Shown here piece by piece: positions 1 to 50,992 of a stretch of DNA of 50,992 nucleotides. Origin of the DNA: Salisapilia sapeloensis CBS 127946. Lineage: Eukaryota > Protista > Oomycota. A program made the position numbers and the translations under genes. Each line of letters begins with the position of its first letter. Positions within the stretch are counted from its first letter, which is position 1. The stretch covers positions 1-50,992 of the forward strand of contig JAADVB010000130.1 in NCBI GenBank assembly GCA_023334545.1. Reading direction: 5' to 3'. The notes beneath the pieces were generated by a model, which was given only the letters and a program-made list of their open reading frames with translations, made no database searches and was not told the origin of the DNA.

Positions 1-209
1 AATATGCATCGATGTCTTCCAATAGGAGTCGACTTTACGTTCAAGTTCAATTGGGCGGAACAGCTTGCCAGTGCTGCTGTAGACTCACCGTAGTCTACAT
101 CTTTTCTGATCCACACAGGCGCAGAGTTACGTACATTTCCATGTAAATTGTAGGCAAGTCCACCAAGAACAAGCTTAACTAGTAACAGAGTAAAAGGATT
201 TCTTCTCAT
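1..209 (-). CDS. Partial CDS running off the left edge, possible secreted protein
   Basis: ATG at 209; frame stays open to base 1: MRRNPFTLLLVKLVLGGLAYNLHGNVRNSAPVWIRKD... Basic then hydrophobic N-terminus resembles a signal peptide. Absent from the ORF track because there is no stop. Confidence 0.4.
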   Translation of the reverse strand, partial: MRRNPFTLLLVKLVLGGLAYNLHGNVRNSAPVWIRKDVDYGESTAALASCSAQLNLNVKSTPIGRHRCI

Positions 210-273
210 TCCTTTTAACGCTAACCAAATATGAAAATTGTACCAAAGCTACAGTCTCCAACACTACGTCCAA

Positions 274-639
274 CTATGCCATGAGCAGGTTTCGGTAGAG
301 GAAGACGCCGAGGCCGAGCAGCATGACGAATACCTGCCACGCCAAGAAAACTTTCATCTTCATGCTAATAGGCTCCTCCTCCTTGGGCTCGCTCGGAGTG
401 CCCCACTTTGCACGATATTCTTCCAGGTCCTTGCAGTCAAAGCAGATTCCGTTCGACCCGGGTGCAATGCGAGAAGGCTTCACTTCCTTATCACACTTTT
501 TGCAAGCAACTTTGACGACGCCATTCCGTTTGTCGGCTTCCTCTTGTTCCTTCTCTTCCTTCACACGCTTCTCGTACTCCTTCTGGGCCAACTGTGGTCC
601 ACGAACCAAATTCAGGTAGAGAAAAAGTAGCGAGTTCAT
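274..639 (-). CDS. Small tail-anchored membrane protein with CxxC...CxxC zinc-ribbon-like motif (5' exon structure unresolved)
   Basis: Charged helix, then CKKC-x16-CFDC, then a C-terminal hydrophobic segment VFLAWQVFVMLLGLGVFLY. The first residues may be intronic (pyrimidine tract and acceptor-like ACCACAG). Confidence 0.6.
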   Translation of the reverse strand: MNSLLFLYLNLVRGPQLAQKEYEKRVKEEKEQEEADKRNGVVKVACKKCDKEVKPSRIAPGSNGICFDCKDLEEYRAKWGTPSEPKEEEPISMKMKVFLAWQVFVMLLGLGVFLYRNLLMA

Positions 640-871
640 GTCTTCCGCCCGCGTCGAGTGATTTACAAGTGGTCATTGCGAGAAACGACGTACGTATCCG
701 GATATGATCCATACGGTTTGACTGTATCCGGTACCTGTCACCTCACTTGGAAAATGTATGTGTCTGACTTCTTTGCCACCCCATAAACAAGCCATCGATA
801 AACCTTTTCGCAACATGTTTAGTCAATGATATCTTATCCAATCGATTCTCTCCTTCCTATCTGATAAATCC

Positions 872-2954
872 TTAGAAAGCATGCCATTCGAGGTCGAGGA
901 CGATGAATCCTCCGCCATTATCTAACAGATACTTTTCCTGCTTGACTTGTCCAGTGGATTGAACATCTGCCAGTGAGATTTTCACGCGACCGATCTCGTC
1001 ATCAGTCGACAGATAGTCCGAGTCCATGACGATAGCTTCGAGATAGTCATGTCGATTATTGCTCACGAGCATATAAAACTTCTCCGCCGGATCCCAGACC
1101 GGATCCAACGTCTTGAGCTTGGTCGTGCTCCTCTTCTCAATCGCACCGACCTTTAGCACGACGTACGGATCGCTTGAACCAGAGTAATCCATCGGTGTCA
1201 GCGTTTCACAAGCACGTAGTGATACGAAGACAGCACCCATGTTCGAGACAGTCGCTGGGAGCATGGCATTCGTGCTAGCTGTTGAGCATTGCGTCGCCGA
1301 CAGGTGCTTGAAGGGATACCACACAAGCTCAAACTCGACTTGAGCGTTTCCTTTCTTGCTTAGCGTAATGACTTCCTTTGATGGTTCATGCGGGTTTAAA
1401 TGGTCCAAGTGGACGTACTTGGAGTCTGCCAACGATAGTCGCCAGAGAGACTCACTGAACTTGAGAGTCAAGTGGAGGTCTTGCGTCTGAGGATCCAGTA
1501 CCAACAGGTTAAAGTGGAGAGGACCAAAGTCACAGGACGATCGGCCGTAGACAGTGTCGGTGGATACTTCCTCCTTCCCGACTGCCATCTGCAGCTTGTA
1601 GGCAAATTGACCAGACATACTCGAGACGTAGGATGTGGGGGACACGCCACGTAGCGTCAAGTTCTTGATCATGAGCATACCTAGCGGTTTATTTGCGGAC
1701 AAGAGGTCCATTTCGAGCTGACTGAGGTCGTCCACCATAGGAATGACCTTGCGATTGGGCCATGTCCAAGTACTGTCTAGCGCTTCCCTCACTTGCTTTC
1801 GAAGCGCAGAGGAAAGAGCTGGCATCTCCATCAAGTTCATGTGCATGGTATTAAGCTGGAAATTGACAGTCGGTTTCTCCGTAAAGCAAAGTGTTAGAGC
1901 ACCAAAGGTAGGCCATCGAGGAAAGAGAGGTTTAAACTCCATGCGAAGTGTACCTCGGAGCAAAAAGTCAGTGAGCTCCACTTGCAGATTGAAGTTCGAC
2001 TCTGGATTGCCGACAGTCAAGACAACTTCCGAGTTTTGAGTCAGGAACAAGAGGTCGAGGTCTAGCACGATCTGTTCATCCAACGTCCGATGGGTTTTGA
2101 CGCCGTTCACAACAGGAGCAGCGGTACCGAGATCGACTGCACTGAAGCTAACGTCTGTGAACTTTAGCTTTTGTTTTATACCTTCGAGGCTCGGTGCAAA
2201 GGAATCACGCAAGTCTTTCGCTAGAGCGACTTTCATATACGGCCACAAGGTCGCTACGCCTTGATTAAACCATTCGCACTTTTCGACGTCGGGGTATTTG
2301 ATCCAGTCCGGCATGTCGTTCTGGAGTAGACCTCGTAGAGTATGACGCTCAAGGCCATTCAGGAGCTACAAGATAGAATTAGACATAGAAGTTGAATGTA
2401 TACACCTTCCTACGAACCTGGTGCTTGGTGTTTGGCGTGAGAGGAGCATAGGCAGCATTAAACTCAGTGCTTTTGAGTCGAAAGAGGAAGGTGGCGAGTA
2501 GAATGAAAATGGACAGGACATAGTGGCTTTGTGCTGCAACATAGAGAGACAAGATGCCAGAGACTAATGCAATGACTTCTGCGGTAGGTGTCGTGAGTAA
2601 GCGGTCCTTATACCCGTGTCCGATCTGGAGCCCAATGGGCGGATGGGAACCTGATAAACTTTGTACCTTTTGCTTCCCACCACGTTTGGACCGAGTTAGA
2701 TCATTGTTGTTGTTTTGCTGTGTCGGTGTCGAACGGATGAAAGACTGCGAGTGCCGATGTAGGTCTTTCGCTGCCTGTACTTCGAGTGGATCATCCTCGT
2801 CCGTGTCATCCGTTGAGCTCACACTTGACAAACGTCGATGCGTCTGACGTTCTTTCGTAGGTTGCTGCTGCGAGTACAGAGCTGCAAAAGAGATGGCGGT
2901 GGCGGTGGCGGTGACTGCGAGCCACGGCCATTTCTCCTGCATGCCTTGGAGCAT
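872..2954 (-). CDS. Extended synaptotagmin / tricalbin-like lipid-transfer protein (TM segments + SMP + 2 C2), 2 exons
   Basis: Exon 1 2954-2406, 40-nt GT-AG intron 2405-2366, exon 2 in frame (RRK|LLNGLERHTLRGLLQNDMPDW). SMP start MPDWIKYPDVEKCEWFNQGVATLWPY. Final C2 has acidic loops MDYSGSSDPY and MDSDYLSTDDEIG. Confidence 0.9.
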
Positions 2955-3217
2955 ATCGGGAAGTGGGACAGATCGACTGCTGGCAGGATCAAAATTCTGG
3001 TAGAAGGCGATGGAATTTCTAAAAGAGGCTGCTTCTAGTCAATGTTTGGTAAAGTAGAGTAGAAATGCAATTCATTGTTGAAGTAGAGTATCCTTAAGGG
3101 TCGGATGAAGTTGAAGGCGCAATAGAGTTTTAGTGTGAAAAGGCTAAAGATGGCTATTAATTATTGTCTAGGTTCGTCTTGTATCTGCCGAAATGCGTCG
3201 ACTGTGGGGTGGTAGGA

Positions 3218-3506
3218 CTATAAGAAAGCGTAGACTGCTCCTCCGATCGCTGCTAGCAAGAGTACAGCAGTAATTGACACTACGACTGTGTTATAGGAAG
3301 ACTTGTCTTCTTTGAATGCTAGAATAGAGGTCATATTAGCCATCGATAAAGAAGCAACACGCACAGAAAGTAAAAGTGAGCTTACTGTTTCCTGGAATCG
3401 CATAGCGAGAACGAAGCTGGGCTGCGCTCATATCGCAATCGCGGACGGAGCCTCCTCGTCCATACCTCTGCCTCAATTCACTTGCGCTGAATCCGTCGTC
3501 GACCAT
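3218..3506 (-). CDS. 73-aa tail-anchored microprotein with an internal duplicated motif, 2 exons
   Basis: ATG 3506, intron 3385-3319 (GTAAGC...CTAAT...CTAG, 67 nt). Spliced: MVDDGFSASELRQRYGRGGSVRDCDMSAAQLRSRYAIPGNTFKEDKSSYNTVVVSITAVLLLAAIGGAVYAFL. Confidence 0.75.
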
Positions 3507-3755
3507 TGCTATTATCCGCGTCTTTTCAATCTGAATTACTTGTATTCGTTTCTTCGCTAGCTGCAATTCTATTTTCGTACAAATTGACTGCCTTCCAGAA
3601 TAAAGCGCCTCCGTTTGGTAAACAACAACAATGTTTGCATGACTATCCTGTAGATCTTCACTTGATAAAGAAGTTGTAAATGTGAAATGCATCTATAACT
3701 TTAGTAGTAAAGTTGTGAAGGGAACTTTTCTAATTGGTCCTATCTAGATCAAAGT

Positions 3756-6700
3756 CTAGCTGGCATTCATTTGCCTAGCGATGAGAGACTTGTAGACACC
3801 ATTCTTAATCTCCATCAACTCGTCGTGCGTCCCTTGCTCCACAATCGCTCCGTCCTTGGTCACAGCAATCAAATCGGCATTCCGGATCGTGGACAATCGG
3901 TGTGCTACGATAATCGTCGTTCGACGTTTAAGAGCTAAAAGACGATCCAGAGACGCCTGGACAATCTGCTGGCTCTCGTTGTCCAATGCACTCGTGGCCT
4001 CGTCCAGTAGCAACACTTCTGGATCTCTTAAGATGGCTCGAGCTATAGCAATCCGCTGTTTTTGACCTCCGGAAACTTGGGCTCCATTGTCACCAACATC
4101 CGTGTCGTATCCATCCGGAAAGTTGCAGATAAAGTCATGTGCGTTCGACTTCTTGGCAGCGTCCATCACATCTTCTCTCGTGGCTTCCGGTTTGCCCATT
4201 GCAATGTTCTCTGCGATGGTACCGGAGAAGAGAACAGGTTCTTGACTAACAAGAGAGATGTGGTCTCGGAGCCATGGTAGACAGAGATCTTTTAGGTCGA
4301 CGCTATCGAGTGTGACGACACCGGCGTCAGGATCGTAGAAGCGTTCGAGGAGTGAGATGGCCGTACTCTTGCCGCTTCCACTTGCTCCAACGAGTGCCAC
4401 GGTGTCACCTGGTTTAATGTTGAGACTGTAGTCGTTGTAGATGACTGCGTCAGGCCGAGCAGGGTAGGCAAACTTGAGATGGCGGAACTGAAGTGCGCCT
4501 TCAACACTCTCAAATTTCCGTCCAGTCGCGTCCGTTGCGTCGATGAGAGGTTTGCGGTCGATGATGTTAAACACCCTGGCAGCCGCTCTTTTGGCTGTGT
4601 TGCTGTCGGTTGCGCTTTGGGACGCTGTCCCAGCTGCAAACGAACTGAGCATGATCACCATAAACACCATGAACATGTCTTCAAACGAGATGGTGCCGTT
4701 GCTCACCCATATGCCAGCGACATAGAACAAGAGTGCTAAGACTAAGAACAAGGAGCATTCTGAGAAGCCACGTGCTGCTCCGCCACTAATCCCACCTTTT
4801 TTGTCGACTTCCTTGGCCTGATCGAGGTACCCGTCATAGTTCGTGCGAAGCGGTTTCTCCATCCCGAAGGATGCAACAGTGCGGATGGATCCAACTGCTT
4901 CAGAAAGTAGAGCTCCTGCTTCATTTTCTGGATCATTCGTGCTTCCATCATTTTTCGACATGTAAAGCGCCTGAAGGTACGATGACAGCATGAAAAGAGG
5001 TGTGCAAGCAAGTAGCACCAGCGTCATTTGCCAGCTATACAAGAAAGCAATGACAAGGGCTGCACCCATGGCTATGAACTTTAGCAGTCTAGCGTTGAGG
5101 GTGTCGGATGTCACCGCTTGAAGGATGGCTGAGTCGGTTGCTAGTCGAGATACGAGCGCACCGGAGGAGTTTTGCGTTTGATCAAACCATCCAATCTCTT
5201 GATGGAGCATGGAACTGTAGGTAGATAACCGAACGCGACGGGTGAGTCTTTCGGCAACAACACCGAAACCGTACTGCTGTAGGATAGACGACACACCGAA
5301 GGCCACGCCAAGACACAAGAAGCCGATCGCCCACAATTGCGCCTCGTTAAGCATCTCTTCACGTGTCTTTCCAATCGTAAAGAGGAGGACGGTCACTTTG
5401 GTATATAGGAAACCCCAGACAGGATATGTGCAAGCGTTTACGATGGCACCGATAACGCCAATTACCATGAACTTCCATTCCGGCGTACTCATCTTCCAAA
5501 TGCGCCTGGTTGAAACTGGTGCAAGATCTTTGTCACCTAGTTGCCCATCCTCATATTCTTCATTTGCGTATTGTTGCATTTTACTGGAGTCACGACGCTC
5601 TTTACGGGCAAGATCATCTTTCTCGGAGGTACAAGATGAGTTCCTTTTTGGTTTGAAGGACGACTGACGGCTGACTGGTAGCTGGTCAACATTGTCAAGT
5701 CCTTCGTCGCCCTTTTGGTCACTACCAGAAGAGTTATGCGACTCTACTAGGCGTCGGTAATGACCATCCTCAATCTTCATAAGCTCGTCGTGGCTACCCA
5801 ACTCGATGATGGATCCCTTGCTGTGGACAGCAATCTTGTCAGCGTCTCGAATGGTTGAAAGACGGTGGGCAACGATGATCGTCGTCCGCTTGGAGTTTTT
5901 CACTAGTTTGTCCAGTGACTCTTGCACAATGTGCTCGCTCTCCGTATCCAGAGCACTCGTGGCTTCATCTAGCAAAAGAATCGGAGGATTCTTGATAATA
6001 GCTCGTGCGATGGCAATGCGTTGCTTTTGACCTCCTGAAAGCTGTGCGCCTCGCTCGCCGACTTCCGTGTCAAATGCCTGTGGGAATGTCATGATAAAGT
6101 CATAGGCATTCGCCATCTTAGCTGCCTCTCGAACGTCTTCGTCTGACGCCTCAGGAGCACCGTAGCGGATGTTCTCCATGATGGTCGTGGCAAACAACGA
6201 TGGCTCCTGACCGACGAGTCCCACCTGCTTGCGTAGCCACTTGACGTTCAACTGGCGAATGTCTTCTCCATCCAGTCGCACCAATCCACTTAACGGATCG
6301 TAGAATCGTTCTACGAGCGACACCACCGTACTCTTACCACTTCCGCTTGGTCCGACAAGTGCCACGGTTTCACCGGCCTTGATTGAGAGTGAATAGTTCT
6401 CGCATACTTTGACGTGCGGTCGAGAAGGATAAGCAAATGTTACCTCCTCAATCACAACGTTCCCATCCACCTTGTCCAAAGTCTTTCCAGCATCTGATAC
6501 TGAATCGATTTTAGAAGGCAGATCGATGACTTTAAAGACGTCGTATGCAGCTGCTCGGGCGGACATCAAAGCCTGAGCACTAGGTCCGGACTGGCCCAAT
6601 GCTTTGGCTCCAAAGATGACCGCGAAAAATATTGTAATCACTTTTCCTCCGTCGTAGCATCCACTGCCCTCGCACACGGTGTCACCGAGGTTGTCGTCAG

Positions 6701-7637
6701 CCACCTTGACGGCGCCATAGTAGAAACCTCCGCTGTAAGAGCAGTAGGTCGCAAAGAACATCAGTCCAGTGCCGAACCCAGCAGCTACTGCTTTCTTAAT
6801 GCCAGCCTTTTCGGATATTTCAAGCGCTTTATCGTACTTGTTCGTAAAGTAGTTAATCGAGTTGAACATGTGCACGGTTCGGACATTGCTCAAGGACTCT
6901 TGGGCGATGGCACCAGCTTGGCCGTATGCGTCAATGCTGCGCTGGGTAGTTTGACCCATCACTTTCATGCTGAAGTAAGCGATTGCTGCGATGAAAGGTG
7001 TAAAAGCGAGGAGCAAGAGAGATAGTTCCCATCCTTTGGCAAAGCCGATCACAATACCTGTGACGCCCATGGCAAATAAGTTAAGTGCATCTCCGATTTT
7101 CCGGCCCATTCCCTGTTGAATTGTAAAGCTGGATTCAGACACGCGAGTGGCTAGCTGCATTGGGTCGTTCACATCAAACCATCCAATGTCTTTTGTCAAG
7201 ATGGCATTGACGTAGGCGCTACGAATGCGTTTCGCTTGGCGAGAAGCTGTAATCGACCAGCAAGCAACTTGCAGAAAACCAGTGATCAGGGCAGCGATAC
7301 CGGCCAAGGCGAAGCGTAGGGACACAGTGCTGATCGGTCCCGTGATATCCACACCTTCATTAGTTGAAGCAGGATTGAAAGCATTTAAAACATCTCCGAA
7401 GAGCACGATTCGTAGAGGCTCCGCAGCACCTGTGGCACATGCGCCGAAAGTCCCGATGACCATGAGTAGTTTGTCAAGGCCATCCGCGTAGGAAAATAGT
7501 TTCGTAAGAGGTACAGCATTCGCCTCCTTCTTTTCCGTGGCTTCGCTCGTATCTTTTGGAGTTGAAGGCCTGTTTGGACTAGGACTTTTAACTACATGAT
7601 AGTCTGCCCCTCCATGACCGGTAGCTGAGCTTTCCAT
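3756..7637 (-). CDS. Full-length ABCB (MDR/P-glycoprotein) transporter, TMD-NBD-TMD-NBD
   Basis: 1293-aa uninterrupted ORF. Walker A GPSGSGKST and GASGSGKST, signatures LSGGQKQ and VSGGQKQ, Walker B LLLDEATSALD twice, H-loop AHRLSTI twice. Confidence 0.97.
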   Translation of the reverse strand: MESSATGHGGADYHVVKSPSPNRPSTPKDTSEATEKKEANAVPLTKLFSYADGLDKLLMVIGTFGACATGAAEPLRIVLFGDVLNAFNPASTNEGVDITGPISTVSLRFALAGIAALITGFLQVACWSITASRQAKRIRSAYVNAILTKDIGWFDVNDPMQLATRVSESSFTIQQGMGRKIGDALNLFAMGVTGIVIGFAKGWELSLLLLAFTPFIAAIAYFSMKVMGQTTQRSIDAYGQAGAIAQESLSNVRTVHMFNSINYFTNKYDKALEISEKAGIKKAVAAGFGTGLMFFATYCSYSGGFYYGAVKVADDNLGDTVCEGSGCYDGGKVITIFFAVIFGAKALGQSGPSAQALMSARAAAYDVFKVIDLPSKIDSVSDAGKTLDKVDGNVVIEEVTFAYPSRPHVKVCENYSLSIKAGETVALVGPSGSGKSTVVSLVERFYDPLSGLVRLDGEDIRQLNVKWLRKQVGLVGQEPSLFATTIMENIRYGAPEASDEDVREAAKMANAYDFIMTFPQAFDTEVGERGAQLSGGQKQRIAIARAIIKNPPILLLDEATSALDTESEHIVQESLDKLVKNSKRTTIIVAHRLSTIRDADKIAVHSKGSIIELGSHDELMKIEDGHYRRLVESHNSSGSDQKGDEGLDNVDQLPVSRQSSFKPKRNSSCTSEKDDLARKERRDSSKMQQYANEEYEDGQLGDKDLAPVSTRRIWKMSTPEWKFMVIGVIGAIVNACTYPVWGFLYTKVTVLLFTIGKTREEMLNEAQLWAIGFLCLGVAFGVSSILQQYGFGVVAERLTRRVRLSTYSSMLHQEIGWFDQTQNSSGALVSRLATDSAILQAVTSDTLNARLLKFIAMGAALVIAFLYSWQMTLVLLACTPLFMLSSYLQALYMSKNDGSTNDPENEAGALLSEAVGSIRTVASFGMEKPLRTNYDGYLDQAKEVDKKGGISGGAARGFSECSLFLVLALLFYVAGIWVSNGTISFEDMFMVFMVIMLSSFAAGTASQSATDSNTAKRAAARVFNIIDRKPLIDATDATGRKFESVEGALQFRHLKFAYPARPDAVIYNDYSLNIKPGDTVALVGASGSGKSTAISLLERFYDPDAGVVTLDSVDLKDLCLPWLRDHISLVSQEPVLFSGTIAENIAMGKPEATREDVMDAAKKSNAHDFICNFPDGYDTDVGDNGAQVSGGQKQRIAIARAILRDPEVLLLDEATSALDNESQQIVQASLDRLLALKRRTTIIVAHRLSTIRNADLIAVTKDGAIVEQGTHDELMEIKNGVYKSLIARQMNAS

Positions 7638-7692
7638 TGGTATTGAACGCGTTTAACTCAAGCTATAAACGCGTGTGCAGGCAGTTAGAAGT

Positions 7693-7706
7693 GAAAGTCC
7701 AAATGA
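7693..7706 (-). promoter_or_regulatory. Oomycete INR/FPR-like core promoter of the ABCB gene
   Basis: Minus strand TCATTTG-GAC-TTTC fits the oomycete consensus TCATTYB-NNN-WTTY, about 56 nt upstream of the ATG. Confidence 0.5.
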
Positions 7707-8960
7707 AGCAATTCGAGGATTAAAAATCGCAGCGATAGCATTGAAAGTAGAAGTTGGATAGCAGTGACATTTATATCCGCAGAGTGCATTCGGCGAAGAT
7801 TGCGTCCGGTCACGGAACGAAGGAACGTGACTTGCGGTGAACAGATGCCATGTAGCTACTTCCGTTTGAAACCGAGGGTTTCGATTTGAGATAAAAGCAG
7901 TCGATTTCATCTGAGGGCATGAGCAATCTCGCGCCACCATGCTAGAATGCATCCAGCTTTAAGAGTAGCGAACTCAGTCTGTCAAGTGATATACCAACTT
8001 TATATGGAGTGAAAGATGATGACAAAGAGCGGGTGCAAAATATACCCGTTCCAGATTACCGGCAATGCAGACCTTGTAGAATCAATCAAAATCATAATTT
8101 CGTGCATTATAGCACTCAAAGTCTTTCAAAGAGAAGAAAAGTTAGTGGAAGAGTATCATAAAGCGATTTGCAAATATAGACAGAGATTCATCGTCTAGCA
8201 CAGGGCCCCGAATACTGGTGAAATGAGTCAGCTATTGGACCATATAATGCAATGGAGCATAGGACCAAAGGACAGGCACAGCACAACAGTGCAACCATCA
8301 GTACAGAAAGATTTAGCCGCTTTTCAGTTCACCATCAACAGTTTGTGCCATGAAAGCTTCGCTTTGTACTGAGCAACAAATTTACGCTACGAGAGGATGC
8401 ACATCTATACGTGAAATTGCTCTAGCTTTGGTTCCTACGAGAATGACAAATCCTTCTTCAGTAGCATAGAACAGCATACCTCCATTCGACTGCTGACATA
8501 AGGGACTGTTCCGCGCACGAATCTCGCATCACTTCACAGATGGTCATCAATCTGTATCGCCTGTTCAGCAATCACTCCAATTGCTTCGATCTATTGTTTA
8601 ACCTAAATGCGTGGTGGAATCAAGACGGCATTGTAATGTTCAGGCGCAAGATTGCTTGGATTCTATCACTTTGGCGAGTACTTGCCTAGACAAGATGACC
8701 AATGCTATCAGTCATGACTATGAAATAACAATAAAAGAAGCGAGTTCGATGCTTTTTTGGCAAGAAAGTAAAATTATTCTTCATGGACAACGATACGGTT
8801 CATCCCGATTACTCTGAAGAGCATTTTACATCTCCCAAAGCAATGGAAATTTCGCGCCAGAGCCACTAATCGCTAAATGACTTCACTTCAACTTCAAATA
8901 AACTGCGCATGCGCATTTAAACGACAACACAAAACGCATTCCACTCAAATTCGAAGAATC

Positions 8961-10136
8961 ATGCCTCAATTGGATCAGATAGCTGAACTGCATGGACACA
9001 GTGAGCGTGTATGGCACGCTGCTTGGACGATGGATGGGAAGATGCTCGCGTCATGCAGTGGAGACAAAACCATTCGAATTTGGGCTGTAGGCAGGACCGA
9101 AAACCGATGGGAATGTGTCGCTGTCTTGGAGGATGCACAAGAACGCACCATTCGCAGCTGTGAATGGTCTCCTAGTGGCCAATTCCTAGCATCGGTAAGC
9201 TTTGACTCGACTGTGGTTGTCTGGGAAAAGCAAGGCGAAGCGTACGAGGTTGTGGCATCGCTTGAAGGCCATGAAAGTGAAGTGAAGAGCGTCTCGTGGA
9301 GCCCGTCTGGGTCGTACATTGCAACGTGCAGCCGTGATAAAAGCGTTTGGATTTGGGAGGCTGACCCAGACAATGACTTTGAATGCGTGTCCGTTCTACA
9401 TGGTCATACGCAGGATGTGAAGTTTGTCAAGTGGCACCCAACCAAGGAACTCTTGTTCTCAGCCAGCTATGACGATACAGTACGCGTATGGGAAGAAGAC
9501 CAAGGTATAATTACTTTGTACTTGTACATGTTAGATCGATTAAATGTTTATGTTGATTGGTATACAGACGACTGGGTCTGCACTGAAGTACTTCATGGTA
9601 GGAAGACTTTTGTACGTAGTGATATGCTGTGTACTGATGCATGCTATCACAGGACATGAATCAACGGTTTGGGGACTGGCAACGGATCCATCAGGCGATC
9701 GCATTGCGACTGTATCAGACGATAAGTCGTTAATCATTTGGAAATTCCATAGCGACAGCCAGGATGTCCGTAGCGACGGCAGGTACGACTACTATCGATA
9801 TTATCTATTGCAATCATCCATACATATAATAATTTGTATAGTCCGATGCGATGGAAACAGGAAGCCACACTATCCGGATACCACCGACGCACAATCTTCA
9901 GCGTCGATTGGTCGTATCAGAATGACTTGATTGTCACAAGCGGAGCGGATGATGCCATCTGCGTCTACCATAAGACGGACCAAGCGGTCGAAGCCGTGGC
10001 TCAACAGTCAAATGCCCATTCGAGCGACATCAATTGTGTTCGTTGGAATCCCGTCATGCAGGATAGCTGTCTGCTTCTTGTCTCTGCTGCGGACGATGCC
10101 ATCGTGCGTCTATGGAAACTCGATCTTTCGAAATAG
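8961..10136 (+). CDS. CIA1: Cytosolic Fe-S cluster assembly WD40 protein CIA1/CIAO1, 4 exons
   Basis: LHGHSERVW, QERTIRSCEWSP, LEGHESEVKSVSW, VLHGHTQDVKFVKWHP, AHSSDINCVRWNP. Introns 9505-9567, 9598-9652 and 9783-9841 each restore the frame. Confidence 0.95.
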
Positions 10137-10197
10137 AACTTTTCTTTTCTTAGCTTTCTAAATGCGCATATTGAAGAGTCTGCTGCCTACTTCTACC

Positions 10198-11645
10198 ATG
10201 GTTCTCATGAATGACTTGAAGCTAGTATACGAGAACACCGGAGTCGCGCATTTAATGCGCAAGAAAACTCCTATCGTCTCGAGACGAGGATTCTTCATGC
10301 GTGCACAGCTACAGGAACTACTGCAAAGCGATGTCCGGTGGTCTCAAGTACCCACTGCATCAGAATCCCCTGAATGGACTTTGGACTTGGATGAGTACTT
10401 GCTCACGCTCGTCATGAACGCTACTGCCAGTGGCGATCGCTTCCCAGTCGGTGTCAATTGTGTGTCATACTCTCTTGAGCATTTATGTCCTACTTGTTGA
10501 ATGACACAAGGTTTCTTTTCTATTGTTCTAGGGCTAGATGTAAGCCAAGCAGTGCATCACACTCCAGTGGAGTGCGTCAAACGATATGCGTACCTGTACG
10601 CAATCCATCATCAAAGTGAAGCACCGAATACCACTGCCAGCATCCCTCCAGCCGATTTAAACGTACAAGAAGGGCTTGAGTCTTCTTCAGAACATATCAA
10701 TTATCGAAATTCTGACGAATCTCGCACTCTATTCTCGAATCTGAGTAGCAACGGCAGTAGCAATGCACTCGATACGTTTGGTGCTCCTTCATCTGACACC
10801 GATTTGGCATTCACACCTGTCAACTCACCTCGAGCGACTCGAGCTACTCCAGGTTCTCCTCAGTCGCCTCCACCATTTGCAGTATTAGAACAGCCAGCAG
10901 CTTTGAACATCACTGCCACCAACATTGAAAACCCTCCTGGCATGAGTGGCTTCCGATGGGAGACGCTAGCGATGGATGGGGTGGGTGCATCACCTCAGCC
11001 AGGCAGGTCTCCCGTCGCATCACGACGCAAGTCGGATCCTTTCGCACCAGATAATGATACAAAAGTATCGAGTCGAGCTAGTTCTCCTCGATACGCACAT
11101 GTACGTCTCTTGTGTCGGCTTGATACAACACGAAGTAGTGATTGAGATGGATGTAGGAACGTGGTGAAGCAACAAAAGCGCTGAATCAGGCGTTTAAAGG
11201 CATGTCACTCGATACTGCCGTGGCGCAAAGTACATCGCTTAGTCGACGATCTTCCGTTTCCAGTCGTACATTTATCTTTTAGAAGTTAGCAAAGTGATGC
11301 TTATCATATTCTTTAGACATGCCATTTGTAGCATCAGAAGATGGAAGTATAGGCAGGCAGAGCCTTCCAGCGTCTCCAAATGGAATACAGAGGTCGACGA
11401 CTTCTGATGACAACCCTTTTGCAGGTATACAAGCTACATCTTCCGTGTCGAAACGATAAACTCATAGACGCGTAGACGGATCGTTGACGCAATCGGCATT
11501 GGAGGAAGCTTTTCTGGACATGGCAGGCTCTCGACTTGACACTTCCAAGTACTATCCTTTGTTTTGTTTCATGTCGACAAATACTAACGAAAAGGATAGT
11601 GTACTACTAAACAGTCGAGCGTCGATCCCACCGAACGACACTTGA
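10198..11645 (+). CDS. Multi-exon protein with a SANT/Myb-like domain and Ser/Pro-rich tail (3' end uncertain)
   Basis: Splicing the 10162 and 10501 ORFs gives WTLDLDEYLLTLVMNATASGDRFPVGLDVSQAVHHTPVECVKRYAYL, matching the SANT pattern WT..ED..LL.LV...T..EC..RY. Tail has DPF and NPF motifs. Stop is 11459 or, with further splicing, 11645. Confidence 0.55.
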
Positions 11646-11699
11646 CGAATTTGTGTATTGCACCAAGAAAACAATGTTTCATTCTTTAAAGAAGTTGCT

Positions 11700-12725
11700 T
11701 TACACCTTACTCGCAGCAGATTGGTCTCGTTCGACTTCCTGCTGAATCTTACGGCGCTTGGCTGCTTCTCCTTCCTTGAATTTCGCGTACCCGTATAGCA
11801 TACCTCCGATCATTCCGAACGTCACAAAGACCGCCGTGTCTGGTTTTAGTGGTTCACCCAAAAGGAGGACACCGATGAACGTCGTGGGGATCTTGTTTAA
11901 TGCACCCACCGTCGCGTACGTCGTGGCGGACGTCACCGAGACACACCAGAAGGAGGCGAGGTTGAGTCCGACACCCATGACACCACTCAGGATCAATAGC
12001 GAGGTGAATCGAATGTCACTTAGGAGAGGATTGCTCCAGACGGAGAAGGCTTCTCCGTTTAAGAGCATGGGAGGAGCCAAGAGTGGCAACGAAATCAAGT
12101 TGTTATAGAACGCCATGCCGAACTTGGAGAGCTTTAGATCTGACTTGGCAGTTGCATACCGCATGTACAGGACGTAGCCAGCGGTCGAGCCACAATTGAG
12201 GAACATCCAGATGTACCCCGTGAGCGTACTGTTGGATACCTTGGCTGGATCTCCACCAACGTCACTGTACGAGGCCATGACGGCGCCGGCGAGCATTACG
12301 AGTAAACTAACGATGACTAGCGGCCCTACTTTTTCACCAAAGAACTGAAATTCACCCGTGACAATGAGCAGATTCGTCACGTTTTTAAAGACCGTGACGA
12401 TGTGAATGGGCAGCCCAGCCGTCGCTTGGGTGCCTGTGTAGAGCATGGAGATGAAGAAGAAGGTGACTGGAGCCCAGCGTTGAGCCACTTCACTACGGTA
12501 GCCGTCGTAGCTGACCATGCCACGTAGTTTCGCGACTTCTAGCACCGCGACGGCGACAAGTGCTTGGACGGCGACGACGAAGAATTTTTCGTCGAAGCCA
12601 AAGTATTTGCCACCGACGAGATACCGGTTTGCAAGGACCATGAGGTTACTCATGAGACTGTACACGAGACAGGAGATGATGGAAAGCAGCATCGATGCCG
12701 CTGGGGCATTCCCTTTACCGCTCAT
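11700..12725 (-). CDS. Golgi GDP-mannose transporter (Vrg4/GONST1 family)
   Basis: About 10 hydrophobic segments, FKNVTN, YNNLISLP and the GDP-sugar transporter signature GALNK. Confidence 0.92.
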   Translation of the reverse strand: MSGKGNAPAASMLLSIISCLVYSLMSNLMVLANRYLVGGKYFGFDEKFFVVAVQALVAVAVLEVAKLRGMVSYDGYRSEVAQRWAPVTFFFISMLYTGTQATAGLPIHIVTVFKNVTNLLIVTGEFQFFGEKVGPLVIVSLLVMLAGAVMASYSDVGGDPAKVSNSTLTGYIWMFLNCGSTAGYVLYMRYATAKSDLKLSKFGMAFYNNLISLPLLAPPMLLNGEAFSVWSNPLLSDIRFTSLLILSGVMGVGLNLASFWCVSVTSATTYATVGALNKIPTTFIGVLLLGEPLKPDTAVFVTFGMIGGMLYGYAKFKEGEAAKRRKIQQEVERDQSAASKV

Positions 12726-12876
12726 GCTGAGGTGACGTGTGGAGGTTAAATGAGGCTGCTTGGACGATCTCTCGCCGAAATACGTTCCAAATTATTATGT
12801 GTAAACGGGATACAACTTTTGAGTGAAAGTGTGTGGGCAGGATATACTAGAGAGATCTTGGGGAGACGCTAAGATC

Positions 12877-15426
12877 ATGTCGGACGAGGATACTCATGGA
12901 TCGGTTCAGCACAAAACGAAGCACGTTATGTTCAAGATTGATGTCAAGGACGAAAGCAGACCTAGGTATACTTATGATGGACGTGTGAATCGTCCGCGAC
13001 CAGCGAAACAGTCTCATGGACGAAAGCAAAAGCGAGAAGGTTTGGATATGAATGTACCTCTACCAAGTTTCTGGTACTATCGGATCAATTGTAGCGAAGA
13101 CAAAGAAGCAAGTAAGGCGACCCGTGTGGAATGATAATGTACATGCAACACCTACGTTTGATGGGACGTTGAGAAAATCACTACTCTTTCAGCCTGGAAG
13201 TTTCGATCGAGATGGATACATGCTCCGACCTGATTTCACCGAAGACACTTTCCATGAAGCTACGGACGATTCACACAGTGTAGCAAGTGATCGAAGCAAT
13301 AAGCAACTTCGGCACCATAAGAATGATGCATCTCAGTCGCATAGCCGAGTTAAGAAAGATTTTATCACGCAAAACATTGAAAGGCTTGCAGGACAGCGCA
13401 TGAAAGATATTGAACGAACACGGGCTCGGCGCCGGACAAAGACGAAAGGGAATGTGTTTGACCGATTGGCGTCACCAGCCATGCACCGCTCCAAATTTCA
13501 ATTCCGAAACTTTCCGTCTGCACCGCTCTCTCCGACCATGCATTCGCCACAACGAACACCTTCACCACGAAGACATGCGATATACAATGAGAACGAGGAT
13601 TGCAGTCCAGACACTCCAACACCTCCAACTAGTCCGGACATTCCTGGAAAATCTCGACGAGGTCGACGTCGAAATGATAACCAGTCCTTCTCCCATCCGT
13701 TGACACCTCCGGTTTCAGATGACCAAATTCCATTGCAAGTATTTCGTATTCTAGATCGATCACAACGTGGCCAACTTGACGTTGGACAGATCCAAATTGG
13801 ATTGCAACTCCTTAATCTTCCCGCCTCCAAGGAGCAGGTAGTTTGGAAAGTTGAAGTTGTTGATAGCACGCCTAATGAAATCTTAGATCTCGGACTACAT
13901 CTATTTGATCCACGAAGGTCGAAAAGTTACAATCGATATCGAAGAGTGGAGGATCTTGGTCGATACGCTGGAGGCTACAACCGAGTCAGAAGACAGAATG
14001 GCATATGAACCAAATGAACCAAATGAACCAAATGATAATAATCAAGATGCACGTGTTCATCCTGTCCGTAAAGACGATGAGATGAAGAAGACCCCACATC
14101 ATGGATTCTCGGATCAAAACGTGTATCATCGTGGACACATGCAAACACCTTTTGAACCTAGCACAGATGGATTTAGCCTACGTGAACTAGAGGTGAGTTA
14201 CACTCATCAAAACATAGTGGAAAGATCATGGAGTAACAAGTATATTTGTTACAGCGTCGACTCGAGTCTATGATCGAAAGAGCTGAAGTCTCTACAAAAG
14301 GAGCGACTCAGTCTACACATGAACAAGACCCTCGTCGCATGTTGCAGCAAGCTGCAGGAGCTGTATATGGGCTCAAGGTACGATTTATATTCATATACTA
14401 CATTTAAATGCAACTCGCTCAGATTAACACAATCGCTCCTTCTCTAGACGAATCTGTTTCCTCTAGTCCATCAAGCAGAGCAGACAATCAGAGAGCTACA
14501 AAAGCACCATGGTGCTCGTCCGTCGTTATTTCTATCTCCAATGGAGCTGATGACTATCACACACAACTCAGAGGATCTAGCAAACGCAATCTTGGATGAA
14601 ATCCTGCTCGTAAGCTAGCTTCTAAAGGGAACATGACAAGGCTTTAGTAATCTTTCTGTGTAGGATATGGTTCAGCTGCTAAATGAAGAAGATAAGCTGA
14701 GAACGGAGAGGAAGTGCGATGTGGATCAACAGAAGCAGCTAGAAGCAATTCTTACTCAGATTGATGCTATTGAAAAAGAGGAAGCAGAGATGGCGAAACA
14801 ATGCCTTGGTTGGGGTGCAATCTGCAGCACTACCACATTTAATCAACTAGACAATCTTGGTTTTGATCACCTAGTGCAGAATGATGTGTCTGAAGGCCGA
14901 GATGGTGGACACTTGACACCTGAAGAATGTGACTCTGGTGATATCAATTTGACTCTGCCACTTGGGGTCATTATGAACATAAATGCTATGGAGGATGTGG
15001 GTGAAAGCATCGAAAAGTCTGATGAGGACACCATACAAGATGATCAACAGTGTACTCTGAAGCAATATGACTCGAACGCAGGGCCACCTCCAGACCAGAT
15101 TCTTGAAGCTACATTGCACAACAAGATGATGTCGAGTGCTGTGCTCCGTGGGGATGTACTTGAGCGAATTCAGCAGAATCGTGATGAATACAAGCAGTAT
15201 CGCCAAAAGGTAGAGAAGGGCCTTCGCGAAAGGTGGCATGAAAAGCACCCCGTTATAGAAACGTAAGATTTTGCAAACGCATAGCATGAAAACTCTTCTG
15301 CAGTCGCCTAATCGTTTTCATAGGTTGGAAGAAATGATTCTGGAGGAACTTCTAGATGACTGCGTCTACGACTTAGATACTAGCTTCGGGACGCTCACTG
15401 AATCCCTCGTATCGACTATAACATAA
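12877..15426 (+). CDS. Multi-exon EF-hand/coiled-coil protein with a KIAA0753 (moonraker)-like C-terminus
   Basis: ORFs 12823, 13052, 13905 and 14667 are separated by short GT-AG spacers. EF-hand-like FRILDRSQRGQLDVGQI. Last intron 15263-15323 gives ...ERIQQNRDEYKQY...VIETLEEMILEELLDDCVYDLDTSFGTLTESLVSTIT. Internal exon boundaries were not all resolved. Confidence 0.6.
14005..14035 (+). repeat. 9-nt coding tandem repeat (ATGAACCAA x3)
   Basis: Directly visible; encodes EPNEPNEPN. Confidence 0.8.
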
Positions 15427-15496
15427 GAAACAAGTCTTGTACTAGCAACTAGTCTATTGGAATTGGATTCGACCGAGCATTTTCACATTTAAAGCG

Positions 15497-15947
15497 CTAA
15501 TAAAAATTGTGCTTTGCAATTTCAACCTCACGCTTGCGCCGACGAGTGTTGCGGGCTGTTATCTGCTGTTGGATTTCCTCCGACTTGGCGTCCTTTCCGT
15601 ACCCAAGCTTCCGTGCGACGTGGACAAAGCCTCCGTGTTTTTTCCGAATGGCATGAATAAGGTCGCTGTCACCTCGACTTTTAAGCAACTTTGTTTCGGG
15701 CATGACGCCTGCCGGTAGTTGTTCTTCCTCTGCTATCCTACGCAATGCCTATAGTCACACCAACACGTTAATAATCACTTGGTGTGTCTTTCGGCGTCCA
15801 TATCATCGATTAACGCACCATCATGACATTATTAAAATCATAATACACATTCGTCGGTTTCTTCGTTGCCATCCATCGCTTTGGCAATGGATAGGCAGCA
15901 CTCCCGTGTGCTCGATTCATCATGAAACCACCGAATCGACTTGCCAT
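15497..15947 (-). CDS. About 126-aa protein with a mitochondrial-presequence-like leader and one KP.xYW.D...MP...L...G..DL..AI...GG...VA..LG-type repeat, 2 exons
   Basis: Exon 1 15947-15819 MASRFGGFMMNRAHGSAAYPLPKRWMATKKPTNVYYDFNNVMM; 70-nt intron 15818-15749 (GTGCGT...CTATAG); exon 2 ALRRIAEEEQLPAGVMPETKLLKSRGDSDLIHAIRKKHGGFVHVARKLG. An alternative ATG lies at 15962. Confidence 0.7.
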
Positions 15948-16223
15948 CGTCATGAACCCCATTTCCAATCGTCGTGTCCAGTAGATGTATCCTCACTAAC
16001 TCGGCATTAGTATACGTCACAATCTGACAATTTACCTGCCAGCGTCTGTGGCATTGTATAAAGAATGTCCCCCTTCCAACGTATTATGCTCGTCTCTGTG
16101 GATGGGTGGTCTGTCTTCTATCTTGGCAGGGAGAGTTTTTTTTGTTCTTTTTGAGGAAGAGCTTCTCGACTTATCTGTCCTGATTTCAGAAAAAGGGAGA
16201 AAAAAGCGTAACGATTGCCCAGT

Positions 16224-18506
16224 ATGAGTGCGATGAAAATGGATTTTATCTGCGATCCGGAGGACGAAGCAAGTAAGCCCACGGTGCCCACGTCAGCATC
16301 CGCGACGTCGAGTTCAAGCGCCCCGGCATCCGAGGGAAAGATCAATGCGCTGTTTAACAATGAGTTTGTCGCAGCAGCATCACCGGAGGGCGAGCCGACT
16401 GCAAAGAAACCTCGACTCGAAGTCACGCTGACACGTCCGCCTCATGGCGGCTTCCAGGCGTCGTCTCGACCTCCAAGTGACGCCACGGACGGCGAGCGAC
16501 AGGTGCTTGGCGATGACGAGGCAGAGGAGGACGATCAGCTTGAGCACGCTCCGTGGCAAGATGTGGATGTGAACCCTGCGGCGGAGCTCGTGAGCAAAGT
16601 CGTTCGAGAGAGCATTGACGCTGCCAAGACATATAACAAGTCCATTGCGAATAAGACGACACAGGTATGGTACATTTAAGAAGCTAGCAAGGTCGACATG
16701 ATACTTATACGGCTTGTACTCTAGTTGATTTCCGGATGCGATAGCGTCATATTGGAATTGAAAAACTTGGCGGAGACGAGAGAAGCCGCTCGTCGGGATG
16801 GAAAGCCGTCCGCAGCGACGCATGAACAGGGGTGTACTTGTGCCTTGGCACTGTCCATGCTTCCAATTACGGACGAGACAAAGGAGCAAGTGGACAAGCT
16901 AACAAAAGCCAATTCATCTTCGAAAGAGGAAGCATCTGCGGCGTCACTGGACTCGTCGACGGAAGATCAGACAGATCGCGTACTGACCAAGATCTCTGCT
17001 TCCTTGGAACGTCTGCGCGAATTAGGCGAGATGGTCCAAGCGACAAGTCTCCAAGGTGAAGCAAACGTCATCTCGAAAGTCATGTTAGAGGAGAATGCGC
17101 TCGTCAATTTATCCAACGAAATCGCTTCGAGTGCTGCCGCTGCAACAGCCACTGCCATAGCACAGGAACGGGGTCCGAATACGTCTGCCTATTCGAAACT
17201 GTACTCTCCCCTCCAATTAAAAAAGTTGGAAGAGTGGTATCAAAAGTATCCTCGTCCATTACTAGATGAATTGACATTGATGAAAACGATATTAAACTAT
17301 CGTCCATACTTTAATGAATTCCGAGCAGAAGGACTGACGATTCAGAACGTTCGTGACTGGTTTGACCAGCGACGAGCGAGAGAGAAAATGCGATACGTGA
17401 AACTTGCAGTCGAAAGCGGACGTGAAGCTGGTGCAGCCGAAGAAGAGATCGAGTTCCGGCTGCAGAAACGAGTCGACAGGCTGCGTCTAACCCTCGATCC
17501 GAACGACCTGGTGAAGCAACTGGAGCTCGCGAGGGCCCAGAGCTTACGATACGATGGTTCCGTCGGAGCATTCACGCGTCCAGGGCAGATCAAGAGCTAT
17601 GTGGCGAACAGTCATGAAGTGGATCTCCCGACAGGTGAGAACGCGACTGCAATCATCGGTAGCAAACGCCCTCGAGCGTATCAGGATGGCGAAGTGACTG
17701 TCGTGAAAGAAGCGAGCCGAGAGGAAGTGACGGTCTTGCAGAATCGCATTCGGAGTTTGCTGATGCAGCAAGGCGGTAGCCGCGTCACTGCTGGCTTGCA
17801 GCAAGTGGTGCATGTCTTGCGTGCGATGGACATTCCGTCCTCGGTGCGTCTAGAGACTGGTATCACGGACGATCTCAAGGAGATTCTGAGACTGTATAAG
17901 AAACCACCGGCCCTACGTCAGTCGATCAATGCGCTCTTGAGCCGACTGGGAGCGCCAGGAAAGAAGGAGGAAGAGGATGAGAGTGTAAAGGAAGAAGCGA
18001 CTCCTCCGTCGTCGCCGATTGACGCGAATAAGAAGAAGGGGAGGCGCACCCATCGGCCGATGAAGTTCAGCATGCAGCAGCTACAGGCGTTGGAAAAGTG
18101 GTTCCAACAAAAGTACAAACCTTCGGCTCCGGAGATGGAACGATACTTGAGCGAGCTGAATAGTCCGCCGCTGCGTGATGTCCAGACGCAGGTGATGGAT
18201 GTGAGCATGACGCAGCTACGCAGGTGGTTTAACAAGCGCCGGTGTCTCGGACGACCTCCACTAGCGCTCTTGTCTCAACAAGAAGCGGATGCTGCGAGGG
18301 AAGGCAAGGTGGAGACTGCAACAGAGGATACGTTGGTGCAGGCGCCGGAGGAAGAGGAAGGAAGGCAGAGGAGAGAGCAAGAGGAGCGAGCAGAGAGTGC
18401 GGCGGATGAAGTTCGACAGCGGACATTGGCCGGGTCAGGTGACGATGGAGACTCGGACGACGATGACGAGTCGAGTGACGATGATCCCAGTAGTGAAGAT
18501 GAGTGA
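16224..18506 (+). CDS. Transcription factor-like protein with two atypical homeodomains and a TFIIS-N/IWS1-like helical segment, 2 exons
   Basis: 60-nt intron 16665-16724 joins the ORFs in frame. HD1 YSPLQLKKLEEWY...NVRDWFDQRR; HD2 FSMQQLQALEKWF...LRRWFNKRR; VLRAMDIPSSVRLETGITDDL lies between them; acidic tail. Confidence 0.85.
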
Positions 18507-18516
18507 GGAAGTGTAC

Positions 18517-20033
18517 TCAATGTTTGGAATAAATTTCATCTTTCCCTAGTTTCCTTCGCGTGCTGTGGCTTGGATGGTAAGCTCGCTGTCGGTCTGTACA
18601 TGATCCAGAGCTGGTTAGTGCTTGCAATCGATCTTGTGGGACGGTTGGACATACCTCTTTACGTGTCTCAGTATCCACGAAGGTGGTGCCGCTAGTGCCA
18701 CTTTCAGTAGTTGGATGCTGCTCCTCTGACGTTATGGACAATTCTGTTGTCTCTTGTTTTGAGTTGGTACACGGTGTCTGCTCACCAGATTCTACCATTA
18801 CGTCTTTGTTTGCTTCACTTGCTTCCGGACTCTGCTCCTCAGTCAGATTCATCCTTGTGATCGACTCATTCGTTTGGTCAGATGTGTCCTGTGGAAGTGA
18901 CGAAACTTGTGCTGATGACTCTACCTCCGTTGTAGTCTGCTCATCTGGAGCTTTCAGTATTGACTCCGTCGTGTCATATGCTTCGCTCTCATTAGACGGT
19001 AGATGCTGACTTGCTTGTTGCTGTTCACTCTCGGTCGGTGTGGTATCCGACTGGTTCCCTTTAATTGTAGGTTGTGACTCTGTGGACTCTCGTACGATTG
19101 TTTCACACATTTGGTCATGTTGCTCAGGTACGTCAACAGACTGATCCGTCTGGGAAAACTCCTGACTATGCTTCTCTGTGTTATCATCTTGTTCAGGCTC
19201 TACCATCCCAAAGCGATGCAAGAAAGCTTCGATCCCATCCTCAGAATCTCCCCCATGTGCTTCAGATGGCACAAAGGATGCGATCCAGTCGATAAATTCC
19301 GTTTTGGTGATGTCCTCGTTGTTGGATTTACGCAATTCTTGGTAAGCTTGTAAGCTGATAGACTCAATCTCTTCATCGTCAGGGATGCACCCGACGCCAG
19401 AGAGCACGCAGAAACCTCGGGCACAACAGAGCATGATAATAATCTACTCTCATATACAGACATTAATCGTTTGTGCTAAAATAGGAAAAGCATGACATAT
19501 CCTACCATTTCATCCATCGAGACTTCTCCTGTTGCATCAAAATCCAAAGCATCAAAAGCCACTATTGTTTAGCTCGAGCCATTATCAATCATATTTGTGA
19601 GCCATGAAAAGTGGAAATCATACAAGCTGCTTTATCCTTCACGCTACCAGCACTTACAAGTATAGCACCACATATAAAAGCGAGAACGTTGACACTACAC
19701 CAGACATTTAGAAAGTATTCGAAGTGAGCAATGATGAGCAACGATATCCTACATGCCATTAGCACTTCCAAATTTATCAATGATATGCTGAGCTAGCTGC
19801 TTGTCCACTTGCGATAATTCGCATAATCCCGCAATGTCGAGACCAAAGTCTAGGTCCTTGTCCTTGTAGTCATTTAAGAGATGCTTTGCATCCTTGATCT
19901 CCCCTGCACACATGAAAGCAAGTACCATGCGTCAGCTCCCAATTGTGTACAAAAATGTAGCATTGAGCTTACAAGACGAAAGCGCTTGAAATTTTTCGTC
20001 TATTGGACATGGTTTCGTGATCGAGGTTCCCAT
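18517..20033 (-). CDS. N-myristoylation-motif EF-hand (calcineurin B/NCS-like) protein with a long acidic S/T/Q tail, multi-exon
   Basis: ATG 20033 MGTSITKPC; intron 19972-19904 gives SSWEIKDAKHLLNDYKDKDLDFGLD; EF loop FDALDFDATGEVSMDEM; second EF-like ELRKSNNEDITKTEFIDW. The last exon and stop are uncertain (possible short intron near 18610-18655). Confidence 0.7.
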
Positions 20034-20153
20034 TGTCGTTCTACCACGCTGTTGGCAAACCAGGTTGGCATCCGTTTCATGGTCGAAGTTACTATGACCT
20101 TTCAAGATCATCTATTAAATGCGCGTATCTAGACACAATTTCCAGCAACAAAA

Positions 20154-21628
20154 ATGGAAAGTGATGATGACTTCGAAGAGGAGCTGTCTGGCGCTTATCT
20201 AAATCTAGCCAGATCTCGTAAACGTGATCTCGAGCAAGATTCTGCACGTATGCATTTCTCTCTTTAACCCATTGTAACTAGAGATTGCATAAGGTTTACC
20301 TTCTTGCTTATTTCCATTGTTGATAGCTGTGAATTCGCAACAAAGCATTTTAAAATGGGCGCGAAAGTTTCCTGGTCCGATCCAGGAAGTCATGCAACGC
20401 CAGCCAAATATGACAGCAAGGTAAACCTTCAGTGAATATCTGATAATTCGTTATAAGACGCTTAATATCCTATCAGTACTACTGGCACTGCCGATACCGA
20501 CATACCGAGCTCCCACTTGAGCTCGCAAAGAGTACAGATTGCAACTGTATTTGATGATGGAGCGTGGGTCGACATGTGCAGTTACTTGAAGATCCCTACT
20601 AGCCGTGGAGAACTCTATGGTATCATCAGTTATCCAGAGCAATATCGACATTTGAGTAATGTTTAAACCATAGGTGGGGTGCGTATTAGCAGTTTAAAAA
20701 ACACAGTTTCGTACATCACAGAAGACGATCAATCAACACCAAAAGTTTCACAGGTACAAGAGGCAAAAGGTTTTTATCCACAATTCTGCTCACAGTCGTG
20801 TAGCTGCTCGTGCTCATAAAATCGATGCGATACGTTGAAGAAGCAATCACTGCAGTTTTCCATGTGTGCATGCCTCCATCCATCGTTTCTATTCAGTGAT
20901 TAAGGAGTGCAATATAGGATCCGACTGGAGAGATCGAAGGGTACTTACATCGACGATTGGTAGAACGCATCGGCTCTGCAATGATTGCAGGAGTTGGACT
21001 GATCCTAGAAGACGTTTCTGTTTTTACTCCGTCCGAGGACACAACTGTCTCTGGGCGAAGTAAAAGCTATTTAAACATCGTGGAACGAAACGTCCGACGT
21101 GTGTTCCTACCTTCTTCAGCTACAGGCGAATCAATCGTAGCTAGTTTTAACAAAGAAAAAGCTCAAATGGTAGCGTCAAAGACAGTGGATGCATCAGTTG
21201 AAGTCCAAAAGCAAGTAGAAGTGGAGCCTCGAACTCGTGTGCCGTCGGTTACCTTTGACACTCGAAGTACCAAGGCACCGACGCTACGAAATCAGTCTAC
21301 AGAGCTTAGTTTCTTTTCACAACGTCAAGTAGTACATCGTAATCCACCTGCAAACCCTAGCACTGGACTAGGCTCTGGGAAAAACAAGAAGAAGGCAAAG
21401 GAGCAAAATTGGAATTGGCATCTTTTGCTACAAAAGCCCGATGAGAACAAAAATAAGAACAAGGAGAGCCAAGTGAGCTTTCAAGAGGCAGAAAAGGGTA
21501 TAGACCATCGAACTGATGCTGAACAAAACTCAACCATGGGCAAGTCGCAAGGAGAAGTCAGCGTTGGCAGCATCCCTCAGCACTTATTAGACGAGGCAGA
21601 TCTTATAGAAGACGATGAGGACTGGTAA
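20154..21628 (+). CDS. HROB/MCM8IP (C17orf53, DUF4539)-like OB-fold homologous-recombination factor, multi-exon
   Basis: HASIHR...GVGLILEDVSVFTPS...SYLNIVERNVRRVF parallels HROB GTVHR...GSVLLLKQIGVFSPS...HYLNVTPNNLVHIY. Upstream FDDGAWVDM parallels FGRGPWLTM. ATG 20154 MESDDDFEEEL. Confidence 0.65.
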
Positions 21629-22461
21629 TGATGTTAATATGATCCAGCTTATCAGCATGCTGCTATAGAAGCAATGCACTGCTACACTTTTGACATCTTG
21701 TTTGAGATCATAAGAGATTGCTAGTTTTATATTCGCAAGGAGAGTTAAGTAAAATGTCCAAGCCCGATATATTTTGGATTTCTCTGCATTTATCCATGGA
21801 ACTCCAAATGCGTCTTTGCTCTTTGAATAGATGCATACAAAATGATTACTATCCTCTTTCACACGTTGTTGCAACTGGACTTAAAGTCGCTAGTTATCAA
21901 TTGCTCTCCTCCCTGAGCTCTCCCAGTGTATCTGCCAGTCTAGTGAAGTACTTTGATAAAAATTGGAGAAGATACTTCCTTTACCATTATAGATTGACAC
22001 ACTGGGTGCATAATAGATGAGCCATCTGACTCGAAGTTTCAGTCTTCAGCTCATCCTGGACGCGGTCTCGACAAGGACGAAGTGAGGTATTTCTAAGCGT
22101 AGTGAAATAAAAGGATATTATAGTCCAATAAATCATTTACTTTTATTCCAATTCAGAATTCGATCACATAGAACATGACGAAAGTACCTTTACGACGGTA
22201 GAAAAATTTGTCGTAAAACAGAGGCATTATAACGTTTGTAGAATGAGATATGGTCACTTTAGTTATCTTAATTCCAAAGGTGTTGGAAATAGATGAGTAG
22301 ATACCGAAGTGAGATAAGACTCGAAGTGAAATTAAGATAAGACATATCTATCATGCCCATAGTCCATCTATAAACCAATCCACGGACAAGTTAGGTAAGT
22401 TTCCAGTGCTTGTTTCTAATAATTTCCTTTTCATAAGCTTTCATATTGACGACACATATAA

Positions 22462-22884
22462 ATGGTGACCCAAAAGGAGGTCGATGACCGGCTTGGTTCG
22501 CTTCATGCCAAGCTTGAAGCGGAAGCAAAGGAATGGGAGGATGAAGAACGCCGGCTGTACGAATTCGAGGAAAGTTTGCTACGTGATACGGTTGGCGAAG
22601 GAAATATATTGATGGGATGGGGAGAGCCTCGGACTGCTGGCGTGCGCTTCCGGAACGCTGGCATTCGAAAGCGAAAGCGTGAACGACGTCAGCTTTCCCA
22701 TCCGAACGACCCTCTTCCAGAGGAAGCACCTACACCTGAAGAGCAGCTACGTATTGACAAGCATCGCTTGGCATCCTATTCATCCGTCACGTCTCCAGGC
22801 GAAGAAATTTTCCAGACGATTAGGAAGCGGCAGCAGGCACAAGAAACACAAAAGGATAGCAGTACTAAAAAGACCAAGCGATAA
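22462..22884 (+). CDS. EAF6: EAF6/MEAF6 NuA4 histone acetyltransferase subunit
   Basis: RLYEFEESLLRDTVGEGNILMGW and RLASYSSVTSP match the Eaf6 pattern IY..E.SYL.DT...GNII.GW...R.FS.SS.TS. Confidence 0.8.
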   Translation: MVTQKEVDDRLGSLHAKLEAEAKEWEDEERRLYEFEESLLRDTVGEGNILMGWGEPRTAGVRFRNAGIRKRKRERRQLSHPNDPLPEEAPTPEEQLRIDKHRLASYSSVTSPGEEIFQTIRKRQQAQETQKDSSTKKTKR

Positions 22885-23014
22885 TAAATCTACCAATTGT
22901 TCGTATGTGAAGTATATCAAGCATAAAATCGATAAGAAGATGTGCTCGGAAATGATGTCCATTCTTATTTGGGAACTGCTCCTATCAGACACAAAGGATC
23001 CTACTTGCAGCCTA

Positions 23015-24477
23015 TTAACATGTAAAGTACATGTACAGCTCTCCTACAATCGTCACAACGAGCCAGAAGAGCGCGACAGCGCTACTGCCAACGCCTAGAG
23101 CATCCGCAGCACTATTCACGATCGAGACACCCATGGAGCCGACCTTGATGGACGCTGCCCAGATCAAGTAGATGTACATAAGGTTCACCATCATCCCATT
23201 GAACGATCCTTCCGACCCGATCTCGTCCGGAACGTCCTCCGTGCATGCTTTCAAGAACACTCGACGTAGCGCGAGTCGGTTCAGATTCCGATTCCGACTC
23301 GGGTTGTCGCTCAAAGGCTTGTTTTCAAACTCTGGCAGATACCGCACGAGCGTGTGACCGTTCAAGGACCAAAGACGACCAGGAGGCCACAGCTCATATG
23401 CGCCATAGACCACTGCCGGGACGACGTTCTTCTGCGTTTCTTCACGCAAGTAGAATGGTCCTTTCTTAAAATCCTGAAGAAGACCGTCTTTGGATCGAGT
23501 GCCTTCCGGAGAGATAGAGACCGAGTTGCCGTGGTCGTTCATGGAGAGAGTGAGCTCTCGAAGGCTCTTGAGAGCGTTCTTACGATTCGATCGGTCGATA
23601 CCAACGTAGCCAAAGCCCCAACGAGCGCCCCATCCGAGGAACGGGATCATGAACAAAGACTTTTTCGCTGCAAACTACTCGAACGGTTAGATAATTGGCA
23701 TGGAAGAGTCTTCTAAGTGGTAAAAACGTACTTTTAGAGCTGTCGGGGATGTTCCGTTGACGATGAAGCCATCCAAGTTGGATGCATGACTAGCTAGATG
23801 GTAAGTGTGTGCCTTCCATCGATTTGTAGAGATAAATTGTACCTGAACATGCAGACGACCGAGTCTTTCATGTCTGTCAAATGCTCCAAACCTTCTGCTT
23901 TAGCATCTGATCCACTCACTTTCGATACCAAGTTGGCTACGAGCCACTGGAAGCAAAAGTTAGTTCCTATTTAAAACGAAATTGATTAAAGGATCATTCG
24001 TACCGCAACGATGTCCATTGGGAGGTAGTTCTTGGGCACACCAGCTCTTCGTAGCATCGGGTCGAGCAGCTTGATCGGGACGATGAAGCAGACGGCGCTG
24101 AACCAGCCAACGAGGAGCAGCATGCACGTGGCAGCTCTCGCGAGCATGAGTGCAAGAGTTAGTGGTGTGTGGGAAGCGGGGGCCACCTCGAGCTTGAGCA
24201 GCTTGCGTACATCATCCAGCTGCTTCTGAGCCTTTTGCATGGCTGGTGCAGTCAGCCACTCGGATTCGAGTTCATGCTCGTTCATTTTCTCTTCCAGCTC
24301 GATCCGAAGAAGCTCGCTGTCATGGTACAGAATTTTCCTCGCTTGGTTACGCCTCGCCCTCGAAGGGAGCGCATCGGCTTTCTCAAGTTCACCAGGGATA
24401 CGGTCCTGGATCTCCTTTAAGCGTTTGTCAAAGTCGATGGACTCGACGATACTCTCGGGCGTCATACTCGACGTCAT
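23015..24477 (-). CDS. 1-acyl-sn-glycerol-3-phosphate acyltransferase (PlsC/LPAAT), multi-exon
   Basis: Motif I SHASNLD near 23780, motif II YVGIDR, motif III PEGTRS, KKGPFYL; N- and C-terminal TM segments; GT-AG spacers between ORFs 23986 and 23015. Confidence 0.88.
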
Positions 24478-24647
24478 CCTCCCGTCGCGATTCTCCGCTT
24501 TTGCTTGTCAACGGTCCACGCGTGGATTATGGGACGTATGGTAGAAAAAGGCCTTTTTTCTGAGAATAGCGCCTGATGCGAGAAACAGATGACAAATACT
24601 GAAGTAGACAAAAGGTGTCAAGAACCACTTTGGATGTGTACGCTACA

Positions 24648-25568
24648 CTACAGCTTGGAGACTTGCGACTGAACTCGAGATGTGGAAACTTGGGCGATCC
24701 ATGGCGTCAATGCTTCCCCCAATTCCTTCGCTTTCGTTTTCTGAATGTTGTGTCCGCCGTCTTGGAAAATGATTCGAGGTCCACCAGTGATATTAGTCTC
24801 AACTACGGCCTGGCATATGGCACTTTCGATCAATTCGTCGTCGGTCGACCAAGCAAAGAAGGCAGGAACCTCTCGTAGATACGCCAAGTCTTTCGCAAAT
24901 TTTTGAAAGTCTACTTTACTTCCGCGCATGATGCCAGCAACGTAATATGACTGGTCATAGCGAGGTGAAAACCCAACCAAGTCCACGAGCATCTTCTTAC
25001 TTGCCCAGCGAGCACTCGCTTCTACCACCGGTAGCTTGGATCTTGTTAAAGCAGCGAGAACAAGGATCATGTGTGGGGAAGCTGCCTGGTGTGGCTTTAA
25101 TCCAGCAGGTGCGAGCATGATTAATCCCTTTATATTGACCCTTTGCTCTCGAAGTGCGATGGCAGAGATATGAACCAGTGTGTGGCTTCCAAGAGAATGA
25201 CTGAGCATGAAGACTTCTTCTTCCGGAGAGCAAATTCGTTCGAGGGCATCCACTGCTAGCTCAGAGCTGCGGATCATGCCACAGAGATCATAAAAATCGT
25301 TGTCACCTAGAGGCTTTGAACGTCCAAAGCCAGGTAGGTTGAGTCCAATCACTCGCACAGACTTTTGCAGGTAAGGAATAAGGTAGCGAAAGTCATGATA
25401 CACGCCTGGGTTGCCATGAATAAGTACCACCGTAGGCGTTTTGCCCATGTCGATCTCGGGACCAACATCTAGATATTCTATCTGAGCTATACCAGGTATC
25501 TCGACCAGCTTTGGCTCAGGTAGCTTGATAGATGCAGCACGCTCTGCGTTTTTCGTAGTACTTGTCAT
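24648..25568 (-). CDS. Alpha/beta-fold serine hydrolase
   Basis: Oxyanion IHGNPG, nucleophile elbow SHSLG, acid STDD, catalytic His GGHNIQK; 306 aa, intronless. Confidence 0.88.
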   Translation of the reverse strand: MTSTTKNAERAASIKLPEPKLVEIPGIAQIEYLDVGPEIDMGKTPTVVLIHGNPGVYHDFRYLIPYLQKSVRVIGLNLPGFGRSKPLGDNDFYDLCGMIRSSELAVDALERICSPEEEVFMLSHSLGSHTLVHISAIALREQRVNIKGLIMLAPAGLKPHQAASPHMILVLAALTRSKLPVVEASARWASKKMLVDLVGFSPRYDQSYYVAGIMRGSKVDFQKFAKDLAYLREVPAFFAWSTDDELIESAICQAVVETNITGGPRIIFQDGGHNIQKTKAKELGEALTPWIAQVSTSRVQSQVSKL

Positions 25569-26137
25569 TGTGTAGATGTGAGCGGATTCTGAGGGAAAAG
25601 CTTTAGCGATACGTATACAAGTCCGACTTGCAAATCGTGTGCTAAATATACTATCTATTAGATTCTGATTATAATGTTTACGTCTTTGTCAGTTTGTACC
25701 CATGAGATGGGTACAAGCGAGAGAGCTCTCGGCTTCTATTGATGCTTTGCAGCAATACCTTGCAATTAAACTATGTAAAGCAAGCAATTATTTATGCAGT
25801 TAAAGTGCTTTGCGTCCACCAGATTTCTTTACATGCTGCCGAGACACTCACGCGTCATTTGCATGATGGAAATACTTTCAGTTACTTGTTGTACGATTGA
25901 TTTGAGTTTCCATCTCAATCCAATCTTCAGCTCCACCTACGCAAGAATATAACTTTTAAATACAACTATGAGTTCAATATTTCCACCTTCATTTTCTCGA
26001 TTTGTCTAGTATTATGGCTTCCATAGGCTACTCAAGGCACGAAGTAATCGAAAGCGAAGCATTTAATTTGTGGTGTAAAGTCAGGTTGATTGTATGATCG
26101 GGTACAATGTCTCCATAACAGGATACTTCTCAGGGAT

Positions 26138-26875
26138 CTAACCTCTGGGTGTTGTTATTTTGTTAAAGGCATTTTCACATGCTGCAGTAGCTGCCTCCTT
26201 TGTCTTATATCGGCCCAAGTACAAAGAAGTCTTCTGATCGGGCAAATTGAGTTTCGCCACGTACTGCTTTTTTCGATTCTGATTAATCGAATACAAGGGT
26301 CTGTCGCTCGGATCGTGGGAGCTAGATGAAGTGCTTTCCAACGACTCATACTCGCTTCGACTGCTCGTCAAGCTTCGAGCAAACGCACTCGCCGAACCTC
26401 TTGATGCGTCAAAACTCCTAGCGCTATCAATGCCTCCACTTTCAAGGCGATATACGCCGTTGTCATCCTCTTCTCCACTCTCTATATCTCCACCAGTTGC
26501 AATGACACGGCGCTCAAGAGGTCTTTGTGAGCGATATTTTCGCCATAAACGCTTTTGACCGAGTGCACCAAGTTTGGGATTCGTAAATATCGAAAATCGT
26601 TCTGCTTGAGCATCCAAATCGTGTTGATTTGACGATGTCTCTCGAGCTGAATTTATTCCAAATGGGTGCTTCCACGCAAATGCATTACCATGCTCTACAG
26701 TTGAGCTCTTCTGCTGTAGAGGCAGGCAATTCTGCGGTAGTTTCATAGCACTTTCGATGTCGTCATCCTGTGCTTTAAGTTGGTTTCCATGCTGTTCATC
26801 TCGGTCACCAGTGCTATTACTTCGAACCATCGAAGCTGAAGAGAATTTACTCGTTAACTTGGTAGAGCGATCCAT
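26138..26875 (-). CDS. Low-complexity protein with a C-terminal AP2/ERF-like DNA-binding domain (start uncertain)
   Basis: KKQYVAKLNLPDQKTSLYLGRYKTKEAATAACENA fits the AP2 pattern W.A.I......LWLG.F.T.E.AA.AYD.A. The ORF track uses TTG at 26923; the first ATG is 26875. Confidence 0.65.
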   Translation of the reverse strand: MDRSTKLTSKFSSASMVRSNSTGDRDEQHGNQLKAQDDDIESAMKLPQNCLPLQQKSSTVEHGNAFAWKHPFGINSARETSSNQHDLDAQAERFSIFTNPKLGALGQKRLWRKYRSQRPLERRVIATGGDIESGEEDDNGVYRLESGGIDSARSFDASRGSASAFARSLTSSRSEYESLESTSSSSHDPSDRPLYSINQNRKKQYVAKLNLPDQKTSLYLGRYKTKEAATAACENAFNKITTPRG

Positions 26876-27147
26876 ACCTGACTCCCGGCGTATCAATCCA
26901 ATCGCTCGTCGAATACAACCCAAGTTTCCATAAATAGAACATCGATAGAATAGCTGAGTTTTTGCGTTGGTTTATTTTTACAAGATTTATTATTTTTCTT
27001 AGTGATGACATACCGACGTGTCATCCAGATCTTCTTATGTAGTGAAGTAAATTGGTGGAATGCAGCCTCTGTTCCTTTGTCGTTTTCATGCATTTTCGTC
27101 TTGCACTCTCGTTTCCGACAATTTAAGGAATCACATTTGTTCTTAGC

Positions 27148-28788
27148 TTAAAGTTCCTCCAGATCCATGGCGGTGTCATGATAGCGGACGGTCGAACCAG
27201 CAGGTGATGCGCTTCCGTCTTTTGGTTTGGATCTGCCGAACTTGACCCTCGTGGGCATCATGAGAGTTTCCGAAGGGGAATTAACAGTAGTCGCACGTAT
27301 ATCTATGGGCGAGGCTGGTTGAGACAGATCTGCCACGTGCATCTTGCCGTAAACGTTAGTCGTATTCGTCTTGTAGTACTGCTTCAGGAAATTGGATGCC
27401 GTAGTGACACTGGGTTGATTGCTGCGCCATGACCGTCTCGATCCCGTAGAGTCGGAAAGGTTGCTTTTTTGCTCCATCGACTCGGGGGTTACTCCTGAGC
27501 CCCCTTGCTTCCTCGTCGAAGAACTTAACGCTCCCATACTTGACTGAGTGAAATTTGATTGCTTCTTGGACTTTTTAAATAGCGTTCGTGTTGGTGCTAT
27601 CAGTTCACGGCCCTTCGACTTGGGTTCTTTCGGAGATGTCATGTTCGTTGTTTTGGCAGTTTCCACCTCGGATGTGCTTTGCGATCGGAAGAGCTTTGCG
27701 ATACCTCCAGTAGAGAACGTTGAGCTGATGCTGTACTTCTTAACTGGAGTTTTGTCACCACTGCTGACAGGACTGGGACTCTCTTTGGCACTCTTGCTGC
27801 TGTTAGAGCTCTTCCCGTTCATGTCATGCAGGCAATGCGTGCATATCCGCTTGTCTTTTTTACCTTCACCAAACACTTCAACCTTTACGACTTCATGACA
27901 GCCACGGCACACGACGCAGCCACAGACGCTGCAGTTATACTTGTCGGATTTCGTCATTGTAGCTGCGAGAGATACCGACTTGAATGGAATTTCGCATCGC
28001 TGACATTCGTTTTTCGATCGAGTAGGTGTCATCTGCTCTCGAGGAATAAGGTCTTGCGAATTAATTTGACGATGGCGAAAGTGAGCGCATATACGTCCGA
28101 CGACGCTTCCTAGGGCTGGCATTAATAGCCTATAGCCGATGTTCGGTAGCGCTCCACCCGGTTCGACATTCACGATGTAAGCAACACGCGTAACAGCGCC
28201 CACTTGACCGCTGTTGTAGACATAGTAACCTGAGCAATGGAAGCGGCTTCGAGTGTTGTTGTGAGGTATTTCTGGATGTGGAAGTCTAGGATCGTCGAGT
28301 GAGTCCCAGACACAATAGCCAAACGTAGCTCCGTTAGCTGTCTGCTTCACATTCGTTGCAACAGTGACGTATGCATCTCGATTCGACCGTAGTAACTTGG
28401 GTGATTTAAAAGACGTGTAGCGCACATAGACCGATCGATGCGGTTCTGCCTCCGTTGGGCTAATCAAGACGGACCCGAGGCGAGCGTCAAGGAGTTTCTT
28501 TCCATACACAATCTTGCAGCCTCTGTGGAACTGGACCTCATTCTCCACGGTGAATAGATCGATGACGCTTTCGACCGATGCAGACGTGTGGCCGACGAAG
28601 CAGAAGCGAAGTTCACTGCTCTTTCGAGGTGTCGGATCCGAGTAATAAGACACTCCGTTCTTCCTCATGACTGATTCCCACGGCTCGATGCTCTTTTCAT
28701 TCGGCACTTTCATCTTCAGAAATTGGTTTTCGGCTTCATTGATCTGGCTAAGCACGATATCTCGTTGCTTTGTACTGAGACCTGCCAT
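27148..28788 (-). CDS. Oomycete START-like + FYVE zinc-finger protein
   Basis: N-terminal helix-grip/START-like region (SNRDAYV, SRFHCSGYYV, VAYIVNVEPGG); eight Cys in FYVE spacing CQRC/CSVC/VCRGC/ICTHC; Ser-rich tail. Confidence 0.85.
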   Translation of the reverse strand: MAGLSTKQRDIVLSQINEAENQFLKMKVPNEKSIEPWESVMRKNGVSYYSDPTPRKSSELRFCFVGHTSASVESVIDLFTVENEVQFHRGCKIVYGKKLLDARLGSVLISPTEAEPHRSVYVRYTSFKSPKLLRSNRDAYVTVATNVKQTANGATFGYCVWDSLDDPRLPHPEIPHNNTRSRFHCSGYYVYNSGQVGAVTRVAYIVNVEPGGALPNIGYRLLMPALGSVVGRICAHFRHRQINSQDLIPREQMTPTRSKNECQRCEIPFKSVSLAATMTKSDKYNCSVCGCVVCRGCHEVVKVEVFGEGKKDKRICTHCLHDMNGKSSNSSKSAKESPSPVSSGDKTPVKKYSISSTFSTGGIAKLFRSQSTSEVETAKTTNMTSPKEPKSKGRELIAPTRTLFKKSKKQSNFTQSSMGALSSSTRKQGGSGVTPESMEQKSNLSDSTGSRRSWRSNQPSVTTASNFLKQYYKTNTTNVYGKMHVADLSQPASPIDIRATTVNSPSETLMMPTRVKFGRSKPKDGSASPAGSTVRYHDTAMDLEEL

Positions 28789-28847
28789 GACAAGGTCTAT
28801 TGTTCGTTCGCGTAGGCGGCGCGCGAGCTTTCGCTAGACAGAAGGGA

Positions 28848-28861
28848 AAAAGCAAAAGTGA
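28848..28861 (-). promoter_or_regulatory. INR/FPR-like core promoter of the START-FYVE gene
   Basis: Minus strand TCACTTT-TGC-TTTT, about 60 nt upstream of ATG 28788. Confidence 0.45.
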
Positions 28862-29050
28862 GGTCTGCAAATCAATCGTTACAGTAAAAGAGCGAGCTCT
28901 GAGATACAGTTCGCATCCATCTGGTCAGCGAAGGGATATTTTGGCCGATATCATTCCCAAGTGACAAAGCTGACTAGATGTCAATCACGCGAAGTGGACA
29001 CTTGTCGTATCCTGAAGCGTCGAACATATTGAAGTCACCATGGCGTGTCA

Positions 29051-32000
29051 ATGAAACGGACAAGAGAGCCTCTCGGGTTGTACAGTCGCGACCGAAAGTT
29101 GGGAGGCGATACGGTTCCTAGCATGGATCCCGAGAAAGAGGAGAGACGAGTTCAGCGAGCTAGAGAGAAGGAAGAGAAGGCGGCAGCTGCTGCTGCGGCA
29201 AAGGCTTTGAAAAAGCAAGCCGCATTATGGAAACGTCAACTGAAAAACCTCAAGCAGAAGAACCTGGAGAAGAAGACGGAGGCGATACGTTTTTGTGTTG
29301 AAGATCCTTTGTTTATTAAGCATGAAAATGTGCTGCCGTTGCTGCTGTCGACGTTGTCGAAAACAAAGGTACGGACTTTGTAATGTGTGGAATGTGTTGT
29401 AAATCATGATTAGGATGTTCCGCTACGTAGACAGCCGACATCATTGCCGAGGCACTCGACGCTCTGGAGAAGATAATAACTCCGGGAAAGACTGATCTGA
29501 CAGATCTTCAGAATGGAAATCAATCTGACAGGCCCGAGAGTAGAGCGCAACATTACGACGCGAATGGTATTTTCATATATGAATCGATGCTTGGATAGTG
29601 AGTAGAAACTTAGGATCTTGTCAATCATAGCGCTTTATATTGTCTCCTATTGCAACCAAGGCGATGACGAATACGAGGGAGGAGAAGTGTTCTTACGACT
29701 ATTAACGCTGTCAGTGTCTCATGATATCAAGGTTGGAGACCATATGGGCTACTAGAGCAAGCCATTAGCTCGTCATGTACTTACGCTGACCATACATATT
29801 CGTAGGTACGAACTGTGCGCGTTTTCGAAGCGTTGTTATTAGCTTGCATTCGGCGTGCGAATAAACAAAGGGAGGTTTTACCAGAAATGATCGCATTGCA
29901 AACTGTCGCATCTCCATCACAAGCTCTTTTATCTTGCTTGACAACGGACAATGTCGAGCTACAGGAAAATAGTTTGCACTGCTTGCAAACTTTATTGCTA
30001 CATCCTTTTGTTGAGCAAGTGCTAACGGATTTTGAAAAAGCTGATGGGATACAAAGGATATTAAAAAAGTTGCTGCCATCCAATCCGAACATGAAGCTCT
30101 CGATTTTGGAAATCGTTGCATACTATTCTACGTCAAAAAGTGGAAGACAACTGCTCAGAGCGGATGCGGTGTCAGAGTATTTAAAAGATTTCTTTTTGCT
30201 TGTAGTTTCGCCAGCTAAGAGCTCTATTACTGAGCATGACGACCCCAATGATCCCGATGGAGTAGCAGTAGAGGAAAAAGAAATGGTAGAAGACCAACAG
30301 CTACAATTATCGAAACATTTAAATTTAGCCTGTTGGAGCTTTTTTCGATGTGAGTTTGCGAGCGAATTAGAGTCTTGCTATCATCAGTTCAGCACACCTT
30401 GTGTTCGAGAAGTCATTACGGCAATGATCAATCTTATACAGAAGCAGCTCCAAGTAACTGACGACAAAGTGAAAGAAGAAGCGATAGATAGTTCAAGGTC
30501 TAATCTTGAAGAAGCACAAGAGCTACCAGTGGTTGAACGGTCGATGGATGTGGAAACTACAGCGACATTGACTTCTGTCCTAGGAAGAATGCTTGAGAAA
30601 TGTGAATGCTGTAAAGAGCATGCTAAGCAAGAAGGTTATATGGATGCTTTATTAAAACTTTTACTCTTAAAAGAAGAGTGTAACTCAATCGTACGCAATG
30701 CCGATAAGGCACTTCACCTGTGCGCGTATTGTGTAGATCCCGTCCAAAAGGCCAATATTATCGATCCGCGAGTTACTGGTACGATTGGGTTCCAATCCAC
30801 TGACGATAATGAAGACAATAAGACGGACGCGTCAAAACCTTTCATGATAGCAGAGAATATTGTTGAGGCCCTCGAAAACGCGAAGTCAGACGACAATAAG
30901 AAACTTCAGTTTCGATTAGCACATTGGCTTATGCTAATCCTCCAATCTCCTGCTAACGCGCAAGCCCTTCACAAGAAAACGACAGTTTCACTGTTGTGCA
31001 TGCTGCATGATGCTGGTAGCTGCGACGAGTGGATGACGACTTACTTACTCGCTAGCCTTCGGCACTTGGTTGTCTACACTGAATCGATAAATATCTCTGG
31101 CAATGAAAATTACGGCTTGGTCGACAAGCTTCTACAAATTCTGCATGAGAAAAAGGTAGGGCCTTCAAGTGCTAGTAAGTTAGGGAATGATCAAGTTTCA
31201 ACTAGTGTAACCGAACATTGTGAGCAAGCCAAAGACGAAAACGAGTATTATGCGTTAGAGTGGGCAGATGAACAGGATCTTAGTTCTAACTTTGGATACT
31301 CACCACTCACTGCAACTAGATATGAGTTAGATGTGGTACCTTGTATTGCAGACCTATTGAAAGCAATTACCGAGGGTTATGTTTCTTCCAATACTTCAAA
31401 AACACCAGACAAGTCTGCTCTACTAAATGCAGTTGATTATTTCAGACTACGCGATAGATCAAGCGTTCCTTCAAGCGTTAAAAAGGATCTTATGACCGAA
31501 GCACAAGCTCGAATACATGGAGTTGAGCTAATCAGTTCGCTTGTCGAACACGGTCTTGATCTTCTAGAGCTAGTACCAAGCTTTATATCTGCTTATGCTG
31601 AATCAACGACCGCTATACTTGAAGTGGTTTGTTGCATAATTGGTATCCAAGGTGCTGTCAAGACTTTCCTGTGGTATTCAGAGTCCCGCGAGAAGTCAGA
31701 TGGTGCGGGTGAAAACGTTAATTCGGAGGTTCATACTGATAAATGGCCTCGAAGCGCAGATATTTGTGCGAATTTGCCACATTATACGTTTTTAAAACCT
31801 ATCTTTACATTGATGCGTGATGCCAACTCCAAATATGAACAAATTGACGCGGCAACAGGTATTCTTGAAATCGCGACAAGTGCAGATGTGTGTGGGGAAG
31901 AAGAGTATGATAAGCTGATAAATGCGATAGTCGCTACGGGTGGCTTAGTTCTATTGCTCTCTTTCCTAGACACAGTCCGTGTACAGAATTCACCAACAGA

Positions 32001-34686
32001 GACGGATAGTCGCGAAACCTTTAAAAAGCGCTTGACGAGTTTAACTGCTCTGTTAGTTACTTATGGAAGTAAGAGAGAAGATAAAAGCTCTGAAACTCAA
32101 ACGGAAAAGAACGAAGAATTGGGCAAAAAATGGGCTGTCGAAATGCTGGATGCTCGTCATACGGTTTCGCGATTTGGATACGAAGGATACACTGCCTTGC
32201 TCTTGGCAATTGAGCTCAACCAACACCAGATTGTTAGCACTTTAATAAAAGCTAATGCCTCAGCTAACATTTTTACATTGGATGGAATTAGTCCATTGAT
32301 GTTAGCTCTGTTTCTTGGTGAAGAGGAAATTGTGTCGGAACTGGTTACAGCTGGAGCTGATCTAAATGCACTGACATCAAACGACGATGAGAAACCAGTG
32401 TGGTCATTTGCTATCGCGTCTTGCGTTCGTCAAAACGTGGATATGATGATTGACTGTGCTTACAGAAATAGTGAACCGTCCGGAAGCATTTCTCTACCTT
32501 ACTTGAAAATGCTAGACAGTGTGCCTGGACACTTTGGACTACTACAACGATGTCTTGAAGCTGGCAGCGAGGTCGGAGTTTCTGACAACGATGGAAATTT
32601 CTTACTGCACTCGCTATTGTCCGAGGTTACCATACGTCGAAAGGTGCGAGGTGTCAATCTTTGTGTTCGTTATGACTCCCGTAACATGGATTTGGCGATA
32701 CTGGTGGAGAATTTGATGAATAAACACGCCGCTGATCCTCACCCAAGCAATAAAATTGGGCGAACCCCACTACACTATGCGGTACTATATGGTCATCACG
32801 GGACTGCAAAATATCTACTCAGCTGTTCGACCAATCCAAACGTTCAGGACATCCATGGCTTTACTCCACTACACTTTGCCTGTTTTGGATTTGCGTCCAA
32901 TTTCGCAGAAGCGAAAGAAACGATTCTTCATATAATCTCGAAGTCGACCAACTTTCCGATAGCACAAGGTCAATTCATGGACGAGAACAAACATAAATCG
33001 AACACAGAGAGGCAACTGCAATGTTTCGACAGCATCATGAGTAAAGGCTTATCAAGGATAACAACTCCAGTTTCCATAGGGGAAAATCGAATGCAATCTT
33101 CAAACTTATCTCTTGAGGTTTCAAGCTTCGATTTTGGTGTGGTACCTTGGCACATTGCTTGTGGTGTAAATTTTGTCATATCGCATCAAATATTTTTCGA
33201 CGATGTGATGTTGGAACAGTTTAAAAGAAATAGCAGTTTGCGAGCACTCATTTTGGAGTTTCTCCTAAAAAAGTATCAAGCAACATTTGACTTTCGTCTC
33301 CGTCTTACAAAAGCTTTGACGCCGTTACATCTTGCAATTAAAAGCGATGAGTATGGGTCGAATCGCCCAGTAATAGAAGTGCTACTGCGCAACCAAAACT
33401 GTCGAGAAGGTCAACTAAATGCAGTACACGAGGCAATGCCCATCGATCATCCGCCCGTTATTTATCGTGGTACTGACGTAGAGGTGATTAGCAACGAAGG
33501 TAAGCCGCTGATTGGATTCGTGACAACAAGGAGAATGTCGGGCAGATACGACATTATTTCAAATGATGGTACGCTGCATACTGAAGTGGCGCAAGATTGC
33601 GTATATAGAGTTCTCAGTACTCTTCAAACCAGAAATTCAGGAGAATCGCGAATGTATTTCATATACTCGGAGCATGCTCTCGCCCCTCTGCACTACGCAC
33701 TTCAAAGAAGTGACTTACTATCGATCAGTTTGCTTTCCTTTCCAGAGGTACGTATGCAACCAGATGGAAGCGATTTGCCTTTGTTAGCACTAGCTTGTGC
33801 TGCGAGACGCTCCGACAAAGTAATAAGTCGGCTTATTAATTCACAAGCAAACGTTCGAGTTGCGTTGCCTCTGTACGGTGAAGAGAAACAAGTGAAAAAT
33901 AGTAAACAACTTGCTGCCTTGCATTATGCTGTCTTGTATGAAGATGTAGCGATGGTCAGAAGATTATTAAGCGATTCGAATTTGGTCAATGTCAACGTTC
34001 GCAGATCAGGCGATGGGTTTTCACCGCTTCACTTAGCATGCAGCCTAACGAATCTTGAGCTTATCCAGCTACTACTTGACCACGGAGCCAACTTCGTCCA
34101 GCAATCGACAAATTCCGAGACAGCACCCGGCACGACACCCATACAAATGCTCATACAGAATGACTCAAATGAATGGGAACTCATTACCGAATTAATAGAC
34201 CGAGAATACCTGAAAGCCGAGACCCTGTTAGAGCCTGTGGATGGCTTGGAACTTCCAGCCGACATTAGCATGGCGCTAGATGACGATGCAAGGGAAGATG
34301 ACCTCACTACAAGAAATATAGATACACCTGTCTGTGTGCTCCTTGCAGAAGAAATGAGGAACCTCGCACTCTACAACAAGTTAAAAATCTTCGACAAGTT
34401 ACTGTGGGGGATGAAGCAACGCCACCGTAAACTTCAAGCTGAACTTCGTGCGAGCGACAGATTATTATTTTTAATATATGACTTGATCAAAGAAACCGAG
34501 GAAAGCTCTGAGGCGTTCATGCAGCTACAACATCCCCATGAATGCTATAGCAAGTTCTATGTCCGAGCACACTGGGAATTCTTTACTCAAGTCTCAGACA
34601 AGAATAAACAGGACATGAGCAGTCGAAGCATAGATGCATTATCTACTCGTGGCGAAAACGTACAACGCTCGGACGTGAGCCTTTAA
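29051..34686 (+). CDS. About 1800-aa armadillo/HEAT + ankyrin-repeat protein, multi-exon
   Basis: The 1623-aa ORF begins at GTG just after an acceptor (TTCGTAG|GTACGA); upstream exons from ATG 29051 splice in (TK|TADIIAEALDAL; HDIK|VRTVRVF). Ankyrin signatures GYTALLLA, GISPLMLA, GRTPLHYA, GFTPLHFA, GFSPLHLA. Confidence 0.85.
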
Positions 34687-34823
34687 AAAATATATTCCTC
34701 TGTCTTTGCAAATACTGTTAGGATATCTTACGCCGTTTTCATTTGCATTATGCCAAATATATCGATTTTAATCATCAGTTTCCACAGCAAAAGCTCACAA
34801 AGAGCGGTTGGAGTTTTTCAATT

Positions 34824-37509
34824 ATGACGGAAGAATATGCTGATGATATCCACACTCGATTACCACAAGTGCAGGATGAAGCAAGAAGTACACAATTCAA
34901 CGAGGTTACTGCATCAGAAGAGTTTACTGAGACGAACGTAGAGCTCGAACTCAATGAAAGTGCAGAGCACAACAGCAGTGAAATAGGTCAATGCTATTCT
35001 CCATGGGGCGATCAGAATAGCATAATGGGTGTTTCCTTCAATTTGGAGCGGATTAAAAATCCACAAATACATCATTATCCTCAACTGTACTCACCAAGTA
35101 CTTACGTTGCGACACCAAAAGATGACTTGGGCGTCAATCGCTCAGAAAGATGCTCAGAAATGTTTGTGAAGCAGCAACAGAAACACACAAATAGTTGTTT
35201 TCGAGCTTTGGACATGCTGAAGCAAGAGGCTTCACAAGCATCTACAAGGCTATTGTTTCACCAAATATACTCATCACTTCATGATGCGACTTATAGTACT
35301 AGTGAAGCGGGTCAAGAAAGACATGAGGGCTTAGACTATCGAACTCTTCTTTACCAAGCTGAAAAAGAGCTAATTTCTGTGGAAAAGCAAAACGAGTCCA
35401 TTAATACGCAGCTTCGCTTCGATGAGGAAATCTCATTCTTATTAAATAATTGTTTGGATGAGCTTGATGGTGATCTAGAAGACTCAGTGCAGCTGAAAAA
35501 AGATATATTGCAGCGACTTGAAGAGGTCCAAGTTTCTATTGCCCAAATCGAAGCAGAATATTCGAGTTTGGTTTATGCTGAAGCGAAATTGGAAGCAGAG
35601 GCAGAAGCGCTACCTTACGAGATTGAAAGGAATGAGCAACGCTTGTCTGAACTCTATGCAAAGACTGCATACTTGGAACTTACCTCCAGAGCCCCGCTTA
35701 AGAAGCAAATGAAGATACAAAAGTACAACGAAAAGGTAGCAGCGTTGGCATTAGAAGCTAAAAGAGTCGAAGACGAAAATGAAATTCTTCATCAGCAGCT
35801 GCAAAATTATGAAGTAGAGTTGTCTAATCTCGATAAACAAATACAAAAAGATCTTAGGACAAAGAGCCAATGCGAGCAGGATCTACAAATTGCTGAAAAT
35901 GAGCGAGATGAAGCAGAAAAGCAACTACGAGAAGCGCAAGGGTGCCACACACCTCGTCCGGATTGGGCTCGTATTATCGAAGAATCTCCGGAATTATCAT
36001 CGCACCAGCATGCATTTAACTTATTAAGCAAAGAGTGTCTTACTGTGTCAGAAGCGTTACTCAAAGCGGATAATGGGAAGCGGACCTCGAGCCAGCTTGT
36101 TTTGGAGATGCTGCACTGGTTAGACAGGATCCAAAAACGTTGCGGTGTCAACTTTCGCTTAAGCAAGGTTTATAAACTCTGTTTTATTTTCATGTGAAGA
36201 TATCTAAAGGTTCACGTATTCTGCTAGATTTGGCATGACACGGAAGAGGCTCGCGTTGAATTGAACAATTTACACATCCAATATGACCGTGTTGAGCGTA
36301 AGTTTACCGACAAATTGGCAGAATACGGTATCATACCCAAAGGAAGTGGCAATTCGCCGAACCAAAAAGAGAAGTATAATTACATCGTCGCGTTAGGAGC
36401 TCGTGAAAGTATCCCGAGGTACTTGCGCCACCAAGGCAAGATCAGAAGGAAGCAAATTACGAAGACCGTAGTCGAAGAAATAGTTCGAAGTGTCTGGTCT
36501 GTCAAGCGGAAGCGCGAATGGCGTAACCCACATCGTAGGCTACCGTTAGAAGATATTTTATATGAATACTTGTACAGGAAGTATGGGTTTCAGCCGCTCA
36601 TTGCTGAGTGGGGATATAACCTTGTCTTTGCCTTAGAAGCATACTCCTGGGATGCAGAAATTGAACTCTTCTTCCTTTGTTTATCAGGGGCTATTTCCGA
36701 TCTAGTATATGTCGACCAAGAGACGATGCTTAATGTTTGTAAATCACTTTTCGGGAAATTGTGTGATAGCTATGCAAACAACACATTCGGTACAGTGCGG
36801 AGAATGCTCCTTAAAGATGCATTTACTACTCTACGAAGCTTCTTCCCACTCAAAACGTCGATCCAATTACAAGCAATTGAGAAAGCTATTATCCAAGACA
36901 TGCATAAGGTTCAACGTGGAGGCACGGACTCCCTTTTGTACCTTGATGACGTTTTCCCTCCTGATACAATCTATCCTCGAGGTTATTTTGTTAAGACATT
37001 ACGATCGCAACATTATAAAGAGATACAAGATTATTACATGCTACTGCTAAGGTATGCAGCGAAACTTCTTTCTTACAGTACATTCACGCTTTGACCAGTG
37101 CAATAGCGAGCTTACCCAACGAGACAAGGAACGATCAGGAAAGCTTTCATTAAATGAGATAAAAGAGGTGGGTGCATTCAGATACTGTGCACGGCGTGCT
37201 TGGATTGAACCTTGTGATAATTGACAGGCTATGCTTACTGTCGATCCATTGACAAACATCGCTGCCGTTCTAAGCAGCTTGATGAAGGGGCTGGGAATTA
37301 ACTCGAAGACGAAGCTAGTGCTTGCTAATGAAGTTGATTACAAAGACACGGTGAAGGTATTTATATTGCTGGAATTTTACGGAATGGTAACCTACATTGA
37401 CTGCTACATACTCCACTAGAAAATGTGCCAAAACGGTCTACTCAAATTCACGATGAATTACGATGATGAAGCTAAAGCAAGTCGTATACTTTTGCCGCAA
37501 GCTAGCTGA
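34824..37509 (+). CDS. TSNAXIP1: Translin-associated factor X-interacting protein 1-like coiled-coil (ciliary) protein, multi-exon
   Basis: Long coiled coil ending HTPRPDW; ALGARESIPRYLRHQGKI and LYEYLYRKYG...AEWGYNLVFAL parallel TSNAXIP1. Intron 36167-36227 joins the two main ORFs in frame; the stop follows two further short introns. Confidence 0.75.
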
Positions 37510-38305
37510 AATTAGCATCATGGACCAAGGACTAGAAACCTTTGTGGTCAATTTTCAGTGTTTTTTGTAACCTCCTTGAAACGCATTCTATCGTCTAAAG
37601 AGACAAAAGAGTCTCGTTATACCAGTGCTTTATTTTCACACTATATTGTTCATGTCGAAGCTATCATACACGTCGTGAATTTATGCTGGTTTTGTCCAGC
37701 TAACAGTTTAAACGCGTCGAAGTAGCTATTGTGCCTAATCTTTATTCGTAGTTGTAACTCGATCATAGATCTCCAAGTTTACTTTTAATTTGTTGGAATC
37801 ACCTTTGGAGTATATAAGTATTTTATTCAGCTGCTGCAATCTACAACAATGATAAATGGAGTAAATATTTATGCTTTTGCATCGACCTAGTGTGTATATT
37901 CATCGACAAGAAACCTTTCATTTTAAGCATGTTTTGTAACGTACTGACCACCATTGATGTAGCGATAGGTGTCTTTACTTCTCGCTCTACTTGCGACTCA
38001 ATGAGCTCACGTGAGATGCTAGTAATCTAGTAACCAATTTCATATAGCCATTTCGCACACAATTCGTAAGCAAATGGATCTTTCAAAGATACGCTCATGT
38101 TTACATGACTCATGCGAGAACCGATAGTAATTTGACAGAGCGTACATAAAGCACGACAGCGAGAGTATCCATGCATGAAGATAAGCTACAACTAGCGTAC
38201 GAGATCGATGTAACGATTCGTCTCAGCATTCCTCTTAAAACGAATATTTAGCGAGATATATTCGTTACGGAGCAACACGTTTGGGCCCGACGCTTGCAAG
38301 GTACG

Positions 38306-39114
38306 ATGAGGAGCGGCTTCGAGACGTTGATGATGCTCCTCGTGACGGGGATCACGAACTTATGCATGGTTCCCGCAATCATGTCGCTGCATAAGCAAGA
38401 ATTCGTCTTTGAGGTACAATTGCACTAGACGTGTCTTCAATGGGATCAAGCTAAACTGTCTACCGACACTTTATCTATAGGCGTTCATTGGCTGCTTCAC
38501 CATGTTCACGAGCTCCATGTACCATGTAGCAGATAGCATTGACCGACCTATTTGGCTCACAGAGGTATGCGACTTTTTACAGTTGTCTATCAGGATAAAA
38601 GAGCTGCTCGCATAGATTTATGCTAATCTTATACGCACGATAGGGCCAATGGCACCGTTTGGACAACATTGGATCTATTATGAGTTTCATTATCTGGGGT
38701 ATCTACCTCATGGACATTAAGGACGAGAAGAAGAAAAAATATGTCCAATATTTTTTCCTCGCGGTTGTCCTCGTCCTCCAGGAGAAAAATCCGTGGGACG
38801 ACTGGAATGCCTACATTCCCATCGCTCTAAGTTTTTTCTGCCTCATGGCTATCATCGCCGTTCGAGGCAAGATCCCACCGTACAATTACGCTATCTTACG
38901 TCGAGGAATGTTTCTACTTGCCATCGGCTTTGGCTTCTTCATTAAAGGTCTAGATGACAAGAACGATCCGTTTCGTTTCTTCCACGGCTGCTGGCACGCT
39001 TTCGTAGGTGCCGCTGCCTATGTGAACTTTAGTGTCTTGCCGACACCGCCCGGATCTGCATCGTCCTCCTACAGAAGCAATGGAGGGTCCCACCTGCCGA
39101 TGAAATCCATTTAA
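38306..39114 (+). CDS. TMEM8/PGAP6/myomaker-family (CREST superfamily) 7-TM protein, 3 exons
   Basis: Introns 38414-38480 and 38565-38643 restore the frame. CREST motifs TSSMYH (SxxxH), WHRLD and FHGCWH (HxxxH). Confidence 0.85.
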
Positions 39115-39202
39115 AGATAGAAAAAGAATTTGACGCTTTCTTAGATTTTAATAACCAGTTAGCTAACCGTTAAATTGAAACACAAACTGCGATATCGTTT
39201 GT

Positions 39203-40115
39203 ATGTCTGTGCAGGAGGACGCGAAGCTACCTCTATTGTCCCTACGTGAGCAAGTACACGAGCAAGAGCTTCCACACTCGGATATTGAAAGAAACGTTTC
39301 ATTGTACTCTATCTTGTCTTCTGCAATGACGCTCTTAAGCTCGCTGTATGTCTACGATCTGAGGCTAGGATCGTTCCTCTTTCGCAACTTTGGTCAAGTA
39401 CCCGCCATTAACTACTTGCTGGAACTGCTATCGCTTTCTGGAGATGGCATCTTGTATGCATTGCTATGAATTGCATGATATTGTTTGCGTGCACTAATTA
39501 TGGACTTGTAGATGGTTCTTGATCGTACTTCCGATCGTGACGCTTATGTGGCTCGTTGGTAAACTCGAAGACACATCGCCAGCGACAAGGATGGTCTTCT
39601 GGACATTTTACATTTGCAACATTGTACGTGTAGAATGACATCTACTTGTCTTCAGTATCTTGACCTTTTAATCATTTTAGGTGGATATCCTCGCCATTGT
39701 CGTGATGAAACTCGTTTTTAAACGTGCTCGCCCGCCACATCATGTCATGGACGCTCGGTTTGTCGGTGCCGATCAGCATTCCTTCCCGTCCGGTCATGCT
39801 ACTCGCGCCTGGTGCCTCGTTGGTCTTTTCCTCAGTCTCTCCGCATGTACGTCGAAGTCCTTACCACTCCGATAGATGCTATCCTAACATCGTGTCGTAG
39901 CCAATCCAGCCGAGATCGAAACCTTTTTCCATCTCTCACCATCGACTGTTGAATGGCTCTTCATCGTCTGGGCAGTCGCCATCACACTATCTCGCGTGGC
40001 GCTCGGACGACACTATCCATCAGACGTAGTAGCTGGCGCTTGCATCGGTTTGCTGTTAGAATACCCCATCGCAGGACTCTTCATTCAAGCTCTGAATGTC
40101 CTACCTAAGGAGTAA
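39203..40115 (+). CDS. PAP2-family lipid phosphate phosphatase (PLPP6/7-like), multi-exon
   Basis: C1 KLVFKRARP, C2 SFPSGH and C3 SRVALGRHYPSD are all visible; short GT-AG introns lie between segments. Confidence 0.85.
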
Positions 40116-40319
40116 CTTGTCAACATCGTTTCAAGATCGACTAATCAATTTTCGTCAAAATGTTTTTCAATCACTTACCCACACCATGCGGTCGTGAGTA
40201 TGTACTCCGCCCAGTTTTTTCATCGCAGACTCGTCATACTTAATTCTTCTATCGACCAAGTTTCGCACACATAGTCGCTGCCGAGGACTGCCATTTTTGT
40301 TATTTTTCCACACTGAACG

Positions 40320-41306
40320 ATGCCACTTCGAGTGACGGTGAACAGAAAGCAGAAGAACTTGTCGGACTTACTACGATGGTTACGCGCCACTCGACGTCGA
40401 GTCCATCGAACGAATGCGCCCGTTCAGCACTACTACGATATTGAACGAGAACTTGGAGAAGGCAAGACTGCCAAAGTGTATTTGGCGACTAGTAAGCGAC
40501 AGCAGGTCGGAAAAGTGGCGATTAAAGTCATACCGAAGGACTATTTGAACACGGAAGGTCGGTTAAAAGCACTCAAGATGGAAATGGGCGTGCTAAAGAC
40601 CATCAAACATCCAAATGTCATTGAACTGGTGGAAATATTGGAAGGACCAGAGCAAGTCGCAATCGTCATGCAGTGTACGCAAGGTGGAGAAGTGTTAAAG
40701 GAGTTGGCGAGTGCACCGGAAAGCAGTACATTGACTGAAAGAGATGTGGCGCATGTAATTCAAGATGTGTTGCATGGTATTCAGTACCTCCATGCACGAG
40801 GCATCACCCATCGAGACGTCAAGCCGGAGAACATTTTGTGTAGAGGAAAAGGAAGTTGGCACGATGGCGTTGTACTCATCGACTTTGGACTCGCTTATAA
40901 AGCCAAGAACAGTCGAGATAAGATGACGGGGATGAATGGAACGAGTCACTACATGGCGCCCGAGATGTTCGGACGAGATAGTCAGTACGACTGTGCAATC
41001 GATCTATGGGCAGTCGGTGTCACGACGTACATCCTTCTGTTCGGCCAATTCCCATTCGATGCCAAGTTCCTCAGTCAAGTGGAAGACAAGATCGCTGTTG
41101 CCGACTATACCTTTCCAACAGAATGGGGTGCCCAAGTTTCCAAGCAAGCAAAGGATTTCATCCGCAAACTGCTTGTCGTGGATGCCGAGGATCGATTGAC
41201 AGCGAAAGAAGCACTGCACCATCCGTGGATAGCAATGGAAATGGAGATGGAACCGTTTAGTGAAGACCACGTCCATGCGATTGCGTCCTTTGGTCTACAT
41301 GATTAA
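40320..41306 (+). CDS. CaMK-group Ser/Thr protein kinase
   Basis: GEGKTA loop, VAIK, HRDVKPEN, DFG, YMAPE, DLWAVG, RLTAKEALHHPW; no long regulatory tail. Confidence 0.93.
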   Translation: MPLRVTVNRKQKNLSDLLRWLRATRRRVHRTNAPVQHYYDIERELGEGKTAKVYLATSKRQQVGKVAIKVIPKDYLNTEGRLKALKMEMGVLKTIKHPNVIELVEILEGPEQVAIVMQCTQGGEVLKELASAPESSTLTERDVAHVIQDVLHGIQYLHARGITHRDVKPENILCRGKGSWHDGVVLIDFGLAYKAKNSRDKMTGMNGTSHYMAPEMFGRDSQYDCAIDLWAVGVTTYILLFGQFPFDAKFLSQVEDKIAVADYTFPTEWGAQVSKQAKDFIRKLLVVDAEDRLTAKEALHHPWIAMEMEMEPFSEDHVHAIASFGLHD

Positions 41307-41367
41307 GTTTGGATACATATATATGTCGTGTTTGGATGCGTGCAAGAAGATTTGTTATTCATAAGCG

Positions 41368-42642
41368 TTAGAAAAGGTGAATGACCGAGTAGAGCACCAG
41401 TCCTGTTGCCGTCATGAGCACGGGCGTGTCCATCGTATGCGGCGCTGTGGCTTCTGCATAGGCAGCGACGAAGGGGAGGACGAGCATAGTCATCCAGAGC
41501 TGCATAGGAGACCGAAAGTCATAGTACTGGAGTGCTGGGAATACCATGCCGGACAAGAAGACGCATGCACTACCTTCTAGACTACGCGTATACTTTCTAC
41601 GAGACAAACAGCTACGTGTGGAATACTTGTGCTTGCCGAATGCAATGCCAACAGGTTCTGCTAGTCCGTCGCCGAGGATTGTGACGAGTACGATGACAAA
41701 GACGAGACCGCTCTGTGTCGTGCTGGCGAATAACCAGCGGAAGAAGAGCAGAATGAAGAGGCCGGGGAAGACGTTGCCTGCTACAATCCACTTTAGCGTA
41801 TGTGGACGGTCTTCTGGTCTATCTAAACTGTTAAACTGGAGCATGAGTAGCGTCGATCGCTCTCGAATGGGTTTGATTAAAGCGAGGAAGCAGAGCAGCG
41901 TGGCAAAGTCGCTCCATGCGAGCTCGAGTGGGCCGTTACAGTGGCATCCAGAGTCCGGCCGGATGACAAGCGGCACCAAGTATGCGGCTGCGAGAGCCAA
42001 TTTGCGCGTGTAATTAACCTTGAAAGTGGAACTGCGCTCGGTTAGGACATAGCCGGAAGCATCGACGACGCAGAAGAAGCGGCAGAGCATACCGCCTAGA
42101 GTGGCGATGCCCATCATGACGGCAATTTTGGGCACCAAAAAGAACCAGAACTCGCCATTGAGCCACAATTGAGGCTTGAAGATGAACGTGAGCGCGACGA
42201 GTGTCACGCCAAAGGCTCCCATGGCACACAAGAAGATAAAGTCAAACGTTCTAGTCCAGCGCGTGTCATATCTACCGGCAACCTGACCAGCATAAATGAG
42301 GTCGTTCGCATCATCGTCGTATTCTGCGCCATAACCTTGATCGTCACTGCCGGCCGTACCGTATGTCGGTACTTGCTTTGGCAGACGAAACTTTGGTCGA
42401 GACCGAGGACGCCAGAGAAGTCGTAAGACCATGACGATTAGGACGAGGGACCCGAACGGTAGACCTATGAGCAATGAGTACTCTCTCTGGGTCAAATGAT
42501 CCGACCATAGCTCGTCCGGCTTGGCATGCTCTGGAACAGGCGACGGCATTGCATGGGTCGGGACGGGCGATGGAGCTGCATGGGTAGGCACTGGCGAGTC
42601 ATGTGCAGCAGGAAGTGGTTCATTATCGATCGTATCGGCCAT
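41368..42642 (-). CDS. Polytopic CTP-dependent kinase of the phytol/farnesol/DAG (Dgk1)/dolichol kinase family
   Basis: KVNYTRK, LGDGLAEPVGIAFGKHKY and RSLEGS motifs; about 10 TM segments. First ATG 42642 (the ORF track starts at GTG 42693). Confidence 0.75.
   Translation of the reverse strand: MADTIDNEPLPAAHDSPVPTHAAPSPVPTHAMPSPVPEHAKPDELWSDHLTQREYSLLIGLPFGSLVLIVMVLRLLWRPRSRPKFRLPKQVPTYGTAGSDDQGYGAEYDDDANDLIYAGQVAGRYDTRWTRTFDFIFLCAMGAFGVTLVALTFIFKPQLWLNGEFWFFLVPKIAVMMGIATLGGMLCRFFCVVDASGYVLTERSSTFKVNYTRKLALAAAYLVPLVIRPDSGCHCNGPLELAWSDFATLLCFLALIKPIRERSTLLMLQFNSLDRPEDRPHTLKWIVAGNVFPGLFILLFFRWLFASTTQSGLVFVIVLVTILGDGLAEPVGIAFGKHKYSTRSCLSRRKYTRSLEGSACVFLSGMVFPALQYYDFRSPMQLWMTMLVLPFVAAYAEATAPHTMDTPVLMTATGLVLYSVIHLF
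42522..42606 (-). repeat. 27-nt imperfect coding tandem repeat
   Basis: Encodes HDSPVP-THAAPSPVP-THAMPSPVP-EHAKP. Confidence 0.75.
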
Positions 42643-43248
42643 CGTTTCGACTGTGCGGAGGAAGACGAGTTGCGGCGAGCTCGTGGTGAACACCGTCGTG
42701 CTTGGATCTTTTTATTTCGGGAGAGTTGGCGAATGGATACTTGCACCGATCTGAACTTGCTTTTTGTATGAGGAGTTCATCCGTTGCGCATGTCTGATTA
42801 CACTGTGAAAAGAAGCAAGAACTGGGCGGAGTAGTTGAAGAAGGATGTGTAGATAAAAAACGAATCTTGAAAGGTTGTAAATGGTAATAGTACCGGAAAC
42901 TCGGATTACTTGTCTGCTCAAGTGAGCTTTGATGGAGTTTGTGTGTGTTTGAACGTTAATGAGCCACTGATCTTGATGAAATAGTCTGTGTGTGTGTTTA
43001 TAAATGTCGTTTGTGGTTGAAAGCTTTACTTGTGGCCGTACTTGCGTCTCTAAGTCGAACATCGGTAACCCAAGCGGGCTCTGCCGTGGATATCATGCTA
43101 TTAGGTGTTTACCATGCTAACATGTTTCTACGAGTTTGGGCGCTCAACTTAGAGCTTAATCTATGGCTGAATTTAATGAACGCGTGCTAGCCATCCGAAT
43201 TGCTTTTTTCCACCGGTAAATTGCGTTGAACCATCTTTCTGAAATGAA

Positions 43249-44913
43249 ATGACGCAGTCGTATTATAAATCAACGCATCGTATCAAGTGGAGGAGAATGA
43301 AAGTACTCACCAAGCTCTTGATCACTTTCGTATCTTATGAAATTACCACTGGATTGTATGCTTATTGTACTCGATCGGACATTGCCAAGAGAGGTGGATC
43401 AATACCCTACGCTAGGGGTCGCATCCCCGGCATCAACCACGTGATCACCGTGGCGATGAACATCCATCGAATCCATGATTTCATCTCGGACAAGTTTGAG
43501 GAAAATGGTGGTCATCCATTCTATCTTAGTGTTCGACTTGGATGGCGAAATGGAGCCGTTTTTCTCTGCTCCCCAGCTCATTTCAAAGATGTAATGAAAA
43601 CGCAATTCCATGCTTTTGATAAGGGCCCTCGACTACATGATGCATTGTTAGATGTACTAGGACGTGGGATTTTCACCCAAGGTTACAATACAACACCTGA
43701 GGAACAGAAATGCATAGAACTAATCTCTTATTAACCTGTAGATGGCATGTCGTGGCGACATCAGCGAAAAGTAGCTAGTAATATTTTCACAATGAGGCAG
43801 CTTCGCGAGTCAATGGCAAAAACCAGTCAAAAGTGGCTAGTTCGACTCAACAGCATCTTTGGGAGGCATTGTGAGACAGGAGAGTCTCTAGACCTTTTTA
43901 CTCAAATGCAGCGTTTTACATTTAGTGCATTTGCCGAAATGGGATTGGGAGTAGAAATGAACTGTTTGGATGTCAAAGTTGAACATCCATTTCAGGCAGC
44001 ATTCGATCGCGCACAGCATACGATGGCAATTCGATTTATCTTGCCACCGATTGCTTGGAAGACCCTTCGCTTCCTACGTTTCGGTTGGGAGCGTCAGCAT
44101 CAAAAAGACATCGAGCTTATTAATCGAGAGGTGATGCAGATTATATCAAAGTCTTTGGAGCATCGTCGTCTTCAAAAGGATGATAAGTTGGATATCGAAC
44201 AAGACATCGTATCTCTCTTTTTGGGTAGCATGAATGATAGTGGCATTAATGTCGATCCGAAATATCTTCGGGACATCGTCGTTAACTTTCTTCTAGCAGG
44301 CAGAGATACTACAGCTCAAACGTTAACATGGTTCTTCTACCTTATCAATCTGAATCCACAAGTTGAGACAAGGATCCGAACTGAGTTAAGGGAACGAGTG
44401 CCGAAGGTGATGCTGAACTCGATTGAGTCACCATCAATGGAAGACGTTTCTGGTCTGATATACTTGGAAGCAGCACTTCTTGAAACACTCCGATTGTACC
44501 CACCGGTTCCATTGAACCACAAGCATACAAATCGTGACGTTCTGCTTTCGGATGGTACTTTCATCAAGGCTAATACAGGCATCTTCATTCCATCCTATTC
44601 TATAGGAAGGATGAAGTCAGTTTGGGGTGAAGACGCGAAAAAGTTTATACCTGAGCGCTGGGTCGATCAAACGACTGGAAAGCTTGTTTCCGTACCGACA
44701 TGGAAATTTCCAGCTTTCCATGGAGGGAGTCGGGCCTGTCTCGGACAGCGGCTGGCGATGATGCAGATGAAGATCGTAATTGCTAGTCTGGTAAGCAAGT
44801 TTCAAGTACGGATAATTCCTGGACAAGAAATTAGGCCTGACCTGTCGCTGACACTGCCAGTGAAGAACGGGATGAAAGTGAAGATTTATCGAGGTATCGC
44901 TCCTAAAGGATAG
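43249..44913 (+). CDS. Cytochrome P450 (CYP86/94/704-clan-like), 2 exons
   Basis: 60-nt intron 43682-43741 gives GIFTQDGMSWRHQRK; AGRDTT, ETLR, PERW and heme motif FHGGSRACLG. Confidence 0.95.
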
Positions 44914-45895
44914 TTCATGTGAAGTTCAAAGTTCTTGAGCTACGTTCACAGGTTGATGCAACAAAGACGCTGAGACTTACCATAAAACAACAGCATACGC
45001 ATTGAGAAAAATACAGCATTGATCTTCATTCAAGTGATCACATTCTACATTTCCATAAAATTTTAAGCCTTTGCGTCCTTGCAAAAAGTTGCCGAGTTGG
45101 GAGATTGAGTAATTTACCATTCTTGATAGCAGTAATTGCACTGATGACGTTGGAAATTGGCCTAGGATGAATATTAGTGACTGGACTGGTCAAAGAAATA
45201 CCGGCTCACTCTGCTCGACGAAGTAAATGCTTCGTTCATTGCATGCACCGTTGGATATAGATATTCCATGCGCACTACTTTATTTATAAGCAGTCTAGTA
45301 ACTTAATTCCTTCTAACATTTGTATCTTAGACGATCATTTATGCCCGTAGGAGCTGGACGTGTATTATAAGTACTTGCGCTAGTACTTATAACAAGTAAA
45401 AATTCTTGTGTCGATTCAATGCAGACACTGCGAAAGCTTAACAATATCTACATGAGCGATTTCTAATCACACGATTTGGTGATGGAAGCAGACTAGTTCT
45501 CAGAGTGCCTGTAGTGTATTAGCTTCGTTTGATCTTGAGTTGATGAATCCAGCCAAAGGTAAAAAGAGAATGTACCTGCGTTCCCAGTATTTTCGGTGAG
45601 CATGTGCTATAAATGTGTCTTCTAGAACCTGAAGAGCTGATCTTTGACTTTGAATCGATACGTCTAATGCAAATCCACAATCGGAGAGTCACCGGCCTGC
45701 CTACCTTGGACACAATCACTTCATTGATGAGAAAAGTTTAGTACTCGTAAGGACACAACTAAACAGAGATTCACGTCAGTTTGGAATCATCAAGCTGACT
45801 AGAATACAAGTCTAGGGATGAAGATACAACTGTATTTATCGTGAAACTAAATGCAGAAGTGTTTTTGACAACATGCGAGCTCAGAAGACGAAAAA

Positions 45896-47443
45896 TTAAC
45901 AGTGATTGTCCGTCGGGGCAGGAGCGGGAGCGTCCGTCGGCCCATCGGTGTCACTGGTGGGTGACGGGGCGTCGGTTTTGTCAGAAGTAGGTGACGGAGC
46001 GTCAGATGAAGGGGGAGATGGGGTTTCGGATGGAGGCGTTGACGCTGGAGTATCGGAATCCGTAGGAGACGGTGGCGCTTCGGCCGAAACTGTTGGTACT
46101 GGCGTGTCAGGCTCTGCAGGAGGGGATGGAGTAGTGGTTGGTGTCTCAGTCTCAATATTACAGATAAGCTCCTGTCCAGAACATTCCTGAGCGTCAACAG
46201 CGCACTCATCGAGCTCGAGAACGCAAAGCATCCAGCAAACCTGAGCACCACCAGAGCTCACGGTACAGTCGCAACTTTCTTCACATATTTGCGGATCGGT
46301 GCCATGACTACGGTTGCAAACGACTTCACAAGTGTCCGCTGGTTCTTCCTTACCCGCTTTCACCTTACACTGGTTGTGAGAGCACTCACTCGCAGCAGAA
46401 GCTAGTAGACGGCGTCCTGGCGAGCAGCCGATGGACATCATGTCGGAGCTCACAGCTTGCTCAGCATAGTTTGAAACCAAGTTAGCATGCTCTCCGAAGG
46501 TAAGCTGAGACAGCATGCGATGGTTGGTCGGAAGCAGAGTCATTTTTCCATACCAGGCTCGGAGCATGCGCTGCGTTGGCTCAAGCTCGATGTCCGGCAT
46601 GCGCATGCCATGCGTGACAGCGGGAAGCTTTTCTGAGGAAGCGATCCAGTTAGAGAAACCCGTACCGATCATGATGGTCAGGTCGTTCGGTTTGAGCGTC
46701 GGACGCACGCGTTTACCGTCTTTGCGTTGGATCACGAGACCAGTTTCATCATCAGAGCTTACAGACACGAGGTCCATCTTACCGTTTCCCTCGACTGCGT
46801 AGATGACTGGTGTCGGGAAGGCAATGAATAAACCGTCATCTTCGTGCAACTGCAGCGAAAGATCATCGTCCTCAAGACGTCGCTGTTGCTCTGATGATGC
46901 TTCATACGCGTGGAAGTGGTCCAAACGCATCGCCTCATCAAACAGTCTGCGCGACGTAGTCGCGACATTGTTGCCGTCTGACGTGACGAATGGTGTAGCA
47001 TCAAGAGTGTCCGCCAGCTTCGACACAGCTCCTTCCACCACATCCGAAAACGTGGTGTAGATATCACCGTAGCCGGAGCATTTTTCGTCCACCGCACTGA
47101 CAGCACCGTGATCAGGGTTGCTGCCAGACTCGGTACGGATCGTATAACGCTTCGTTCCATCTTGTAGCTCCTTGGATAGCAAAAAGTTGACGCTCGCATC
47201 CTTGGAAGACACTACGCATTCTGCTGCTTTTTGCAAGTAAGCCGCTCTTGCATCAGCGTAACCCGGGATGTTGCTGAGACTAATGATCCCATCCTGCTTG
47301 AGGGCTGAGAGGACGATGTCTGGGTTTCCACTGTCCGCCAAGGTTTCGTAGTTGAAAGCTGGGATAGCGTATGAAGGAGCTTTGTCGGCCGTGACAAGGC
47401 TAGCCAAGCAGGCTGTAGCGACTAGAGGAACGGCTCGCATCAT
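45896..47443 (-). CDS. Secreted 2OG-Fe(II) oxygenase-like protein with a Cys-rich domain and mucin-like tail
   Basis: Signal peptide MMRAVPLVATACLASLVTA; LHEDDGLF (HxD), AVTHGM (distal His), LRAW; 12-Cys domain; P/S/T/D-rich tail. Confidence 0.8.
   Translation of the reverse strand: MMRAVPLVATACLASLVTADKAPSYAIPAFNYETLADSGNPDIVLSALKQDGIISLSNIPGYADARAAYLQKAAECVVSSKDASVNFLLSKELQDGTKRYTIRTESGSNPDHGAVSAVDEKCSGYGDIYTTFSDVVEGAVSKLADTLDATPFVTSDGNNVATTSRRLFDEAMRLDHFHAYEASSEQQRRLEDDDLSLQLHEDDGLFIAFPTPVIYAVEGNGKMDLVSVSSDDETGLVIQRKDGKRVRPTLKPNDLTIMIGTGFSNWIASSEKLPAVTHGMRMPDIELEPTQRMLRAWYGKMTLLPTNHRMLSQLTFGEHANLVSNYAEQAVSSDMMSIGCSPGRRLLASAASECSHNQCKVKAGKEEPADTCEVVCNRSHGTDPQICEESCDCTVSSGGAQVCWMLCVLELDECAVDAQECSGQELICNIETETPTTTPSPPAEPDTPVPTVSAEAPPSPTDSDTPASTPPSETPSPPSSDAPSPTSDKTDAPSPTSDTDGPTDAPAPAPTDNHC
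45900..46150 (-). repeat. Mucin-like Pro/Ser/Thr/Asp coding repeats
   Basis: DAPSPTSD twice, plus TPSPP and APPSPT units. Confidence 0.8.
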
Positions 47444-47494
47444 GGTCTCTTCAAAACGGTCGGGAACGGAGTCGGATGGTGTCGGTTAGAAGGC

Positions 47495-47510
47495 CAATTT
47501 GGAAATGAGC
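47495..47510 (-). promoter_or_regulatory. INR/FPR-like core promoter of the secreted oxygenase gene
   Basis: Minus strand GCTCATTTC-CAA-ATTG versus consensus GCTCATTYB-NNN-WTTY (one mismatch), 52 nt upstream of the ATG. Confidence 0.6.
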
Positions 47511-48090
47511 TCTCTGTGGACTAAACCAGAAACAAGGACGGACGAATGCATCCGACGATGACAGGCATTATCGATTGGGTTGACCTACTTGAACATCTTT
47601 GTTGTCTGTTCATCTCCAAGTTACCACCTTAATCGATACCAATCTCATGATTTTAAATTGTACCATTCTTGTGCACTGACTTACGTCACTGTAGTCCATA
47701 GGTGGAGAGGGTGCAAAATGTTATTGTTGCCTAGGCACCACGTCACTTCATTTTATATCAGAAGCGTTTCATTGAGTGTATAGACAAAATTTAATTCACG
47801 TACGCTGCTTTGTGCGTGTGGTGAAGATGCCTGCATTTGGAAAAACCCGGATAATGTCTAGGTGAACTATCTATCTGCCCAATTCAACAAACTTGTTGGC
47901 TACTTCTATGTACGCATTCTGATTTTGCTCGTGGAGACGAAAAGCGATGACACGCTACACTGCATTGATAGTACATTATTGAATGGGTATCATCAACTGC
48001 AATTGATCTATTCAGCGACGTACTACAACGAAGTAGGTACAATCCAATCAATTTAAACGCGAACAAGTCATTTTTGCAAAATATATATTG

Positions 48091-50070
48091 CTACTCGAGT
48101 GAATGGTACCGCCGAAGCACTGGATTATTATGCACCTTGCATCCAATGCACCTACAGTCATCGCCACAGTCACACTTACCTCCATAGTTTTTTGCACATC
48201 CTGGAGCTGACCAACCAACCGCATAAGCTGTTTCTCCTGCTAATTCGTCCACGAGGTCGGATAGATCGTTCATATAGTTCAAGTCAGACCCACAAGCACC
48301 AAATTCAGTTGCAGCGGAACAAGTAGGGTAACTGGAAGTCGACAGAACTTGTGGAGTATCACCAGATCTCGAGACGTATGCAGTCTTAAACCCCTTTGCT
48401 TTTACATGCTGAATGAGTGAAGCATCATCTTGCACAAACGCTTCCACAATGACCTCTTTTCTCTTTGGCAGTAGCAGTATATTCTGTACTCCTTCCACCT
48501 CGGCAAGACTGGTACGAATCCCATCTGCAGCGACATATAACCGGTTCGCATCGTCCAAGTGGAATGTATAACATAAAGGCAAAGCTTGCACGTAGACTAG
48601 TTTGCAATTGAATCCATAGCCGGATAGTGCAGAATCTAGACTTTGCAACGACATACAGCCTTCTACTGTCAGTCGACGCAAATCAGTGTGAAGCTGCACG
48701 AATGTGACGCTCAATATAGTGCGAACAGCGGTCATAATATCAGACATATTGCTGTCTGCAACGTCACCAGGTAGTAACTCATAAATCACCCGCTTTCGAA
48801 GCCAGGAAAGTTTTGTAGCGCTTTCCACTTCACAGCTCGCGTGTGTCCAGCCAAACATGTCGGTAACTGCTGATACTTTGAGACTTGCATCTGTGTACAG
48901 TACAAAGCTAAAAGTGTTCTCTGTGAAATCTTCCGGCTCAGTATGGACACTTCGAACACCTTCGATACCCTTTAGCATGGACTTCACTAGTGTTTTATCC
49001 AGTCGAATTGGAGATGTAACACTAATCACGATCCGGCGGAGGGTGATATCATCAGATACAAACTGGTCTCTAGCACTGTTTCGACTCGACGGGGCTTTCT
49101 GCTCAAGTGTTTTACGCTGCATAGGCGTCAGCATCTCTGGTCTCGCATGATTGATGGGGGGCGGATTAGATGGCAAGCGTCCGTGAGCTTTAGGAATAAC
49201 ACTTTCGGATGCAGCAAGCACTGTGCTATTATTGCTTTGATCGACATCCATGACAAGACCTAGTAGACGGGTGCTTTCACTTACAGACCATACTGGTGAG
49301 ATAGATTGTATAGATGGTGGTGAGACGTTATCTTCGGAGCTAGAAAGAGCTACGGATGAACCGTCCATCTCTTTAGAAGTCAGGTTGGTGTCCAACTCCA
49401 CTGCAGCGAATGATTGACGCAGGTTGCCTGCTGATTCCTTTTCCTTGCCTGTTAGACTGTCTTGTGTAGTGCCTGGTTCTTCAGTGATATCTTTATTCTC
49501 ACTGGACACTTCATGGAGCTTACAAAAACGACGTAGTGGTGCTCTCACAGTACGTTGACAGCCAGACTGGTTGCAACGCCTACGATGACCATGAACCCAG
49601 CACTTACCTCGTCCTTGACTAGTCTTCTCACACCCTGGCTCAGTACATTTCCGACCTCCACCATGAGCCGAACAAAAGCCGCCACCGATGTCAGACTTTG
49701 TGCATTCAGGATACTGGCATCGCTTGCCGCCTCCGTGAGCTCGGCAGTACCCACGTCCAGCATCTACCTTGTTACAGTTTGACGCTCTGCATTTTGCCCC
49801 TCCACCATGAGTACGACAATATCCTCCAGCCTGCGCTCCTTTCGTGCAGTTATTAGCCTTGCATTTAGGACCTCCGCCATGGCGTGTACAAAAGCCTCCT
49901 CCAGCGTCGATCTTTACACATCCACTCTTACTACACAAGCGGCGGTTGCGTTTCCGCGTACCAGTCTTTACCATATCGGTATCGTGCGTGTAGAGAAATA
50001 CTGACTGTGAAGCTCCGTTACACTTAGACGCCATAGCGTTCGTCGATTGGTCGCGTATCGTGGATGCCAT
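48091..50070 (-). CDS. Multi-domain metal-binding protein: six C-x4-C-x9-C-x2-H repeats, three HMA-like folds and a Cuf1/Mac1-type Cys-rich motif
   Basis: 659-aa ORF. Repeats at aa 46-186 (CSKSGCVKIDAGGGFCTRHGGG type); HMA-like segments at about 49045-48370; C-terminal CDCGDDCRCIGCKVH. Confidence 0.9.
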   Translation of the reverse strand: MASTIRDQSTNAMASKCNGASQSVFLYTHDTDMVKTGTRKRNRRLCSKSGCVKIDAGGGFCTRHGGGPKCKANNCTKGAQAGGYCRTHGGGAKCRASNCNKVDAGRGYCRAHGGGKRCQYPECTKSDIGGGFCSAHGGGRKCTEPGCEKTSQGRGKCWVHGHRRRCNQSGCQRTVRAPLRRFCKLHEVSSENKDITEEPGTTQDSLTGKEKESAGNLRQSFAAVELDTNLTSKEMDGSSVALSSSEDNVSPPSIQSISPVWSVSESTRLLGLVMDVDQSNNSTVLAASESVIPKAHGRLPSNPPPINHARPEMLTPMQRKTLEQKAPSSRNSARDQFVSDDITLRRIVISVTSPIRLDKTLVKSMLKGIEGVRSVHTEPEDFTENTFSFVLYTDASLKVSAVTDMFGWTHASCEVESATKLSWLRKRVIYELLPGDVADSNMSDIMTAVRTILSVTFVQLHTDLRRLTVEGCMSLQSLDSALSGYGFNCKLVYVQALPLCYTFHLDDANRLYVAADGIRTSLAEVEGVQNILLLPKRKEVIVEAFVQDDASLIQHVKAKGFKTAYVSRSGDTPQVLSTSSYPTCSAATEFGACGSDLNYMNDLSDLVDELAGETAYAVGWSAPGCAKNYGGKCDCGDDCRCIGCKVHNNPVLRRYHSLE

Positions 50071-50449
50071 GATCTGTACATGGGGCTCGTAAGATTTGAC
50101 ATGGAAACTACCATTTCAACCATAGAAGACCATCTGCCACTGCAGCTGCTGTAGGTGGATCGGTAGCATATCAGCTCGGTCAGTAGCACAGTATAGAATC
50201 AAGACGTGATGAAGTAGATCATGTACACCGTTTATATTATCTTGCAAGTATATTTGGATTGGCTACCGTCGATGATATCATTTAAGCACACATGATCATT
50301 CTGCCACGATGGGCTTTAGCTGCACAAACGGTTTCAAGAGCGCTTGCTAGTAGCTCAGGGATATGACATAGCGAGAGTGTTACAACTGTGCAAGTTTTAT
50401 GAAATGAGGTCCGAGGCTATTCAGGATCGAAGGTATAGTGTGGATTAGT

Positions 50450-50992
50450 TGAGGCGTGCGAGGTGGATTATGTAGTATCGATAATGTTTGTGCACAAATT
50501 GAAATGTATCTTACTGGCAGTAAGATATCGCTCCCTGTCTACCACCATCTACCGACAATAGTCTCTGTCGGAAGCGGATATATCAATACAAGTAATTTAT
50601 ATGCCATGTAAAAAAGGAGACTTATAACTCTTTTGTAGCAAATACAAAAAGCAAGCAGAAGTATGTGATCAAAGTACTACAAGTAAAGTGACCTCGACTA
50701 AAAATATACGGCAGCAATTCCCACCTTCGTGTCTGTTTACTGACTTGAGACGGCCTAGTTGGCATCGAGTTGTTCCGTGCATACTAGCAACAGAAATTCT
50801 ATCGGCCAGAGCAAAATCTCTCCAAATCATACTTTGTTGTCTCCGGCAAATAAACAAGAAAGCACCAAACGAGCATTTCTGCGATCTTTATCGATAGGTT
50901 TGAATGCCCAGAGCTCCAGATCGTCGTGACCACCTTAGTGAGCGCGACGAGTTTCAAAATGCACTTCATCCCGGCAGCTGATGTGCTGTATC
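50450..50992 (-). CDS. Possible 3' exons of an intron-rich gene entering from the right edge
   Basis: GGHDDLELWAFKPIDKDRRNARLVLSCLFAGDNK, a 49-nt GTATGA...GCTAG spacer, then YARNNSMPTRPSQVSKQTRRWELLPYIF in frame. No family recognised. Confidence 0.25.

What the first reader, a model, noticed from the sequence alone, without database searches (positions are those of the whole stretch)
48091..50070. Candidate oomycete copper sensor/regulator: zinc repeats + HMA folds + Cuf1-type Cu motif
Seen: basic RKRNRR, five regular C-x4-C-x9-C-x2-H repeats plus a sixth with x11, a disordered linker, three beta-alpha-beta-beta-alpha-beta HMA-like units without the MxCxxC loop, and C-terminal CDCGDDCRCIGCKVH. 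Established: S. pombe Cuf1 senses Cu(I) through C-x-C-x3-C-x-C-x2-C-x2-H and S. cerevisiae Mac1 through a closely related motif, both paired with a copper-fist DNA-binding domain that is absent here. Inference: oomycetes may have independently assembled a metal-responsive regulator by joining this Cu module to WRKY19-like GGG zinc repeats, with the HMA folds docking chaperones or ATPases. DNA binding by these repeats is unproven.
Basis: partly seen in the sequence, partly recalled or inferred. Interest (0 to 1): 0.82.

Follow-up and report, generated by a model that had tools for sequence, protein, structure and literature searches.

The report
Oomycete zinc-finger protein with copper-sensor tail
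This expressed, intron-less gene encodes a divergent member of an uncharacterised family found in all sampled oomycete lineages that joins a basic zinc-finger array to three copper-chaperone-like folds and a cysteine tail of the type fungal copper-sensing transcription factors use, which makes it a testable but unproven candidate copper regulator in organisms long controlled with copper sprays.

Summary
The ORF 48091-50070 (minus strand, 659 aa) is intact. RNA-run contigs cover it colinearly with silent flanks, so it is one gene.

- **Zinc fingers:** Pfam finds six Zf_WRKY19 fingers (E 1.4e-31).
- **Tail:** An unbiased search of 1.84 billion proteins links the tail motif CxCx3CxCx2Cx2H to the REP motifs of fungal copper-fist (Mac1/Cuf1-type) regulators.

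New here: the protein belongs to a family found in about 30 species from all sampled oomycete lineages, including PITG_02325 of Phytophthora infestans, and no paper searched describes it. All 33 relatives checked carry an MMCx3C metal loop in the middle HMA unit, 31 carry an extra His/Cys block before the tail, and most peronosporalean members carry an internal half-REP. The window's copy has lost all three. It keeps only the fingers, the folds and the terminal REP core, on a branch about ten times the median length.

The copper-regulator reading is plausible but unproven. Neither DNA binding by these fingers nor metal binding by the tail has been shown. An apparent HMA+bZIP relative turned out to be a mis-merged gene model. 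Interest is moderate to high at family level and lower for this stripped-down copy.

The parts
48091..50070 (-). Intact 659-aa ORF with no intron; a divergent member of the oomycete ZnF-HMA-REP family
   Evidence: ORF list. Colinear alignment to P0001 at 29% identity over 93% of the query, E 4.6e-76. Profile census of the family.
48079..50123 (-). Transcribed span seen in four RNA-run assemblies: a single colinear contig in each, no joints, and zero depth in both flanks
   Evidence: Contigs 48087-50123, 48079-50076, 48092-50066 and 48094-50021 show 0 other letters and 0 gaps. Depth is 0 at 47500-48069 and 50236-50690.
49968..50123 (-). Upstream ORF that overlaps the main start codon. It has four in-frame upstream ATGs (50123, 50114, 50102, 50081), is out of frame with the main ATG at 50070, and ends inside the coding region
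   Evidence: Sequence read and ORF list. The X1 RNA contig reaches 50123. Any regulatory role is untested.
49939..49956 (-). Basic patch RKRNRR (residues 39-44) directly before finger 1, resembling a monopartite nuclear localisation signal
   Evidence: The pattern [KR][KR]x[KR][KR]xC sits at the same position in 24 of the 34 family members tabulated, the window copy among them; relatives with N-termini cut short by their gene models were not excluded from the count. Nuclear import is inferred, not shown.
49513..49935 (-). Six Zf_WRKY19 zinc fingers (residues 46-186). This is the most conserved part of the protein and is very basic
   Evidence: Pfam PF24906, E 1.4e-31. Identity to relatives is 52-58% here against 20-29% in the C-terminal half, and all Cys and His ligands are invariant. 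The region has pI 10.0 with 33 K/R against 7 D/E.
49048..49503 (-). Acidic, S/T/P-rich, Cys-free linker (residues 190-341). The internal half-REP found in most peronosporalean relatives is absent
   Evidence: Composition. Internal GCxRSxGGxCxCx3CxC is present in most relatives but not here.
48802..49047 (-). HMA-like unit 1 (residues 342-423). It has no metal loop in any family member
48580..48801 (-). HMA-like unit 2 (residues 424-497), homologous to the Pfam HMA domain of the relatives
48748..48777 (-). Beta1-alpha1 loop of unit 2 (residues 432-441, LLPGDVADSN), where all 33 relatives have MMCx3C(G). Both cysteines are lost here
   Evidence: Alignment A1 and ligand table. The RNA contigs are identical to the window across the ORF, so this is not an assembly error.
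48367..48579 (-). HMA-like unit 3 (residues 498-568). It has no metal loop in any family member
   Evidence: AF2. Foldseek against Swiss-Prot models aligns model residues 1-232 to the triple and tandem HMA arrays of Cu P-type ATPases, E 4.5e-12 to 1e-7.
48121..48321 (-). C-terminal Cys/His-rich tail domain (residues 584-650). C593, G-W, P-G-C625 and the REP core are kept. The His, two Cys and the A-H that are nearly invariant in the family are lost
   Evidence: Alignment A4. AF2 pLDDT is below 50, as expected for a metal-dependent region. A profile search finds no similar solved structure.
48130..48174 (-). REP-type motif C633-x-C635-x3-C639-x-C641-x2-C644-x2-H647, followed by NNP
   Evidence: Regex and sequence read. 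The spacing is the same as Aspergillus nidulans Mac1 REP-I, C339/341/345/347/350/H353 (PMC6354809). Fungal copper-fist proteins share the pattern CxCG[DE]xCxCxGCxxH.

Best explanation
**Shown.** The gene is expressed and unspliced. It encodes a divergent member of an oomycete-wide, uncharacterised protein family with this order of parts: an NLS-like basic patch; six or seven Zf_WRKY19 zinc fingers (very basic); an acidic disordered linker; three HMA-fold units; and a roughly 60-residue Cys/His tail that ends in a Mac1/Cuf1-type REP motif.

**Inferred for the family.** I read it as a metal-responsive regulatory protein, most likely responding to Cu(I). The finger array would bind nucleic acid in the nucleus. 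Unit 2 of the HMA module, with its MMCx3C loop, would receive Cu(I) as Atx1-type domains do. The Cys-rich tail, and the internal half-REP where present, would assemble a cuprous-thiolate cluster. As in Mac1 and Cuf1, that cluster would fold the C-terminus back onto the N-terminal finger and NLS region and so switch activity or localisation.

**Inferred for this species.** The receiver loop, the extra tail ligands and the internal motif have been lost. If sensing persists, it rests on C625 plus C633-H647 alone, which is six Cys and one His and enough on paper for a Mac1-like Cu4 cluster. The HMA folds would then serve only as scaffold.
Against: No experiment or paper shows that Zf_WRKY19 fingers bind DNA. 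The AF2 model of the finger array has no significant structural neighbour; the best Foldseek E is 2.3. The window protein lacks the HMA metal loop, three or four conserved tail ligands and the internal motif, and it sits on a terminal branch of 8.3 against a median of 0.85. Its metal response may therefore be weakened or lost. In Aspergillus the REP motifs are dispensable for the low-copper response (PMC6354809). Cys-rich motifs of this kind also resemble metallothioneins: Pfam gives only weak metallothionein hits, E 0.0004 to 0.055, all below the cut-off. They could bind Zn(II). No copper-related gene neighbours were seen. The one apparent link to transcription factors (HMA+bZIP) was an artefact.
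Confidence: 0.42

Rival explanations
1. A cytosolic copper-handling protein (chaperone, buffer or delivery scaffold) rather than a gene regulator. The HMA units and Cys-rich tail would bind or pass on Cu(I), and the Zf_WRKY19 fingers would mediate protein-protein contacts.
For: HMA folds are typical of chaperones and ATPase N-termini. One source names a relative 'copper chaperone CopZ' by automatic annotation. The tail gives weak metallothionein-like Pfam hits. Small stand-alone proteins with two REP-like motifs and no DNA-binding domain exist: P0034, P0038, P0050 and P0062. No DNA-binding evidence exists for the fingers.
Against: The finger array is the most constrained part, is strongly basic (pI 10), and is preceded by a conserved NLS-like patch. 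The REP motif with this exact spacing was found here otherwise in proteins that include copper-fist transcription factors. An acidic disordered linker between a basic array and a sensor module is a typical transcription-factor layout; this last point is inference.
Confidence: 0.25
2. In this species the protein is a relic of the family that no longer senses metal. It would be a constitutive zinc-finger protein whose HMA folds are purely structural and whose tail motif binds structural Zn(II) or nothing.
For: It is the only one of 34 members without the MMCx3C loop. It has lost H, C, C and A-H in the tail block and the internal half-REP. Its terminal branch is about ten times the median. The C-terminal half is only 20-29% identical to relatives against 52-58% in the fingers.
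Against: The REP core, the upstream C625 and the G-W/P-G-C signature are all kept despite the extreme divergence around them, which argues for selection on that motif. The three HMA folds still model at pLDDT about 90. The gene is expressed. The whole lineage is deeply divergent: a neighbouring kinase is only 41-50% identical to its oomycete orthologues, so part of the long branch reflects the lineage and not relaxed selection.
Confidence: 0.22
3. A gene-model artefact: two separate genes, a zinc-finger gene and an HMA/Cys-tail gene, read through as one ORF.
For: The two halves are joined by a 150-residue low-complexity linker. Several database relatives are annotated without fingers (P0020-P0026).
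Against: One uninterrupted ORF. Single RNA contigs of 1928-2037 nt span both halves in four runs, with no joints. About 25 full-length orthologues have the same order of parts. In the Phytophthora aleatoria locus the full Bremia protein aligns colinearly in one HSP.
Confidence: 0.02

Closest known systems
Fungal copper-fist regulators of the Mac1/Cuf1/GRISEA type (Pfam PF00649 plus C-terminal REP motifs)
   Same: The terminal motif CxCG[DE]xCxCxGCxxH has identical spacing to Aspergillus nidulans Mac1 REP-I, with an extra Cys 7-8 residues upstream and H-N-(N)-P after it, as in the fungal REP-II type. The sensor module sits at the C-terminus, far from an N-terminal basic zinc-binding region. Most oomycete relatives have a second, internal copy, recalling REP-I and REP-II.
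   Different: There is no copper-fist domain. The N-terminal module is a six-finger Zf_WRKY19 array. Three HMA folds are inserted, which no copper-fist regulator examined here has. The window copy has only one REP.
HMA-domain copper chaperones and Cu P-type ATPase N-termini (Atx1/HAH1, CCS domain 1, Ccc2a, ATP7A/B, HMA5/7; Pfam PF00403)
   Different: The family's loop is MMCx3C, not GMxCxxC. Units 1 and 3 never carry cysteines. The window protein has none in unit 2 either and does not reach the Pfam model. There is no ATPase or SOD-activating domain.
Zf_WRKY19 (PF24906) repeat proteins of plants and stramenopiles
   Same: The same 24-residue finger, C-x4-C-x9-C-x2-H-G-G-G-x-[KR]-C, in tandem; 38-47% identity to plant, labyrinthulid and other oomycete arrays.
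   Different: Those proteins carry only the finger array or other partners. The HMA-plus-REP C-terminal half was found only in oomycetes. The function of the fingers is unknown in all of them.
Drosophila MTF-1 C-terminal Cys cluster
   Same: A short Cys cluster placed C-terminal to a zinc-finger DNA-binding array forms a Cu4 cluster that controls a transcription factor (PMC2396432). This is the same logic as proposed here.
   Different: There is no sequence similarity, the Cys spacing differs, the fingers are of the C2H2 type, and there are no HMA folds.

Membership tests
Zf_WRKY19 zinc-finger repeat (Pfam PF24906) | Profile score above the curated cut-off | tested here: met
   108.3 bits against a cut-off of 27, E 1.4e-31, six stretches.
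Zf_WRKY19 zinc-finger repeat (Pfam PF24906) | Complete C-C-C-H ligand set in each 24-residue repeat | tested here: met
   Five C-x4-C-x9-C-x2-H repeats and one with x11. The ligands are invariant across nine family members.
HMA domain (Pfam PF00403) | Beta-alpha-beta-beta-alpha-beta ferredoxin-like fold superposable on solved HMA domains | tested here: met
HMA domain (Pfam PF00403) | Sequence profile match | tested here: not met
   The window protein gives no HMA hit even at E 10. Orthologues do at the aligned position, E 6e-9 to 1e-3, so homology of unit 2 is indirect.
HMA domain (Pfam PF00403) | Two metal-binding cysteines in the beta1-alpha1 loop (GMxCxxC) | tested here: not met
   The window loop is LLPGDVADSN, without Cys. 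All 33 relatives have the variant MMCx3C.
Mac1/Cuf1 copper-fist regulators | N-terminal copper-fist DNA-binding domain (PF00649) | tested here: not met
   No Pfam hit at E 10. The domain is reported as fungal-specific (PMC5415576).
Mac1/Cuf1 copper-fist regulators | C-terminal REP motif with five Cys and one His, CxCx3-4CxCx2Cx2H | tested here: met
   Residues 633-647. The spacing is identical to Aspergillus nidulans Mac1 REP-I. phmmer reaches copper-fist proteins through this motif.
Mac1/Cuf1 copper-fist regulators | Cu(I) cluster formation and copper-dependent control of activity | not testable with these tools
   Needs metal titration, spectroscopy and genetics.
Oomycete ZnF-HMA-REP family (PITG_02325 / PHYSODRAFT_310308 type; not named in the literature) | Colinear full-length similarity with the same order of parts | tested here: met
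   29-34% identity over 93-95% of the query to P0001, P0023, P0183, P0196 and others.
Oomycete ZnF-HMA-REP family (PITG_02325 / PHYSODRAFT_310308 type; not named in the literature) | Complete conserved ligand set: MMCx3C in unit 2, the HxC..C..C..AH block, and the tail REP | tested here: not met
   Only the tail REP, C593 and C625 are kept. The other ligands are lost. It is a member by descent but an atypical one.

The most novel reading that the evidence does not exclude
Oomycetes have their own master copper-responsive transcription factor family. In it, a Mac1/Cuf1-type polycopper REP switch and an Atx1-like HMA receiver domain are wired to a Zf_WRKY19 finger array instead of a copper fist. 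That would give the first function (DNA binding) to the widespread but unstudied Zf_WRKY19 fold. It would also name the regulator behind copper homeostasis in pathogens that have been fought with copper salts since the nineteenth century. The window's species would be a natural minimal version that senses through the terminal REP alone.
Probability: 0.3. Interest if true: 0.8.

Novelty: new variant of a known kind. Interest (0 to 1): 0.62.

Why it matters
As far as the searched literature shows, no copper-responsive regulator has been described in oomycetes, and the fungal copper-fist domain is reported as fungal-specific. Copper compounds are classic agents against oomycete diseases; I state that from general knowledge. 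This family is present in Phytophthora, downy mildews, Pythium, Albugo, Saprolegnia and Aphanomyces. It combines the two best-known eukaryotic Cu(I)-binding devices, the HMA fold and the Mac1-type REP, with a basic zinc-finger array. It is therefore a concrete, testable candidate for that missing regulator. It would also be the first clue to what Zf_WRKY19 fingers do in plants and stramenopiles. The window's copy has shed every ligand except the REP core, so it is a natural dissection experiment: if it still responds to copper, the REP core is sufficient.

Tried and rejected
1. **HMA+bZIP relative (P0031, Phytophthora aleatoria).** I took this as possible evidence for a swap of DNA-binding domains and rejected it. 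The gene model spans 9 kb for 725 aa. The full Bremia orthologue aligns colinearly in one HSP at L001 3041-5008 with 72% identity, inside a 711-aa ORF with fingers, HMA and tail. P0031 is a mis-merged annotation.
2. **Structural neighbours of the finger array.** Foldseek against the PDB gave nothing better than E 2.3 (WT1, PHD, Parkin). This says nothing either way about DNA binding.
3. **Sequence and profile searches against solved structures.** The whole protein and the tail profile gave only chance hits, to a xylanase with a WSAPGC string.
4. **Exact-sequence look-up of the window protein in public assemblies.** It is not on record, so the organism could not be named. A neighbouring CAMK kinase places it as an oomycete, 41-50% identical to peronosporalean and Albugo orthologues and 37% to Aphanomyces.
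5. **Phylogenetic placement.** It is unresolved because of the very long branch. Orthologue and fast paralogue cannot be told apart.
6. **Literature searches.** Searches for Zf_WRKY19 / PF24906, oomycete copper regulators, PITG_02325 and PHYSODRAFT_310308 returned nothing relevant.
7. **ESM Atlas feature search.** It gave only weak scores (0.50-0.55) to HMA and copper-fist clusters. These agree with the other results but are leads only.
8. **RNA-binding RRM reading of the ferredoxin-like units** (Foldseek PDB top hit Prp24). I rejected this in favour of HMA. All 50 best VIA alignments are HMA domains covering whole units, and the relatives hit Pfam HMA.
Full report
**1.

The minus-strand ORF 48091-50070 is open for 659 codons.
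- RKRNRR lies at residues 39-44.
- Five C-x4-C-x9-C-x2-H repeats start at residues 46, 70, 94, 118 and 142, and a sixth with x11 starts at residue 166.
- The linker, residues 190-341, is Cys-free, acidic and rich in S/T/P (pI 4.7).
- CDCGDDCRCIGCKVH lies at residues 633-647.

Pfam recognises only the fingers: Zf_WRKY19, PF24906, E 1.4e-31, six stretches. Nothing else appears, even at E 10. There is no copper-fist domain.

**2. It is one gene and it is expressed**

Four RNA-run assemblies each hold a single contig of 1928-2037 nt. The contigs are 100% identical to the window and span 48079/48094 to 50021/50123 without any joint. Depth is zero in both flanks, 47500-48069 and 50236-50690. The runs are labelled 'RNA?' by the tool, but the restriction of coverage to the ORF is what a transcript gives and what genomic DNA would not give. 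The same data show that the unusual residues discussed below are not assembly errors.

**3. The HMA-like folds are real**

I modelled residues 337-659 with AlphaFold2 on a 19-row alignment. Model residues 1-232 have pLDDT about 90 and form three consecutive beta-alpha-beta-beta-alpha-beta units. The tail is below 50.
- Foldseek against Swiss-Prot models puts the N-terminal HMA arrays of Cu P-type ATPases in the first 15 places, E 4.5e-12 to 1e-7.
- Foldseek against the PDB gives a mixture of RRM, ferredoxin-like and ATP7B/CopA hits.

**4. The protein belongs to an oomycete-wide family**

A word-indexed search found one full-length relative at 29% identity over 93% of the query (P0001), and Globisporangium polare P0003. 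An exhaustive phmmer search with residues 337-659 against 1.84 billion representatives returned 40 hits in two groups.

The first group has the same C-terminal half. By cluster look-up it comes from Phytophthora, Bremia, Globisporangium, Lagenidium, Albugo, Aphanomyces and Saprolegnia. A profile of nine full-length members then gave about 25 further full-architecture orthologues (E below 1e-140). These include PITG_02325 (Phytophthora infestans), PHYSODRAFT_310308 (Phytophthora sojae), Plasmopara, Hyaloperonospora, Nothophytophthora, Pythium oligandrum and Pythium insidiosum. Below that the scores drop sharply to finger-only proteins of plants and labyrinthulids. All family members are annotated as hypothetical, 'HMA domain-containing' or 'WRKY19-like zinc finger domain-containing'. 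No paper in the searched library names them. The relatives reach the Pfam HMA model in unit 2, E 6e-9 to 1e-3.

**5. The tail is a Mac1/Cuf1-type REP motif by unbiased search**

The second group of phmmer hits (E 1e-6 to 1e-3) matches only through the last 30 or so residues. Among the ten I scanned, three carry an N-terminal copper-fist domain at E about 1e-17 to 1e-18. The motif table shows that oomycete and fungal copies share C-x-C-G-[DE]-x-C-x-C-x-G-C-x-x-H, including the two glycines. In the fungal REP-II type they also share an additional Cys 7-8 residues upstream and H-N-(N)-P downstream.

The spacing is that of Aspergillus nidulans Mac1 REP-I: C339, C341, C345, C347, C350, H353 (PMC6354809). 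[quoted passage not shown] The copper fist itself is reported as fungal-specific (PMC5415576, PMC10406608). I cannot tell whether the oomycete and fungal motifs share ancestry, were transferred, or converged.

**6. The window's copy is a stripped member**

This is the main new point about the window itself. I tabulated conserved ligands across 33 relatives.

| Feature | Relatives that have it | Window copy |
|---|---|---|
| MMCx3C(G) in the beta1-alpha1 loop of HMA unit 2 | 33 of 33 | lost (LLPGDVADSN, no Cys) |
| Tail block H-x-C-x3-4-C-x4-C-x2-Y...A-H-T-A-A-L-A-V-G-W | 31 of 33 | His, two Cys and A-H lost; C593, G-W, P-G-C625 kept |
| Internal half-REP GCxRSxGGxCxCx3CxC in the linker | most peronosporalean, Pythium and Albugo members; absent in Saprolegniales | lost (Cys-free linker) |
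| Terminal REP motif | 30 of 33 | kept |

The C-terminal half is 20-29% identical to relatives, while the finger array is 52-58% identical with every ligand invariant. In a maximum-likelihood tree the window protein has a terminal branch of 8.3 against a median of 0.85, and its position is unresolved.

Part of this divergence belongs to the lineage. A neighbouring CAMK kinase is only 41-50% identical to peronosporalean and Albugo orthologues and 37% to Aphanomyces. The organism is therefore an oomycete far from all sampled genera. Units 1 and 3 carry no loop cysteines in any member, so only unit 2 is a candidate metal site in the family.

**7. What the fingers might do**

The array is strongly basic (pI 10.0, 33 K/R against 7 D/E). 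In 24 of the 34 members tabulated, the window copy among them, it is preceded by a [KR][KR]x[KR][KR]xC patch that looks like a monopartite nuclear localisation signal. An acidic disordered linker follows it. That is a transcription-factor-like layout, but it is inference.

The AF2 model of the array (pLDDT 78) has no significant neighbour in the PDB. No literature on the domain was found. The one architecture that seemed to link this HMA module to a known DNA-binding domain, P0031 with HMA+bZIP, is a mis-merged gene model.

**8. Mechanism and odds**

My preferred reading (0.42) is a Cu(I)-responsive regulatory protein. The finger array would bind nucleic acid. The REP core would assemble a cuprous-thiolate cluster that changes the contact between the C-terminus and the N-terminal finger/NLS region, as in Mac1 and Cuf1. 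In canonical members, HMA unit 2 and the extra ligands would add a receiver site. In this species only the REP core remains.

- **Shown:** the architecture, its expression, the fold, family membership and the motif identity.
- **Inferred:** metal binding, the choice of metal, nuclear function and the switch.

The rivals are:
- a cytosolic copper chaperone or buffer scaffold (0.25);
- a relic that no longer senses metal in this species (0.22);
- a two-gene artefact (0.02, effectively refuted).

**9. Comparison and novelty**

- It is not a member of the copper-fist family. The defining DNA-binding domain was tested and is absent. It may still work like one through the shared REP module.
- It is HMA by fold and by descent. 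It fails both the Pfam profile and the metal-loop criterion.
- It is a bona fide Zf_WRKY19 protein.

The combination of fingers, triple HMA and REP was found only in oomycetes and has not been described in the searched literature. I class it as a new variant of a known kind, a Cys-cluster copper sensor on a different DNA-binding scaffold. I give moderate to high interest at family level, tempered by the lack of any functional evidence and by the degenerate state of this copy.

Earlier notes of this scan had already recorded the three CxxC-less HMA folds on this stretch (s1-282638). They had also recorded a CxxxC HMA loop elsewhere in the same genome (s1-282911), which fits the family's MMCx3C variant.

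Noticed in passing
window 49968-50123 (minus strand): An upstream ORF with four in-frame ATGs (50123, 50114, 50102, 50081) overlaps the main start codon at 50070 and is out of frame with it. One RNA contig reaches 50123. The uORF could throttle translation of the main ORF, or the usual transcription start may lie downstream of it. An earlier scan note (s1-283210) reports a similar overlapping uORF at another WRKY19-like finger gene on a different piece of this genome.
   Followed up: partly
L001 2879-5014 (Phytophthora aleatoria, GCA_018873745.1, JAENGY010000868.1): The annotated 725-aa 'BZIP domain-containing protein' KAG6955481.1 (P0031) merges the HMA part of the family orthologue with bZIP exons 4-8 kb downstream. 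The true gene is a single 711-aa ORF with fingers, HMA units and Cys tail.
   Followed up: yes
P0034, P0038, P0050, P0062 (metagenome and Logan contigs of 0.9-1.6 kb): These small proteins of 188-251 aa carry two copies of GCAxxYGGxCxCGxxCxCxGCPxH, the same preface and REP core as the oomycete tail, and no other recognisable domain. Their taxonomic origin is unknown. They may be stand-alone versions of the module, such as a metallothionein-like or chaperone-like protein.
   Followed up: no
window 40320-41303 (plus strand): The best hits of this CAMK-type protein kinase are oomycete orthologues at only 41-50% identity (Pythium, Hyaloperonospora, Albugo 45%, Aphanomyces 37%). The window therefore comes from an oomycete lineage far from every sampled genus. 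The window protein itself is not on record in the public protein collection.
   Followed up: partly
P0205 (Achlya hypogyna, 878 aa): This relative carries RING-finger and Rad60-SLD Pfam domains in addition to the fingers and the MMCx3C HMA unit, and it lacks the tail REP. It is either another merged gene model or a genuine saprolegnian variant.
   Followed up: no
HMA unit 2 of all 33 relatives (for example P0023 residue 470 and P0191 residue 417): The family's metal loop is MMCx3C(G), mostly MMCPGNCG, which has one residue more between the cysteines than the canonical GMxCxxC. An earlier scan note (s1-282911) reports GMMCMKNC in another HMA domain of this same genome, so the CxxxC spacing may be a general oomycete trait of HMA domains.
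   Followed up: no
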